DNA from: Candidatus Poribacteria bacterium
GTDB taxonomy: Bacteria > Poribacteria > WGA-4E > PCPOR2b
NCBI GenBank assembly: GCA_965218095.1
Contig: OZ244587.1
Span: 3,616,001 to 3,680,000, forward strand
Direction: 5' to 3'
Length of the DNA stretch: 64,000 bases
A model generated the notes under the pieces. That model ran no database searches, was not told the DNA's origin, and worked only from the letters and a program-made list of their open reading frames with translations. Positions 1-64,000 of this stretch are shown in pieces. A program made the translations under genes and the position numbers. Each line of letters starts with the position of its first letter. Position 1 is the stretch's first letter.

Positions 1-1161
1 TTCTGGTTATAAACTTGTACAATAAAATGCCCGATTCGCGCTCTGGCATCCATTATATCATCGTAGCCATTGAGATACACTTCTTCCTCCTTGAGGGTTC
101 TTATCAGTCTTTCGGCGTAGCCGTTCTCCCACGGACACCCCCGATGGGCTAAGGAGATGTCAATCCCATGACCGATGAGAGTGGAAATATAAGCTGTCGA
201 AAGATACTGAACTCCCTGGTCGCTAGGGTGAATCTCTGGAGCGCTTTGGCTTAATGCCTGTTGCAACGGTCTCAATGTGAGAGGTTGTGTCAACTGCCGA
301 CTCAGTTGCCAGCCTCTTCCCATTCGAGTCAATACATCGATTAACACCGAAACATAGATGAATTGCCCCCCCGATAAGATCGGGATTCAAAGCAACTTGA
401 GTCGGACATAGGTCATATCACCGACCCAAACCTGATTGCTTCGACAGATGTCAAGATTCTCAACCCGATTGACCGATTGACCAACACAGTCAAACGATTG
501 GGTGGTTTGACAGACACGTTTTACAGCAACCGACAGATTGTCTGCTTTCATCAGTCGGGCGACGCGTCGGTAACCGACCGTGTATCCCATACGCAACAGC
601 AGCTGAGCTGGGTGATACGTCTATAGCCATATCTCGGGGCAGATAGTTTCTCAATTTCACCCCGTAGCACTTGTTCAAAGGGGTCATGCTTTTGTTGATA
701 ATAGAGACTGCTCCGATTGAAGCCGAGTGTATCACAAATGCGTCGAACCGAGTAATCCGTGTGCAAAGCCTCAACCATCTGTTGCTTTTGAGACCGATTC
801 AAGTCAGCCAAGTGGAGGCTTTTTTTGGATGTCTAACACCATGGTCAATCTGCCAACGAGTTGCTCCAGTTGAGCAATCCGCTCGATATAGTCGTTGGAT
901 TACTTGTCAGTGGATTCAAAGAGAGTTGCTACGTTGTCAAGGAGTTGGTGTTTCCACTTTGATAGCTGTTCTTCGCTGAGGTTGTGTCGCCGACGGAGTT
1001 GAGCTTGTGAACTTTGACCGGTAAGTGCTTCGATAACGATTTCCGCCTTAAATTGGGGTGTGAATCTTCTTCTTTTTCCCATCGGAATCTCCTTTCCATC
1101 TGATTGTCATTGTATCACAATCTTGGTTTAGACAATGGGCTAAATTTCCGATGGCAGTACA
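1..1161 (-). mobile_element. Degenerate IS3-family element (orfA/orfB), running off the window start
   Basis: Left end TGTACTGCC at 1161. HTH OrfA starts at 1082 and has a premature TAA at 900. A7G slippery site at 819-826. OrfB fragments carry YGYRRI, WVGDMTY, SDQGVQY and ENGYAER (DDE) motifs, broken by frameshifts and a 27-nt insertion. Confidence 0.9.
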
Positions 1162-1382
1162 GGCTCTTCAAATCGGCGGCAGTTATCGCAACAGCAATTA
1201 TCACATTTCTTGTCTTATCCATCATCAATTGATGATTCACTACACAGACATGTCCCTGCCGCTGAACACTTCCGGATCTGTTTGCCATTCAAGTTTGCAG
1301 ACGCTGAAGCGGGGCCTGCATGCGTGATTGTGTAGCGGCAAAGATTTAATCGAATTAATATGTTCAATCGAATTTTAGTCCG

Positions 1383-1511
1383 ATGGTGAGTTGTCCTCAT
1401 TGCGGAGAGAGCTACTTTACAGCGGATACACTTCATGAGATTGAGCATATCAAGCTCCACCACAGGAGTTTTGCTGTTGAACGTTTGGTGCCAGTAGCCA
1501 AGTTTGCATAG
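1383..1511 (+). pseudogene. C-terminal remnant of a YgiT-type zinc finger (MqsA-like) protein
   Basis: Reads MVSCPHCGESYFTADTLHEIEHIKLH...FA*; the N-terminal CxxC half is absent. Confidence 0.65.
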
Positions 1512-1532
1512 GGAATTTCTCCATGAAAAGAT

Positions 1533-2291
1533 ATGCAAGATAAAACCGTCGGGCGAAATTCAGTTTTGGAACTTTTACGCCGTGGTAACCGCGAAATAGA
1601 GCGAATTCTTATCGCACAAGGAAACAACCATCCACGCCTCCGCCAAATCCGGATCATCGCTCAGAAAAGCGGCATCCGATGTGATTTAACACCGCGTCGA
1701 GAATTAGATCAGCTTGAAACTGGCGTCCCCCATCAAGGGGTCATCGCCATCGTCAGTCCCACGAATTACATTGACCTGCCAACTCTAATTGAGCACGCAC
1801 AAAGTTCGGATCATCCGCCACTTATGATCATGCTCGATCAGGTCCAAGATCCACGGAACCTCGGCGCGATTATTCGAACGGCTGATGCCGTCAATGCCGA
1901 CGGGCTGATCCTACCGAAGGATAGGGCTGCTGGTCTCACAACGGCTGCACACAAAACATCAGCAGGAAGTTCTGAGCACCTGCCGATCGCGCAAGTGACA
2001 AACCTTGCCCGAACAATTGAAACCCTCAAGAAAGCTAGCATCTGGGTTATCGGTGCGGATCAGGAGGCCCCAACACTTTATACGGCGGCAGACTTAACCC
2101 CGCCCATCTGCCTCGTCCTCGGCAATGAAGCGGAGGGGCTTCGCCGTCTCGTTAAGGAAAAATGCGATCTGCTCGTCCATCTGCCGCTGTTCGGTCACAT
2201 TCCATCGCTCAATGTTTCAGTCGCGGCGGGCGTCCTGTTGTACGAAGTCATTCGTCAAAGGAGTAGTGAGAAACGGGTAATTGAGAAGTAG
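1533..2291 (+). CDS. rlmB: 23S rRNA (G2251) 2'-O-methyltransferase
   Basis: GRNSVLE, HQGVIA, DPRNLGAIIRT, GNEAEGL and SLNVSVAAG SPOUT motifs. Confidence 0.95.
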   Translation: MQDKTVGRNSVLELLRRGNREIERILIAQGNNHPRLRQIRIIAQKSGIRCDLTPRRELDQLETGVPHQGVIAIVSPTNYIDLPTLIEHAQSSDHPPLMIMLDQVQDPRNLGAIIRTADAVNADGLILPKDRAAGLTTAAHKTSAGSSEHLPIAQVTNLARTIETLKKASIWVIGADQEAPTLYTAADLTPPICLVLGNEAEGLRRLVKEKCDLLVHLPLFGHIPSLNVSVAAGVLLYEVIRQRSSEKRVIEK

Positions 2292-2329
2292 AGCGTGCCG
2301 TGCTCGTCCGAGAATCGGACATGTTCTAC

Positions 2330-3034
2330 TCAGATTACCCCCTCCTCCTTCATACTGATATAGCACCCGTCTCCAATGATAACGTGATCTAGCACAGGAA
2401 TCTGGATCAAATCTCCCGCCTCGATTAACTGTTTCGTCGCATGAATATCCTCTTTGCTCGGTTCCGGATCGCCGGACGGGTGGTTATGAACAAGGATAAT
2501 TGATGCCGCTGCCTCCTCGATAGCAAACCGAAAAACTTCACGAGGATGGATAATGCTTGCATTTAAACTGCCTTCAAAGATCCGGCGTTGTTTGAGGACA
2601 CTGTTTTTCGTATTGAGGCAGAGGACATACAAGACTTCTTTCTGAAGGTCTCGCATGGAGGACATTACGATCCGGGCGACGTCGGCGGGAGAGCCAATCT
2701 GCGGTTTTTCTTCCAAAAACGCCGCCATCCGCCTCCCCAACTCAAAAGTTGCCATGATTTGTCCCGCTTTTACTTGTCCTAGTCCTTTGATGCCTTCTGC
2801 GATCTGTACCTCGTTATCACTTGCGAGCCGCTTCAAATTGCCGTCATACTTTTGAAGGAGTTGCTCCCCCACCTGCACCGCTGTTGCATTCCCCGTTCCC
2901 GTCCGAATAATAATCGCAATCAATTCCGAAGTTTTGAGGATCTGTGGCCCATATTTGTAAAGCCTCTCGAGCGGACGCTCATCTTCGGGAAGATCTTTAA
3001 TCCGAACGCGGTATTCTGTCGTCTCCATCTTCAC
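2330..3034 (-). CDS. radC: RadC (UPF0758, JAB domain) protein
   Basis: IKDLPEDERP N-terminus; HPREVF, HNHPSGDPEPSKED and LDHVII motifs. Confidence 0.95.
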   Translation of the reverse strand: MKMETTEYRVRIKDLPEDERPLERLYKYGPQILKTSELIAIIIRTGTGNATAVQVGEQLLQKYDGNLKRLASDNEVQIAEGIKGLGQVKAGQIMATFELGRRMAAFLEEKPQIGSPADVARIVMSSMRDLQKEVLYVLCLNTKNSVLKQRRIFEGSLNASIIHPREVFRFAIEEAAASIILVHNHPSGDPEPSKEDIHATKQLIEAGDLIQIPVLDHVIIGDGCYISMKEEGVI

Positions 3035-3047
3035 ATCCTTATTGATT

Positions 3048-3140
3048 TAGGAGTTACGAAGTTGATCTCACCCATTTATGATTCATTCCGATGGATCGGA
3101 ATAGGGCGTGACTTGCTCAATATGAAGTGCGTAACTCCTA
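3048..3140. mobile_element. MITE-like element with TAGGAGTTACG terminal inverted repeats
   Basis: TAGGAGTTACG (3048-3058) and CGTAACTCCTA (3130-3140); internal hairpin ATTCCGAT-GG-ATCGGAAT. A related lone end, TGCGTAAGTCCTA, lies at 36531-36543. Confidence 0.65.
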
Positions 3141-3144
3141 GTAT

Positions 3145-3280
3145 AACGTGAGTTCGACGTAAGAATTCTGCGCTCGTCCGATGGGATCGGACGAGCGCGG
3201 GGAAGCGAGGGAGCAAGAAAGAGCGCCCCTCACACACTCCCGTCCATGTGTGGCCTACATCCTTATATCGAACTCACGTT
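3145..3280. mobile_element. MITE-like element with AACGTGAGTTCGA terminal inverted repeats
   Basis: 13-bp perfect TIRs at 3145-3157 and 3268-3280 (17/19 when extended); internal perfect 13-bp stem at 3170-3198. Confidence 0.7.
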
Positions 3281-3660
3281 GGTATAAGTACTTAGATTTC
3301 GCGCAAAAAACAAAATATCTGGCGCTTTTATCCGGAGACCGGAACCACCAGTGAATCTGCGGATTATCTCTTAATCTCATACAAAGTCAAGTTGCTTATA
3401 GTGTAGAATATGAATTTTTGAAATTCAAGAGAAAATCTGCAAGGCACAGCGCATTTTTCATCCCAATCGGAGATCGATGGTGTCGCAGGACGCGGCAAAG
3501 TTACGTTCTACCTGACTCCGACGGAAAACCCGAGATTTCGATAGACTTTTCACATCGGCTATGTTAAGATATTATACTGATAATTATTGAGATCTTCTGC
3601 AAATAATACTTCGTGTCGCTTGAAGGTAAGACCAGAATAGAAAGGCAAGTTGCAATAAAT

Positions 3661-6651
3661 ATGAACGATTCCCACAATGAACTTCAACAGGTATTAATAA
3701 AAGAGATTGCAGGCGAGGTGCGCTTCGATCAGTATTCCAAAGTTTTATACAGCACAGACGCCAGCCTCTACCAGATTGAGCCAATCGGTGTCGTCATCCC
3801 ACGACATAAAGAAGACGTAATCAAGACCATCCAGATCGCTTATGACCGTAACCTGCCGATTCTGCCACGCGGCGGCGGAACGAGTCTGGCGGGACAAACG
3901 GTCGGCCAGGCGATTGTCATTGACATGTCGAAATACATGAACGAGATCATCAAGGTCAACGTCGAAGAACAGTGGGTGCGGGTGCAGCCGGGGGTTGTCC
4001 TTGATGAATTGAATCACCACCTCAAGCCGCATAACCTGATGTATGCGCCTGATGTGTCAACGAGCAGCCGGGCAAACGTCGGCGGCACAATCGGCAGCAA
4101 CTCTGCGGGGGCACATTCGCTCATCTACGGAAAGACCATCGATCATGTGATGTCGCTAGAGCTGCTGCTCTCCGATGGCGAGCCGATTACTGTTGAACCG
4201 ATCTCCCTTGATGAACTTGAAGCCAAAAAGCAGGGCGACACCTGTCAAAGCCATATCTACCGAGAGATCTGCCGCATTGCGGGGGAGAACGCCGACGAGA
4301 TTCGGAAACGCTTTCCGCGTGTGATGCGTCGCGTTGCGGGGTACAACCTTGATGAGTACGTCACCGATGCAGGCCCAAAAAATCTGACGCCGTACCGGAG
4401 AGATGGCTGCGACGCCGGGCACCCGTTCAGCCTTACAAAAATCATGGTTGGATCGGAGGGAACACTCGCAACGACGGTTGAAGCGAAGATCAATCTTGTG
4501 CCGACCCCTAAGATGACCGCGCTGAACGTGATCCATTTTCGCACGCTGATCGAGTCGATGGAAGCGGTGCAGCCGATTCTCGAATGCAAACCAACCGCCG
4601 TTGAACTGATTGACAAAACCATCCTCGACATGACGAAGGAATCATTGGAGTTTTCTCGCCTCCGCACCTTTGTCCAAGGCGATCCGGGCGCGATTCTCGC
4701 GGTTGAGTTCTATGGTGAATCGGAGTCGGAATTACTGGATCAGCTTGATGCCCTCGAACGGAAAATGGAGTCGGTTGGGTTCGGCTACGCATTCGTGCGT
4801 TGCATGGCGGCAGAGGAAAAAGCGCAGGTGTGGGAGACGCGGAAGGCAGGACTTGGCTTGCTCATGGGTACAAGGAGTGATTATAAACCGGTCGGATTTG
4901 TTGAGGACGCAGCAGTTTCAATTGAAAACCTGCCGGAGTATGTCCGTCGCTTCGGGAAGATTGTCGCAGACCATGACACGACGGCTGCCTACTACGCGCA
5001 TGCTAGCGTCGGGCTGTTGCATAACCGCCCCGTGATCAATGTCAAGAAGGAAGAGGATATTCAGAAGATGCACTCTATCGCGCGGAACGTCCGTGATCTA
5101 CTGATGGAACTCGGCGGGGCGATGAGTGGTGAGCACGGAGACGGACTTGTGCGGAGTGAATGGATCGAGAGCATGTTCGGACCGCAGATCTATCGGGCGT
5201 TCCGCGAAGTCAAAAAAGCGTTTGATCCAACAGGCATCATGAACCCCGGCAAGATCATTGACCCGCCACCGATGACAGAGAATCTGCGTTTCGGTCCCAA
5301 ATACAACACAATTAAGATCGACACCTATTTCGACTTTTCCAGTCAAGGCGGATTCGGCGGCGCAATCGAGATGTGCAACGGCGTTGGCGCATGCCGCAAA
5401 AAGCTGACCGGGACGATGTGCCCCTCCTACATGGTGACGATGGAAGAGGAGCACTCAACGCGGGGCCGCGCAAATGCGCTGAGAAACGTCCTTTCAGGCA
5501 CGCTGCCGCATGATCATTTCAAGAATAAACGGCTCTATGAAGTGTTAGACCTCTGTTTGGAGTGTAAAGCCTGCAAAGCGGAGTGCCCCTCCAACGTAGA
5601 CATGGCGAAGCTCAAGTACGAATTTCTCGCTCACTATTACAGGGAACACGGTTTGCCCTTACGGAATCGGCTATTCGGCAATATCGCTGAACTTAGTGAA
5701 ATTGGATCGGCGTTTGCCCCGGTCTCGAATTGGTTTATGAACAACGGAATCTCCAAATGGGCGATGGAAAAATTAGTTGGAATCGATCGACGGAGATCGC
5801 TGCCGAACTTTGTGCGGGAGACCTTCGAGAAATGGTTTGAGAAACACCAAAAAGCTCGTCGAGCCTTCCCCCGCCTAGCGGGGTCAAGTAGCCCCGATCC
5901 AAGGATCGGGACGTATCGAGACCAAGCGCGTCAAGTAGTCCTGTTCCACGACACCTTCACGAACTACAACTACCCAAGCATCGGGAAGGCAGCGGTTGCT
6001 GTGCTTGAGGCGGCGGGGTTTGAAGTTATCCTGCCGAACAAAAAGTGCTGCGGCCGTCCAATGATCTCTAAGGGCATGCTTGAAGGTGCGATCGAGAATG
6101 CGCGATACAACGTCGAACACCTTCTGCCCTACGCCGCAGAGGGCATCCCAACCGTCGGCTGTGAACCGAGTTGCCTCCTGGCGTTACGCGATGACTACGT
6201 AGATCTGATACCCGGTGAGGATACGAGCCTCGTGGCAAAACACGCATTCATGATCGAAGAATTCCTGCTGTCCCTCCACGAAAAAGGGGAATTGGATCTG
6301 GACTTTACGGACACAAAAAAGGAGATCTTGCTGCACGGACATTGTCATCAGAAGGCAATTGTCGGGGTAAAATCCTCTGAGCAAGTCCTGAGTTTGCCGA
6401 TGGGGTACAACGTTAATGTCGTTGATTCAGGCTGCTGTGGCATGGCAGGCTCATTCGGCTACGAAGCCGAACACTACGACGTATCCATGAAGATTGGCGG
6501 CCGCCAGCTCTTCAAAGCAATTAATGAAAATCGAGGCGATTTTGAAATCGCTGTCGCAGGAATCTCCTGCCGCGAGCAGGTCAAACAGGGAACGGGCAAG
6601 GAAGCAAGGCATCTGATTGAGACGTTGGCGGATGCAGTGCGTAAAACGTAA
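3661..6651 (+). CDS. FAD-linked/Fe-S oxidoreductase (GlcD-GlcF fusion, YdiJ-like)
   Basis: RGGGTSLAGQ, GEHGDG, CNGVGAC, CLECKACKAECP and two CCG domains. ATG at 3661 is preferred over GTG at 3613. Confidence 0.9.
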   Translation: MNDSHNELQQVLIKEIAGEVRFDQYSKVLYSTDASLYQIEPIGVVIPRHKEDVIKTIQIAYDRNLPILPRGGGTSLAGQTVGQAIVIDMSKYMNEIIKVNVEEQWVRVQPGVVLDELNHHLKPHNLMYAPDVSTSSRANVGGTIGSNSAGAHSLIYGKTIDHVMSLELLLSDGEPITVEPISLDELEAKKQGDTCQSHIYREICRIAGENADEIRKRFPRVMRRVAGYNLDEYVTDAGPKNLTPYRRDGCDAGHPFSLTKIMVGSEGTLATTVEAKINLVPTPKMTALNVIHFRTLIESMEAVQPILECKPTAVELIDKTILDMTKESLEFSRLRTFVQGDPGAILAVEFYGESESELLDQLDALERKMESVGFGYAFVRCMAAEEKAQVWETRKAGLGLLMGTRSDYKPVGFVEDAAVSIENLPEYVRRFGKIVADHDTTAAYYAHASVGLLHNRPVINVKKEEDIQKMHSIARNVRDLLMELGGAMSGEHGDGLVRSEWIESMFGPQIYRAFREVKKAFDPTGIMNPGKIIDPPPMTENLRFGPKYNTIKIDTYFDFSSQGGFGGAIEMCNGVGACRKKLTGTMCPSYMVTMEEEHSTRGRANALRNVLSGTLPHDHFKNKRLYEVLDLCLECKACKAECPSNVDMAKLKYEFLAHYYREHGLPLRNRLFGNIAELSEIGSAFAPVSNWFMNNGISKWAMEKLVGIDRRRSLPNFVRETFEKWFEKHQKARRAFPRLAGSSSPDPRIGTYRDQARQVVLFHDTFTNYNYPSIGKAAVAVLEAAGFEVILPNKKCCGRPMISKGMLEGAIENARYNVEHLLPYAAEGIPTVGCEPSCLLALRDDYVDLIPGEDTSLVAKHAFMIEEFLLSLHEKGELDLDFTDTKKEILLHGHCHQKAIVGVKSSEQVLSLPMGYNVNVVDSGCCGMAGSFGYEAEHYDVSMKIGGRQLFKAINENRGDFEIAVAGISCREQVKQGTGKEARHLIETLADAVRKT

Positions 6652-6762
6652 TGCGAGAAAAATAGAAAATCTGGCGGCAATCAAGCAATCAGACAAATAC
6701 ACCATTTGCTTATTTAACCTTTGCTCTGATGCGATTGGCGTTCTGCAAAAGAACAAAAATTT

Positions 6763-7153
6763 ATGTCGGAAAACGCTACGTTGACATCGAAGGAAACGTT
6801 GAATACCCTCAGGACCTCAGCACTCTTCGGTCATTTGCCTGATGCAGTGCCGGTGCCCTTACATGACAGAATGGAGTTACTCCAATTGCCCACTGGGAGG
6901 ACGCTTTTCAACGACCGGCGATGGGCTTTACCTCGTCGTCGAAGGCGTGCTCGAAATCCTCTCAGACGACGTCCAACTCGCACTGAGAGGCCCGAGGGAA
7001 TACGTGGGAGAATTGGCGTTGTTGGACGGTTCGCCGCGTAGCGCCACTATCCGGGCAAAAACCAATGTCCGTCTGCTGAAACTCCATCGGGATGACTTTC
7101 ACCGAATATTGTCACCATTGAAGACAAGGAAAAACTGTGAGATCTCAATATAG
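6763..7153 (+). pseudogene. cNMP-binding domain fragment, frameshifted
   Basis: GDGLYLVVEG...VGELALLDGSPRSATIRA motif; N-terminus is in another frame. Confidence 0.75.
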
Positions 7154-7167
7154 GTGGTGAACTGACT

Positions 7168-7510
7168 ATGGGGGTTCGAGACGAAAAGGAAAAAGTGATT
7201 TCAAGTGATGCACAGTTTTTGGCCGAAGTCGCTGCATTTGAGCGTTTAAGAAAAGCTTGGAAACCGAATACTGGGGGAAATTCATCGGCATCGTTGGAGG
7301 CAAAGTCGTGGATGCTGACGTTGACGAAACCCAGCTCGTTATGCGGATTTATCAAAAATTTGGTTATGTGCCTGTGTACGTGCGACAGATAGGCGCCGAA
7401 CTTCCTGTCGACGAGATTCCAAGTCCTGAAGGTCCGTAAAAAATGCCCCGATTTGCTTATAATTGCCAGTATCAACCTCTCGCTCCAACGTTTCCTGTTC
7501 AGGTCTCCCA
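7168..7510 (+). pseudogene. DUF5678-like small protein (frameshifted) followed by the start of a retropepsin-like protease
   Basis: EVAAFERL//YWGKFIGIVGGKVVDAD pattern; MPRFAYNCQYQPLAPTFPVQV begins at 7443 and then decays. Confidence 0.55.
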
Positions 7511-7639
7511 AAAAACGCATTGCAGCTTAACGGATAGAACACGGATTCGATAGGGCTTCACGGATTCACTCTCGCCAGATCTACGAAATCCTAATCGATC
7601 TGCAGTTCTAAATATCGTTCACAAGGAGGACGTGCCAAC

Positions 7640-10600
7640 TTGAGTCATAGATCTATTCTTGTTACTCTGCATCTCTTTACCCTTGTATCATGGATCTGTA
7701 TTCTGATCTATCCCCCATCAACAGCTATCGGCGCACAGAATGAATCTCGCCTCTCAACTAACGATATCCCCAAATTTGCGCCCGGAGAACTCCTCATTCG
7801 CGTAACGCCCAGGGCACAGGCGGACTTAGAGCGTCTGCATGCCGAAGCGCCGTTACAAAAACTCCACAATCAGATGGGGGTTCGGTCCATCTACCGTGTC
7901 TTTCGTCACATTGCCCATCCCGAATCCAATCCGAATCTCGAACGTATTTATCTCCTGCGTTTTCAGATTCCCACTGACCTGCACGCCTTGAAAGCCGCCT
8001 ACGCCGCGCATCCGTTAATCGAGGTGGCGGAATTCAACTATCTTCGTCAAACACAAGTCACGCAAAGCGGGATTCCGCAAGGCGGAACCGCCGAAATTAT
8101 TCCTGACGACCCACGCTTCGAGGATCAGTGGAATCTGTCGCTTATCAACATGCCCCGCGCATGGGAGTTCGAGAAGGGCGATCCGGACGTGATCATCGCA
8201 ATCGTGGATACGGGTTTTGATTATACACATGAAGATCTTGCCTCGAAGACGTGGGTCAACGTCGACGAGATTCCTGACAACGGGATAGATGACGACAACA
8301 ACGGCTACATCGACGATGTGCGGGGCTGGGATTTCTCTAAGGCTCCAAATGGCGATGGAAACAGTGATTTCCAGAATGGCGATAACGATCCGATAGATGA
8401 ATCCGGACACGGTACGCATGTCGCTGGAATTGCCGGTGCTGCGGTAGACAATGGCGTCGGGGTTGCTGGAATTGCATGGAAGTGTACGTTGATGCCGATT
8501 CGCGGTGCCGGCACCGAGGGAATACAGGACGATGATTCTTCTGCCGCAATTGTCTATGCTGTGGACAACGACGCAAGGGTTATCAACATAAGTTGGGGGA
8601 GCAGTCGGCGTTCGTTCGTGATTCGGGATGTAGTTGATTATGCCTACGCACGGGGTGTCCTCATGGTCGCCGCAGCAGGAAATGCATCCGAGGATGAGGC
8701 ATCTTTCCCCGCTGGCTATCGCGAGGTAATTGCTGTCGCCGCAACTGAGCAACACAAGCGAAAGTTTTACCAATCCAACTTTGGTGCGTCCATCGACATC
8801 GGTGCGCCAGGTAATGTAATTTTAAGCACGCAGATTAATAACAGATACCGCCTCCTCTCCGGCACATCGATGGCAACAGCACATGTATCAGGTGTTGCCG
8901 GGCTGATTATATCGAAACGCCCGAGCCTGACGCATGAGGAAGTCCGGCAGATTCTCATTTCTACCGCGGATGTGATTACGGAAAGTCCGGAACTTGTTGG
9001 CGCCGGACATCTGAACGCGGAACGAGCCTTGATGGCAAGTAGTTCATTACAGGCGCGTATTCTTTCGCCAGAAACGAACAGCGGTGGCTCAAACGAAATC
9101 GAGATTATCGGCACTGCTGGTGGATTCAAATTTGATACATGGCGCCTGCTTTATGGGGCATCGACTGTGCCGGGGACATTACAGCCTATCAACACACCAG
9201 GTCGCCGGCAAAAGGTGAACGAGACACTGCTCGTTTGGGATACCTCCCGCGTACCAGAAGGAATTTACACCATCCGCCTTGAAGTCAGTGGAGTGGACGA
9301 AAAAGTTATGCATGATGAAGTTGTTGTATCCGTGGATCGGACGCCGCCCCAGGTTCGGAATGTAAAGGTGCAGAATCAGATCTCAGGGGGCAGTTTCGCC
9401 ACCGTCCTCACCTGGTCAACGGATGACTTCACGATCAACACATTGAGTCAGCGAGCGCGTGAAGGGCTTGCCCCGTTCACACCGATTGAGGAAAGTTCGG
9501 CGAGCCGGGAACATATCTTCTCACTCTCGGTTGATACAGGCAGTTACGATTTATTCATCACCTCGCGTAACGTTGCAGGGTTGGAGACAGTCGATGACAA
9601 TGGCGGAAAGTTCTACCGGGCGGAGGTTATCAGCGGATCGATTTCACCGAATGGATTTGTCAGCGCAAACGATCTGTCCGCCTTACCTCCGATGCATATT
9701 GCCACCGTCGCCGCCGATTTTGATCGCGACGGTCAACTTGAAATTGTCGGAACCCCGTTGTCCGACGATGCTGCTGCGGGAATCGAAATCTACGAAAGAA
9801 CCGCATCGGGCGCATATCAACTCCGGCACACTGGAACTATGGCTTTTAAGCCATCGGCGGTTGATGATACTGATGGCGATGGATTGCTAGAGATTTTGGG
9901 CAGCACGAGAGAACGTGTCTTCCTCATCGAAAGTGTGACACGAAACGGCTATCCAGAAAAGATAATCTGGGAATCGTCGTTTATCGCGTCGGGACAGATT
10001 GCAGACCTCGACGGTGATGGACGGAAGGAGATTGTCGGACCTGACAACTTCAACGACAGGATTCGCATCTTTGAAAATCGCGGAAACGATATATACGATG
10101 AGGTGCTCGTCATCAAGAATGAGACAGCAGGCTCAAACGTCTTCGGGAAACAATTTGCCATTGGCGATTTCGATGGAAACGGGGTAGTGGAGTTGATGGT
10201 GGGAAATAGCGAGGGCGAGCTCTTCACCTACGAGTCGGTCGGGGACGACCTGCTGATCGAAACGTGGCGTGCGAAGATTGATCTCGAAAATGCGCATCAG
10301 CTTGCGGCGGGCGATCTCACCGGTGATGGGATTCCTGAATTCGTCGTCGGAGGCACTGTGTCAGAAGAAGATCTGCCTTCGCTGGCGCCATATTGGGAAT
10401 ACAGCGTCTTTACCGCTTTCCCGCCAACCGGCACTTTACCCCAAACCGGGCGAAATGGCGTCTCATCCTTCAAATCAATATGGTCGCAGGAAATTGCGCC
10501 ATTTCGCTCAAAAGGGAACAGCGTCGCAATCGCTGATGTCGATGGCGATTTGCAGAATGAACTAGTGATTCTTGCCAACCCAAGCGTTTACGTCTTCGAG

Positions 10601-11707
10601 TGGACGGGTGGTTTGAATGGGGTTCAACCCGGCAGTTTGGACGGAGTTCAACCCCGTTCAAACTTCGTCCCAATCTGGCATCACGAAGCTTGGGAAACGC
10701 CGCGTCTGTTTCTGAATGATCTGAATCAGGATGGCTTCAATGAGCTTTACTTCAATAATCAAGAAAATCTCCTCACATTCGAGCACACGCTCGCTCGCAA
10801 TCCAAACAGCGTTGCAAGCATTCAGCCGTATGGCCTATCTGCCAACCCGATTAACGTGCGTGCAATTCGGTTGGATTGGGAGATGCCAAACGGCGCAGTA
10901 TCCTTTACTGTATACCGGTCAATCGGAGCGCCAGATGAAGCGCAATCTGATTTTGAAGTGGTTGCTGAAGATCTGGATCGCTCTGGCTTTTTTGACCGAA
11001 AGGTCACGAAGGATACAACCTACTGGTATGCTGTTTCTGCGAAGAATGAATCAGGAGCTGAATCGGATCGATCAGCGCCCGTTTCAGTCACACCCCGGAC
11101 CCCGCCCAAACTGATTGCCGCTGAGTACATCCAATCGAACCAGGTGACGGTTATTTATGACAAACAGATGGGCTCTTCGGTGGGCAATCCGAGACTCTAT
11201 CTGTTACGCGAGCCGAAGCAACTCGTGGGCGTCAATCCAGTGTCTGCGATTCGCGATCGGATGGGCACGCGAGCAATCCTCACTTTCCAGGTGGGCGATC
11301 TGATTCCTGGCCGCACCTATGAGATTACCGTTTCAGGTGTACGGGACATCGATCGGAACCCAATCGATCTGCTACAGACAACTCAGGCATTTGATGTGCT
11401 CCCCGAAGCAGATCTCGGCGATCTGAAGGATTTTACACACGCAAGGGTCTACCCGAATCCTGTTCGTCCGAAAGAGTTTCATAAGAGTGCTGTCACGTTT
11501 GATCGTCTTCCTACCGGCACAACCATTGAGATTTATAATCCGAACGGGGAGCTCCTTGAAAAATTGGCCGTAACAGCATCCAATCCAGGGCGGACAGAAT
11601 GGCTGCTTCTGAGCAACGGGACAATGGAAGTGACGAGCGGTATCTACATCTATGTGATGGAGTTTGAGAACCTGAAAAAGATTGGCAAGATTGCAGTGAT
11701 TAAATGA
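7640..11707 (+). CDS. Secreted S8 subtilase with FG-GAP repeats, Fn3/Ig domains and a T9SS-like C-terminal domain
   Basis: Signal peptide; catalytic AIVDTG, GHGTHVAG and GTSMAT; DxDGDG repeats; VYPNP...SGIYIY tail. Confidence 0.9.
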   Translation: MSHRSILVTLHLFTLVSWICILIYPPSTAIGAQNESRLSTNDIPKFAPGELLIRVTPRAQADLERLHAEAPLQKLHNQMGVRSIYRVFRHIAHPESNPNLERIYLLRFQIPTDLHALKAAYAAHPLIEVAEFNYLRQTQVTQSGIPQGGTAEIIPDDPRFEDQWNLSLINMPRAWEFEKGDPDVIIAIVDTGFDYTHEDLASKTWVNVDEIPDNGIDDDNNGYIDDVRGWDFSKAPNGDGNSDFQNGDNDPIDESGHGTHVAGIAGAAVDNGVGVAGIAWKCTLMPIRGAGTEGIQDDDSSAAIVYAVDNDARVINISWGSSRRSFVIRDVVDYAYARGVLMVAAAGNASEDEASFPAGYREVIAVAATEQHKRKFYQSNFGASIDIGAPGNVILSTQINNRYRLLSGTSMATAHVSGVAGLIISKRPSLTHEEVRQILISTADVITESPELVGAGHLNAERALMASSSLQARILSPETNSGGSNEIEIIGTAGGFKFDTWRLLYGASTVPGTLQPINTPGRRQKVNETLLVWDTSRVPEGIYTIRLEVSGVDEKVMHDEVVVSVDRTPPQVRNVKVQNQISGGSFATVLTWSTDDFTINTLSQRAREGLAPFTPIEESSASREHIFSLSVDTGSYDLFITSRNVAGLETVDDNGGKFYRAEVISGSISPNGFVSANDLSALPPMHIATVAADFDRDGQLEIVGTPLSDDAAAGIEIYERTASGAYQLRHTGTMAFKPSAVDDTDGDGLLEILGSTRERVFLIESVTRNGYPEKIIWESSFIASGQIADLDGDGRKEIVGPDNFNDRIRIFENRGNDIYDEVLVIKNETAGSNVFGKQFAIGDFDGNGVVELMVGNSEGELFTYESVGDDLLIETWRAKIDLENAHQLAAGDLTGDGIPEFVVGGTVSEEDLPSLAPYWEYSVFTAFPPTGTLPQTGRNGVSSFKSIWSQEIAPFRSKGNSVAIADVDGDLQNELVILANPSVYVFEWTGGLNGVQPGSLDGVQPRSNFVPIWHHEAWETPRLFLNDLNQDGFNELYFNNQENLLTFEHTLARNPNSVASIQPYGLSANPINVRAIRLDWEMPNGAVSFTVYRSIGAPDEAQSDFEVVAEDLDRSGFFDRKVTKDTTYWYAVSAKNESGAESDRSAPVSVTPRTPPKLIAAEYIQSNQVTVIYDKQMGSSVGNPRLYLLREPKQLVGVNPVSAIRDRMGTRAILTFQVGDLIPGRTYEITVSGVRDIDRNPIDLLQTTQAFDVLPEADLGDLKDFTHARVYPNPVRPKEFHKSAVTFDRLPTGTTIEIYNPNGELLEKLAVTASNPGRTEWLLLSNGTMEVTSGIYIYVMEFENLKKIGKIAVIK

Positions 11708-11966
11708 GAATGGTATACTAATGAAGACTTGTATATTGCGTAAAACACAATGCATGAAATTAGGAAAATGGAGTTGCCGTAATGTGTATTGAACTTTACG
11801 AAATCGAACATGAAACAACAGCTTGCCATTTTCCTCATTGGAGTGTGCTGTTTTCTGGTTGCCTGTGATGGTAAGAAGATTTCGACCTAATGTGACCTTT
11901 AGAAACAGAATATTTGCAGTGTAATTTACAAAGTCTGATATTCACTATCTGACAAAGAAAATTTCT

Positions 11967-14207
11967 ATGAAGTCTGAATTGATAGGCTATACGGATAAGT
12001 TCAGTGTCGCACCCGGCGAACAAATCCGCTTCATGGTCAGCACGGACTCGCCGACTTATGAGGCAACGATCATCCGTCTGATTCATGCCGATGAGAATCC
12101 GAATGGACCCGGTTTTAAAGAAGAGGTGATTGATACGCCGGTAAACTGCCAGTACACCGGACGCAAGCAGATTGCCTATGCCGGATCTTTTGTTCTTGTA
12201 GAGAACTGTCCGGTGCTTGGACAGTTGAACAGCCTCACCCTCCAGGCCTGGATTTATCCAACGACACCCCAAAAAGGGAAACCTCAGGGGCTGTTGACAA
12301 AGTGGTCGGCGACTGACGAGGTGGGTTATGGCCTCTACATTGGCGAGGGTGGTGACTTGGGGCTGTGGATAGGGGATGGTACCGGGGACATTGAGCGAGT
12401 CCATAGCGGCAAAGCCCTCCGAGCGCATCAATGGTATTTCGTTGCTGCGACCTGCGATACGGAGAATCAAGAGGCTTGTCTCTATCAAGTACCCCTGTCA
12501 AACTGGCGGTTGGACACTTCATCAGTTGTTCTTGAAAAGGTTATTCAGACCCAGAGGCCAGGTCGTAATGAAGCCCCGCTGTTGATCGCTGCGGCTTATG
12601 GTGAAACCATCGGGCCCCATCGGGTGGTAGGCAGAGGTCTATATAACGGTAAGATCGATAACCCGCGGATCTTTGCCCGCGCGCTCAGGCGAACCGAAAT
12701 TGAACGACTGAAACAGGGAGTCTCCCCAGAAGACATAGAAGGAGACGATCTGGTTGCAGCGTGGGATTTCGCAGCCGATGTTGCTTCAGCGAAGGTGGCC
12801 GATCTGGGCCGACATCAATTGCACGGTGTGGCGGTTAACATGCCGGCCCGGGCAGTGACGGGGCATGATTGGAAGGGGGATGAATTTGACTATAAGCACG
12901 TGCTGGGTGAATATGGCGCGATTTATTTCCACGATGACGACCTCGAGGATGGGCGCTGGGAAGCCGACTTTGAGTTGGAGGTTTCAAATCAGTTGAAAAG
13001 TGGTGCTTACGCTGCCCGACTCACTTCAGGATCTCAGGAAGATTACATCCCATTTTTTGTTCGTCCCAGTAGAGGGAGGCCCAGCGCCCCTATCCTTTTT
13101 CTCGTCCCAACGATGACGTATTTGGCCTACGCCAATGAGCGCATGGAATCCCTGTCAGACCATGAGTCGGGGGTGACCGATAGGCAAATCACGCCGGATA
13201 CACTTGATCTTTACCTAGCTGAACACCCTGAATTCGCCATGTCGCTTTACGACCACCATACAGACGGGAGTGGGTGCATTTACTCGTCACGGCTGCGACC
13301 CATTGTCAATATGCGTCCAAAGTATCGGATGTGGCTCGTGGGGGCGCCCCGACATCTAGGGGCCGATCTCTACTTAGTTGATTGGCTAGAGGAGAAGGGC
13401 TTCGCGTATGATGTCGTCACCGATGAGGACGTGCACTTTGAGAGACAAGACCTTCTGGCAGACTACCGGGTGGTTATGACTGGCACCCACCCGGAGTATT
13501 GGACGGCGCCGATGCTGGCTGCCGTTGAGGGCTATCTATCTGACGGCGGCAAGGTCATGTATTTGGGCGGCAATGGATTTTATTGGGTGACGAGCGTAGA
13601 CCCTAAGCGACCTCACATTGTTGAGGTCCGGCGGGGCATCGCTGGCACACGGGCCTGGGATTCTGCACCGGGTGAGTGCTATCACAGTACAACAGGTGAG
13701 TTGGGAGGGCTGTGGCGGCACCGGGGTAAAACACCGAACCGGCTTGTCGGCGTGGGTTTTGGGGCGATGGGTTGGGCTGCACCCGCCCCCGGCTATGTAC
13801 GGAAACCTGACAGCTTTGATGAGCGCGCCGCGTTTATCTTTGATGGAATCGCTGAAGATGAAATCATTGGTAATTTTGGCCTAGTGCTCGAAGGCGCCGC
13901 TGGGGACGAGTTGGATCGGATAGACTACAGTCTGGGAACACCTCCTCACGCACTTTTGCTTGCCTCCTCAACCAGTCACGGCAAGTCTGTTCTGCCGGTC
14001 ATGGAGGATTATACTCAGATTAGTACGGCGCTAATGACGGGTGAGACCGCTAATGTCCGGGCCGATATGGTCTATTTCGAGATAGCAAACGATGGGGCGG
14101 TTTTTTCGGTCGGATCGATCTGTTGGTGCGGCAGCTTATCGCACAATCACTATGATAACAACGTATCGCGAATTACGGAGAATGTACTCAGAAGATTCTT
14201 GACGTAG
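11967..14207 (+). CDS. N,N-dimethylformamidase large (beta) subunit family protein
   Basis: GYTDKFSVAPGE start, LamG-like insert, AIYFHDDDL, TYLAYANE, HPEYWT, YLGGNGFYW and GAVFSVGSI motifs. Confidence 0.9.
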   Translation: MKSELIGYTDKFSVAPGEQIRFMVSTDSPTYEATIIRLIHADENPNGPGFKEEVIDTPVNCQYTGRKQIAYAGSFVLVENCPVLGQLNSLTLQAWIYPTTPQKGKPQGLLTKWSATDEVGYGLYIGEGGDLGLWIGDGTGDIERVHSGKALRAHQWYFVAATCDTENQEACLYQVPLSNWRLDTSSVVLEKVIQTQRPGRNEAPLLIAAAYGETIGPHRVVGRGLYNGKIDNPRIFARALRRTEIERLKQGVSPEDIEGDDLVAAWDFAADVASAKVADLGRHQLHGVAVNMPARAVTGHDWKGDEFDYKHVLGEYGAIYFHDDDLEDGRWEADFELEVSNQLKSGAYAARLTSGSQEDYIPFFVRPSRGRPSAPILFLVPTMTYLAYANERMESLSDHESGVTDRQITPDTLDLYLAEHPEFAMSLYDHHTDGSGCIYSSRLRPIVNMRPKYRMWLVGAPRHLGADLYLVDWLEEKGFAYDVVTDEDVHFERQDLLADYRVVMTGTHPEYWTAPMLAAVEGYLSDGGKVMYLGGNGFYWVTSVDPKRPHIVEVRRGIAGTRAWDSAPGECYHSTTGELGGLWRHRGKTPNRLVGVGFGAMGWAAPAPGYVRKPDSFDERAAFIFDGIAEDEIIGNFGLVLEGAAGDELDRIDYSLGTPPHALLLASSTSHGKSVLPVMEDYTQISTALMTGETANVRADMVYFEIANDGAVFSVGSICWCGSLSHNHYDNNVSRITENVLRRFLT

Positions 14208-14274
14208 TCCGGGGGCGCGGCGCCGCTACAAAATCGGATTATAAAGCAGCTCCAGTTCACCTGCTTCTGCTGCC

Positions 14275-14590
14275 TTGAAATCCGCAGTCATTCCCGGCTG
14301 GGGACAACTCTCGAACGACCGCTTGTCTAGCTACATTTTTCTCGCCGCCGGCGTAGCTTCGCTCGCTGGCTTGATTGGAAGGTCGGCTTCCCTATCCAGC
14401 GCAGAGGATGACCTTCGGAATGCGAGAGATAAGGTAACTGTAGCAAAAAGGGCGGCTGCCGTTAAGCAGCGAACACTCCTCGAACTTAAAAGGGAGCAGA
14501 GAGGTGCCCAAGAAAAAATTGACGACTCACTGAAGCCCTGGCGTAACCGTTCAGGTGGTAAAACGAAACAGGTGGTTTCCCTCAATGCTA
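14275..14590 (+). pseudogene. Membrane protein fragment (DUF5683-like start)
   Basis: SAVIPGWGQ followed by a hydrophobic helix; no clean start or end. Confidence 0.4.
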
Positions 14591-14711
14591 GGTATTTCGC
14601 GGTTCAACTCCCCCTTCGACTACCATTTGAGTGGACATCGGAACCCGCCAGCTGTCATATCGTCCCCGCGTTGGATGGCCGCTGTACACTATCTGTGATA
14701 CCCCTAAGTTG

Positions 14712-15761
14712 TCAAAAGCCTAACGTTGCTGCGATGCCATACGCCTGGGCCAAAGATTTGAGACGACCCCATGTGGTATCCTCAATAAAGATGCCTTCCT
14801 GCAACTTCTGCTGGGTCCGCAAATGCTCTAACTCGCCAGGATAGAAGACTTCCGTGAAGCCAGCCGCCGGTAGACAACGCTTCAGATAGCGAGCGAATTC
14901 GGTGGCCTCTTTCTTGAAGTCGGCAATTGGACGGAAGGCATCAACGTTGAAAGCCGCCATGAAACAGCCGTCGTTGTGACGGCCTTCCGGATCATGGCCA
15001 AAGCCCAGGCCAGTAAGGATGCCCGAAAAAATCTCGACCATCACCGATAGCCCGTAGCCCTTGTGTCCCTCCGGGCCACCCAGTGGGAGCATGACGCCGC
15101 CTCGTCCCAGGTCCGCCGGGTCTGTAGTTGGGTTGCCCTCCTTATCGAGAATCCAGCCTTCCGGAATCTCGGCGCTACGCGCGAGTGCTACACCGATTTT
15201 GCCACCGGCAACAGCGCTGGTCGCCATATCGATGAACAGGGTTCCCTCCAGATTACTGGGTACTGCGATGCAGATAGGATTGGTCCCCAGACGTGCTTCT
15301 CGACCGCCGAACGGCGCCACCGATTTGCTGGTGCGTCCGGAATCGGCAGTCATCAAACCAATCAGATCCGCCTGGGCTGCCATGATGGGATAGTCAGCCA
15401 CCCGCCCGACGTGGCCCTGCCGGTACACCGTAGTGGCCGCCACGCCGTGTTGTCTGGCTTTGTCGATAGTGATCTGCATGGCCTGTTCAGAGACCACGTA
15501 GCCAAATCCCCAGTGGCCATCAATGACCGTGGTGATGCTGGTTTCGCGGACCACCTCAAAGGGTGCGCCCGGCACGTTGTCGCCTTGTTTGATCCGCTCG
15601 ATGTAGGTGGGAATGGCCATAATGCCGTGCGAGTCGTGGCCAGCCAGATTGGCGCCGACAGCGTGCCGGGAGATAATGTCCGCCTCCTCCGCACTGGCGC
15701 CGGTACTCTGGAGGAGTTGGGAGGCAATTTCTCTCAATTGATCGGCTGGAATGGTTGGCAT
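14712..15761 (-). CDS. Ldh_2 family (malate/L-lactate dehydrogenase-like) oxidoreductase
   Basis: GHDSHG, GHVGR, LGTNP, DMATS, HKGYGL and PGELE motifs. Confidence 0.9.
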   Translation of the reverse strand: MPTIPADQLREIASQLLQSTGASAEEADIISRHAVGANLAGHDSHGIMAIPTYIERIKQGDNVPGAPFEVVRETSITTVIDGHWGFGYVVSEQAMQITIDKARQHGVAATTVYRQGHVGRVADYPIMAAQADLIGLMTADSGRTSKSVAPFGGREARLGTNPICIAVPSNLEGTLFIDMATSAVAGGKIGVALARSAEIPEGWILDKEGNPTTDPADLGRGGVMLPLGGPEGHKGYGLSVMVEIFSGILTGLGFGHDPEGRHNDGCFMAAFNVDAFRPIADFKKEATEFARYLKRCLPAAGFTEVFYPGELEHLRTQQKLQEGIFIEDTTWGRLKSLAQAYGIAATLGF

Positions 15762-15799
15762 AGTATCCTCCTGATACTGTCAGCCAGGCTGTGCCTGTC

Positions 15800-16308
15800 T
15801 GAGAAATCTCCTTCGCTGTCGCCAGAACCGCGAAAATCGATTTTGCTGTCACGCAATTGTATCGGTCTGACACTTGTAAACAGCGTCGAAGCAATTTTGC
15901 TATTGGTAAGGTGCAGTTGTCCGTTTTTATCGACAAGGCTCTGGCCAATCATGCACGTCAGCGTGCTGCCATTGATGGACAGAATCTGTCTGCCTGACCC
16001 TCCACCTAATGTGAGGCTCATAATCGTGGCATCTTGATTCAGCATTATCGTATAACTTCCATCAAGTATAATGGTAACGAAGTCCTAATCATCTGGTAGC
16101 GTGCGGGATCTCCAGTTGTCCGGGTTTTCCCAGGCGCCGCCGTTGGGGTTAATCCAGAATACAGAGTCGTTGCTGTGGCCGAGATGATTAACCGTACCTT
16201 CGGCTAAAATGGTTACGTTCAACAATATGAACGTGGTTTTTATTTTCGCAAGGGTTCTCGTGGGAAGTCGCCTCTTTTTGACCTGATTTGCCTTCGACAT
16301 ATGAGACA
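15800..16308 (-). pseudogene. N-terminal remnant of a large extracellular protein
   Basis: FWINPNGGAWENPDNW motif; in-frame TAG at 16085; continues as SLTLGGGSGRQILSI and is truncated. Confidence 0.5.
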
Positions 16309-17132
16309 TTATTCCGTAGGCGAAACCGACTTGACGCAACGAAAACCATGGTTATATGCGAGGCCGTTGCCAAAGTAACGGCGAGATGCACAGCTAAACC
16401 ATTCGACTCCGAGTCCATAATGCCCTCCATGCACGATACGTGAAAAAGGACTGGTAGGATTCCGTTTTGGTGAGTTTTGATAGTAATCTGGATGATACCA
16501 ATCAGCACACTACTCACCGACATTTCCCATCATATCGTAGAGTCCATAGCTATTTTCAGGCGGATAGCTGCCAACGGGAGTTGCTTGGCGGACGTTATGA
16601 CCGTAATTTGCCCGCTCCGGGTTAATTGAATCTCCCCATGGATATCTCTTTCCTTCCAAACCGCCCCGCACTGCCTTTTCCCACTCCGCTTCGGTGGGAA
16701 GCCGTTTTTCTGCCCACTCGCAGTAGTCCCGCGCCGATTTCCAAGAAATACCGACAACCGGGTGGTTGAATCTGGGCTTATCATAAAACTCAGCCGGTTT
16801 CCGATGTCCACTCGCCTCAACGAACTTTTGGTACTGTGCATTCGTCACTTCGTAGACATCCATATAGAACGCATCCACATAAACGGTGTGGACAGGCTGT
16901 TCATCTTTAAAATACCCCTTCTCACGATTTGGATTTTCATCTGCATCTTCCCAGCGATTACCCATCTGAAACTCGCTGGCAGGGATTAGTACCATTGACC
17001 AACAATGCGTTGTGGAACCTCCTTTTCTGACAGTTCTACTGTTTTTTCAGCGCCAAAGACGGTCGACGCCAAACTGAAAAGATACAGAGCAATTCCCACA
17101 AGACTATATTTCATGAGGCGTATAGCTTTCAT
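16309..17132 (-). pseudogene. FGE-sulfatase (SUMF1/EgtB) domain protein, disrupted
   Basis: Signal peptide, frameshift near 16995, RLPTEAEWE and GLYDMMGNVGE*CADW (TAG at the conserved Trp), ending GFRCVK...*. Confidence 0.85.
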
Positions 17133-17156
17133 AGAAATTAACCTAACAATACCTTC

Positions 17157-19391
17157 TCATCGTTTCGGCGGAGCTGGTTCCGTAAAGAGCCAGCCGCCCT
17201 CCTCCCGCCGACTCTCGGGTGCGCTTCCATCTTCCTGCAAAGCCTCCTGAAGCCTGTCGGCAAGATAACTATTCCGCTCAGCAACTTTGTTATTCCGAAT
17301 CGCCATGCCGAGCGCCTTCTTCGTCCCGACAAGGACAACCAACTCCTTCGCCCGTGTGATGCCGGTGTAGAGAAGATTGCGCTGCAGCATTAGATAGTGT
17401 TGGGTCATCAGCGGCACAACGACAGCGGAATACTCGCTGCCCTGCGCCTTATGGACGGTGATGCCGTAAGCCAGCACCAGTTCGTTCAAATCCGCCATAT
17501 CGAAAGCGACGATCTTTTCGGGGAATTGGATGATGACCTGTTTTTCGATGAAGTCTACATCGGTGATGCGTCCGATGTCGCCGTTAAAAACCTCGTAGTC
17601 GTAGTTGTTCCGAACCTGCATTACTTTATCGCCGACGTGAAAGTTGCGTCCACCGCGGATCGCCCCTTCCGAATCCCCGTTGAGTATCTCCTGCAGCCGT
17701 TTGTTGAAATTCTCCACCCCGACCGTGCCACGCCGCATCGGGCAGAGGACCTGAATGTCATCCATCGGGTGATAGCCGTAGTGTTTCGGCAAACGCCGGC
17801 TCACGAGGTCACATATTATGTCGGCCGCCCCATCCGGGTCTTCTTCCTCAATGAAGAAAAAGTCGCGATCTGATGGCCCCGTGATTTGTGGAAATTCGCC
17901 GCGGTTGACGCGATGCGCGTTCATGACGATGAGGCTTTGCTGGGCCTGGCGGAAGATCTCTGTCAATGTTACAACCGTGATCTCTTCCGAAGCGATGAGG
18001 TCTTTCAAGACATTCCCCGCACCAACCGATGGAAGCTGATCCACATCACCAACCATAATCAGGGTTGCATTTCGTGGCACGGCTTTCATGAAGCTGTTCA
18101 TCAATACTAGATCGACCATTGACATCTCGTCGATGATGACCACATCCGCTTCCAGTGGATTATCCCAATCCCGTTTGAAACCGTTTTCCTGTGGCGAGAA
18201 TTCTAGCAGGCGGTGGATGGTTTTGGCTTCACGTCCCGTCGTCTCGCTGAGGCGTTTCGCTGCCCGCCCCGTCGGTGCCCCTAACAGTACCCTTTTTTCA
18301 AGCTCCTCAAACAGGCGAATCATGCCAATGGTCGTCGTTGTTTTTCCTGTGCCTGGTCCGCCTGTTAAGATCATTACCCTGGAAGTCAACGCGGTTTTGA
18401 TGGCTTCCCGCTGATTGGCGGCAAAATGGATGCCCATCTGTTTTTCAAGTCGGTCAATTGACGCATCCACAAAACCCAGTTGCGCCGGATCGGTCTCGGT
18501 TTTCAATAGCCTTGAAAGTGCATGGGTCACGCCAATTTCTGTGTAGTAGAATGGCGCAAGGTAAATCGCCTCCCCATCCGGTGTGCTTTCGGAAACGAGT
18601 TCCTCTTTGGCAATCAATTCTGCAATACCTTCCTCAATGGCGTCAGGCGGCAGATCTAAAATCTCTTGACACGCGGCAAGCAACTCGTGGCGATACAGGA
18701 AGACGTGACCATCATCAGCTTTATGGCTCAAAACATACTTGATACCTGCCGTGACCCGATGGGGAGATTCCTGATCTATGCCGAGATTCTGCGCGATCGT
18801 ATCCGCTGTTTTGAAGCCAATCCCGTAGATGTCGTCTGCGAGGCGGTAGGGATTCTCTCGAACGATCGGGATGGACTCGCTTTCGTAGGTCTTATAAATC
18901 TTGACCGCATGGGTGGTGCTGACGTTATTGGACTGAAGAAAAAGCATCACGTTCTTGATCTCTTTTTGCGCTTCCCACGCCATCTTGATCATTTCGATGC
19001 GCTTCCTGCCAATCCCCGGAACACCCTTCAGCTTTGCCGGGGTTTGTTCGATGACCTCCATCGTGTCTAAGCCGAACTTATTGACAATTCGCCCTGCCAT
19101 CACCGGACCAATGCCTTTGATCATCCCAGAACCCAGATACTTCCGCAATCCAACGATGGTCGCAGGCAGCACCGTCTCATACCTCTCAATCTTGAACTGC
19201 CTGCCGTACTGCGGGTTGTTGACCCACCACCCTTTGAGTGCGAGGCTCTCGCCGGCGTTGGCGGAGACGAGATCTCCGACGACCGTAATCAGTTCATTCG
19301 GGTAGTCGCGCGAAGTCAATCGTGCGATGGTGTAGCCCGTTTCTGGGTTTTCAAAAACGATGCGTTCGAGAATGCCTGTAAGTGTTTCCAT
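17157..19391 (-). CDS. recD2: ATP-dependent RecD-like helicase RecD2
   Basis: HhH repeats; GGPGTGKT, IIDEMSM, GDVDQLPSVG and TVHKAQGSEY motifs. Confidence 0.95.
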   Translation of the reverse strand: METLTGILERIVFENPETGYTIARLTSRDYPNELITVVGDLVSANAGESLALKGWWVNNPQYGRQFKIERYETVLPATIVGLRKYLGSGMIKGIGPVMAGRIVNKFGLDTMEVIEQTPAKLKGVPGIGRKRIEMIKMAWEAQKEIKNVMLFLQSNNVSTTHAVKIYKTYESESIPIVRENPYRLADDIYGIGFKTADTIAQNLGIDQESPHRVTAGIKYVLSHKADDGHVFLYRHELLAACQEILDLPPDAIEEGIAELIAKEELVSESTPDGEAIYLAPFYYTEIGVTHALSRLLKTETDPAQLGFVDASIDRLEKQMGIHFAANQREAIKTALTSRVMILTGGPGTGKTTTTIGMIRLFEELEKRVLLGAPTGRAAKRLSETTGREAKTIHRLLEFSPQENGFKRDWDNPLEADVVIIDEMSMVDLVLMNSFMKAVPRNATLIMVGDVDQLPSVGAGNVLKDLIASEEITVVTLTEIFRQAQQSLIVMNAHRVNRGEFPQITGPSDRDFFFIEEEDPDGAADIICDLVSRRLPKHYGYHPMDDIQVLCPMRRGTVGVENFNKRLQEILNGDSEGAIRGGRNFHVGDKVMQVRNNYDYEVFNGDIGRITDVDFIEKQVIIQFPEKIVAFDMADLNELVLAYGITVHKAQGSEYSAVVVPLMTQHYLMLQRNLLYTGITRAKELVVLVGTKKALGMAIRNNKVAERNSYLADRLQEALQEDGSAPESRREEGGWLFTEPAPPKR

Positions 19392-19519
19392 AGTAGATTG
19401 AAGATTGATTGCGGATTAACCCACTCTTTTTGATCGTGGGCTTGCCTTTAATCCGCAACCCCTCGTCAGTGAGTTGTGTAGCGTGGGATATGTGCCAAAG
19501 CCGTTGCGGTTCCAATGGG

Positions 19520-20040
19520 ATAGAGTCGAACTTGTCGATTCATGGTTTCGCAACCCGCATAGATCAGAAAATGCAAAAACGCTGAAGCCCCCGTTGATTT
19601 GATAATACCAGTGACTTCAATGAACTGCGGTGGTAATTCCTGTATTCCAAATAAACCCAAAATGGGGTTGATGTTCATCAATAATAGAATGGCGCAAAGC
19701 CTCCATATCAGAAACATGGTAAGACATACCGAACAGACACCAATGATTTTTCCAAGCAGTAATTGATGGGGCTTGATAGCAGAGATAATCACTTCCACAA
19801 TGTGGGTGGTTTTCTCTTCAAGCACGCTTCTCATCACCGAAGCGCCGTATAACAACGTAAAAAAATATAAGGAAAAGACCAGGACGTAGGTCAGTTCTAA
19901 CTTAACCATGGTTGTTTCTTCGCCCTCGACTCTGTCTGTTTTTGCGGTAACGGCATACTCCTTAAAGCGTATCCGTCGCATCAAGTCTCTGACTTCATGT
20001 GCAGCGTACCCTTTATCTGCAAGCCGCTTGTTGATGACGA
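19520..20040 (-). pseudogene. Internal fragment of an ABC-2/NatB-like permease
   Basis: YGASVMRSVLEEKTTHIVEVIISAIKP...LLGKIIG motif; both ends are missing. Confidence 0.75.
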
Positions 20041-21273
20041 TTAAAGCGTTGTCATCAATTTCCGGAATGCGTTCAGTTGCGGTTGAATCACATGTGGTTC
20101 AGGAACTCTTCCGTCGAGGGCTTCGATGGTTTTCAGCCCGTTACCGGTGATGCTGACAACAATGCGATCGTCCCGACTGATGCGTCCACTTTCGATTAGC
20201 TTTTTCGCCGCCGCGAGCGTGACGCCGCCTGCCGTTTCAGTGAAGATGCCTTCCGTCGCCGCAAGGAGTTTGATGGATTCGACGATTTCATCATCGGTCG
20301 CATGTTCCCCGTATCCACCCGAATCCCGCACCGTTGCGGTGGCATAAATTCCGTCGGCGGGGTTGCCAATCGCGAGGGATTTGGCGATGGTGTTCGGTTT
20401 AACCGGCTTGACGAAATCACTATTCTCCTTGAGCGCCGTGACGATAGGTCCACAGCCTTCAGCCTGTGCGACGTGAATCTTCGTTTTCGGCGCGTTGATT
20501 AGGCCCAGCATATGGAATTCTTTCAGCGCCTTGCCGACCTTTGTAATAAGCGAACCGCCCGCCGCAGGCACGATGATGTGATCGGGCGCCTCCCAACCGA
20601 GTTGCTCAATGATCTCATACGTGAAAGTCTTGGAGCCTTCCGCATAAAATGGACGGATATTGATGTTGACAAACGCCCACGGGTAGACGCCGGCAATTTC
20701 GCTGCATAGGCGGTTAACATCGTCGTAGGTGCCTGTGATGCCAACCACCGTCGGTGCGTAAACGAGCGAAGCGACTACTTTGCCCATCTCCAAATCCGCA
20801 GGAATAAAGATGAAGCAGTTGAGGTTGGCAATCGCCGCGTTTGCCGCGACGGAGTTTGCCAGATTGCCGGTCGAAGCGCACGAAACGGTGTCGAAGCCAA
20901 ACTCCTTCGCTTTACTCAGCGCAATTGCAACCACACGGTCTTTGAAGGAAAGGGTCGGGTGACACACCGAGTCATCTTTGATATAAAGCGTCTCCACGTC
21001 GAGCGCTGCCTCCAGATTTTTGGCGCGGATCAACGGCGTGAATCCCGAATTGAACCCGTCCGTCGGTTCTCCGTCAATTGGCAGCAGGTCGGCATAACGC
21101 CAGAGGCTTGCAGGCCCTCGCTCAATCGATTCACGCGAGATCGACTTTTGGATCTCCTCATAGTTGTAGTCCACCTCAAGTGGACCAAAACAGAACTCAC
21201 ACACATGCAGAGGTTCTTTGGGATACTTTCTCTCACATTCACGACATTTCAATCCCAATACTTTTTCTTTCAT
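20041..21273 (-). CDS. thrC: Threonine synthase-like PLP enzyme (Zn-ribbon subtype)
   Basis: CREC..VCEFCFGPLEV, PTLSFKDR (PLP Lys), ASTGNLA, EGSKT and TGNGLKT motifs. GGAG precedes the ATG at 21273. Confidence 0.9.
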   Translation of the reverse strand: MKEKVLGLKCRECERKYPKEPLHVCEFCFGPLEVDYNYEEIQKSISRESIERGPASLWRYADLLPIDGEPTDGFNSGFTPLIRAKNLEAALDVETLYIKDDSVCHPTLSFKDRVVAIALSKAKEFGFDTVSCASTGNLANSVAANAAIANLNCFIFIPADLEMGKVVASLVYAPTVVGITGTYDDVNRLCSEIAGVYPWAFVNINIRPFYAEGSKTFTYEIIEQLGWEAPDHIIVPAAGGSLITKVGKALKEFHMLGLINAPKTKIHVAQAEGCGPIVTALKENSDFVKPVKPNTIAKSLAIGNPADGIYATATVRDSGGYGEHATDDEIVESIKLLAATEGIFTETAGGVTLAAAKKLIESGRISRDDRIVVSITGNGLKTIEALDGRVPEPHVIQPQLNAFRKLMTTL

Positions 21274-21327
21274 TTTTCTCTCCATTGGTTTAGAATATTA
21301 GGTTCTGTAGTTCAAAGCACCAGAAAT

Positions 21328-21362
21328 AAAAAAGCCTATTACCACGGTTGTGATAATAGGCA
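21328..21362 (-). terminator. Intrinsic terminator in the thrC 5' leader
   Basis: GCCTATTATCAC-AACC-GTGGTAATAGGC-TTTTTT on the minus strand, about 55 nt before the start codon. Confidence 0.85.
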
Positions 21363-21404
21363 ATCCTGTAGAGCATATATGTTAAACACAATCTCAATTC
21401 AGAT

Positions 21405-21536
21405 CTAAAGCTGCCTATTTTCACCCAAACCCATGAACATTGCGATAGCAATGCCCATGCAACGCATGTACATTGTCGTATTCACAAAGCAGATAAGGGG
21501 GTAAATCGGGGGAGTATTGAAGTGAGATTGCTGCAC
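21405..21536 (-). CDS. Putative Met/Cys-rich leader peptide (43 aa)
   Basis: GTG...TAG frame reading MQQSHFNTPPIYPLICFVNTTMYMRCMGIAIAMFMGLGENRQL; AGGT lies 9 nt upstream; the 3' end overlaps the antiterminator arm. Confidence 0.6.
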   Translation of the reverse strand: MQQSHFNTPPIYPLICFVNTTMYMRCMGIAIAMFMGLGENRQL

Positions 21537-21581
21537 TATTTTATTACCTGTATTGTTTTGTTTGCTTGCAAAATTTGCTTT

Positions 21582-21611
21582 ATTTTAGCACAAGCCCTTA
21601 TATAAAGGCAA
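21582..21611 (-). promoter_or_regulatory. Sigma70-type promoter for leader-thrC
   Basis: TTGCCT-N18-TAAAAT with an extended TG. Confidence 0.55.
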
Positions 21612-21737
21612 GCGAAAATCATCAACCAACATAAGGAGTAACTTATAATATGTCTCCTGGTGAATTTGCACTTATTTTTGACTTGAGCCACAAACCCTGC
21701 ACAAACCTGAAAAATAAAATACCATCACCGCTGATTA

Positions 21738-22192
21738 TTACTCCAGGTAGGGTTCGATAGAATCCTCCCGTCTTGGCTTGAGACTGTTTCGCATGATTAA
21801 GCGTGCGCAGGTATTCCAGCGGAGAATGGCATCGTCGTTTCCAGGTGGATGAATGGCTTCGGCTTTCTCGAAATGTTCCGTCGCGTCGCGGAACGATTCA
21901 TACGCAATATATTTACTGCCCGGTATTCCTTGATTGAGAGTCGCCTTAGCCCGGCGTTCACAGATAATCCCGGCGTAGTAATGACGTTCATATTCATCCT
22001 GAAGACGCGGTAAAAGTTCACGTGCCTGGTTTAGATTTCCGATGATTCCTTCAGCGAATTGATCGGTGATAGCCAACAGCGTGACAAGCGCCTCATCGTT
22101 TTCCGGGTCAATCTCAAATATGTCAAGGCAGATGCTTTCGGTAGATCCGGGTTCATTGAGCAGTCGATGGATAGCGGTTTCAGTTCAAACAT
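21738..22192 (-). pseudogene. Conserved helical (TPR-like) hypothetical protein, N-terminus disrupted
   Basis: AGGAG precedes MFELKPLS; a frame break follows, then RLLNEP..SICLDIFEIDPEN...DAILRWNTCAR. Confidence 0.55.
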
Positions 22193-22317
22193 GATTTCTC
22201 CTGTTCGCGTTTGGAGTGGGTATGGTCACCTTTCCAAACGATAATGTTGAATTTGCCGACTATTTCATCTTCGCCGGGAGGATCTTTGACTTATGATGGT
22301 CGGTGTTAGCGCTACGC

Positions 22318-23193
22318 CTATATGCCCAACTTTGCCAGTACAGCTTGGGTGGAGATCATGTGTTTACTGAAGCCCAACTCCTTCGGCAAGAAACCAAGCG
22401 CCAGGCCAATCAACTGCGGAAGGTGTAGAACTGGCATATCAAGCTGACGGCCGACCACTCGGCTGACGCCAGGCTGCTGGAGGTCGAGGTTCATGTGACA
22501 GAGTGGGCAAGGTGTTACCATGCAGTCTGAACCTTTGTCCTTCGCTTCGCCGATGTGCTTCCCTGCCATTTTGAACGCCGCCTCTTCGTTCTCTAAGCCG
22601 ATGGGAAAGCCGCAGCAGCGAGTCTTGCCGTCATAGTCCACGGGGATTGCACCCAGGGCTTCAATCACGCACTCCATTGAAGTCGGGTTGTCGGGGTCAT
22701 CAATACCCATGATGGTCGCGGGACGCAGGATGTAGCAACCGTAAAATGGTGCAACCCGCAGGTCAGTCAACGGCTTTTTGACCTTGTCGCGCAGATTGTC
22801 CAGGCCAAGCTCCTTGATAATGACGTAGAGAATGTGCGTGACATTCACACCCCCGTGATACCCGTGCCCGCCGGACTTGAGTACCGCGTTGACCTCTGCG
22901 CGGTAGCCTTCATCCTCGGACAGTTTCTGATTGCTTTTGCGAAGGCAGCCGATGCAGGTTGAGCAGATCGTCATCAGCGGCAAGTCCAACTCTTCAGCGA
23001 GCGCAAGGGTCTTGGCGTTATAAGTGTCGGCGAGGACCGGATTCTGCGCTTGCAAAACGCCCGCACCGGTGCAAGGGGCACCATCGAGTTCAACCAACTC
23101 AATGCCGAGCAGCGGTGCAATCTTTTTGGTAGATTGGTTTAGTTCAGGACAGTTTCCCCTGGCGACACAGCCGGGAAAATAAGCAACTCTCAT
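22318..23193 (-). CDS. CCG-domain (HdrB-like) subunit of succinate dehydrogenase
   Basis: AYFPGC, CSTC, FYGC, CCG and [11 protein letters not shown] motifs; follows sdhB. Confidence 0.9.
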
Positions 23194-23410
23194 AAAAATC
23201 TCCTGTATCAATTGTGAAGTGGGAATGGTGTACTATCACTAAATATTTGGTGCACTCCACCTACTTGGGCGCATGAACCCCGTAGCGTAGCGTATAATGC
23301 GTGAAACGTGATGCGTGAGATGCTTCACGTTTTACGTTTCAGTTATGAATCCAGTCATGGTGGGAATTCTCACGAATATAGTAATAGTACAGTAAAATGA
23401 ACCATGCCTA

Positions 23411-24373
23411 CTATTTCCCTTTTTTCCCTTCCAACTCCTCATGTATGCGCTTCACATCCTCGACCTCTGTCACCGACGGATGCGTGCCGGGTAAGGGGGG
23501 TTTGATTTTACCTTTCATGGTCGCCTTGATTGCTGTGCCCATGTTCTTAAAGGCCCAGCCCAAACCCGCTGCCTTAACGGGCAGTGTACGCTCATCAAGT
23601 ACGCCGGTGTGTGCCACGCTCTCGGTGAAGTGAAGCACATGTTTCGCGCCGATGTTATCGGTCAACCCCTCGTCAATTGCCAGTTCGCGTAACTTGATGA
23701 TCCCATCCATCGGCGCAACGGCCTTCGGACAGACCTGCACGCACTCCAAACAACGCGTGCAATCCCAGATGCCGCCTTCTTCACTCAGGTTGGTTAGCCA
23801 CTCTTTGGTTTTGGCGTGACGTGGGTCGCCGACCACACGGTACGCTTTCGCCAGCGCCGCTGGGCCTAAAAATTTTGAGTCCACCTCTAGCACTGTGCAA
23901 TCGCTCACGCACGCGCCGCACATAATGCAATTCATCGGTTGTTGCAGCTCGACCATCTTGCTCTGCGGGACTTGATATTCACGTTCCGGCGGTTCGCCTT
24001 CGGTCTCAATCCACGGCTTAACCTGCTTTAACTTGTCCCAGAACATATCCATATCGGTTACGAGGTCTTTGATCACCTTCATGTTGCCCATCGGCTCCAC
24101 ACGAATCTCTTCACCGTTTGGCGCGAGGGTCGAAACTTTGGTCTTACACCCCAACTTCGCGTGCCCGTTGACCCGAAACGAGCATGAGCCGCAAACCGCA
24201 CTGCGACAGGAGCCGCGCATTGTCAGTGTGCCATCTATCTCGTCACGGACTTGGATCAACGCGTCTAGCACCGTCGCAAAGTCGGGCAGGTCTTCCACCT
24301 GATAGGTGTCATAATGGGGTTCCTGGTTTTTCTGCGGGTCGTAACGATAGACTTTTAGATTGGCTTGTATCAT
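23411..24373 (-). CDS. sdhB: Succinate dehydrogenase/fumarate reductase Fe-S subunit
   Basis: SCRSAVCGSC, CIMCGACVSDC and CTRCLECVQVCP motifs. Confidence 0.95.
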   Translation of the reverse strand: MIQANLKVYRYDPQKNQEPHYDTYQVEDLPDFATVLDALIQVRDEIDGTLTMRGSCRSAVCGSCSFRVNGHAKLGCKTKVSTLAPNGEEIRVEPMGNMKVIKDLVTDMDMFWDKLKQVKPWIETEGEPPEREYQVPQSKMVELQQPMNCIMCGACVSDCTVLEVDSKFLGPAALAKAYRVVGDPRHAKTKEWLTNLSEEGGIWDCTRCLECVQVCPKAVAPMDGIIKLRELAIDEGLTDNIGAKHVLHFTESVAHTGVLDERTLPVKAAGLGWAFKNMGTAIKATMKGKIKPPLPGTHPSVTEVEDVKRIHEELEGKKGK

Positions 24374-24437
24374 AGCGTCATCTCCTTTTCATCGACAATT
24401 GACAATTTTCAATCATCATTTCTCGATCGTTAATTCA

Positions 24438-24523
24438 TTAATATTTCTACATCTTTGGCTTCTATTTGGTAATCGCCACCGGCAAGCGTCAATCGCGGGA
24501 GCGTTAGAGGTGGAACAGACAAG
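24438..24523 (-). repeat. Degenerate copy of the sdhA 3' end
   Basis: Aligns codon by codon to 24960-25046 (PAID-LPVAITK*KPKM*KY* versus PAIDYLPVTITKWQPEARKY*). Confidence 0.9.
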
Positions 24524-24586
24524 CGTTTATCAGAAAGCGGCAGCAACGTCAACTTCTTTTGTTTCTGCCATGATCTATTCTGGCGG

Positions 24587-24949
24587 TTACACCGATTCCA
24601 ATTCGTCGAGATACCACCACCAATACGCTTTGGGCATCTTTAGCCGCTGGCGCTCGTACTTGTAGTAATCAAGCGCATGGTCCAGAATCATCCACCACTT
24701 CTTGAAGAAGATTTTGTCAAATTTCTGTACTCGCTGCCAAAGGGAAGCAAGGGCCCCGCCTGTACCACAATGCTTAAATTCCTTTTCCAACGAATCCCGC
24801 TGGAACAACAGGATACCGATTTCCTCCGTCAAGGTATCGTTTTGATGAGCGATTTCTCGCGGGAGAATTTTGGTCAGAGTAACCCTATACCGGAGCACTT
24901 GCTCTCGGAGTTCTTTCAACTCTTTTTTCGTTAGCTGCTGTCGCGCCAT
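24587..24949 (-). CDS. Hypothetical 120-aa protein ending in P..YWWWYLD, inserted between sdhA and sdhB
   Basis: Intact ORF starting 10 nt after the sdhA stop codon. Confidence 0.75.
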   Translation of the reverse strand: MARQQLTKKELKELREQVLRYRVTLTKILPREIAHQNDTLTEEIGILLFQRDSLEKEFKHCGTGGALASLWQRVQKFDKIFFKKWWMILDHALDYYKYERQRLKMPKAYWWWYLDELESV

Positions 24950-24959
24950 TGCTTCGCCC

Positions 24960-26663
24960 TCAATACTTCCGCGCCTCCGGCTGCCATTTGGTAATCGTCA
25001 CCGGCAAGTAGTCAATCGCAGGACCGTCAGGGGTATGGTAGACAACCACATGCTTAAGCCAGTTCTCGTCGTCACGGTTAGGGCAGTCCGTGCGTGTGTG
25101 TGCGCCGCGGCTCTCCTTGCGAGCAAAGGCGCTGGCGATAATCGTTTCCGCGCAGTCGAACATGTAGTCCAACTCCAGGACCGCGAGCAAATCGGTATTG
25201 AACACACGCCCCTTGTCATGAACGGAGACGGTCGGATAGCGCTCGCGGACGGCGAGAATTTGGCGCTGTGCCTCAAGCAAACCTGCCTCTTCACGAAACA
25301 CGCCAGTAAACTCGTGCATAATGTTGCCCATCTCCAGGCGCAATATCGCTGAACGCACGTCGGTCGAACGAGCGAAGATGTCAGCAATTTTCTGCTCCTC
25401 TGTATGCCCGACCTGCTCGGAAACCTTGGCAGCCTTGATGCTCGTGGCATATTCCGCTGCATGTACACCCGCTCTCCGACCGAACGCCACGCAGTCCAGC
25501 AAACTGTTGCCGCCCAATCGGTTCGCCCCATGCGCCGAGACACAAGCAGCCTCGCCGGCGGCGTACAAGCCGGGCAGCGGTTCCGCGCCATCGCCGTTAT
25601 GCCGATAGCAACGCCCGTCTACATCAGTCTTAATGCCACCCATCATGTAATGCATCCCCGGGCAAATGGGCAGGGGTTTTTGCGTAATGTCCACGTCAGC
25701 GTAATCCAGTGCGAGTTCGGAAATCTGATGGAACGCCTCTAAGATGCGGTCTTTGATATGACGGCAATCCAGAAGTACGCAGCCATCTACCCCGCGTCCC
25801 TCTTGAATCTCAATCGTCTCTGCACGGGAGACAACATCACGGGAGGCTTTTTCCGCCAGTATCGTTGCCCCGTAGCGTTCCTCCTGCATAAACCGATCTC
25901 CCTCGGAGTTCAGCAAATACGCACCTTCGCCGCGTGCCCCCTCTGTGATGAGAAAGCCGTTGGCGGGAAGCGTGGTCGGATGATATTGCACCATCTCCAT
26001 GTCCATGAGCAGTGCGCCTGCGCGGTAGGCTAAGGCCAACCCATCACCCGTCACGATAAGTCCATTGGTGCTTGGTTCGTAAACCCGTCCACAGCCGCCG
26101 GTGCAGAGGATGACCGCTTTTGCCTTGAAAACTTCCAACTTGCCGCTGACCATCTCCATCGCCACTGCACCGCAACATGCCCCATCCTCCATAAGCAGTG
26201 TCGTCACGAACCATTCGTCGTAGGATTTGACATTGTTTTTGAGCAGTCGTTCATACATGACATGCAGGATGGTCTGCCCAGTCATGTCACCGACATGGCA
26301 GGTGCGGCTCTTGTCAGTGCCACCGAAGCCGCGCATGTGGATGTATCCCTTTTCGTCGCGGTCGAAGATGACGCCCCAATGTTCAAGGGTGAAAACGTCT
26401 TCAATGCCTTCGCGGCACAGAATCTCGATGGCGTCCTGGTCACCTAAGAAGTCGCTGCCCTTAACGGTTTCATAGGCGTGGACCTCCCACGAGTCCTCAA
26501 TGCCGATTGCTGCGTTGATGCCGCCTTGCGCCGCCGCCGAATGAGAGCGCGTCGGGTAAACCTTAGACATCATCGCCACATTGGCGCCTGCCTCTCCCGC
26601 ATGTAGGGCGGTGCTCATTCCCGCTAAACCACCACCAATAACGAGCACATCGTGTTCAATCAT
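24960..26663 (-). CDS. sdhA: Succinate dehydrogenase/fumarate reductase flavoprotein
   Basis: GGGLAG, RSHSAAAQGG, QYHPT, TEGARGEG, HGANRLGGNSL and ESRGAH motifs. Confidence 0.97.
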   Translation of the reverse strand: MIEHDVLVIGGGLAGMSTALHAGEAGANVAMMSKVYPTRSHSAAAQGGINAAIGIEDSWEVHAYETVKGSDFLGDQDAIEILCREGIEDVFTLEHWGVIFDRDEKGYIHMRGFGGTDKSRTCHVGDMTGQTILHVMYERLLKNNVKSYDEWFVTTLLMEDGACCGAVAMEMVSGKLEVFKAKAVILCTGGCGRVYEPSTNGLIVTGDGLALAYRAGALLMDMEMVQYHPTTLPANGFLITEGARGEGAYLLNSEGDRFMQEERYGATILAEKASRDVVSRAETIEIQEGRGVDGCVLLDCRHIKDRILEAFHQISELALDYADVDITQKPLPICPGMHYMMGGIKTDVDGRCYRHNGDGAEPLPGLYAAGEAACVSAHGANRLGGNSLLDCVAFGRRAGVHAAEYATSIKAAKVSEQVGHTEEQKIADIFARSTDVRSAILRLEMGNIMHEFTGVFREEAGLLEAQRQILAVRERYPTVSVHDKGRVFNTDLLAVLELDYMFDCAETIIASAFARKESRGAHTRTDCPNRDDENWLKHVVVYHTPDGPAIDYLPVTITKWQPEARKY

Positions 26664-27016
26664 AAAACTTTCCTATGTCCTTTCTTAACTATAGAACTTA
26701 CAGCGAGACAGATTCAAACCGCGCTATAATATACCAAAACCTTGTGAAATTTGTCACTATGAAGGATCCAATTAGAAGTTGACAAAACGAGCAGAAAACC
26801 GGTCGATGTCGCCGCTGGATCGATTGAGAAGAATCGCAAGACTTTTCTGAGAATCTCCCCAACCAGAAGTCCGTTAAGTCCTTATGTCAACTGGCTTTGG
26901 CACAAATACACTGCGCGATAATCCAAGGAATCGCACTGAAGTTGTTAAGGTTCTGAAAGCGTTTGGTGCGAAAGCATAAGGTGAAAACCTTTGAAAGGTT
27001 CACAACTTTTCAAAGA

Positions 27017-27829
27017 TTAGTCACCGATCACTGCCTTCATCTTCTCTAACCCGATTCGTGCAACTTCGCGTGGATCTTCCTGCTAATAATTTGAGTTGAA
27101 CAACTCTAAAGAGATGACTCCCTGATACCCCGCCTCCTTCAGAATGGAGATCATCTGTCGCAGGTCAAGGATGCCATTGCCAGGATAGACGCGATCGGCA
27201 TCGGTCTGTTGCTCCCGCAGCGGTGAAGCGGGCGCATCGTTAAAGTGAAAAATGGCGATCTTGTCCGCCGGGATGCCCTGCATGTCGTCGATCTGACCGC
27301 CGCCCCGGAAGATGTGGAATGGATCCAGCACAATGGTGCTATCCGGATGATCTGCGACGGTGATGACCTCCCAGGCGTGCTTGACCTGGTTGACCCCAGC
27401 GACAAATCCGAGGAATTCCATCGCGGGCTTAACGCCAAATTCACGCCCCAATTCGAGGAGTTCACGGTAATTCTGTCCGCCCAATTGCAGGTTTGCTATC
27501 CCACGCGGCGGGCTTGCGATGATGTAAGTCGCCTCGACGGCGGCAGCTTGTGCCATCCGTCGTTTTGCCGACTCAATGGCTTGCTGATATTCTTTGCCGG
27601 TTGTGTCGAACCAACCGTGAAGTGCGATGACAGTCGGCACGGGCAATCCGTGGTTGTCAAGCGCGCGTTTCACATCTGCCAGCGAACCGCCTTCCTGCTC
27701 GTAAGTGGTGAGCTCATCATTCCATAGTTCAATCGCCTCATAGCCGGTTTTGCTCGCTATACGGATCTTATCCATTAAATCCACCGGTCGAATCGTGCTA
27801 GTATTGAATGCGAGTGTAAATTGACTCAT
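27017..27829 (-). pseudogene. Xylose-isomerase-like TIM-barrel epimerase with a late premature stop
   Basis: MEFLG, LDPFH, HFND and SLELF motifs; TAG at 27083, then QEDPREVARIGLEKMK continues in frame. Confidence 0.8.
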
Positions 27830-27839
27830 CTGTTCCTCC

Positions 27840-28652
27840 CTATTCACCAATCTGCTCAAGCAATCCGTTAATAAATCGGACATCGATGCGCGCGAGATCA
27901 GTGACAGTCTCTACCGACTCTCCGCTGTATTCGCTGTGGAAGCTGACAGGGCCATCGTAGTTCATCTCTTTCAAGGCTCTCATGGCTGTTACCCAGTCCA
28001 CAAATCCGTGTCCCATTCGCACAACCCGACTGTGACTCCCACTCCCCGGCATCCGTATCAGATCTTTGAACGCCATCACCGCGAGGTAATCTTTCACGAT
28101 ATCGAGTGCCATATCGATCGGTTCTCCTACAATCGAGAGGTGCCCCGTATCTGCGAAGACGCCCACAAAGCGAGGATCAAATCCTTTAACGAGGTTCATC
28201 ACCGTAGCTGAATTCAGTCCCATGGAAGTTCCTGAATGGTTGTGGAGGCAGGTGCGAACACCATGTTTCTCTGAGAGGGCTTGAAAACCTTCGAGGGCTT
28301 TGCGGATGTGATCGACCTGTTGCCAGTAGCTGCCATCGTCCTTCGACCAGTGCCAGTAACCGATCTTAGTGTTAGTCACGCCGGCTTCACCGCAGGCCGC
28401 GTATACGCGCTGGATGTCAGCGTCTTGCGGATCGAGAAAACTAGTTGGTGTCGTCACGAGCGGAATCGATAGCCCCTCCGCCGCCAATTGTTTGGCAACG
28501 GCTGGTAGTGCTTTCTCTGCATTTTCGGGGTTGACCGGATAGCCGGGACGCACACAGAGGTCTGCGCCTTCTACGCCAACGGATTTCAGGACGCTGATAA
28601 TACCTGCAACATCTAAGCCTTCCAGGTGTTTCGTGAACATGATGTATTTCAT
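27840..28652 (-). CDS. Sugar phosphate isomerase/epimerase (TIM barrel)
   Basis: LHNHSG, DTGH, FKD, GHGFVDW and SFHSEY motifs. Confidence 0.85.
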   Translation of the reverse strand: MKYIMFTKHLEGLDVAGIISVLKSVGVEGADLCVRPGYPVNPENAEKALPAVAKQLAAEGLSIPLVTTPTSFLDPQDADIQRVYAACGEAGVTNTKIGYWHWSKDDGSYWQQVDHIRKALEGFQALSEKHGVRTCLHNHSGTSMGLNSATVMNLVKGFDPRFVGVFADTGHLSIVGEPIDMALDIVKDYLAVMAFKDLIRMPGSGSHSRVVRMGHGFVDWVTAMRALKEMNYDGPVSFHSEYSGESVETVTDLARIDVRFINGLLEQIGE

Positions 28653-28915
28653 AGGAAATGATTCCTTTCTGTTTGGAGGCGCCACAAGTTGGGAAACGTA
28701 CCGTCACTTTTTAGACGCTTGCAGATAATACCATAAAACTGTCAGAGAATCAAATTCTCGATAGCAGACCTGTAAATTTTAGAATTAAATGGCGTGATTT
28801 TTTTAGGGTTATTTGTCGCAATCCGCTATAAAAATAAATCGCGTGCTCTTCCAAGGTTTCACCACCGGACCCTAGCCAGCATCTATAACAAGATTATATT
28901 ATGCACGCCTCCCCT

Positions 28916-30036
28916 TTAGAAAAGAGTTGATGCCCCGACTCTGTGGATATTGATTGCAGCGTTACGGTCTCTGGCAAGCTTAGCATGGCAAGACGGACAC
29001 TGCCAGACTCTCTCACCTAATTCGAGGGTGTCGTTGATACCGCCACATTCAGAGCGGGTCTTTAATGACGGTAACCATTGACTGATGAAGTGGACGGACT
29101 TCCCCTTCTTTGACGCAACAGATTTGAGGATTTCAACGAATGCCCCGAACCCTAAATCACTCACCTTGCGTCCCCAAAGCCGTTTCATCCCTTTCAGATT
29201 CAGCGTCTCAAAGAAAAGCGTGTCGTATTCATCAGTCAACTGATGCGCCAGTTTCCAGTGAAAATCATGTCGCTGGTTGGCTATCTTGCGATGCTTCCGT
29301 GCAAGATTCAATCGTGCCTTGTACCGATTGTGACTGCCTCGTTTCCGCCGTGAAAGTTGACGATTCGCTTGTTTGATAGCACGGATGCCACGCTTAAAGA
29401 ATAGCGGAGATTCCACATCTTGTCCGTCTGATGCCGTGAGATAGGTTTTCAGACCGAAATCGAAACCTGCGCTTTTACCCGTCATGGTCGGATTCGGGTC
29501 AATGTTTAGAGCATCTATTACAACGAAGATATAGAAATCGCCAAGCGAATCCCGTTTGATAGTACAAGTTTTGGAGGTGCCTTCTATCGGGCGACAATCC
29601 CAGTAGCGGTATATCCGTTTGCCGATGCGGATATAGCCGTTGCCAAGCCACTTCCACTCCGCTTGTTTCAGCGTGAAGGACTTGTATCTGTGCCGGGATT
29701 TGAAAGTGGGTGGCACCGTTTTGATACCGTGTTTAAGATTGCGGAAAAACAGTTGGTATGCCCGGTCAATCCGCTCGACGATGTCTTGAATGGCTTGACT
29801 GCCAAGTTCGTTCCAGTGTTGAAATTTCGCAAGTTGCTTCAATTTCGTGAGATGAAGTTTCAGCCGATTGGCAGACAGGGATTTACCGAATAATCGATAA
29901 TATCGTTTGTGAAAGGCAATACAATGGTTGTAGACATCGCCATAGCTTTCAATCTGACGGTGCAAATGTCTATTTCGCTTGTGGTGATACAATTTGAATT
30001 TGTAAGTTTTGATGGGGGGGGCTTTCTGTCTTTCAT
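28916..30036 (-). mobile_element. tnpB: IS200/IS605-family TnpB, solo and probably inactivated
   Basis: KTYKFKL, GFDFG (RuvC-I), FETLN (RuvC-II) and RDRNAAINI (RuvC-III). Frame break in the G8 run near 30014-30021; the first Zn-finger Cys is replaced by Arg. End-like hairpin CCCAATC-N6-GATTGGG near 30154-30173. Confidence 0.9.
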
Positions 30037-30052
30037 GCCTTTTCGATGAGGT

Positions 30053-30093
30053 GTAGGGGCACCGGCGAAGCTGCCGGTGGTCGAATCCCCTAC
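30053..30093. repeat. GTAG-type REP-like palindrome
   Basis: GTAGGGG...CCCCTAC enclosing CACCGGC-N6-GCCGGTG. Confidence 0.6.
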
Positions 30094-30390
30094 GAAAGCC
30101 AAAGCAATTATATCACGAAATCGTTGAAAACACAAGGCTAAAGCAGTCTGTATCCCAATCTGAAAGGATTGGGGCTTAGACCTAAAGGAAATGTCCGATA
30201 AATCTAGGAAGAGATGTGAGATTTGGCGTCAATCGGTGCAACGCGGTCTTCTACGATAAACACTTGAAATAACGACAACTTGCTTTCCATCAGGCGACCA
30301 TCTTGCGTCCGTCGACCCAGATGTCATTTGTGTAAACCGTCACGGTTATCATGGTAATGATTTCGCGTATTTCTCGTTGCACACGACTTG

Positions 30391-32613
30391 CTAAAAATCA
30401 AGCCGATACAAAAACTTCACGTTCCGTCCCGGCTCCGGCATCACCGATTTGATTCTCGACAGGTGCTGACGGTATTCGGTGTCGAAAATATTCTCAACCG
30501 CGAAAACCGTCTGATGCTGAAGTCGCCACATCGGGAACGCCAATTGGAAGCCCACATCGTAGACGATGTATCCGTCCGTCGGTTCTTCAAATTCGCCCAA
30601 CCGATGCTGGTCGTCTGAAAATCGCGCCGTGAAGTGAAGGTTTAGCGGCCGCGTCACGTACCGCAGAGCCACTTTTCCGTTGAGCGGCGGGATGCGTTCA
30701 AGCGATAATCCGCGGACCGCCAAAGCCCCTTTGACGTAACTCATGCGCATCTGCGCGTGAAATCGTGGAGCGATTTCTGCGTCAATGCTAAATTCGGCGC
30801 CATCAAGGATGGCGTCTTGTCCCCGGTATTGATACATCCACAGCCACCCCGCTGCACTGCTACCCCACTCCTTTTCCCCTGTGTCAGTCGGAATCAGATA
30901 GCCGTAAATCTGGTTGCGGAAGTAGGCGAGATTCAGTTTCACCCGTTCGTCCGAATAGCGCAGAAACCCTTCCGTCCCGAAGCCATCCTCTGAACCGAGT
31001 TCGGCGTTACCGATTTCGTAGGAATAGATCGCGAGATGAGGGCCGTCTGAAAAAAGTTCCTCGATTCCCGGTGCGCGAAATGTCTTCATCAAGGTGGCAC
31101 CAGCCCCCAAGTTGTCGCTCCAGTGATAGATACTCGAAACTGTGCTCGACACACCGCCGAAGTCCCGTCGCTGCACCGTTCCTGCGCGGACGACGGCACC
31201 TTCCACAAACGGCTCAACCCGTTTGATGTCGTAGCGAATCGCGCCTTGTAGCGTGAAGTCGTTGAGTCGCTTCTGTTTGAAATAGAAACCCGCCAAAGAC
31301 ATCTCCCGCGTGTGCGGTGTCCAGTAAAACCCGCCCGTCGCATGGTCACGATACTTGCCCCAAATGCCCGCAACTGCATCGCCGCGCGAGTGAGCGAGCG
31401 CGGACACGTTGTATGTCAATACACCAAACTCAACGCCGAGCGTATTGTTTGATTCAAACTCCTGATGCTGATAGCGTGTGTAGGTCGAGTGCAGTTTCAG
31501 TTTCTCAAGCAATGCCTCCTCAAACGCATACTCAAGGTTGCCTTCATACCGCTGGCGGTCGAGGGCAATGCTAACGCCTTTGATATGCCCTTCCGGCGAG
31601 CCGGGAATCCCGTAATCTGAACGGTAGCGCCCGCCTGAAATCCCGATGTGTCCCCAATCCTTGACCACTGAAGCACCTGTCGAAAAATTGGTGTTCGATA
31701 ACGACGTGTTTTCTAAAATACCGATGGGGGTTTGCGTATCGTCGGCATGGCGGTGATTCCACGCCAACCGCCACGCAAGGTCGCCGATCGGAATCGTCAC
31801 CCCTGTCGTCCTGGTCAGTCCTGAGTTGACCGACTCACTCTGAAATGTGAGTTTCACCGTTGGGCAGTCGGGAAGGGTTTGCGGGATGGTCTCGCGCTTG
31901 ACATTGACGACACCGCCGAGTGTGTTCGAGCCGTAGATCAGCGACGCCGGACCGCGCGTAATCTCGATATTTCTCGCGGTGGTTGGGTCAATCGCAACCG
32001 CATGGTCTGCTGAGGACGCCGATTTATCGCCGGTGCGCTCACCATCTTCAAGGATAAGCAGACGGTCACCGCCCATGCCCCGGATGACCGGACGCGCTAT
32101 CGCTCGCCCCATCGTCCGCTGTGTGACGCCGACTTCTTCGCTAAGTGTGTCGGCGATGGTCATCCCCATCTGTTCGTCCAGTTGCCGTTCGGAGAGCGCG
32201 AGGTCGGTGGTTTTCTCAAACTGGGCGAGTTCATCGCCATCAGGTGTGACAACAATCTCTCCGAGTTGGAACGGGACGTCTTTCAGTTTGACGGTCATTG
32301 CCGGCAGGTTCGCATCGAGGACGATTTCCTGCTCCAACGTCTCATAGCCGACGTGAACAAATCGAAGCGTGTACATTCCCAGCGCAATTTCATTAAACCG
32401 AAAATGCCCAGCTTCATCGGTTCGGGATAGCGATATCCCCCCGGCGGCAACAAGGCTTACCCGGACATCAGCAAGCGGTCTTTTCGTCTCGGCATCAATT
32501 ACCTGTCCTGAGACGGAAGCGGTCGGAGCCGACCAACTTTCGTCGGAACAGAAGGCAAACGTCAGGAGAATAACGCTCAACATTGTGAATATAAATAATC
32601 CCAACCCTTTCAT
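30391..32613 (-). CDS. TonB-dependent receptor (ZnuD-like) with N-terminal carboxypeptidase-regulatory-like domain
   Basis: Plug RPVIRGMGGDR..SADHAVAIDP..IEITRGPASLIYG; ends in PGRNVK...F. Confidence 0.92.
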   Translation of the reverse strand: MKGLGLFIFTMLSVILLTFAFCSDESWSAPTASVSGQVIDAETKRPLADVRVSLVAAGGISLSRTDEAGHFRFNEIALGMYTLRFVHVGYETLEQEIVLDANLPAMTVKLKDVPFQLGEIVVTPDGDELAQFEKTTDLALSERQLDEQMGMTIADTLSEEVGVTQRTMGRAIARPVIRGMGGDRLLILEDGERTGDKSASSADHAVAIDPTTARNIEITRGPASLIYGSNTLGGVVNVKRETIPQTLPDCPTVKLTFQSESVNSGLTRTTGVTIPIGDLAWRLAWNHRHADDTQTPIGILENTSLSNTNFSTGASVVKDWGHIGISGGRYRSDYGIPGSPEGHIKGVSIALDRQRYEGNLEYAFEEALLEKLKLHSTYTRYQHQEFESNNTLGVEFGVLTYNVSALAHSRGDAVAGIWGKYRDHATGGFYWTPHTREMSLAGFYFKQKRLNDFTLQGAIRYDIKRVEPFVEGAVVRAGTVQRRDFGGVSSTVSSIYHWSDNLGAGATLMKTFRAPGIEELFSDGPHLAIYSYEIGNAELGSEDGFGTEGFLRYSDERVKLNLAYFRNQIYGYLIPTDTGEKEWGSSAAGWLWMYQYRGQDAILDGAEFSIDAEIAPRFHAQMRMSYVKGALAVRGLSLERIPPLNGKVALRYVTRPLNLHFTARFSDDQHRLGEFEEPTDGYIVYDVGFQLAFPMWRLQHQTVFAVENIFDTEYRQHLSRIKSVMPEPGRNVKFLYRLDF

Positions 32614-32661
32614 AGGGAACCTCTGCGATGTGATGACTTACGCCTTGAATCGTCCTGTTTA

Positions 32662-33784
32662 TCACCCGCGTTTCACCTCATCCAGCTTCAGCGCGTAGAC
32701 GCCTACCAGCATCAAATCCTTCCGAAACTGCTGACCGACCGAAAGTTTACCAAAGACGGTGATCGGCATATCCATCACCGCTTGGATCTTCTGCTTCTTT
32801 GAAGCTTCGACGTAGACAATCTCGTTGATACGTGGCGCGACACCGAAACAGCACGACATCGTTGATTTGAGCAGCAGGAACCGCTTTACTTTCCCTTTGT
32901 CAACGTCAATCGGGAGCATAAACCCCGTGATAGCGACTTTCACCCCATCGAGTTGCTTGACTTCATCGGGGATTTCGGTGTTGTAAGAAAACGAGGCGAC
33001 GTATTACGGGTTTGCCATCTTCCGCCAATCCGGCTCATCGAGCCAGTAGTGACCTAAGAAGCCGAACGGCATGCGGAGATAGTCACCAATGATTTCGGTG
33101 GGGATGGCAAAACCTTCAGCGGTGTCAAGGGCAAAAAGATTAAAGTTGACCTGAATTCCGGTGGTTAATTCGGGTGTCGTCTTGACCCCTTAATCGGCGA
33201 GTTGGATTTCAAACCCGCCGACGAGCCGAAGGACATCGCCCGGTAGCCATTGGACCAGCGGACTGTCTTTTGAAAAATAGGTCAGCCTTAGCCCTTCCAA
33301 CCCCACCGGCTTTTTGACGCCGTGTAACTTGAAGCTCGCTTCGGCAGAAGTTATGAGCATTTTCCCGTCAACTAGCGGGGAATCCTCCATCTCTTTCAGA
33401 CGTTCAATCCGAAGAATGGCTTGTGGGTAGACGTCGGTGTTCCACAAAATCTTCTGCGTCCCCTTATCAACAACGGCTTCCGTTTTCAGGCGCGCCATAT
33501 CGGGTTGGAAAATCACCTGAAATGCTTTGTTCAGTGCATCGGGGTTGAGCGCGATTGTCCCGTTGATACGCTCGAGTTGCCGCTGTAAACGGTCGCTCTG
33601 TCTCACGGGTACGGAACATGAACACATTTCTGTCTTTGTCCAGCGTGAATGTCTTCAGATTGGTAGGCGCGTCGTTTTGCGCGGGCACCGACGCGGCAAA
33701 TGTGCCGAAAATCAGGGCAAAAACCGTCGCGTGAAACGTAAAACGTGATGTATGAAAAGAAAATATGTTAAACAAATTTCTCAC
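32662..33784 (-). pseudogene. YceI-like plus DUF3299 fusion, disrupted
   Basis: FKLHGVKK...FEIQLAD*G (YceI-like) stays in frame through two TAA codons into LDGVKVAITGFMLP...FLL...SCCFGVAP (DUF3299); frameshift near 33600. Confidence 0.7.
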
Positions 33785-33844
33785 TCCTTTTGTTATTGAA
33801 TATTGGATTGGTAAGTGTTTGAAGGTCAGTCTTTGCGTTGCACA

Positions 33845-33967
33845 TTATTTCTGCTGTGAAGTCTTTCGGGACGCGGCAAAGATGGCAGTTAATTCCTGTG
33901 CTTCTTTGAGGAGTGCCGAAATCTTGTCTAACTCAACCATTTTGGCATCAGTAGCAAACTCAATCTA
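33845..33967 (-). pseudogene. C-terminus of a four-helix-bundle (23S IVP/bAvd-like) protein cut by an IS
   Basis: Reads IEFATDAKMV...LLKEAQELTAIFAASRKTSQQK*. Confidence 0.65.
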
Positions 33968-34786
33968 GGTTCTGTTGACATTTGAGTATAAGGTTGTGGC
34001 ATAATAGAAGAATGATGCCAATAACCTTACCCGATGACCAATGGAAAAAGATATACTCGTTTCTTCTAACTTGTCCCACCATCTATGTTGGCAACGAAGC
34101 GACAACACGCCGCTTTATCGAAGCGGTTCTCTAGGCGACCCGTAGCGGTGCTCAATGGCGGATTCTGCCAGACACCTATGGTAAATCGAACACCCTCTAT
34201 AAGCGGTTTGCTCGGTGGTGCGACAAAGGTATCTTCACACAGATGCACCCCCACTTCGCCGCCGACCCCGATATCGAGTCGCTTATTGTGGACAGTACAA
34301 TCATTCGAGCGCACCCGTGTGCGGCGGGTGCCGAAAAAAAAGGGTGGCACTGAAAACCAAGCGTTAGGTCGCTCTCGCGGGGGATTCAGTACAAAAATTC
34401 ACATCACCGTTGACGGCCTGGGTAATCCACTAAGAATACATCTGACGCCCGGTCAAAGAAACGACATAGCGGAAGCAGAAGGGTTGATACTTGGATATAA
34501 AAGTGAGTATGTGATTGGAGACAAGGGATATGACTCCGACAATTTTATCGCGGTTATTGAGGCGAATGGAGCGATTGCGGTGATACCGCCAAAAAGTCAT
34601 CGTGTGGATCAAAGAGATTACGACAAACATCTGTACAAAGAGAGACATCGGGTTGAATGTTTCATTAACAAGATAAAATGGTATCGCCGCATCTTCTCTC
34701 GGTTCGAGAAGTTAGCTATCCGTTATTTTGGATTTCTCAGCTTTGTCTCCACTCTTATATGGCTCCCTTGAAATGTCAACAGAACC
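33968..34786 (+). mobile_element. IS5-family element, copy 1 (degenerate)
   Basis: TIRs GGTTCTGTTGACATTT and AAATGTCAACAGAACC in CTAG context; GRSRGGFSTKIH, GDKGYD and YKERHRVECF motifs; A8G slip site; OrfA is broken. Confidence 0.93.
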
Positions 34787-35271
34787 TAGCAGGCAATATC
34801 CGGGGCTGGAGATTCTGGCAGGTTGATGAACGAATCTATTGGTTATATCGTCCGATTGAAACACATATAGTTGGTAAAGAATTAGAATCACGACATGCCA
34901 AAGTTTCTTCTATTTGGAGGCTCAAACCCGCTAAACGAATGGATTCGCATCCATCCCCATTTCCTATTGAATTGCCTGTACGCGCGATTTACTCTATGCC
35001 CGGCGACTCGAAAAAGATTATACTCGATCCATTTTGTGGTACGGGAACAACTCTAGTCGCAGCAAAAATTCTCGGTCATAACTTTATCGGAATAGATATC
35101 TCACCCACCTATGTAGAACATACTAAGAACAGGCTTGAAAACTGGGAGAATGAAAAATCAGAGGTAGAGAAAGAAAAGAAGAAACACGTCGTCAGAAATC
35201 CTTTCAAGGACCGCAAAGAAAGAGGCACGGTCAATTGGCCTTTTGCACCCAACAATAATTCCTCTGAATGA
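34787..35271 (+). pseudogene. N4/N6 DNA methyltransferase, C-terminal half
   Basis: HPSPFPIELP, ILDPFCGTGTT and FIGIDIS motifs; the 5' half is lost at the IS end. A convergent fragment at 35231-35430 may be the endonuclease remnant. Confidence 0.85.
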
Positions 35272-35481
35272 GACTTAGATCGTTGACAATCGAATCGAGA
35301 TTTGCTTTGGCTTGCTTTTCAGTTGACCAATAATTAATTCCAAACTCTGAATTCGACAATTCCCACATTATCCTTAATCCAATAACAAATAACTTTCTTG
35401 CTGAGCATACATCAATCCCCAATATTGAGTATTCCGTGAAAGAGACTATCTTGAATCAGTTTGTCAAGAAAGAGGTCAGAC

Positions 35482-35760
35482 ATGGGTCATACATTCTCCG
35501 CCGGGCGTCGTTTCTGCGATGCACTGGCAATAGAAAATCCCTTGCAAGTCGTCGGAACGATTAACGCCTACTCAGCGTTGATGGCAGAGTGCGTAGGGTT
35601 CCGGTCAATCTATCTTTCAGGTGGGGGCGTGGCGAATGCTTCTTACGGTCTTCCAGATATAGGGATGACCACGTTGAACGATGTTCTGGAAGATGTGCGC
35701 CGCCGGTGTACATATCGAAGATCAGGTGCAAGCGAAGCGTTGTGGTCACCGCCCCAACAA
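35482..35760 (+). pseudogene. prpB: 2-methylisocitrate lyase fragment
   Basis: [20 protein letters not shown] and GLPDIG; an internal deletion; then [15 protein letters not shown]. Confidence 0.85.
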
Positions 35761-36430
35761 CGCGATTCTTGTCATTGCAGGCCGGTTTGACCTTGCCGAA
35801 GTGCGGGAATTGATTCACCAAAACTTCAGTCAAATTCCGCCCGGTAAATCACCACCCACAAAGCCGCCCAAGTCTGAAGCAAAGACCGGCACGACCCGGC
35901 GCGTCACTGTAAAGCCTGTGATGCACAATGCGACCGGCGTCGCGGCGATCGGATATGCTGCACCGCCGCCCGGGAGCAAGGAGTACACGTCGTTTCGCGT
36001 TTGTGAGCACACGCACAAAATTTCTTTCATCCGGGCAAAATACCGCCTGTGTACTACACGCCGCTGGACGATGGGACGATGATTGGACTCCAGACCGATC
36101 TGCGGGCTGGCGCAGACACCGAGGCCGCGCTGAACCAACTTGACCAACGTCTACACGCGGCATTGACACCGAAACTGACGCCCCAGGATAAACGGCAAAC
36201 GCTCAACTCAATGGCACTGTTGGGCACAGTTGAGATGTCGGATGCCATGTGGATGCAAAATTTGTACGGTTTAGCTTTCAGCACTGGTCGTCGGTATCAA
36301 CTGGAGCTCGATGGTAACGAATTGCGTGCTGCCATCCAGCGCGTCACCGATGCAGACATGCAGCATTTGGGACGAGTATATTCGCTTCAGAAAAACGCAG
36401 CACCGTCATTGTTGAGTTGGAAAAGTAGAG
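35760..36430 (+). pseudogene. M16 peptidase-like fragments
   Basis: [24 protein letters not shown] and IQRVTDADM motifs; frameshifted. Confidence 0.6.
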
Positions 36431-36691
36431 TCATGTCAGACGAGTTTTGACATCCAATTCCTGCTTGGCTCGAATTGCCAAATCCAGACCGAGCGGGTAG
36501 CAGTCGGCTTTCAGTTTCCAGAATCCAAAGTGCGTAAGTCCTAATAGAATAAGTGAGTATGAATGAATTACATTTTTCCCGGTATTATGACTGATGAAAC
36601 TGTAACGATAGACAGACTCCCGTCAAGGTCAGATAAGATTAACCGGGAAACAGACAGAAATTGATGAGGTAGAAAAAACGGAACTGGAAGA

Positions 36692-36988
36692 TTAAACGGA
36701 GAACGTTGGTGGGGCGCGACTTTGGATATTGTTGGTAGGTATCGCAGGAAGGAAGGTCAGGTCGAAAAGGGAGTGAATTCAGATGCAGGTATCAAGATTG
36801 GCGAGGTCAACAGCATGGAGCGCAATACCGAGATGGTTGGCGTTGAAGAAGCAGGCAGAACACTCATCTGAACCGAAAACGTCGTGATCATAGGTGAGTC
36901 TGACAAGGCTTATCGTTATCAGGTAATACAAAACCCCAATCATGACCGCCCAGCCGGTTGGATTGATGTGGATTCGATTGTTCTGCAA
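36692..36988 (-). pseudogene. DUF2946/CruR-like uORF (TM helix, CxxC, RAPP) with an internal TGA
   Basis: TM helix, DHD..CSAC, TGA at 36779-36781, then in-frame IHSLF...IQSRAPPTFSV*. Confidence 0.75.
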
Positions 36989-37027
36989 GGACCTTCACCC
37001 CTTTCTGCCAGCTTGAATCGCGTAATT

Positions 37028-37056
37028 ATTGTACCTCCTGCTACAAATTATGTCAA
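37028..37056 (-). promoter_or_regulatory. Near-consensus sigma70 promoter of the RAPP uORF
   Basis: TTGACA-N17-TACAAT. Confidence 0.75.
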
Positions 37057-37397
37057 GCATCTTTTAGGAGCGATACAAATTCCCCACGCATGAGCTCAAT
37101 CGATTTTACCGAGGGGCTGACCCAGAAAAAACAGGTACAGACAGACTTCGAGTATGAGTCGTCGGCAAATGCTCACGGTTTTGCCGACGACTGAGTAGAA
37201 CCAGCTCCTTTCGATTGGTAGTTTTGGGGTGAATGTATCGCCGAATCATTTCATCGCAAAGTTTACGACCGATAACACCGAAATTCAACCTGTTTTTTCT
37301 CGCGGGGAATTTGTATAGGAGCGAAGGGAATGGTCGGGTTGATACATTCTAAGCGGTCTCCTACAGGAACGAGGCGCATCTAAATCGAGAGTGAATA

Positions 37398-38273
37398 TCA
37401 GCAGTTGGAAGCGAGGTGCTGGAGTGCTTGCAAAATCTTTTCAGCAAATTGGTGAGCCACACCTTCGTTGTGTTGTTCGACTGCCCGCCCGGCGCGGTAG
37501 TAGTTGCCCCAATAGTATCGCAGGAAAGTACAGGTTGTCCACGATGCAGCATCGACTGTGACAAAACCGAGCCATCCATTTAGCACAAGGGCGTTTAAAC
37601 CCGACTTCCAATTTCCAGCGTAGACTTGACCGGCGCCGGGCAAAATTGTCGAAAGCACCGTGGCGACCTTGACAGATTTTCGCGGTGCATTGATGACTTG
37701 GACAAAAAGTGCATTAATGCTTTCATCGTCGGTGTATGCTTGCAATACCTTGTGTGCCTCCTCTCATCTAAACTGGTGGAGATAAGCGACACCTTGCAAA
37801 AACAGGGCACGCCGATACAGTGGACCTGACGGTTGCTGAATGGTGACCTTTATCAGTTCCAGCAAGGCTAAACGTAATTTTGCTGGAAATCAGGGTGACA
37901 GCGAGTTCAATCTGTCGCTCCGATCTCACGCTTGTATCTGTAGCTTGTCGAACAGCGACGCGCATCACGGCAATTGCTTCTGTCCAAAGCCCTTGCGCCC
38001 GGTAGGCGATACCAATCTTGCGTTGAGCGTCGCCAGCGTGCTGGTGATTCGGGTTGAAGTAAAGGAAGCGTTTATACTCGGTAATGGCTTCGTCGTAGCT
38101 ACCAGCAGTGAGTAGATGGTCTCCTCTCCGAGTGCCAAGGCGATATCGGTCGCGGCAGTGGAGAGGCTCCAGCCGTGTGAAAGCATGATCGCGAGCAGGG
38201 TGAATACGACGTGCTTTAATAAGGGGTTGGGGTGAGTTCGTTGTCGTGTGAGGTTTGTGAGCATTATTTTCAT
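37398..38273 (-). pseudogene. TPR plus TM2-like membrane protein, multiply frameshifted
   Basis: Signal-like start, TPR-like helices across frames and LSTILPGAGQVYAG. Confidence 0.6.
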
Positions 38274-38457
38274 GGACCGAGTTCGCGGCAACTGCGATTC
38301 GCCACGCCGTGACGACTAACCGTTTTGCAACTTATGGCTCAAAAATTCGTATGAGGTTCGTAGTAGCGCAATTGATTGCGCGTTCTTTTCTTCTTTGCGT
38401 ATTTGTGTTCTATTTTTCTTATCAAGGTGGCAACTTGGGTTATAATACCAAATTGAA

Positions 38458-38487
38458 TTGACATACTCCCCAGTCTAATGGCATAAT
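38458..38487 (+). promoter_or_regulatory. Sigma70-type promoter
   Basis: TTGACA-N18-CATAAT with an extended TG, upstream of 38548. Confidence 0.55.
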
Positions 38488-38547
38488 AACTGCCAAATCA
38501 TTTTAGTTGACGCAAACTCCCTTTAAACTAAAAGACGATTCAGCTTA

Positions 38548-40821
38548 ATGTTTTCAAACTCCGCACAACAGTCCAGATCCAGCTTCGGCGGTACCGCCTC
38601 GCATTCCCAACAGGGGCACAGCTTCGGCACTGCTCCTGTATTTCTTACCTCGGTCTGCACAATCCTCGGCGCAATTCTCTTCTTGCGGTTCGGTTACGCT
38701 GTCGCACACGTCGGGCTCTGGGGCAGCCTCGCGATCATCGTCCTCGGGCATTTCGTGACCATTCCCACGGTTCTGGCGGTGTCCGAAATCGCGACGAACC
38801 GCCGCGTGGCGGGTGGTGGCGCGTACTACATTGTCAGCCGGTCCTTCGGCACGAGCATCGGGGGCTCGATCGGGATCGCCTTGTATCTCTCCCAAGCGAT
38901 CTCGATCGCCTTCTATATGGTCGCGTTCGCGGAAGCTTTTGGACCCGTCTATGAATGGGCCTTGACCGAGCACAAATTGAAGATTGACCCTCGCTGGGTG
39001 AGCCTTCCCTGCACGCTCCTGCTCATCGCGCTCATGCTAACTAAAGGGGCCGACCTAGGCGTGTGGGCCCTATGGGGCGTCAGCGCGATCCTAGCGGCGT
39101 CAATCACTGCTTTCCTCTTGGGCGAAGGCCCCGAATCAATACGGCCGGACGGGCTGAACATCACGGCACGCATCGAAGATGGCGATGGCTTCGGCACGGT
39201 CTTCGCGACGTGTTTCCCCGCCTTCACGGGCATGATCGCGGGCCTCGGGCTATCCGGCAACCTGAAGAACCCTCAGAAGAGCATACCTCTCGGCACAATC
39301 AGCGCGACGTTTGCGGGCATGGTCATATACACGCTCGTCGCTGTCAAGCTGAGCCAGAGTGCTAAGCCCGATGTGCTCGCCGCCGACCAGTTCGTGATGG
39401 CCCGGATCTCCCTGTGGGGCCCCGCAATCTACGTTGGGTTGGGCGCGGCCGCTCTGTCCTCCGCCCTCGGCTCCATCCTAGTAGCTCCCAGAACGCTACA
39501 GATGCTTGCCCGCGACAACGTGTTGCCAGTCCCCCAGCTAAACCGTCTGATGGAAAAAGGTGTGGGAAAGACGCAGGAACCGATATACGCAATTTATGTG
39601 TCGGGCGTGATCGCAATCGTGTTCGTAGTGGTGGGCGGTGTGGACTTTATCGCCCAGATCCTCAGCATGTTCTTCATGGTGACATACGGCGTCCTCTGTG
39701 CGGTGTCATTTCTTGAACACTTCGCAGGCAATCCGTCTTATCGTCCTACGTTCCATTCTCGCTGGTACCTGTCGCTGTTGGGCACAGTGATGTGCGGCTT
39801 GATGATGATCCAGATAAACACGCTATACGCATTCATCTCGATCTTTCTCATGGTGGCGATCTACCTCGGACTCCGCCGCAGTCACCACGGGCAGCGCGAC
39901 TTGACGGCGATCTTCCAAGGGACGATGTTCCAGCTAACCCGGCGGCTGCAGATCACCCTACAGAAGAGTCGTGTCATCTCATCCGAAGGCGGATGGCGTC
40001 CATCGATCGTAGCGGTGACCCGATTCGGGGAACGTCGACTCGGGCATTTCGACCTGCTCCGCTGGATCTGCCATCGGCACGGGTTCGGCCACTTCATCCA
40101 GTTTCTCCACGGCGATTACTCGTTTGCTAGCGAAATCGAGGCACGCCTCCACGTCGACGGGTTGATCCAACGGACCGAGGTCAGCGGAGCAGGCATCTTT
40201 GTTGATTCCCTGATTTGCCCGACGTTCCAACTTGCTCTGGCGCAGACGCTGCAGATGCCAGGGATTTCCGGCTTGCCGAACAACTGCATCCTACTCGAGT
40301 TCGATCGAGAGAATCCCGACGAGATCAACGAGGTCGGGCAAGGTGCTCGCCTCGCTGCAAATTCGATATTCAACGTCCTGATCCTGCGATCAACGAAGTA
40401 CCGCTTCGGCTACCGTTCCTCGATCCATGTGTGGGTGACAGAGGACAACTTGGCAAACGCTCCGATGATGCTGTTGCTCGCGTATATCATTGTGGGGCAC
40501 CCGGAGTGGAGACGTGCCGAAATCCGGCTCTTCGCGTGCTTCGACTCCAAGGAGGCTGAGCACGAGACAGACAAGCTCTCGACGCTGATGAAGGAAGGGC
40601 GGCTGCCGATCTCAATGCAGAACGTGACTTCCGTGTCGTGCGGCAGCGGGGAGGCCTTGGAGCAAGAAGTGTCTCACCGATCCTCTCAGGCTGACTTGGT
40701 TATCGCAGGCTTAATAGCGAACGACCTCGATCCGGACGAAGTGGCCCAAGCACTACGGCACTACGAGGGGGCGAACGACGTGCTGTTCGTCCATTCGATC
40801 GAGCAGATCTCGATTGATTAG
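38548..40821 (+). CDS. Cation-chloride cotransporter (SLC12/APC family) homolog
   Basis: TILGAILFLRF, IATN..GGGAYYIVSRSFG, FPAFTG, LKNPQKSIP and PSYRPTF motifs; cytoplasmic C-terminal domain. Confidence 0.9.
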   Translation: MFSNSAQQSRSSFGGTASHSQQGHSFGTAPVFLTSVCTILGAILFLRFGYAVAHVGLWGSLAIIVLGHFVTIPTVLAVSEIATNRRVAGGGAYYIVSRSFGTSIGGSIGIALYLSQAISIAFYMVAFAEAFGPVYEWALTEHKLKIDPRWVSLPCTLLLIALMLTKGADLGVWALWGVSAILAASITAFLLGEGPESIRPDGLNITARIEDGDGFGTVFATCFPAFTGMIAGLGLSGNLKNPQKSIPLGTISATFAGMVIYTLVAVKLSQSAKPDVLAADQFVMARISLWGPAIYVGLGAAALSSALGSILVAPRTLQMLARDNVLPVPQLNRLMEKGVGKTQEPIYAIYVSGVIAIVFVVVGGVDFIAQILSMFFMVTYGVLCAVSFLEHFAGNPSYRPTFHSRWYLSLLGTVMCGLMMIQINTLYAFISIFLMVAIYLGLRRSHHGQRDLTAIFQGTMFQLTRRLQITLQKSRVISSEGGWRPSIVAVTRFGERRLGHFDLLRWICHRHGFGHFIQFLHGDYSFASEIEARLHVDGLIQRTEVSGAGIFVDSLICPTFQLALAQTLQMPGISGLPNNCILLEFDRENPDEINEVGQGARLAANSIFNVLILRSTKYRFGYRSSIHVWVTEDNLANAPMMLLLAYIIVGHPEWRRAEIRLFACFDSKEAEHETDKLSTLMKEGRLPISMQNVTSVSCGSGEALEQEVSHRSSQADLVIAGLIANDLDPDEVAQALRHYEGANDVLFVHSIEQISID

Positions 40822-40899
40822 CCGGGTGTCCGGCCCAATCCTGCCACGCATACACTCCGGAATCGTTTGGAGTGCCCTTCGAGATTCACATCGAGAGGC

Positions 40900-41075
40900 A
40901 AGATCATCCCCAAAAGGGAAGTGGAATTTTGCTATCTCTGAATTGGATTCGGCCCTGATTCCTTCGATCTTCCAGCACCTGGGGCTGAGCGAGCTGCCGG
41001 CTGGACGAGTCTCAAAGTAACGGTCGGATTCTTCTCTGGAAATATGTTCAACGCTTCCGGATGTGCAAATCTAAC
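40900..41075 (-). pseudogene. pdxH: Pyridoxamine 5'-phosphate oxidase fragment
   Basis: Reads SGSVEHISREESDRYFETRPAGS. Confidence 0.55.
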
Positions 41076-41279
41076 AGGCAAACTCCACTGGCATTGAACG
41101 CACGAATCTACATCGCAAAATGCGACAATATCATATAAAATGTGAAACGTAAAGTGATTTCAAGAGGAGATAATAAACATGAAATGGCACTATTTTAGGC
41201 TCATGTCGGTTTTTGTGTGTACTATCTGTGCATTGCTGGGTAATTGCTGGGTATGATCATTCGATGACTCGAAAATCCA

Positions 41280-41507
41280 AATCCTCCGCTTTTTGGCGGT
41301 GGCATACCTAGCGGGCGAATCATTGGCAGCAGCGGCGCACTTGGCGAATACTCGAAAAATCGTCCCGTTACCCCATCGGACCTGGCGGCGATGATCTACA
41401 TGCTACTCGGCATAGACCCGAGCTTGGAGCTTCACACTAGTGACGGTCGGCCAGTTCGTGTCGCACCAGATGGTGCCAAAATTGTTTCGGAACTTATTGG
41501 GGGTTGA
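41280..41507 (+). pseudogene. DUF1501 C-terminal remnant
   Basis: AFGGGIPSGRIIGSS...PVTPSDLAAMIYMLLGIDP...DGRP. Confidence 0.75.
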
Positions 41508-41510
41508 TCG

Positions 41511-42867
41511 ATGAACCGTTTCACACTCATACGTATATTCATCCTGATACTGGTCGCGATCGCTGCTCCAGCAGATGCCCAGCCCGAGATCGACTTCGAG
41601 AATCAGATCTTACCCATCCTCACGAATCGCTGCATCGAGTGCCACAGTGCGCCGAAGGCCGATGCCAGCGGTCGCATCAGGAAACCGAAGGGAGGTGTTC
41701 AGTTGGACAGCGTGGAAGGCATCACGGAGAGCAGGCGCGGTGAAGTTATCATTGCTGGCGATCCCGACAGTTCGCTGCTCTACGAGCGCATCACCTTGCC
41801 TGAAGACGATATCGACATCATGCCACCGCCGGAGGAGGGTACGCCCCTGACCAAGAAAGAAACTGACCTGATCAGGAAGTGGATTGAGCAGGGGGCAAAC
41901 TACGGCAGGTGGAAGGGAAATCAACTCCAGGGCAAGCTGTTGACCAGCGACAGCAAGACCCACCAGCCTGCCGTTATGCCGCTGATTACTTCTCTCGCGT
42001 TTGCTCCGGATGGAGAATCGGTTGTTGTTTGCTCGCAGGCTGGATTGCACGTCTACGACTGGCCAAAACTCAACCTGCAAAAGGCGATCAAGACGACAGC
42101 CCTCAACCTTCACCATCTCGCATTCTCACCTAGTGGAGACCGATTGGCCGTCGTCGTCGAAAACTCCGCGACAGAAGGCTTTGTAGAGATTTTTTCATGG
42201 CCAGAGGGAAAGTCCCTCCGCATTCTTAGGAAGCATGATGATTCGGTAATGGCTGTTGCCTGGCGTGATGCGTCGTCCCTGGCATCGGCAAGTCTAGACC
42301 GTAGCATCATCCTTTGGGACCTGCAAACCGGAGCATCCATCTAGCAGTTGAAAGGCCATTCCCGTGGTGTTTCATCCCTCTGTTTTCTGAAGGACAAGGA
42401 AACGATGGTCAGTACTGGTATCGATCAGAATCTGCGTGTTTGGGACCTGGAGTCCGGCAAACTGATTCGAAGCCTGAATAATCATACGTTGCCTGTTCCG
42501 GATTTGGCCCTGCGTCCCGGCGAAACTGGGCTCCCCATGGCTGCCTCTGCGGGCGAAGACCGCACCGTTCGTTCGACTTTGGCAGCCAACCATCGGTCGA
42601 ATGCTCAGGTTCGCACGACTCAAAGCAGAGCCGCTGGACGTGGCATGGCTAAACAACGGCTCTAAGATTGTGGCGGCCTGTACCAATGGCCATATTCGCC
42701 TCATCGATCCGGAACTGGTAAAAGTTATTCAGGACATCCCTGCCATTGACGGTTGGGCTTACTCGCTCGCCGTCCATCCCACCGATGGCAGTGTCGTGAT
42801 TGGTGGACCCAACGGACAAGTCCAACGGATTCTTATCAACCCTGCTGCCCCAACCCAACACCAATGA
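41511..42867 (+). pseudogene. Planctomycete cytochrome c plus WD40 protein, disrupted
   Basis: IDFENQILPILTNRCIECH, MPP and WIEQGA motifs; WD40 repeats; in-frame TAG at 42342; frameshift near 42575. Confidence 0.85.
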
Positions 42868-43040
42868 CAAGGAGATTCTCTCATGAAACCCATCTCCCTA
42901 ACAATTTTGGGCGTGTTGACGAATTTAATCGAATTGCGTAAAATAGGACCTCGTCGGCATTGATCCGGTCGGTACGGAAGTCCATGGCCTGGCCGAACTG
43001 GAAAATCGAGCCTTTCTCAACTGCATCACAAAACTGATTA

Positions 43041-43825
43041 GGACGTGTTGACATTTATGGCATAATAACGATATGTCAACACTTAACCTTATCCGATAAT
43101 CAATGGTCAAAAATAGCAGCATTCCTGCAAACCTGTTCCGATGTCTACACCGGACAGCAAGCGAACTTAAAACGTTTTGTCCAAGCAGTGCTTTGGATAA
43201 CTCGTAGTGGTAGTCAATGGCGACTCCTACCAAAAGAGTACGGCAGTTGGAACAGCGTCTATAAACGATTCGCCCGCTGGTGCGATAAAGGCATCTTCCA
43301 ACGGCTGCATCAACACTTTGTCAACGACCCAGATATGGTGACAGTACCATCTGCCGCGCTCACCCCTGTGCTGCAGGGGGTTTGAAAACAAGTGGCGGTC
43401 AAGCCTCACAGGCACTCGGACGTAATGCGGGTGGATTTTCAACCAAAATTCACATCACGGTTGATGGCTTAGGCAATCCATTATGTTTTGCGCTGACGGC
43501 TAGACAACGCCACGCCATGACTTGTGCAGAAGGGTATAGCAGTGAGTATGTGATAGCCGACTCAGCGTATGACGCGGATTCATTGGTGCAGTTGATAACC
43601 CGTATGGGTGCAGAGCTAGTGATTCGTCCCCGTATCAACCGCCGTGAGTCACGAGACTATGATACGCATCTGTACCGAGAGAGACATCGGGTGGAATGCT
43701 TCATCAACAAAATCAAGCACTATAGGCGTATCTTCAGTCGTTTTGATAAGTTAGCGGGTCGCTATTTGGGGTTTCTGAGTTTCGTTGCTGCGATTATCTG
43801 GTTACGATGAAATGTCAACAGAACC
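43041..43825 (+). mobile_element. IS5-family element, copy 2 (diverged, degenerate)
   Basis: Ends GGACGTGTTGACATTT and AAATGTCAACAGAACC; SGSQWRLLP, GGFSTKIH and YRERHRVECF motifs. Confidence 0.9.
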
Positions 43826-43829
43826 TAGA

Positions 43830-44805
43830 CATCGCAGCGCTCGCGGAGTCCATCGTTATTGGAGGGACCGATACCGATGAGGTAGGCCGTCCGCCCAGGC
43901 GAGTTCTTCTGGGTCGTTGGCGCTGACTGCGGCAATTAGGAAGACATCCTGATCGCCCCCCTCGCTGGCAGGGCGTGGCTCAAAAGCATTGCACATCATC
44001 AACCCTTGCGCTACGCTACTTGCTTCACGCTCGACTCCCATGTTACGGCTCCGCACGTAATAATGTCCGCCCCCGATGATCCGTTTCGCGATCCTCACAG
44101 CAATCTCGTTGATGTACCTCAGATCCCGTGCATGAATATCCGCAAGTCGTTCCAGGAGGATGTCCACATACTGACGTCCGATGGAACCCGCCGGTGGCCT
44201 GCCTGTTGCGAGTGTATGGGCGACCTCGGCGGCGATCATCCAGTGAATCGCGCACGTCCCATTCGACGATCCGGGGCAGATCTCCATCTCCGGGATTTCA
44301 GGCGCATGCACCAGTCCTTGATGCCATGGAATGTGTGAATCGATGACACGCGATGCCACATCTTCCGGCCTCCAATTATTGACATTCGGTACGACCTTGC
44401 CCGGCGGCGTATTTCGGTTATTGACGTAGCAAGTGGTAAATACGACGACATATACTTCGGCGTCGCGGATGTCGCGCACCGATTCGCTGATGTCGTTGGT
44501 GAGCAGGACATCACCCGCCTGCATCGCCGCAAATTGCTCCGGCGTGCACGTGTTCGCCCTGATAAATCGAACTGCGCCGGATTGCCCTCACGGTCGTTCT
44601 CTAACTCATACTTCGGCATGTGGCCAGCCGTCACGTTGGCATAGACCTTGGTGCCCGCGTGGATTGCATCGGCAGCTATTGCTGAGACTTCAGCAAGAAT
44701 CACCGCATCACCACGGATGTCCTGCAATAACTTGACGATGTTTTGATAATACCCTTCCCCGAATGGGATGGTGTGTCCCCAGTTATGCTCTGGGTGGATG
44801 TTCAT
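43830..44805 (-). pseudogene. SIS-like hypothetical protein, frameshifted and truncated by IS
   Basis: ORFs 44236..44805 and 43856..44524 join by a frameshift near 44560; VIDSHIP..G...ICPGSS resembles SIS-type folds. Confidence 0.55.
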
Positions 44806-44943
44806 AACTCAATGTCCTCTCGTGATTATACCTAAAAATCTGACTCCCAAATTTCCTGGAGCTCAAGAACAAATCCCGGCAACACCAGTCCCCCAAATCT
44901 TCTCCTTGGATCTGTAATGAGACGTTGAATACTAAGAGTTAGT

Positions 44944-44970
44944 TCAACACGAACCGGACAAACCTTGAGC
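44944..44970 (-). repeat. 27-bp duplicate of the fdh 3' end
   Basis: tcaacacgaaccggacaaaccttgagc versus 45025-45051; 1 mismatch. Confidence 0.9.
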
Positions 44971-45014
44971 GAATCGAAAAATCTCAACCTTGTACGGACT
45001 TATGAAATCGATCA

Positions 45015-47732
45015 CTAAACCGGCTCAACGCGAACCGGACAAACCTTGAGCTCTGCTGTCTCCGTAATCGGATCGTAGCCGGAGCCCGTCAGGATGTTCA
45101 CGGGCACGTCGCTGAAGCTGAAGCTGGCGAAGACTGTCCCACGCGGGGAACGGTTTGTGGATTTCACCTTAATCTTCACCGAGCCGCGTACACTTGACAA
45201 CTCACACCACCCACCGTCGGTGAGGCCCCATCCCTTGACATTGGCGGGATTCACCTCAAGCGCCTCTTCGGATAACAGATAGTCAATGCCCTGTGCCCGA
45301 CCGGTTTGTGTGCGCGTGTGGTAAGATTGGAGCCGGCGTCCAGTTGTGAGCCAGACGGGGAATTTCTCGCTAATCGTCTCCGCCGGGTCTCGGTAATGAA
45401 CGACTGAAAAAATGCCACGACCGTTCACAAATTCGCCCTCGTGCAATCTGGGGGTGCCGAGGTGATTCTTGTCAGGCACGGGCCACTGGTACTCGCTCTT
45501 GTCAATGCGGTCCCAATCCAGTCCAGCGTAAATCGGCGAGACGCTGCAAAGCTCGTTGAAGACCTCTTTCGTTGACGCAAAATCGAAGCCCTGAAAGCCC
45601 ATCCTCCGGGCGAGTTGGCAGATAATCCACCAGTCAGGCTTCGCTTGACCCGGCGGTAGCACAGCTGCACGGAGGCGCTGGACGCGACGTTCCGTGTTCG
45701 TACAAACTCCGTCGGTTTCCCCAAAAGCTGTCGCGGGGAGGATGACATCGGCAAGCTGCGCCGTATCGGTCAGGAAAATGTCAATGACGACGAGATGATC
45801 CAAGCTCCGCAGCGCGTGCTCACAGTGCTTTCGGTCAGGGTCGGAGAGCAGGGTGTTCTCGCCGTCAATGAGCATTGCGTGGATTTGGTCGCCGCAGAGG
45901 TTAAGCGCCGTGACTTTAGTGATGCCTTTCTCAAGGTCAATCTCCGTGCCGTAGAGTGCTTTGAACTTCGCCTGGTTCGCCGGGGCCATGACGGACTGGA
46001 AGCCCGGATAGTTGTTCGGGAGCGCGCCACTATCCCCTGCGCCCTGAATGTTGTTCTGACCGCGCATGGGGTTGATGCCGGTTCCTTCGCGGCCGACATT
46101 GCCGGTCATGAGGACGAGGTTGCAGAGGCTTTGCACGTTATCAACGCCGCAGATATGCTCGGTGATGCCGAGCGTGTAGTAGATTGCGGCTTTCTCCGAT
46201 TTGCCATACCACAGCGCGGCGGTCTCAATGTCCTTGGCAGGCACACCCGTAATTTCCTCCGCCCACATCGGCGTAAATTCGACGAGGTGTTCGAGGAAGG
46301 CGTCGCTGTCCGTCGTGCGATGCTCGATAAAACTTCGGTCAATAAGCCCCTCGCGGGCAATGACGTGCGCCATTCCGAGCAACAGGGCGACATCCGAGCC
46401 GACCCGGAGTGGCAGATAGAGGTCTGATAATTCTGCGAGCCCAATGCGCCGTGGGTCGGCGACAATCAACTTCGCGCCGCGTGCAATCGCCTTCTTGAGG
46501 CGCGTTGCTGCGACAGGGTGGCACTCCGTCATATTCGTGCCGATGCAGAAAATCACATCAGGCTTCTCCATGTCAACCAGCGGATTCGACATGGCACCGC
46601 GTCCGATTGTGGCTGCCAGACCGGCAACCGTCGGGGCGTGTCAGGCACGGCTACAGTTGTCGATGTAGTTTGTGCCGAAGCCAACGCGGATGAACTTCTG
46701 CATGAGATAAGCTGCCTCGCTCGGCGCACGACCCGAGGCGACGCCATAGATGCTGTGCCTGCCATGCTTATCGTGCACTTTACGGAAGCCCTTGGCTGCA
46801 CGCTCAAGCGCCTCGTCCCAACTTGCCTCGTGGAGCTCGCCATCCTCGCCACGAACAAGCGGCACCGTAAGCCGGTCGGGGTGGTGCACAAAGTCGAAGG
46901 CGAACTGGCCCTTGACGCAGAGGGCCCCCTCGTTTGCGGGCCCGTCCATCGCCGGGTGGATGCCGACTATTCTATCCGCCTTGGTCAGGAGGTCGATCGA
47001 GCAGCCGACGCCGCAGTAGGGACAGATCGTACGTGTTTTCTCGATTTCACCCGGCAAATCGACCGCACGCATCGCCTTCTTGTCGGCAAGCGCCCCGGTC
47101 GGACAGGTCTGCACACACTGCCCACAAAAGGTGCACGCGGAGTCCTTCAACGTCCCATTAAACTCGGTGGCGATCTGCGTGTGGAAGCCGCGATTCATGA
47201 CGCTGATTGCGTAGTCTCCCTCTTGCTCGGCGCAAACGCGCACGCAGCGGTAGCAGGAAATGCAGAGGTCGTAATCGCGCAGGATAAACGGGTTGGCGTC
47301 GTCTGTATTGCTCGTTCCTGACTGCGCTCCCATGAAACGCCCTGTGCGCGTCCCGTAACGGTTGACGAGAGCCGTCAGTTCCTGCGAAGCATAGCCACGT
47401 AGCGAATCAACATCAAGTTCACGGTTCTCGGAAACAACCATTTCCAGCAAGGTCTTTCGGTACTTATCGATCTCCTCGGCCGCCGTACGGACGACCATAC
47501 CGGGCACCGCTTTCGTCGTGCAGGACGCTACCGGATTCCGAGTCCCTTCAAGTTCGACAACACAGAGGCGACAACCGCCAAAGGCTTCAAGGCGTGGGTC
47601 GTAGCAGAGCGTCGGGATGTGCTTTCGATGCTGCTCCGCGACCTCGTAGATTGTTTCGCCTTCGGTGAAGGTAACTTCCTTTCCGTCAAGTGTTATTGTA
47701 GCGAGTTTCTTCTGTTTCTGATTTGAATTCAT
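45015..47732 (-). CDS. fdhF: Selenocysteine-containing formate dehydrogenase alpha subunit (905 aa)
   Basis: NuoG-like Fe-S N-terminus and CPYCGVGC; DNCSRA-UGA-HAPTVAGL joins two ORFs in frame; RGQNNIQG and molybdopterin C-terminal domain. Confidence 0.95.
46611..46643 (-). promoter_or_regulatory. UGA codon plus bacterial SECIS
   Basis: UGA, 11 nt, then GGUUGCC-GGUCU-GGCAGCC hairpin. Confidence 0.85.
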
Positions 47733-48292
47733 TTACTCTACCTCCATTAATTCCATAAGCCTTTGGACGTATTTCTGCCCAAACTGGTGGCTATACAGCA
47801 GGGCGTGTAACTGCCGTGCCCCTGTGTTTCTATCGATTCCGTACATTTCACCCTCTAAAGGAGATGATTTCTGGGTATCAGTGTCACTCCATAGTGTGAT
47901 TTCTGTTTCAAAGCTCTCTTTAACAAAGTTTTCCCCCAGACGGAGCACCGCGGACCACCAGTCTCCTCGCGGTTGCAATTCAAACACTTTCAAGACAAAA
48001 AACCCCCTCTCCAAAAAGTTTCTGCAAAGATAGGCTGTCGAAGAAACTGGCAGATTTCAGCATCAGCCTCCTCCAAAAAATCTGCATCCAACAAATACCA
48101 GCGCCCAGCTCTAGCAAGGTATTCTCGCTCATTTTCTGCCGCGCTCAAATCTCTAAAATCCGATTGGCGCAAATAAAACGTGCAAATCCGTTCACCAATT
48201 CTTCGGATGCCTCCATTGACGCCGTGCCCTTGAGACATCCTCAGTGGATTCACTGCATCCCCTACTACGTTGCTGAGCAAATGATTGACCAA
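47733..48292 (-). pseudogene. Hypothetical protein fragment(s) abutting the fdh start
   Basis: Two ORFs joined by a frameshift near 48015; TAAATG junction with fdh. Confidence 0.45.
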
Positions 48293-48327
48293 ATGGAGAA
48301 CCTCACTAAATAGTTTCCTGGGGATTT

Positions 48328-50559
48328 TTAAGCGCCTGTCGTCCGAATCTGCTTTGAAACAGTGAGTATTGATTTAATCACGACAATGATTGGGGTGGCA
48401 AGCACCACCCCCCAAAATCCGAGTATCGAAGCGCCGACAATCACACCAAACATCAGAAGCACGGGGTCAATGTCAACAGCACTGCTCATAATTCTGGGTG
48501 TAATCAGGGAGTTATCGACTGCCTGAATACCGAAGATTGCACCGAATAAAGCGGCGAGGCGAATTAGAAAGCCTGCCGCTTCAAAATTCCCTGCCGCAAA
48601 TCCGATTAGTAGTGAAAGAACAGCAAACGCGCCGCCAATAAACGGGCCAACGGTCGGAATCGCGTTGCACACCCCCGCAAATAACCCAACGAGCAGAGCG
48701 AAGGGCACACCAATAACCCCATACACGATTGCCGAAATAATAGCGATAATCAGAATGATGGTGATTTGCCCACCTAGGTACGACTGTAGATTTTTGTCAA
48801 TCTCAGTTAGATAGCGCTTAACCTCTTCGCGTTTGTCCTGGGGAAACAGATTGATAAAATTCCAGATATAATCCATAAAGGCCTGGCTCGCGTAGATGAA
48901 AATCATGAAGACGAAAAGCGCAGTCGCCAAAAAGCCGCCGAATCCAATAGTCACCGATGTGACGCCTTTGAAAAGCTGTCCGATAAAATTGCTCCCTATC
49001 TGTGCTAATGTCGGCAATTTGGTTGTCAGGTACTCGTACATCTGTTTGACCCCGCCTTTGAGCGGTGGATTCGCCTCCAGCCTGGAGAGAATCCCCTTAT
49101 CTACCTGTATCACTTTCCATTCTGCATCTAAATCTGTGCGATGATAAAGTACATCGCTACTTCCTGCGTAAAGTATTTGATGGGAGAATGGCACGAGCAA
49201 TGAAACTGATTCGACAGGCATTTCTTCGACTGCTCTGATCCAACCCCTCCTCTGCGCCCACCGGTATAAGCCCACCGGTGTTTCTGATAAACCCACCGAT
49301 GTTCCTGCGTAAAGCTGCACTTTGCCATTCACAGCCACGACAGTCAAGGCTCGGATAGGTTGACCTTCTGGACCATCCGAGCTTATCAGAGACCAGGTTT
49401 CGCCTGTGTTGGAACTCACGTAAACGCCCTGGTCCGACGCGATATAGAGCTCCCCTGTGACTCCGGGAGCAAAGGCGATACTCTGGACGGAGAGCGCTGT
49501 TGGAGATGTGGTGCCCACCTGAAGAATCTCCCACTTTTTACCCTCATCATCACTACGATATAGCCCAACGTCAGTTCCCACGTAGATCGGGGAATCGTCA
49601 TAGGTTGGGATGGCGATGGCTTGCACCGATTTTCCGCCGAAAGTTTCAACCGCTATCGGTTCCCAGATTTCGGTGTCTTTTTGTGCTGATCCAGGAATTG
49701 CACGAGTATACAGACCCCTTGCTGTGCCCGCATAAAGCCGGTGCTTTCCAGCAGCGACGGATTGAATGGGCTGACCAATTAGATCCTCGCTTGTCAGATC
49801 TTGGATTTGATCTTTGGGCTCATGTAAAAATGAAAGGCGCAAGGGCGAGGGAAGTTTGGAAATCACGGATTTGGATTTGTCCTCTGCATGCGTTCTTAAC
49901 ATGAGCGGATCTTCGCCGAGTTTATGGCGATAGATGCCGTGTGCGGTTCCCAGATAGATCGCAGCTGGATTATCAGGCTGGATGGCAAAAGCGTGCAATT
50001 TATCATCAACGACATACGGCACAACCGATTGGTAATAGAATCTCTTTAATCCTTTGCCCATCTGCTTTGACTGCTGGGCAACCTGGGGTACGACATAGAA
50101 GAATAACAGGACAAACGCACCAAATGCTAGCACTGTCAGTATCCCCCGTGCGTATCCCCTGGATAATCGCAGCCGCCTGCCTTTGGGCAGTGATATATCT
50201 TGCATCGTGTTCAGCAGAAGACGGAAGAGATAAGCGAGGCCGAAGCCGAGAATAAAAGGCATCAGCACGCTGAACAAATCTCTGAACAGCCAGATTCCTA
50301 TCAGTGCGATGAGCGTATCAACAACGCTCGGTACGCCAATCAAGGCACGGAGACGAGCCAAGAGCACAATCAGGAGGATTGCAATCATCGGATGCAGCAG
50401 CAAAATGTCCATGCCGTTTGCATCCTCCGTATTTGTCCCCCTATAGTGAGCGAATGCAACCCAGGTGGCAACAAGCACGATGGCGACAATCGCGACAATC
50501 GTACTTCCACAGATCTGTTCATCAGGGATGGGAGGCTTTGAAGAAGATGTATTATTCAT
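48328..50559 (-). CDS. AI-2E (PerM) family transporter with an inserted beta-propeller
   Basis: PFILGFGLAY and C-terminal YLGGQ, NAIPTVGP, DNSLITPRIM, GFWGVVLATP; central YxGT.GLY/SxDxGxxW repeats. Confidence 0.88.
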   Translation of the reverse strand: MNNTSSSKPPIPDEQICGSTIVAIVAIVLVATWVAFAHYRGTNTEDANGMDILLLHPMIAILLIVLLARLRALIGVPSVVDTLIALIGIWLFRDLFSVLMPFILGFGLAYLFRLLLNTMQDISLPKGRRLRLSRGYARGILTVLAFGAFVLLFFYVVPQVAQQSKQMGKGLKRFYYQSVVPYVVDDKLHAFAIQPDNPAAIYLGTAHGIYRHKLGEDPLMLRTHAEDKSKSVISKLPSPLRLSFLHEPKDQIQDLTSEDLIGQPIQSVAAGKHRLYAGTARGLYTRAIPGSAQKDTEIWEPIAVETFGGKSVQAIAIPTYDDSPIYVGTDVGLYRSDDEGKKWEILQVGTTSPTALSVQSIAFAPGVTGELYIASDQGVYVSSNTGETWSLISSDGPEGQPIRALTVVAVNGKVQLYAGTSVGLSETPVGLYRWAQRRGWIRAVEEMPVESVSLLVPFSHQILYAGSSDVLYHRTDLDAEWKVIQVDKGILSRLEANPPLKGGVKQMYEYLTTKLPTLAQIGSNFIGQLFKGVTSVTIGFGGFLATALFVFMIFIYASQAFMDYIWNFINLFPQDKREEVKRYLTEIDKNLQSYLGGQITIILIIAIISAIVYGVIGVPFALLVGLFAGVCNAIPTVGPFIGGAFAVLSLLIGFAAGNFEAAGFLIRLAALFGAIFGIQAVDNSLITPRIMSSAVDIDPVLLMFGVIVGASILGFWGVVLATPIIVVIKSILTVSKQIRTTGA
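49817..49907 (-). mobile_element. 91-bp MITE, in frame within the AI-2E gene
   Basis: CGCTCATGTTAAGAA...ACATGAGCC; 8-bp target duplication gatctttg/gatcttcg. Confidence 0.8.
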
Positions 50560-50764
50560 CTGTTCATCCTCCGTTTCGAGAGGAAGCAGGTTAGAAAAGT
50601 TGTGAGGCATCTTTGCGAGTATCTGCTATATTATAGCATAATCGCACGCCGATAACGGATTATTTTCGGTGGGAATTCTCCAACCGTTCAGTGTCGAAAG
50701 GGGTTTCGCCGATTTGGTAATGATTCTCAATTCAAGTAACACTTCTGGGTGTGCCTATGTAGAC

Positions 50765-51895
50765 TCATGTAACCGACGACCTCTTCTTCGCTTCAATCTG
50801 TGGCATGTAGTTCTCCCTGCCAATCTGAGGTTTCTTGTTATCCATGCGCGAACTTTTCGGGAAGAGTCTGAGGCTGCGGTTCTCAAGGGGGAGTCTCACC
50901 GGTATGTGCCCCCGCCGGTGCGATTCCCGTAGCGCAATCGCGATTTCCAGGACCTTACGCCCGTTGTCACCGCTGCCCCTGGGCTCGATGTCCATTTCGA
51001 GCGCATCGACAATGGACTGCACGGTTGCGATGTTGCGGTCTCCGGCCCATCTCCAGCCTTCCTCATCATAGGTATTGCTCGTTCTGCCATAAACGCTGGT
51101 TTCAGGGAACACGCCCTCTACTTTCTTGAGGTCTGCCCATGTCGGTCGGTTTATACCCTCCTCGGCTTTCCAGAGGTGGAGAAAGCCATTATTACTGCGG
51201 AATACCCCCCGGCTGCACAAGACCTCGAATCCGTTGCCCCTGGCATCGGGGTCGCGGTGCATAAAGGCTTCGATGCCATTCACGAAGCGTACATACCCTG
51301 CTACCCCCTGATCATGATCACTTTGCGGATCGTCGGCGACCCAGCCAATCACCCAGGCAACATCGGCATCTCTGGCAAACATGCGCATCAGACTAAAAAG
51401 CTGGCAGCCACCGCCTGACATCTCTGCACCGCTCCCGCCGGTAAAGTTGATGCTTTTGACTTCGCCGAGCTCACCCGACTCGATGATTTTGCGGGCCTTC
51501 CAGTACTGTGGCACATTTCGGTCAAGGTCACCAGAGCCGAACTTGATTCCTCGCGATCGGCACGCTTCCACCATACGGTCGGCATCCTCAAGCGTTGCTG
51601 CGATGGGCTTCTCGCAGAGAATTGCTTTCACGCCCGATTCGGCACACCCGGTGACGACTTCGGGGTTTGGCCTGACAGGCAGGATAGGCGCAGCGATGTC
51701 AATTTGTTCTTTCTCAAGCATCTCCCTATAATCGCTGTACCCCGGAACATTGAAATACCTACAGTACAACCCCAGGTTTTCGGGGTCGGTGTCAGCCAAT
51801 GCGACGACTTCCGTCAAGGGGTTGAGCGCGTAAGCCCGCGCATGCTGTCCCCCCTTCCTGCCGCAGCCTATCACCCCCACTCGATATTTAGCCAT
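50765..51895 (-). CDS. Gfo/Idh/MocA oxidoreductase
   Basis: VGVIGCG, CEKPIA and IESGELGEV motifs. Confidence 0.9.
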   Translation of the reverse strand: MAKYRVGVIGCGRKGGQHARAYALNPLTEVVALADTDPENLGLYCRYFNVPGYSDYREMLEKEQIDIAAPILPVRPNPEVVTGCAESGVKAILCEKPIAATLEDADRMVEACRSRGIKFGSGDLDRNVPQYWKARKIIESGELGEVKSINFTGGSGAEMSGGGCQLFSLMRMFARDADVAWVIGWVADDPQSDHDQGVAGYVRFVNGIEAFMHRDPDARGNGFEVLCSRGVFRSNNGFLHLWKAEEGINRPTWADLKKVEGVFPETSVYGRTSNTYDEEGWRWAGDRNIATVQSIVDALEMDIEPRGSGDNGRKVLEIAIALRESHRRGHIPVRLPLENRSLRLFPKSSRMDNKKPQIGRENYMPQIEAKKRSSVT

Positions 51896-52019
51896 TGGAA
51901 AATCCTCCTTGTATGAAATAGAAAGTGTAGAACCGCAGATTAGGTAGGATTTCGCGGATCAGATGTGTGTGTAAGGACAGTTTCTTATCTCTGTAATCCT
52001 ATAAATCCGTGGTTCTAAT

Positions 52020-53126
52020 TCACCATAATCTTTGAGCATTCAGCCGTTCTTCGTCCAGTTCCATCCCCAATCCGGGACCGTCCGGAACAATGATATGTCC
52101 TCCCTCGTAGCGCATCCGCTCCTTGACTATATGCTCATGGTAAACCAACGGGCCGGCAGGGTAGCATGGGAAATCCAGGTTAGGCATCGCCGCCACCAGA
52201 TGGACGCGGGCAGCAGTGCCGATGGAGAGCTCGACAGTGCTGCCCAATAACGTCTTGATGCCGAAGATCTCCGCCATCCCAAACATCTTACGACAGGCTG
52301 TCATGCCCGCATAACCCACACCGAGATTGAAGACATCCACCGCCTTGTGACGTGCTAAACGGACGGCTACAGAGGTGTCTGAAACGTGTTCACTGATCGG
52401 CAACTCCACCGCTTGTTTTACGTCGAGAAAATCCTCGGCAGGAGCATGATGGCGGTCTTTGACAGGTGATTCAACGAGATTCGGTTTGAAGGGGACGAAG
52501 CGACGAATAACATCAATCGCCGTTTCCACGTCAAACCGTCCACTCGCATCCAAAGCGTTGATCTCCACCCCATCCCCCCACCGTTTGCGAAGCTCGGTTA
52601 GGAAACGTTCGTCCAGCATCAGGTTGGCGCCAAAGTAATAGCGAATCGTCGAATGTCCCTGGTCCAGCAACCTCTTGATGCGCCTCAGGTTCGCTTCAAC
52701 ATCGGGCTCAGTCTGGCATCGGGCAAGTGGGTAAGCAAAGGGAATCCGCTCACGGTATTTGCCACCGAACAGTTGATAGACGGGCACATCCAGCGCCTTG
52801 CCAATAGCATCGTGGAGTGCGATGTCTGCCCCAGCCATGACTTGGTGCTCCCACTCCTGCTGTCCCAAGGCGACTTGGATCGCGGTCAGGTCGAACGGAC
52901 TCCGCCCGACAAGCAGCGGCTCCAGTCGAGCGTGCAGACCGCTAACCGTTCCCGGGGTAAGAGAAAAGTTGACATCCGACATCTCTCCGAGACCGGTGAT
53001 GCCCGCATCGGTTTGCAGCCGGATGATAACGTGGTGCGAAACCGCCTTCTCCGAATCCGAGGGGCTAGTGCGCCCCATTTCGCGTGTTGAATAAACCGGA
53101 ATTAACTCGACACCTGTAATCTTCAT
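52020..53126 (-). CDS. Mandelate racemase/muconate lactonizing enzyme family protein
   Basis: TDAGITGLGE, DIALHDAIGKALDVPVYQLFGG and PDGPGLG motifs. Confidence 0.88.
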   Translation of the reverse strand: MKITGVELIPVYSTREMGRTSPSDSEKAVSHHVIIRLQTDAGITGLGEMSDVNFSLTPGTVSGLHARLEPLLVGRSPFDLTAIQVALGQQEWEHQVMAGADIALHDAIGKALDVPVYQLFGGKYRERIPFAYPLARCQTEPDVEANLRRIKRLLDQGHSTIRYYFGANLMLDERFLTELRKRWGDGVEINALDASGRFDVETAIDVIRRFVPFKPNLVESPVKDRHHAPAEDFLDVKQAVELPISEHVSDTSVAVRLARHKAVDVFNLGVGYAGMTACRKMFGMAEIFGIKTLLGSTVELSIGTAARVHLVAAMPNLDFPCYPAGPLVYHEHIVKERMRYEGGHIIVPDGPGLGMELDEERLNAQRLW

Positions 53127-53153
53127 CTTTTCTCCTATGGCTGAATCTTACGG

Positions 53154-54050
53154 TCAAGGTTGAAAAGGCACTCCTGTCCGGCGTAAATCTTTGGTAATGG
53201 CAATCTGGCAGGTCACATAGGCACCGTCGTTTTTGAAGCTGCGGCTGTTCAGGGTGCCAGCGGCATAGCCGGGCACGGCGTCGCCGATAGTGCCGACGAT
53301 AAGGTTGGCGTGCTCCGGCGTGGTATCGTACAGATGCGATACCAGCACCACCATGTCAGTCCAGGCGAGTTTCAAGGCTTCCTCCCAATTGCCCGCCATG
53401 CCGGAGGTGAGGTAAGCGTCCTGGGTTTCTACCACGATGCCGTTTGTGGGAAAACCGGAAACACGGTCCACCTTCAGGGTAATAACGGAGTCAATCTCAA
53501 CGCCGGTGCCAGTCAGTTCACCATCGCCCATGCGGGCGTGGACATCGCCGAGGGTGAGGTAGCCGCCCGATTTCTGAGCACGAATGTACACGGTGCTGCC
53601 GGGACAGATAGAGTTATAATCCATGTTGCCGCCGGAAGCGCAATAATTCCCGGTGGCCGCTTCGAGTTGAATGACGCCGATCATGGGTTTGATGGGTACG
53701 ACAAAGTCCGGTGAAAAGTGAAGCAGGCCGTCTCTGACTGGCGCCACCGAGCGCAGGCTGCCACGAAAGGGACCACCGTTATTGTAATAGCCGTAGGGAC
53801 CCACCTCCATGTCAATAATCTCTATGGAAACCCAGTCGCCGGGTTCGATATCTTCGATAAGAAACGGTCCGCCGGGACGCGAACCGCGCGGCGTGGTCAA
53901 TTCTGGGACGACACCGGGGTAGAGGTCGCCATCAGCGCCACCCGGAGTTTCAATAATCACGGTTTTGCCGAGTTCCAGTGCGCCTCTGACTTGGCCGCGT
54001 TCTGGGTCGTCCGGTCCAGTATAGTAGGGGGTTCGAGTGAAGCGTCGCAT
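53154..54050 (-). CDS. Acetamidase/formamidase family protein
   Basis: GPFLIEDIEPGD, PMIGVI, GGNMD and GDVHARMGDGE motifs. Confidence 0.88.
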   Translation of the reverse strand: MRRFTRTPYYTGPDDPERGQVRGALELGKTVIIETPGGADGDLYPGVVPELTTPRGSRPGGPFLIEDIEPGDWVSIEIIDMEVGPYGYYNNGGPFRGSLRSVAPVRDGLLHFSPDFVVPIKPMIGVIQLEAATGNYCASGGNMDYNSICPGSTVYIRAQKSGGYLTLGDVHARMGDGELTGTGVEIDSVITLKVDRVSGFPTNGIVVETQDAYLTSGMAGNWEEALKLAWTDMVVLVSHLYDTTPEHANLIVGTIGDAVPGYAAGTLNSRSFKNDGAYVTCQIAITKDLRRTGVPFQP

Positions 54051-54314
54051 AGGCTTTTATCTCCTTTGCAGGGTTGATTCCCCTGAAGCGGAATTCTCCA
54101 CATTATCGCAAAACAAATGGGAATAAGTAGTTACTGGCTTAAATCAACCGCAGAGGCGCAGAGTTTTTTAATTCTTCTCTGTGTTCTCTGCGTTCTCCGC
54201 GTTAAATAAGCGTGTTACGACTTATTGCAAAATGTCAAGCCTTAATCTACTTATTGCGAAATAAATTTTGCGCGCTATGATCTGTTTGAATTTAGAGTTA
54301 ACTGTTTAGAATCC

Positions 54315-55547
54315 TTAATCTGCACGGAATGTCCCCTCCTTCTGCACGCGCTCATAGATCTTGGCGAATTCCACTGAACCATCGTCTTCCCATATTTCTG
54401 ACTTGATTCCCCGAATGGTCCCTTCCTCACGCCCCGTCAGCCAGCAGGGCGAAATATAGGAAGGCCCATAGAAGGTATGACCGCCTAGCGTATGCAGCAC
54501 ACCGACGTGTTTGGGTCTCTCTATCGGTTTATTCGCGGCGACCCGTGCCAGAGCATCCTCGTCTACCTCATACCCCAGACCCGGTCGATCTGGCACAGGG
54601 GAGGAACCTTCGATAACCGGTATCCGCTCAGTAGTAATGTCCTCATGGTACTGATCATCGAGGTTAATCGAGTGAGCGGTGTGAGTGGGCAGGACAGCGG
54701 CCATATGCAGCGCCATCGCCTTGCCGAGCGTGCCAGCCTCAAACTGGAGTATCGTCTGGATGTTCGCCTTTCCACAAGCCAATCCGGTGGCAAGCGTATC
54801 TCCAATTGTGCCACCGACCATATAGATGTCGGCGACGCCGTGGATGATTTCCTGGATGCCGCCGAGTGGTGTGCCGTGCATAATGATTGGAAGACGGGTC
54901 TGCTCTCGAAGACGACGCCAACCGTCTACATCGTTCTTCACGAGCGGGTCTTCGATATAGCCGACGATCGGGTGGTTTCGCTCCAGTTCACGAATGATGG
55001 GTAGGACTGCCGCCAAGCTACGATTGTGGTTGAAGTCATAGTGAATCTGAAAGCCTTCCGGTGCCACTTCTTCGGCGAGGCGCGTCTGCTCCATCACGTC
55101 ATGGTAGGCACAGGTGTGCATTTTAAAGATGGTGTAGCCTTGTGCCGCTGCCCGACGGATTTCGTCGCGGAAGGTCTCCGGCGGTGCTGGTCGCGTCCAC
55201 GCTGCTACCGAAACGGCATCCCGCACTTTTTGCCCTATCAGCTTGTAGACAGGGACTTCGAGGTATTTCCCCATCACATCGTAGAGGGCGCAACTCAAGG
55301 CGGGCCCTTGGGGCAAATGGTTATTGATGAAGTCAAACGGATCGCGGCCGATGAGCGGCTTCACCCTTGATGAATCGGGCTGTCCACCGGGACGGACGCG
55401 CTGGTCGCCGTAGCCGACTATCCCAGCGTCCGTTTCGACTTTGAAAACGGTGCGATGGTCTATGCCGTATAAATCGACCTTGCGATTGTCATATCGTTTT
55501 GCAAGGCGGGGGTAAATTGGAATAACCTCAATGTTGGTGATTTTCAT
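54315..55547 (-). CDS. Mandelate racemase/muconate lactonizing enzyme family protein
   Basis: ALYDVMGKYLEVPVYKLIG, FKMH, DFN, IEDP and PDRPGLG motifs. Confidence 0.88.
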   Translation of the reverse strand: MKITNIEVIPIYPRLAKRYDNRKVDLYGIDHRTVFKVETDAGIVGYGDQRVRPGGQPDSSRVKPLIGRDPFDFINNHLPQGPALSCALYDVMGKYLEVPVYKLIGQKVRDAVSVAAWTRPAPPETFRDEIRRAAAQGYTIFKMHTCAYHDVMEQTRLAEEVAPEGFQIHYDFNHNRSLAAVLPIIRELERNHPIVGYIEDPLVKNDVDGWRRLREQTRLPIIMHGTPLGGIQEIIHGVADIYMVGGTIGDTLATGLACGKANIQTILQFEAGTLGKAMALHMAAVLPTHTAHSINLDDQYHEDITTERIPVIEGSSPVPDRPGLGYEVDEDALARVAANKPIERPKHVGVLHTLGGHTFYGPSYISPCWLTGREEGTIRGIKSEIWEDDGSVEFAKIYERVQKEGTFRAD

Positions 55548-55755
55548 GATGGATTCCTAACTACCTGAATTTTTCAGTATTAAAGTTACCCCTCCCAGAA
55601 TAATGGGAGCAAGCATTTATTGAGTGGGACCCGGACATACGTTTTCGTTGCTTAGACCCCGATCAAAGCCCGGGGTCTCAACGTACAAGAATTTGTGTCC
55701 ACATACTTAAAACGTATCGAAACGGATGTCCGTGCTGTTGTATGCCACGAATGTT

Positions 55756-57387
55756 TCACGCATCAGAGGTCACGTTTTCGGCATAACGCCGGCGGAGAGC
55801 CCTCTTGTCGAACTTCCCCACGCTGGTCTTGGGGATTTCATCGACGAATACGATCCTGTCGGGCAGCCAGAATTTGACGAACTTCGGGGCGAGATACACA
55901 ATCAGTTCTTCACCGGTCACCGAACCAGCATCCGGGACCAGCACAACCGCCGCTATCGGACGCTCACCCCACTGCGCATCGGGAATGGCGATCACCGCCG
56001 CTTCCATCACCGTGCGGTGAGCCATCAGGGCGTTTTCGAGCGCAATGCTCGAAATCCATTCCCCACCGCTCTTGACCAAATCTTTGGTGCGGTCGGTGAT
56101 TTGCATGTAACCATCTTCGCTGATTGTCGCTACATCGCCTGTGCGGAACCAGCCATCAGCCGTGAAATGCGCTGAGCTGTGGTCAATCTTATAATAGGCT
56201 TTGGCAATCCACGAACCTCGCACTTGTACCTCGCCCATCGTGGTGCCATCCCAGGGTAGTTCTTCGCCCATCTCGTCCATGATACGCATCTCGACGCCCG
56301 CAAGCGGGTGGCCTTGCCTCGCCTTGACATCCCATTGCTCCTGTGCTGGTATGGTGTGATGGTGGCTTTGCAGCTTTGAAATGGCTCCCACAGGCGAAGT
56401 TTCGGTCATGCCCCAACCTTGCATCACATTGACGCCCAACGCTTTCTCGTAGGCTTCGACCAGGGCATACGGCATCGCTGCTCCCCCGACCATCAGGGCA
56501 CGTATGTGTGAAATATCTCGCGGATTTGCCTTTAACTCGTGATACAGGCCTGTCCAGAGCGTTGGCACCCCGGCAGGCACCGTGATCTTTTTCTCGGCGA
56601 TCATCTCCGCCAGTGCTGGTGGCTTCAAATGCGGCCCCGGCAGAACCATATCACAGCCAGCAAACGTGCAGGCGTAAGGCAAGCCCCAGGCCATGGCGTG
56701 GAACATCGGTACAACGGGGAGGACTACATCCTGCTCTGTCAGTCCGAGTGCATTCGCCTGATTGATGCCCATTGTGTGCATATACACGGAGCGGTGGCTA
56801 TAAAGAACGCCCTTCGGGTCTCCGGTGGTGCCGCTAGTGTAACACAGACCCATTGCCGCCTTTTCGTCGGTGACTGCCCATTCATAATCGTCACCAACTT
56901 CAGCCATCAGATCTTCATAAAAGGAGACGTTGGGCAGTTTCGCCTCGAGTTTCTCATCTGCGTTGAACAGGACGTAGTGCTGCACACAGTCGATTTTATC
57001 CGCAACCGGCTCGAACAGGGGCAGGATAGTCGCGTCGATAAACACAACTTTATCTTCGGCGTGATTCACCATATAGGCGAGTTGTTCAGGGAATAGACGG
57101 ATATTCAGGGTATGACAGATGGCGCCGCTGCATGGAATCGCGTAATACAACTCAAGGTGTTGATAATTATTCCACGCGAAAGTTCCCACCCGGTTGCTTG
57201 ACTTGACGCCTAAGTTGTTCAGCACATTTGCCAGCCGCTTGACGCGGGCGTAAAGATTAGCATACGTGTACTGATGCATTGAGCCATCCGGCAGCTTGGT
57301 AGCGATTTGCTTGCGGGGATACATTCGATTGGCATGTTCCAAAATCCGATCTATCGTGAGAGGATAATCCATCATCAAGCCTTGCAT
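55756..57387 (-). CDS. Acyl-CoA ligase (AlkK/DmdB-like)
   Basis: [29 protein letters not shown] and KSGGEWISS motifs. Confidence 0.92.
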
Positions 57388-57446
57388 ACATTCTCCTTGC
57401 TCGGATGAACAAGCTGACAGTGCTCGTCCGAAGAATCGAACGTGTT

Positions 57447-58448
57447 TTACTTCCTCAGTTCTTTGGCGCGAAGCATAGGGCTTTCCAGGACTTCCAAGTT
57501 CACCAGCGATTCGGGCATCTGTCCTGTCAAGACCCTTGCAACCTCCGACGCCGCAGTGACCTCAAGGTCGTAGACCGATTCTTCAGACAGAAACGCGGCG
57601 TGCGGTGTCAGGATAATGTTTTCCAAATCGAGCAACGGTTCATCAGCGATCGGGGGTTCTTCGGGCAGCACATCCAGGCCTGCGCCGGTAATGCAACCTT
57701 CGGTCAGCGCTTTGTGGAGGGCAACCGTGTCGATGATGCCGCCCCGTGCTGTGTTGATGACGTAAGCGGTGGACTTCATCTGACGGAATTCGTTTTCACC
57801 GAGCATTTTGTCTGTTTCGGAAGTCAGCGGCGCATGGATGGTGATGAAATCGGATTGCGTCAGGAGTTCGGGGAACTCAATCTGCTTCACCCCGTGCACC
57901 TGGAATGTCTCTGGAGAAATGTACGGATCGTAAGCAATGACTTCGAGCCCGAAGGCTTTGGCTTTGGGCGCAACTGCTTTCCCAGTCTTGCCTAACCCAA
58001 TGATGCCTAACGTTTGCCCACGGACTCGACGCATCGGTGGACCAGCGTCTCGGTCCCAGTTTTTGATATGCCGGTTGAGCGTGGTGATTTTCCGAGCACA
58101 CGCCAGTACCAGCCCCATGGCGTGATCAGCGACCTCATCGGTGCAGTACGCAGGGACGTTGGTGACAACAATTCCCAACGTCGTCGCCGTTTCGAGATCG
58201 ATGTTATCCAACCCAATTCCACATCGACTGATGATTTTGCAGCCCTGGGCAGCCTTAATGACCACCGTTGTGACTTGTGCCCAGGTAGTGAGAATCCCAT
58301 CGACCTGCTGGGCTAAGGCGACCAGTTCTTCCGCTTTTCCTGTTTCGGCGACAATCAATTCCGCGTCTACCTCTGCCAATACTTTTCGCTCCGGTTCGAC
58401 AGAGGGCCATGCGTAATCGGTTATCAAAACTTTGTATTTGGAAGACAT
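57447..58448 (-). CDS. D-2-hydroxyacid dehydrogenase (CtBP/SerA-like)
   Basis: [25 protein letters not shown] and TPHAAF motifs. Confidence 0.9.
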
Positions 58449-58587
58449 CGCTAATTTCCTTTCTGTGTGCTGTATCACGATTGAATATGTCCAAGTTTGT
58501 GGCACCTGAAAAAGGATGAGGCAGATTGGCTGTAAGTATGATACAATAGTTCAGCAGAATTTCGCAATCGGATGAGAGGTGAAAACC

Positions 58588-59607
58588 ATGAAACGAAAAA
58601 AATCGAAGCACCCTCCGCATACACATCCACTAGGTTCTGTTGACATTTGAGTATAAGGTTGTGGCATAATAGAAGAATGACGCCAATAACCTTACCTGAT
58701 GAACAATGGAATAAGATATACCGGTTTCTTCTAAGCTGTCTCACCATCTATGTTGGCGACGAAGCTGCTACACGCCGCTTCGTCGAAGCGGTTCTGTGGG
58801 TGACTCGTAGTGGGGCTCAATGGAGACTTCTACCAGACACCTATGGCAAATGGAACACCCGCTACAAGCGGTTTGCTCGATGGTGCGACAAAGGTATCTT
58901 CACACAGATGCACCCCCACTTCGCCTCTGACCCCGATATCGAGTCGCTTATTGTTGACAGTACCATCTGCCGCGCTCACCCGTGTGCGGCGGGCGCCTTA
59001 AAAAGCTGGCGCCTTAAAAAAAAGGGTGGCACTGAAAACCAAGCATTAGGTCGGTCTCGGGGCGGTTTCAGTACAAAAATTCACATCACAGTTGACGGAC
59101 TAGGCAATCCCCTAAGAATTCATCTGACCCCCGGTCAGAGACATGACATAACTGAGGCGGAAGGGTTGATAATCGGATATAACAGTGAATATGTGATTGG
59201 AGACAAGGGGTACGATTCAGACGCTTTTATCGCGGTTATTGAGGCGAATGGAGCGATTGCGGTGATACCGCCCAAAAGTCATCGTGTTGACCAAAGAACG
59301 TATGACAAACACTTAATACAAAGAGAGGCATCTACAAAGAGAGACATCGGATTGAATGTTTCATCAACAAGATAAAATGGTATCGTCGTATCTTCTCTCG
59401 GTTTGAGAAGCTAGCTGTCCGTTATTTTGGATTTCTCAGCTTTGTCTCCACTCTTATATGGCTCCCTTGAAATGTCAACAGAACCTAGTCTTTAAGCCGG
59501 GCAGCTATAGTGAGTACCTACACGAGCGTCCGGAAATTGTCGATGAAGATTTGAGAAAAATGGGACTCAACCCTGATGAGATCGATCAGCTTTTAATGGA
59601 GGGTTGA
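58588..59607 (+). pseudogene. 54-aa small ORF split by IS5 copy 3
   Basis: GAGGT precedes the ATG at 58588; removing the IS and one TA restores a stop-free frame to the TGA at 59605-59607. Confidence 0.6.
58633..59485 (+). mobile_element. IS5-family element, copy 3
   Basis: Same TIRs as copy 1 and highly similar sequence; two short internal tandem duplications. Confidence 0.93.
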
Positions 59608-59739
59608 ACAATTGAGATTAATCTAAATAACTTCAAAAATGCGACGTTTAAGAAAATCAAAAAAATACATGAGGTGAGGAAACATCGGCATAGACAGTCT
59701 CAGGTACGGATTCACGACAACCCTTCCTTAAACTAGCCG

Positions 59740-60330
59740 TAAATCTCCAACAGCAACTCTCGGGCTTCCTCCTTTTTGCCCTGCCCCTGCTACAGCCGAC
59801 TCAAACTCATTGTTTCCCGCAACTCCCCCGACTTTACCTGCTGGCGTCGGGCAACCTCAAGGGTTTTGTGAAAACACGCATCCGCTTCAGCTTCATCTCT
59901 ACCCAGCACCAGCAATAACTCCCCCTTGAGCTGGTGTATCTCTGCTTCCCACACACGTTCTCCAGTTTTCTCCACCACAGCCTGCGCTTCAGCCAGTACA
60001 TTCAGTCCGGATTCGGTCTGTTCCACTTTCCGATACGCTTCAGCCAGCAGGGTCAGAAAATACGCACTAAACACCTCCACCCCCGTCGCCTGCCAGGCAG
60101 CAAGGCCCTTACGGAGAAGATCTATCCCCGCTTCTGCCTGTCCCTGTTTGGTCAGCACCCAGCCTTTCATGGGAGTTCCCCATGCTGCCCAAAGTGCAAT
60201 CCCTTGCTCAGTCGAGAGGGTAATGGCTGCCTCTGCTTTCTCTTGGGCTGCGTCCAGCTCCCGGCGGAATTGGTGGGATATGGCAGCAAAACTCAAGGCA
60301 TTTTGGGCATTGCATTGACAAAACTTCCTT
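59740..60330 (-). pseudogene. C-terminal TPR region of an adenylate cyclase/AAA-ATPase-type regulator
   Basis: EAEIHQLKGELL, ARRQQVKSGELR and SLSRL*QGQGKKEEARELL motifs. Confidence 0.8.
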
Positions 60331-60607
60331 GACCAGGTTGAGATGGCTATATCAGATCGCACAGCGCATCACAGAAAGCTTTCCACGAAAGTTCTCCGCC
60401 GTTTTCATACAATCGTTTTATTATACGCATTTGCAGCGTGATGTCAATCAGGAAATGCAGGGAACAGAAATTTTAACCCATTTGTATCACGGTGACATAG
60501 CGCGTTCAAGATGGCGTTCCCACGCCGGGCGTCAGAACGAGCTAATTAGAAGGCAATGATGTGAATCTAACCCGTATTATCCATGCGCTTCCCAACGCGC
60601 ACCCAAT

Positions 60608-60642
60608 AAACAAAGCACCAACATTAAGCGGGTGCTTTGTTT
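60608..60642. terminator. Probable intrinsic terminator
   Basis: AAACAAAGCACC-N11-GGTGCTTTGTTT. Confidence 0.55.
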
Positions 60643-60765
60643 GTGTGTTGTAGCGCCCAAAGTGGTTATCATCTTATGCTGATTTGCGCTTATAGTTTCC
60701 TATCATGGTGCGGTAATTGGGTTGACGCACGTGGAGGTTCGTGTGAGATTAAGCCTGAATCGGCA

Positions 60766-61267
60766 TTATGTGACGGTCAAGATGATAGTTGAAATGTTGG
60801 GACCTGAACCGTCCGGGTTTGTCCATTCGATCACGAGCGTTACCGTTTGACCAGGGGTTAAGCTGGTTGCCGTCCATGTTGCCCTGTTGCCTTGTACCAC
60901 GGCTGTCGTGCAATCCCATTACTTAAATCGCCATTATTGAAGGGAACGATTATAGTCACAGTCAGCGGTGAGGCATCAAAGATTAACGTGAGCGTACCGT
61001 CGTCGGCAATCGCTCATGTTAAGAAATCGTGCAAAGAAACCGAGTTTTTCGGAAAAACTCGGTTTCTCCGGGGCGCTTTGCACCTTCTTTTGACATGAGC
61101 CACGGCAGTCTCACCTCCGTGCTGGGAATGGAACCTATGAAGCCTACTCCCGGAGCATGATTATTGTCATTGTTATCACTATTATCATTGTCATCGTCGT
61201 CATCATCAGTGCAGCCAATCATGAAAATGACAAGCATAACAACCATCACCAAAGCGAAAGCTCTCAA
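60766..61267 (-). pseudogene. Ig-like lipoprotein, disrupted by a MITE and frameshifts
   Basis: Lipobox MIGC, D/N-rich linker, then IADDGTLTLIFD...PGQTVTLVIEWTNPDGS in shifted frames. Confidence 0.6.
61011..61101 (+). mobile_element. 91-bp MITE (same ends as 49817-49907) with a 16-bp palindrome core
   Basis: CGCTCATGTTAAGAA...ACATGAGCC; target duplication tcggcaat/acggcagt; core AGAAACCGAGTTTTTC-G-GAAAAACTCGGTTTCT. Confidence 0.8.
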
Positions 61268-61319
61268 TAGCCTGTGCGTTTCTTCTAATCCTCCTCACCA
61301 TATTTGCCTGTGAGATGTG

Positions 61320-62516
61320 TTAAAATTCCGGACTCGTTAAATCCTCTTTTGAATACTTCACAAGCAAATCACTGTCAATCAGCTTGAGCTGGCCGTTGTT
61401 TTGGTCCGTCAACTGGACGAGTAACTCGGCGCCACGTGAATGTTTGAGATCTATTTCGAGCCCGACAACATAAATGCTTGCGTGATTCACATTTTTCTTG
61501 CTGACGGATTCAAGGATCTTCCCGGTACTGTCTTCAATGTTGTCGTATTTATTCTGTTTCGTTGGGAGACCGTCGGTAACCAATACAATAATCGATGAAT
61601 TCATCTCAAGGGCTTTCTCAAGCGCTCCGAGGATATTCGTGCCCTGGTTATTCGCAATCCGCTCAGGAGTGAATCGATCCAGGTACTTCGACGCTGCTTC
61701 GATATTGCCCATTTCCGCCGGCGCCATTTTGCGATTCCATAGTTTGGCTTCCGCGGAGAAGGTGACAATGTTGAAATAATCGTCATCGCCGAGCATGAGC
61801 ATTGAATCTCTGGTGGATTGGATTGCCAATTCGAGCTTTCTTAGCCCTATGGCTTGCATACTTGCCGAGATATCGAGACAGTAGACAACGTATTGGGGGC
61901 CCTCGAATTCATTGATGAATTTGATAATATCTAATTTATCAGCAATGCCTGGATTTCCTCCTCCATCAATTAGCCTATCTTTCGAGTTGCCCAATGAATC
62001 AACAAGGGACAAACCGCTGCGACGTCCCCGCACGCGCGCACGTCCAGTCACTTTGCCTTGACCATCGGTGCGCCCCGGACGCGAAACAAGTGGTTCAAGA
62101 TTTGACCTTTCAGATTCCCGCAAGTTAGCATCCGTCATCAAATCAGGAATATTCTCACTGAGTGCTGCGTCATTCATTTCGAGGTTCTCGTGCAGGATTC
62201 GTTCACTGAGGCGTACAACTTCTGTCATTTTGTGGGGCGACAATTCGACGAATTTCTTTTTCGCTTTACGAGCCAGATCTTCGTCCGGTCTGTGAATTCT
62301 CATCTTTAGCGGCGGCTTGGTTTTGAGCTTTTGGAGTGGCGGCCTGGGTGGCTCTTTGACCCACTCAACCTTGATGTTATCTGTATCTTTGACAACTCCT
62401 CCCTTGTAGGGTATAAAGAGGAAGACGATTGCAACGATAAGATGCAAAATTAAAGCGAACAGAATAGCAGATCTGTGTCGAATTTTCCTGAGTTCTATGT
62501 AATCTTGCCGGGTCAT
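61320..62516 (-). CDS. Membrane-anchored vWA domain protein
   Basis: N-terminal TM helix (ALILHL); MIDAS DISASM, GTNILGAL and LVTDG. Confidence 0.85.
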   Translation of the reverse strand: MTRQDYIELRKIRHRSAILFALILHLIVAIVFLFIPYKGGVVKDTDNIKVEWVKEPPRPPLQKLKTKPPLKMRIHRPDEDLARKAKKKFVELSPHKMTEVVRLSERILHENLEMNDAALSENIPDLMTDANLRESERSNLEPLVSRPGRTDGQGKVTGRARVRGRRSGLSLVDSLGNSKDRLIDGGGNPGIADKLDIIKFINEFEGPQYVVYCLDISASMQAIGLRKLELAIQSTRDSMLMLGDDDYFNIVTFSAEAKLWNRKMAPAEMGNIEAASKYLDRFTPERIANNQGTNILGALEKALEMNSSIIVLVTDGLPTKQNKYDNIEDSTGKILESVSKKNVNHASIYVVGLEIDLKHSRGAELLVQLTDQNNGQLKLIDSDLLVKYSKEDLTSPEF

Positions 62517-62791
62517 TTATGGGAGCCTCCTGTTTGCATGATACTCAGTACTCTGCAAATACTCCTGTTGGATTGCCAAATCCAACGGATTTGATGGGGA
62601 GGGGGCGCCTGGACTTTGTCAAGTCTAGACAACCCCTCTTAATCGAGCGGTTTGAGAACGACTGATATTCAGTTTTGTGTATCGCATGATACATGAGTTC
62701 AAGGGTTCATTAGTTCAGAACCGGCCCCGAGTCATCGAGAAGTTCAATAAACGCATGGACCCATTTTCTTGATTCCCTCATTTGGGGAAGA

Positions 62792-64000
62792 TTAGATCTG
62801 GATCCGTTCCCACCGACCACTACGAAAACGCAGAAAATAGGTTGTTCCAGCCAAAACGATATAGACCGTTGCGCCGCACCACGCGCCAGCCACTCCATAC
62901 CCTAACCAGCTTCCCAAACCGTAGGCGAGAGGAAGAAACAGCAGCCAAGCATAGCCGATGCCAACCCACATTGTGAAAAAGGTATCGCTGGCCCCTTTGA
63001 GCGCCCCCACCGCACAGATTCCGAATCCGTCTGAGAGTTGAAAAAGCGCTGCGAAAAACAGGATGCGCGTCCCCAGTCGAACAACCTCCGGATTCAGTGT
63101 AATCAGCGAAAGAAGAAATTCCGGCACTATAAAAAACGCAATGGCGACCAAAAAGGTATAAACAACTCCCAATTTTATCGTCGTGTAGCCACTCTTGCGG
63201 GCGTAATGCAGTTGACCGGATCCGATATATTGTCCGACCAATGTCGTTGCTGCCAGGGAAAAACCGTGCAAAGGCATAAACGATGTAGAAATCAAAGCAA
63301 TCGCTGCGTTATTCGCTGCAAGTGCGACATCGCCCATCCGCCCGATTAGGGCTGCAAACACCGTAAAGCTACCCATATCCATAAAAAACTGCAAGCCCAT
63401 CGGTAGACCGATTCGCAGGATACGGCGAATGTCGCGGAAATCAATCTGGAAATGCGATCGGGTCTGGAATGCCTGGTTAGCGCTCCGTGAAAGGAAAATG
63501 GCAAGATAGCTAACTGCCGCGACGATGCCCCCAATCAGTGTCGCGATGGCGGCGCCAGTCACCTCAAGCCGAGGGAAGCCAAGTTTTCCAAAAATCAGCA
63601 GATAGTCGAAAATGATATTGATTAGATTTGCGGCGAGCTCGATTCGCATCGGGGTTTTGGTATCGCCGATGCCACGCAGAAAACTGCCCACCCCAAAGGA
63701 GATGAAGAGGTTGATTCCGCCGTATAACCGAATCTGTGTATAGATGACCCCCAAACGCTGAACTTCCGCTGATGGTTTCATCAGGGCAAATAAACCGTCT
63801 GTGAATCGGCTAATCAGCATAACTACGAGGTATAATCCAAGCGCTAGGTAAAGCCCTTGCCACGCTGCAACGGCGATACCGTGCCCATCCCCCACTCCAT
63901 AGCGTTGTGCGACGAAGGTGTTGATGCTTGTCAGCAATCCGTTAAAAAAGGAGAACAGCGTTCACGTCAATACCCCAGCCAATCCGATAGCTGCCAATTC
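62792..64000 (-). CDS. MATE family efflux transporter (5' partial; in-frame TGA at 63962-63964)
   Basis: RGIGDTKTPM, GAAIAT, IGLPMG and LVGQYIG motifs; ELAAIGLAGVLT*TLFSFF suggests a pseudogene. Confidence 0.85.

Follow-up and report, generated by a model that had tools for sequence, protein, structure and literature searches.

A candidate methionine-codon leader-peptide attenuator upstream of a ThrC-family gene in Candidatus Poribacteria

Ribosome-mediated attenuation is classically represented by the enterobacterial leaders trpL, hisL, thrL, leuL and pheL as well as by pheST, and the amino acids sensed by the textbook leader peptides are Trp, His, Phe, Leu, Thr and Ile/Val. For methionine genes, the known means of control are SAM riboswitches, T-boxes or repressors. 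The classical leader-peptide attenuators of amino acid operons have been reviewed (PMC1183508). For sulfur amino acids, leader ORFs with Cys codons have been described upstream of cys operons in Actinobacteria, and the same study did not find any RNA element in front of the methionine operons of this group (Seliverstov et al., 2005, PMC1262725). The sole methionine leader found in a literature search is the predicted metL of Streptomyces lividans TK24 (..ARCMCRRMCAF, then stop), which is located upstream of metNIQ and was read as a Met-dependent attenuator by its authors (PMC8079986). In S. lividans, a SAM-I riboswitch also precedes genes annotated as 'threonine biosynthesis' (PMC8079986). A thiocarboxylate route to homocysteine employing MetM and MetO is known from Streptomyces albulus (Hasebe et al., 2024, as outlined in GapMind 2026), in which three association partners of MetM are given: the ThiS-like carrier MetO, the JAMM hydrolase Mec and the ThiF-type activating enzyme MoeZ (GapMind 2026).

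In the 64,000-nucleotide stretch of Candidatus Poribacteria DNA analyzed here (the window), a gene of the ThrC family is preceded by a promoter-like site, a 43-codon ORF with five Met codons within 14 codons, an antiterminator strand and a terminator with U-tract. Re-reading of the sequence confirmed all these elements on the minus strand where the first-pass annotation had placed them (Table 1). The ORF starts with GTG in the window copy and with ATG in other genera, its Shine-Dalgarno motif is weak (AGGU, 9–15 nt upstream of the start), and translation gives a peptide with C16, T20, T21, M22, M24, C26, M27, M33 and M35. A hand count on the sequence gives 12 of 13 paired positions between R2 (GUGAAAAUAGGCA) and UGCCUAUUAUCAC (21362–21350). 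R2 nearly duplicates the 3' arm of the terminator, the latter reading GCCTATTATCAC-AACC-GTGGTAATAGGC followed by TTTTTTATTT. For the downstream gene, a start at the ATG at 21272–21270 (MKEK..), located behind GGAGAG, is more likely than one at 21285. The consensus scan is not significant by itself (one terminator-like site versus 1.7 expected, two promoter-like sites versus 2.6 expected), and the whole-leader fold has a z-score of –1.77; the leader is regarded as a real element because of its conservation. Sponge metatranscriptome contigs (four runs of one study) cover 21381–21560, 21371–21526 and 21451–21700 as well as parts of the gene; none of them spans the terminator, they are uninformative on transcript ends, strand and level, and DNA carry-over is possible.

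Table 1. Features of the leader region and its downstream gene; positions refer to the window.
Feature	Position	Strand	Basis
Promoter-like site: –35 TTGCCT, 18-nt spacer, extended –10 TGcTAAAAT	21582..21611	–	consensus scan
Leader ORF, 43 codons plus TAG, GTG start	21405..21536	–	translation: VQQSHFNTPPIYPLICFVNTTMYMRCMGIAIAMFMGLGENRQL, then stop
R1, 5' strand of long-range helix P1, GCAAUCUCACUUCA, codons 2–7	21518..21531	–	folding and alignment
Met-codon cluster M22, M24, M27, M33, M35, within hairpins H1 and H2	21432..21473	–	sequence and translation
Hairpin H1	21473–21451	–	
Hairpin H2, 12-bp stem	21459–21432	–	
R2, antiterminator 5' strand GUGAAAAUAGGCA, last ORF codons	21412..21424	–	pairing count
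R2', 3' strand of P1, UGAAUUGAGAUUG, begins 4 nt past stop codon	21389..21401	–	folding and alignment
Intrinsic terminator hairpin, 12 bp: R3 21350–21361, loop, R4 21334–21345	21334..21361	–	consensus scan
U-tract (UUUUUUAUUU)	21324..21333	–	sequence and scan
ThrC-family PLP enzyme with N-terminal Cys-rich extension	20041..21272	–	TIGR00260, PALP hits

The reading preferred here, at a probability of about 0.65, is that of a ribosome-mediated leader-peptide attenuator reporting the charging of elongator tRNA-Met, with a controlled gene most likely of the MetM type. Such a Met-codon attenuator had been proposed in the first-pass annotation and is supported by frame-keeping indels, a Met cluster in six genera, related leaders before metG in the genus termed g5 and the lack of a match to known riboswitches. 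Transcription would start at the conserved promoter, which is read from the sequence about 40 nt upstream of the 43-codon ORF. With ample methionine, the ribosome would reach the stop codon and cover R2, upon which the R3:R4 terminator would fold and RNA polymerase would halt at the U-tract, short of the gene. When Met-tRNA is scarce, the ribosome would stall at M22, M24, M27, M33 or M35, 1 to 14 codons before it reaches the position masking R2; R2 would then be free to pair with the newly made R3, no terminator would form and the gene would be transcribed. On leaders devoid of a ribosome, R1 at the 5' end of the ORF would pair with R2' (helix P1) and other 5' segments would pair beside R2, both disfavoring the antiterminator, so that untranslated leaders would terminate as well. 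As a MetM-type enzyme would use O-phosphohomoserine and a protein thiocarboxylate to form homocysteine, the resulting loop would represent end-product feedback on methionine synthesis.

The gene product scores 284 bits against the NCBIfam thrC model TIGR00260 (cut-off 167) and is one of four paralogs in the genome above this cut-off. The housekeeping thrC is encoded elsewhere in a hom-thrC-lysC operon and is 37% identical to the gene behind the leader. Canonical ThrC structures align only from about residue 58 onward, and the closest solved structures are canonical ThrCs, no MetM structure being known, so that this comparison is not discriminating. Genes for ThiS, ThiF, TusA or JAMM proteins are located within 1.2 kb at 17 of the 33 ortholog loci examined outside Poribacteria; one Nitrospirota locus shows the order JAMM, metM-like paralog and canonical thrC, and at another ortholog locus a TIGR02535-like (HomK) gene follows. 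In the window, no sulfur-carrier gene is adjacent, the neighbors being sdh genes, a small ORF and recD2. Genes for a MoaD/SAMP-like carrier and a JAMM protein are found elsewhere in the genome adjoining cysK and cysH, in a cluster that has no leader ORF and is preceded by an ORF for an Rrf2-type regulator. Moreover, thrB is present, and neither metX nor metA was found in this one-contig genome with an estimated completeness of 93.9%. From the separate thrC, the ThiS/ThiF/JAMM/TusA context of the orthologs and the occurrence of thrB without metX and metA, it can be deduced that the gene probably encodes a homocysteine synthase of the MetM type with O-phosphohomoserine as its substrate, in agreement with the earlier suggestion of an enzyme for homocysteine rather than threonine. 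Its putative likeness to the Streptomyces MetM was judged by family, paralogy and gene context.

Of 176 Poribacteria genomes, 31 gave matches to the leader DNA; among them are 26 of the 28 other genomes of the window's family, where promoter, ORF, antiterminator and terminator recur before the orthologous gene (26/28). The promoter keeps a constant distance to the leader start, with CTTGCC..TATGCTAAAAT located 53–55 nt before the start codon in genus g1 and, among 12 g4 leaders inspected, in 10. Leaders of family f3 have only the terminator in common, their short ORF not being Met-rich, and a GC-rich Poribacteria ortholog (71% identity) bears a leader of unrelated sequence (MSLQFRPLVSMRMSLAWSMRRMRRLLRGGSG, then stop) followed by hairpin and U-tract. 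A regex search of the whole genome of the window gave no second leader copy, and its own metG is devoid of such a leader. In all four g5 genomes, a homologous leader (E = 1.7e-17 versus the window leader) precedes metG, the gene for methionine-tRNA ligase; metG was identified by its score in one genome (NF008900, 692 bits; cut-off 598), and the four downstream ORFs are nearly identical over their first 60 residues. These metG leaders share promoter type (a related CTTGATA..TGTGCTAAAAT/TGTGATAAAAT), R1, R2', antiterminator and terminator with the window leader and encode the peptides MAQSQFGLLLMTRFAFLTNTGMSMRSS (then stop), ..NIAMSMRST.., ..SNMGMSMCSS (then stop) and ..SNMCMSMC (then stop). Along with the distinction of the metM-like gene from the housekeeping thrC, these leaders favor methionine sensing.

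How a stall might be transmitted to the terminator was modeled in two ways. When the ribosome blocks pairing across itself (barrier model, 10 leaders), the antiterminator probability amounts to about 0.5–0.9 for most A-site positions through the last Met codon in eight of ten leaders, albeit being lower over early codons in one of these, and falls to 0 after R2 is masked. Without a ribosome, values do not exceed 0.13 in seven of ten leaders. R2 is masked by a ribosome at or before the stop codon in nine of the ten leaders modeled; in one metG leader the stop codon is too distant from R2 for masking, and the g7 leader, whose antiterminator looks weak, gives a probability of 0 at every position. 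When only the ribosome footprint is masked and pairing around the ribosome permitted (footprint-only model, five leaders), the antiterminator is favored solely with a ribosome on the first ~10 codons in four of five leaders and reaches at most 0.5 at the Met cluster because P1 re-forms. When the full leader is folded at equilibrium with ribosome footprints, the terminator always wins, which makes this approach uninformative. On the basis of these models, the classical attenuation picture needs the barrier assumption or kinetics.

A tentative and rather unlikely variant would do without simple strand masking. It postulates a portable cassette for Met-tRNA charging, consisting of promoter, ORF, antiterminator and terminator, that moved between the homocysteine-synthesis gene and metG, the stall being read via an RNA relay or pseudoknot or via a ribosome queue extending to codons 2–7. 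In the metM-like version, the sensing codons reside inside two mutually exclusive CAUG-palindrome hairpins and the ORF is closed by P1, which crosses the antiterminator as R2' is positioned between R2 and R3.

Improbable, though with several observations on its side, is a translation-independent structured RNA, i.e., a riboswitch or protein target sensing SAM, methionine or a related signal, in which the ORF would be incidental and the ATGs would stem from the CAUG palindromes. P1 encloses the region like the closing helix of a riboswitch, is present in the MFE fold of all five leaders folded and has 91.3% of its cells paired, with three of 12 pairs changed on both sides. Likewise, H2 is paired to 98% and has two pairs changed on both sides, one of them turning ATG into ATC in g3; H1, mutually exclusive with H2, is paired to 84.5% without double changes. 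As every Met codon of the window copy resides in an arm of H1 or H2 and H2 covaries, RNA structure alone could keep the ATGs of this copy. The weak Shine-Dalgarno motif and the g5 metM-like leaders also fit a structured RNA: in the latter, antiterminator, terminator and part of the core are retained although no ORF is conserved, three of them having no internal Met codon and no conserved start codon and the fourth a broken frame. However, indels within the ORF are multiples of three in 10 of 12 cases (hand count from the alignments: –9, –9, –12, –3, –3, +3, –6, –3, –3 and –33; the two exceptions are both in the last codons) compared to only about one in six between stop codon and terminator (hand count, alignments A1 and A2), which is why the ORF is probably translated. 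With the g5 metM-like copies left out, 29 leaders contain two to six internal in-frame ATGs each, adding up by hand to 122 in frame versus 5 out of frame; in the window leader, all five ATG triplets are in frame. Furthermore, the metG leaders lack 33 nt carrying H1 and most of H2, yet retain the ORF and in-frame Met codons (e.g., ..GMSMRSS and ..NMCMSMC, each before the stop), and the region from R1 to the Met cluster differs from an aptamer core in that both its sequence and its length vary. The initial caveat that the hairpin at 21432–21459 might account for some ATGs is partly right, the ATGs of the window copy residing in H1/H2 arms and those of the metG leaders persisting without these hairpins.

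Nor did the search in Rfam 15 (riboswitches, T-box, Thr_leader) point to a known RNA. At the leader site, no family reached the gathering score and at E ≤ 10 only three chance-level hits appeared (E 1.7–6.6), so that no known riboswitch, an outcome that the first-pass annotation had named as counter-evidence to attenuation, was identified. In Poribacteria and other phyla, 40 ortholog loci were scanned; neither a SAM riboswitch nor any other Rfam hit at gathering score was found within 1.2 kb, and eight Rokubacteria and Methylomirabilota ortholog loci showed no Rfam match at E ≤ 1; therefore, no SAM riboswitch is available to tie the ortholog group to methionine. Covariation in the two switch helices, which had been proposed as a check, is modest. 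In 32 leaders, the antiterminator has 91.5% of its cells paired and a double change in one of 13 pairs (G-C replacing A-U in three metG leaders), whereas the terminator, paired to 99.7%, shows one-sided (wobble) changes only and no double change in its 12 pairs; the observed number of doubly changed pairs was reached in 13 of 500 shuffles.

The codon content bears on whether an attenuator of other or broader specificity is present, responding to Thr/Ile or to general translation stress and not using the Met codons for sensing, which is very unlikely. The window copy has T8, T20, T21 and four Ile codons, its gene passes the NCBIfam thrC cut-off, and the barrier model gives antitermination at whichever ORF codon before R2 the ribosome stalls. 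The TT pair, however, is restricted to g1 and part of g4 (TRSM in g6, NMLM in g2 and g3, STPM in g7), canonical thrC belongs to the hom-thrC-lysC operon, and the sister leader precedes metG. Enrichment in all lineages that keep the ORF is seen for no residue other than Met, which accounts in the window leader for 5 of 42 non-start residues versus 2.0% in the long ORFs of the genome. With the ORF open in frame in 29 of 32 aligned leaders and the in-frame Met cluster retained in six of seven genera (g1, g2, g3, g4, g6 and g7), the conservation asked for in the first-pass annotation is seen for Met. Cys sensing, which had been considered together with Met, is not conserved, 19 of 20 g4 leaders being free of Cys codons.

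Ligand-sensing arrest peptides such as TnaC and the SAM-responsive nascent peptide of plant CGS1 offer another precedent, and the core MYMxxMGIA..SM might by analogy read free Met or SAM in the ribosome instead of tRNA charging. This is extremely unlikely: MxMxxMGIA is indeed the best-conserved peptide part in g1, g2, g4, g6 and g7, but RNA pairing in H1 and H2 explains this at the nucleotide level, residues change non-conservatively where the stems permit (AVSM versus AMFM; M to I in g3), and the metG leaders lack this core. A RiPP precursor with its modifying enzyme was rejected, as the same leader is found before metG too and the peptide is variable wherever RNA structure does not constrain it. 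Rejected as well was a ribosome queue tuned to a set start-to-Met distance, the first cluster Met being found at codons 17 to 22 across leaders and the spacing thus not fixed.

If the methionine attenuator is real, methionine would join the amino acids sensed by leader-peptide attenuation, with a control common to a homocysteine-synthesis gene and metG, and ribosome-mediated attenuation would be at work in an uncultured sponge-associated phylum. The leader would also be regulatory evidence placing a widespread, highly conserved 'threonine synthase' paralog in methionine synthesis, entailing an annotation correction in Poribacteria, Nitrospirota, Omnitrophota, Aquificota and others.

Compared to the classical attenuators, the Poribacteria leader has in common a short ORF with cognate codons, an antiterminator strand at the ORF end that would be masked by the terminating ribosome, an intrinsic terminator before the gene and an aminoacyl-tRNA synthetase gene under such control (pheST versus metG). 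It differs in its phylum, in the putative sensing of methionine with its single codon, which is outside the textbook cases, in the spread of Met codons over 14 codons in two mutually exclusive hairpins and in P1 connecting codons 2–7 with the post-stop region. The metL of S. lividans resembles it as a short Met/Cys leader ORF before a methionine-related operon, but is leaderless and, according to its authors, has no clear intrinsic terminator (PMC8079986); it is a prediction without comparative or experimental support, and its sequence is unrelated. With the actinobacterial cys leaders, the Poribacteria leader shares the principle of sensing a sulfur amino acid via its codons in a leader ORF; these, however, feature runs of Cys codons and no conserved terminator hairpin, Rho being proposed instead (PMC1262725), whereas the Poribacteria leaders have an intrinsic terminator and show no conservation of Cys codons. 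Unlike the Streptomyces metM genes, the Poribacteria gene has no adjacent carrier genes and would be under leader-peptide control in place of a SAM riboswitch. Like MetM, its product belongs to the ThrC homologs that differ from the housekeeping enzyme and are commonly annotated as threonine synthase; its orthologs in other phyla are linked to ThiS-like, ThiF-like and JAMM genes, and the gene would likewise be under methionine-responsive control at the RNA level.

A first-pass annotation had proposed an attenuator sensing methionine and cysteine codons upstream of a ThrC-family gene, here called metM-like, and all the features that it described were recovered on the minus strand by sequence inspection, consensus scan and translation (see table). 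In the order of synthesis, the leader comprises R1 (codons 2–7), a variable segment rich in pyrimidines, the Met cluster containing the mutually exclusive hairpins H1 and H2, R2 in the last codons, the stop codon, R2′, a linker of about 27 nt, R3, a loop and R4, followed downstream of the terminator hairpin by the gene. R2 is approximately a copy of R4, the 3′ arm of the terminator. By consensus scan, neither terminator-like sites (1 observed versus 1.7 expected) nor promoter-like sites (2 versus 2.6) occur beyond chance, and the fold of the whole leader is only mildly better than that of shuffled sequences (z = –1.77). A known riboswitch, the finding that the first-pass annotation had considered incompatible with its proposal, was not identified at the leader, as Rfam yielded nothing at gathering score and, at E ≤ 10, hits no better than chance. 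The leader is separated from an upstream sdh operon by a 112-aa ORF belonging to no known family. Elsewhere in the window, a SECIS_3 match implies a putative selenoprotein gene.

Elements of the leader and other features located in the window
Feature	Position	Strand	Basis
Sigma-70-like promoter site, TTGCCT-18-TAAAAT with upstream TG	21611-21582	-	Consensus scan
Leader ORF, GTG 21536 to TAG 21405, product VQQSHFNTPPIYPLICFVNTTMYMRCMGIAIAMFMGLGENRQL	21536-21405	-	Translation
Antiterminator strand R2, GUGAAAAUAGGCA	21424-21412	-	12 of 13 positions pair with UGCCUAUUAUCAC at 21362-21350
Terminator, 12-bp hairpin, then UUUUUUAUUU	21361-21334	-	Consensus scan
ThrC-family (metM-like) gene	20041-21272	-	
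sdhA/sdhB operon with HdrB-like CCG-domain membrane anchor (SdhE type)	22318-26663	-	
SECIS_3 selenocysteine insertion element	46588-46646	-	Rfam, 63.9 bits (gathering score 63)

Close orthologs of the metM-like gene (82–92% identity) are from Candidatus Poribacteria, and an ortholog was found in all 41 genomes searched, that is, the window's own genome and 40 relatives (identity 73–93%). Upstream of it, an alignable leader, with promoter, ORF, antiterminator and terminator all shared, is present in six genera of the window's family f1 (g1, g2, g3, g4, g6, and g7). BLAST of the leader against the phylum gave matches in 31 of 176 genomes, among them 26 of the 28 other f1 genomes and, with the terminator part only, 4 of 11 genomes of family f3, while none of the remaining 136 Poribacteria genomes was matched and no second copy was found in the window's own genome. 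At 12 loci from other Poribacteria families (L049, L056, L058, L059, L061, L064–L066, and L068–L071), the ortholog has neither leader nor terminator and is preceded, often directly, by a conserved ORF ending in NNEFEIVLTI or a variant thereof; the three copies scanned are 370–390 aa long and gave no Pfam family. In a g7 genome (G006), part of the leader is additionally duplicated 1.6 kb ahead of the main copy (L164, 620–920); this duplicate has a –10-like box (TGCTAAAAT) and an ORF that ends in MYMHSMGIATAMSMP before its stop codon, but lacks a terminator of the leader type and precedes an ORF with a signal-peptide-like start. At an unrelated locus of the same genome (L163, contig C144), a hairpin nearly identical to the leader terminator (TGCCTATTATCACAGCTGTGGTAATAGGCTTTTTT) has no leader-like ORF upstream and looks like an ordinary terminator.

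As long open stretches occur in the other frames too, the open frame itself is little evidence of translation. More telling are the indels, whose lengths were read by hand from two MAFFT alignments of related sequences, one event being a trinucleotide repeat slip. By this count, 10 of 12 events within the ORF are multiples of three (–9 in L012, –9 in L146, –12 in L026, –3 in L031, three of –3 tabulated with L034, +3 as a TGC repeat in many g4 leaders, –6 in the window's copy, and –33 in the metG leaders described below), and the probability of 10 or more such events among 12 is about 5 × 10–4 at a chance of 1/3 per event. The two others (+1 in L012 and –8 in g7) are confined to the last codons and affect only the position of the stop. 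Between stop codon and terminator, about one of some six indel events is a multiple of three. Moreover, internal ATGs in 29 leaders, which are not independent sequences and exclude the g5 metM-like copies, are in frame in 122 cases versus 5 out of frame.

Regarding the covariation expected of both helices, the antiterminator R2:R3 (91.5% of alignment cells paired) shows one pair changed on both sides, A-U being replaced by G-C in three of the metG leaders, whereas the terminator (99.7% paired) shows wobble changes only. For hairpin H2, 98% of cells are paired and two pairs are compensated. A further, long-range helix, P1, in which R1 pairs with the 13-nt R2′ beginning 4 nt past the stop codon, has 91% of its cells paired and three pairs compensated, and belongs to the minimum free energy fold in 5 of 5 leaders. 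The observed count of both-side-changed pairs was reached in 13 of 500 shuffles; since the sequences are close, support from covariation is modest.

In the proposed mechanism, a ribosome at the stop codon would cover R2, so that R3:R4 would fold and transcription would end, and a ribosome held on the Met codons would leave R2 free to capture R3. When the ribosome was modeled as a barrier to pairing across itself, the probability of R2:R3 was about 0.5–0.9 at most A-site positions as far as the last Met codon and dropped to 0 within 1–4 codons past it, each in 8 of 10 leaders, and without ribosome it was at most 0.13 in 7 of 10; the folding program has no pseudoknots, and the crossing of P1 with the antiterminator lies outside these figures. 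With masking of the footprint only, P1 is restored behind a ribosome that stalls on the Met cluster, and the antiterminator is favoured only while the first 10 or so codons are occupied (4 of 5 leaders). The modeled release of R2 by stalling would depend on the barrier assumption, and because this assumption is needed and P1 and the antiterminator cross, giving a pseudoknot topology, the path leading from stall to antitermination is one that we infer, in which kinetics or queued ribosomes may play a part. Four sponge metatranscriptome runs from a single study contain contigs that include the leader; no contig spans the terminator, and contigs show neither transcript ends nor levels.

The Met codons might be by-products of stem formation. 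All five ATGs of the window's copy belong to the H1/H2 arms, which are built from self-complementary CAUG, and a compensated change in g3 (CAUGG/CCAUG to CAUCG/CGAUG) removes one Met; the caveat raised in the first-pass annotation that a hairpin could account for ATGs is therefore justified for this copy. Also counting against codon selection, g5 leaders before the metM-like gene have lost Met codons and the conserved start, one having a broken frame, and the different leaders of f3 are not Met-rich. On the other hand, three results argue for selection on the Met codons themselves. First, stem phasing puts every ATG in frame and loop lengths preserve the phase. Second, in 4 of 4 g5 genomes (G008, G010, G004, and G012; loci L165–L168) a homologous leader (E = 1.7e-17 to that of the window), which shares the promoter type, R1, R2′, antiterminator, and terminator, is found upstream of metG, encoding methionine-tRNA ligase. 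The metG assignment was scored in one genome (NF008900, 692 bits; cut-off 598), and over their first 60 residues the four downstream ORFs differ very little. Although the 33 nt with H1 and most of H2 are missing from these leaders, their peptides still end in TNTGMSMRSS-stop, TNIAMSMRST.., SNMGMSMCSS-stop and SNMCMSMC-stop. The whole predicted promoter-leader-antiterminator-terminator cassette is reused before metG in g5, in genomes whose copy ahead of the metM-like gene is without Met codons. Third, in a GC-rich Poribacteria genome with a 71% identical ortholog, a leader without nucleotide resemblance encodes MSLQFRPLVSMRMSLAWSMRRMRRLLRGGSG before its stop codon and has a hairpin and U-tract downstream. 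Conservation does not extend to the Cys codons, which are absent from 19 of 20 g4 leaders, and the Thr codon pair occurs in g1 and some g4 leaders only. Cysteine aside, the Met-codon attenuator is thus supported by comparative evidence: from sequence comparison, a leader-peptide attenuator is probably the kind of mechanism, and this mechanism together with methionine as its signal is rated at a probability of about 0.65.

The window's genome encodes four ThrC-family proteins above the NCBIfam cut-off, the best thrC-scoring of which, located between homoserine dehydrogenase and aspartate kinase genes, is the obvious housekeeping threonine synthase. To this, the window's protein is only 37% identical, and it bears an N-terminal Cys-rich extension outside the coverage of solved canonical ThrC structures. 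As for the two further paralogs (L003 and L004), one is flanked by IS3 and IS5 transposase ORFs and the other (NF006050, 603 bits) adjoins ornithine-carbamoyltransferase-like and 2OG-Fe(II)-oxygenase-like genes. Orthologs with 64–70% identity occur in Omnitrophota, Nitrospirota, Aquificota, Elusimicrobia, Rokubacteria, and others. Of the 100 largest flanking ORFs, 58 were scanned, covering 37 of the 53 loci L066–L118, and ThiS, ThiF, TusA, or Prok-JAB was found within 1.2 kb at 17 of 33 non-Poribacteria loci, and some others have sulfite-reductase-like or CysK genes close by. Two Nitrospirota loci, with the gene order JAMM, metM-like paralog, canonical thrC (L112) and with a TIGR02535-like gene (proposed homoserine kinase, HomK) following the paralog (L117), tie the latter to the O-phosphohomoserine branch point. 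This context resembles the MetM/MetO/Mec/MoeZ route from O-phosphohomoserine to homocysteine (Hasebe et al., 2024, as described in GapMind 2026), where MetM is given as a ThrC homolog frequently misannotated as threonine synthase. The window's genome possesses thrB and one Cys/Met-metabolism PLP enzyme below every specific cut-off, and MetX and MetA gave no match; as it is a single contig at 93.9% estimated completeness, their absence is likely, short of proven. It also holds a cluster of cysK, cysH (APS/PAPS reductase), a MoaD/SAMP-like carrier and JAMM (G000:C1, ~1745820–1749800; L119 and upstream), a candidate for supplying thiocarboxylate to the MetM-like enzyme; the ORF ahead of it was read, from its translation alone, as an Rrf2-type regulator. 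Based on gene context, the window's gene is accordingly regarded as putative MetM-like. Orthologs from Rokubacteria/Methylomirabilota (L079, L096, L098–L103, and L106) have a conserved leader of their own about 130 nt upstream of the start, behind a TTGACA promoter and with CTCGGTCGGTG, a hairpin and TCGGGGCTCAAATCCCCTACCGATGGAGAGGCC ahead of the ATG, in which pairing could mask the Shine-Dalgarno sequence. Rfam gave no match at gathering score for these nine loci and none at E ≤ 1 for seven of them, and the leader may represent a so far undescribed riboswitch that serves this gene family.

In its design, the Poribacteria leader follows the classical attenuators of trp, his, thr, and pheST. 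In a literature search, with subscription journals outside its coverage, Poribacteria riboswitch terms led only to unrelated work, and nothing closer to a Met-codon leader appeared than metL, predicted in PMC8079986 as a Met leader of metNIQ in S. lividans and lacking a clear terminator. Cys leaders have been predicted in Actinobacteria, in a study (PMC1262725) that reported finding no RNA element ahead of the methionine operons of that group. Compared with these systems, the leader described here would represent a new attenuator specificity, and it bears on a misannotated enzyme family.
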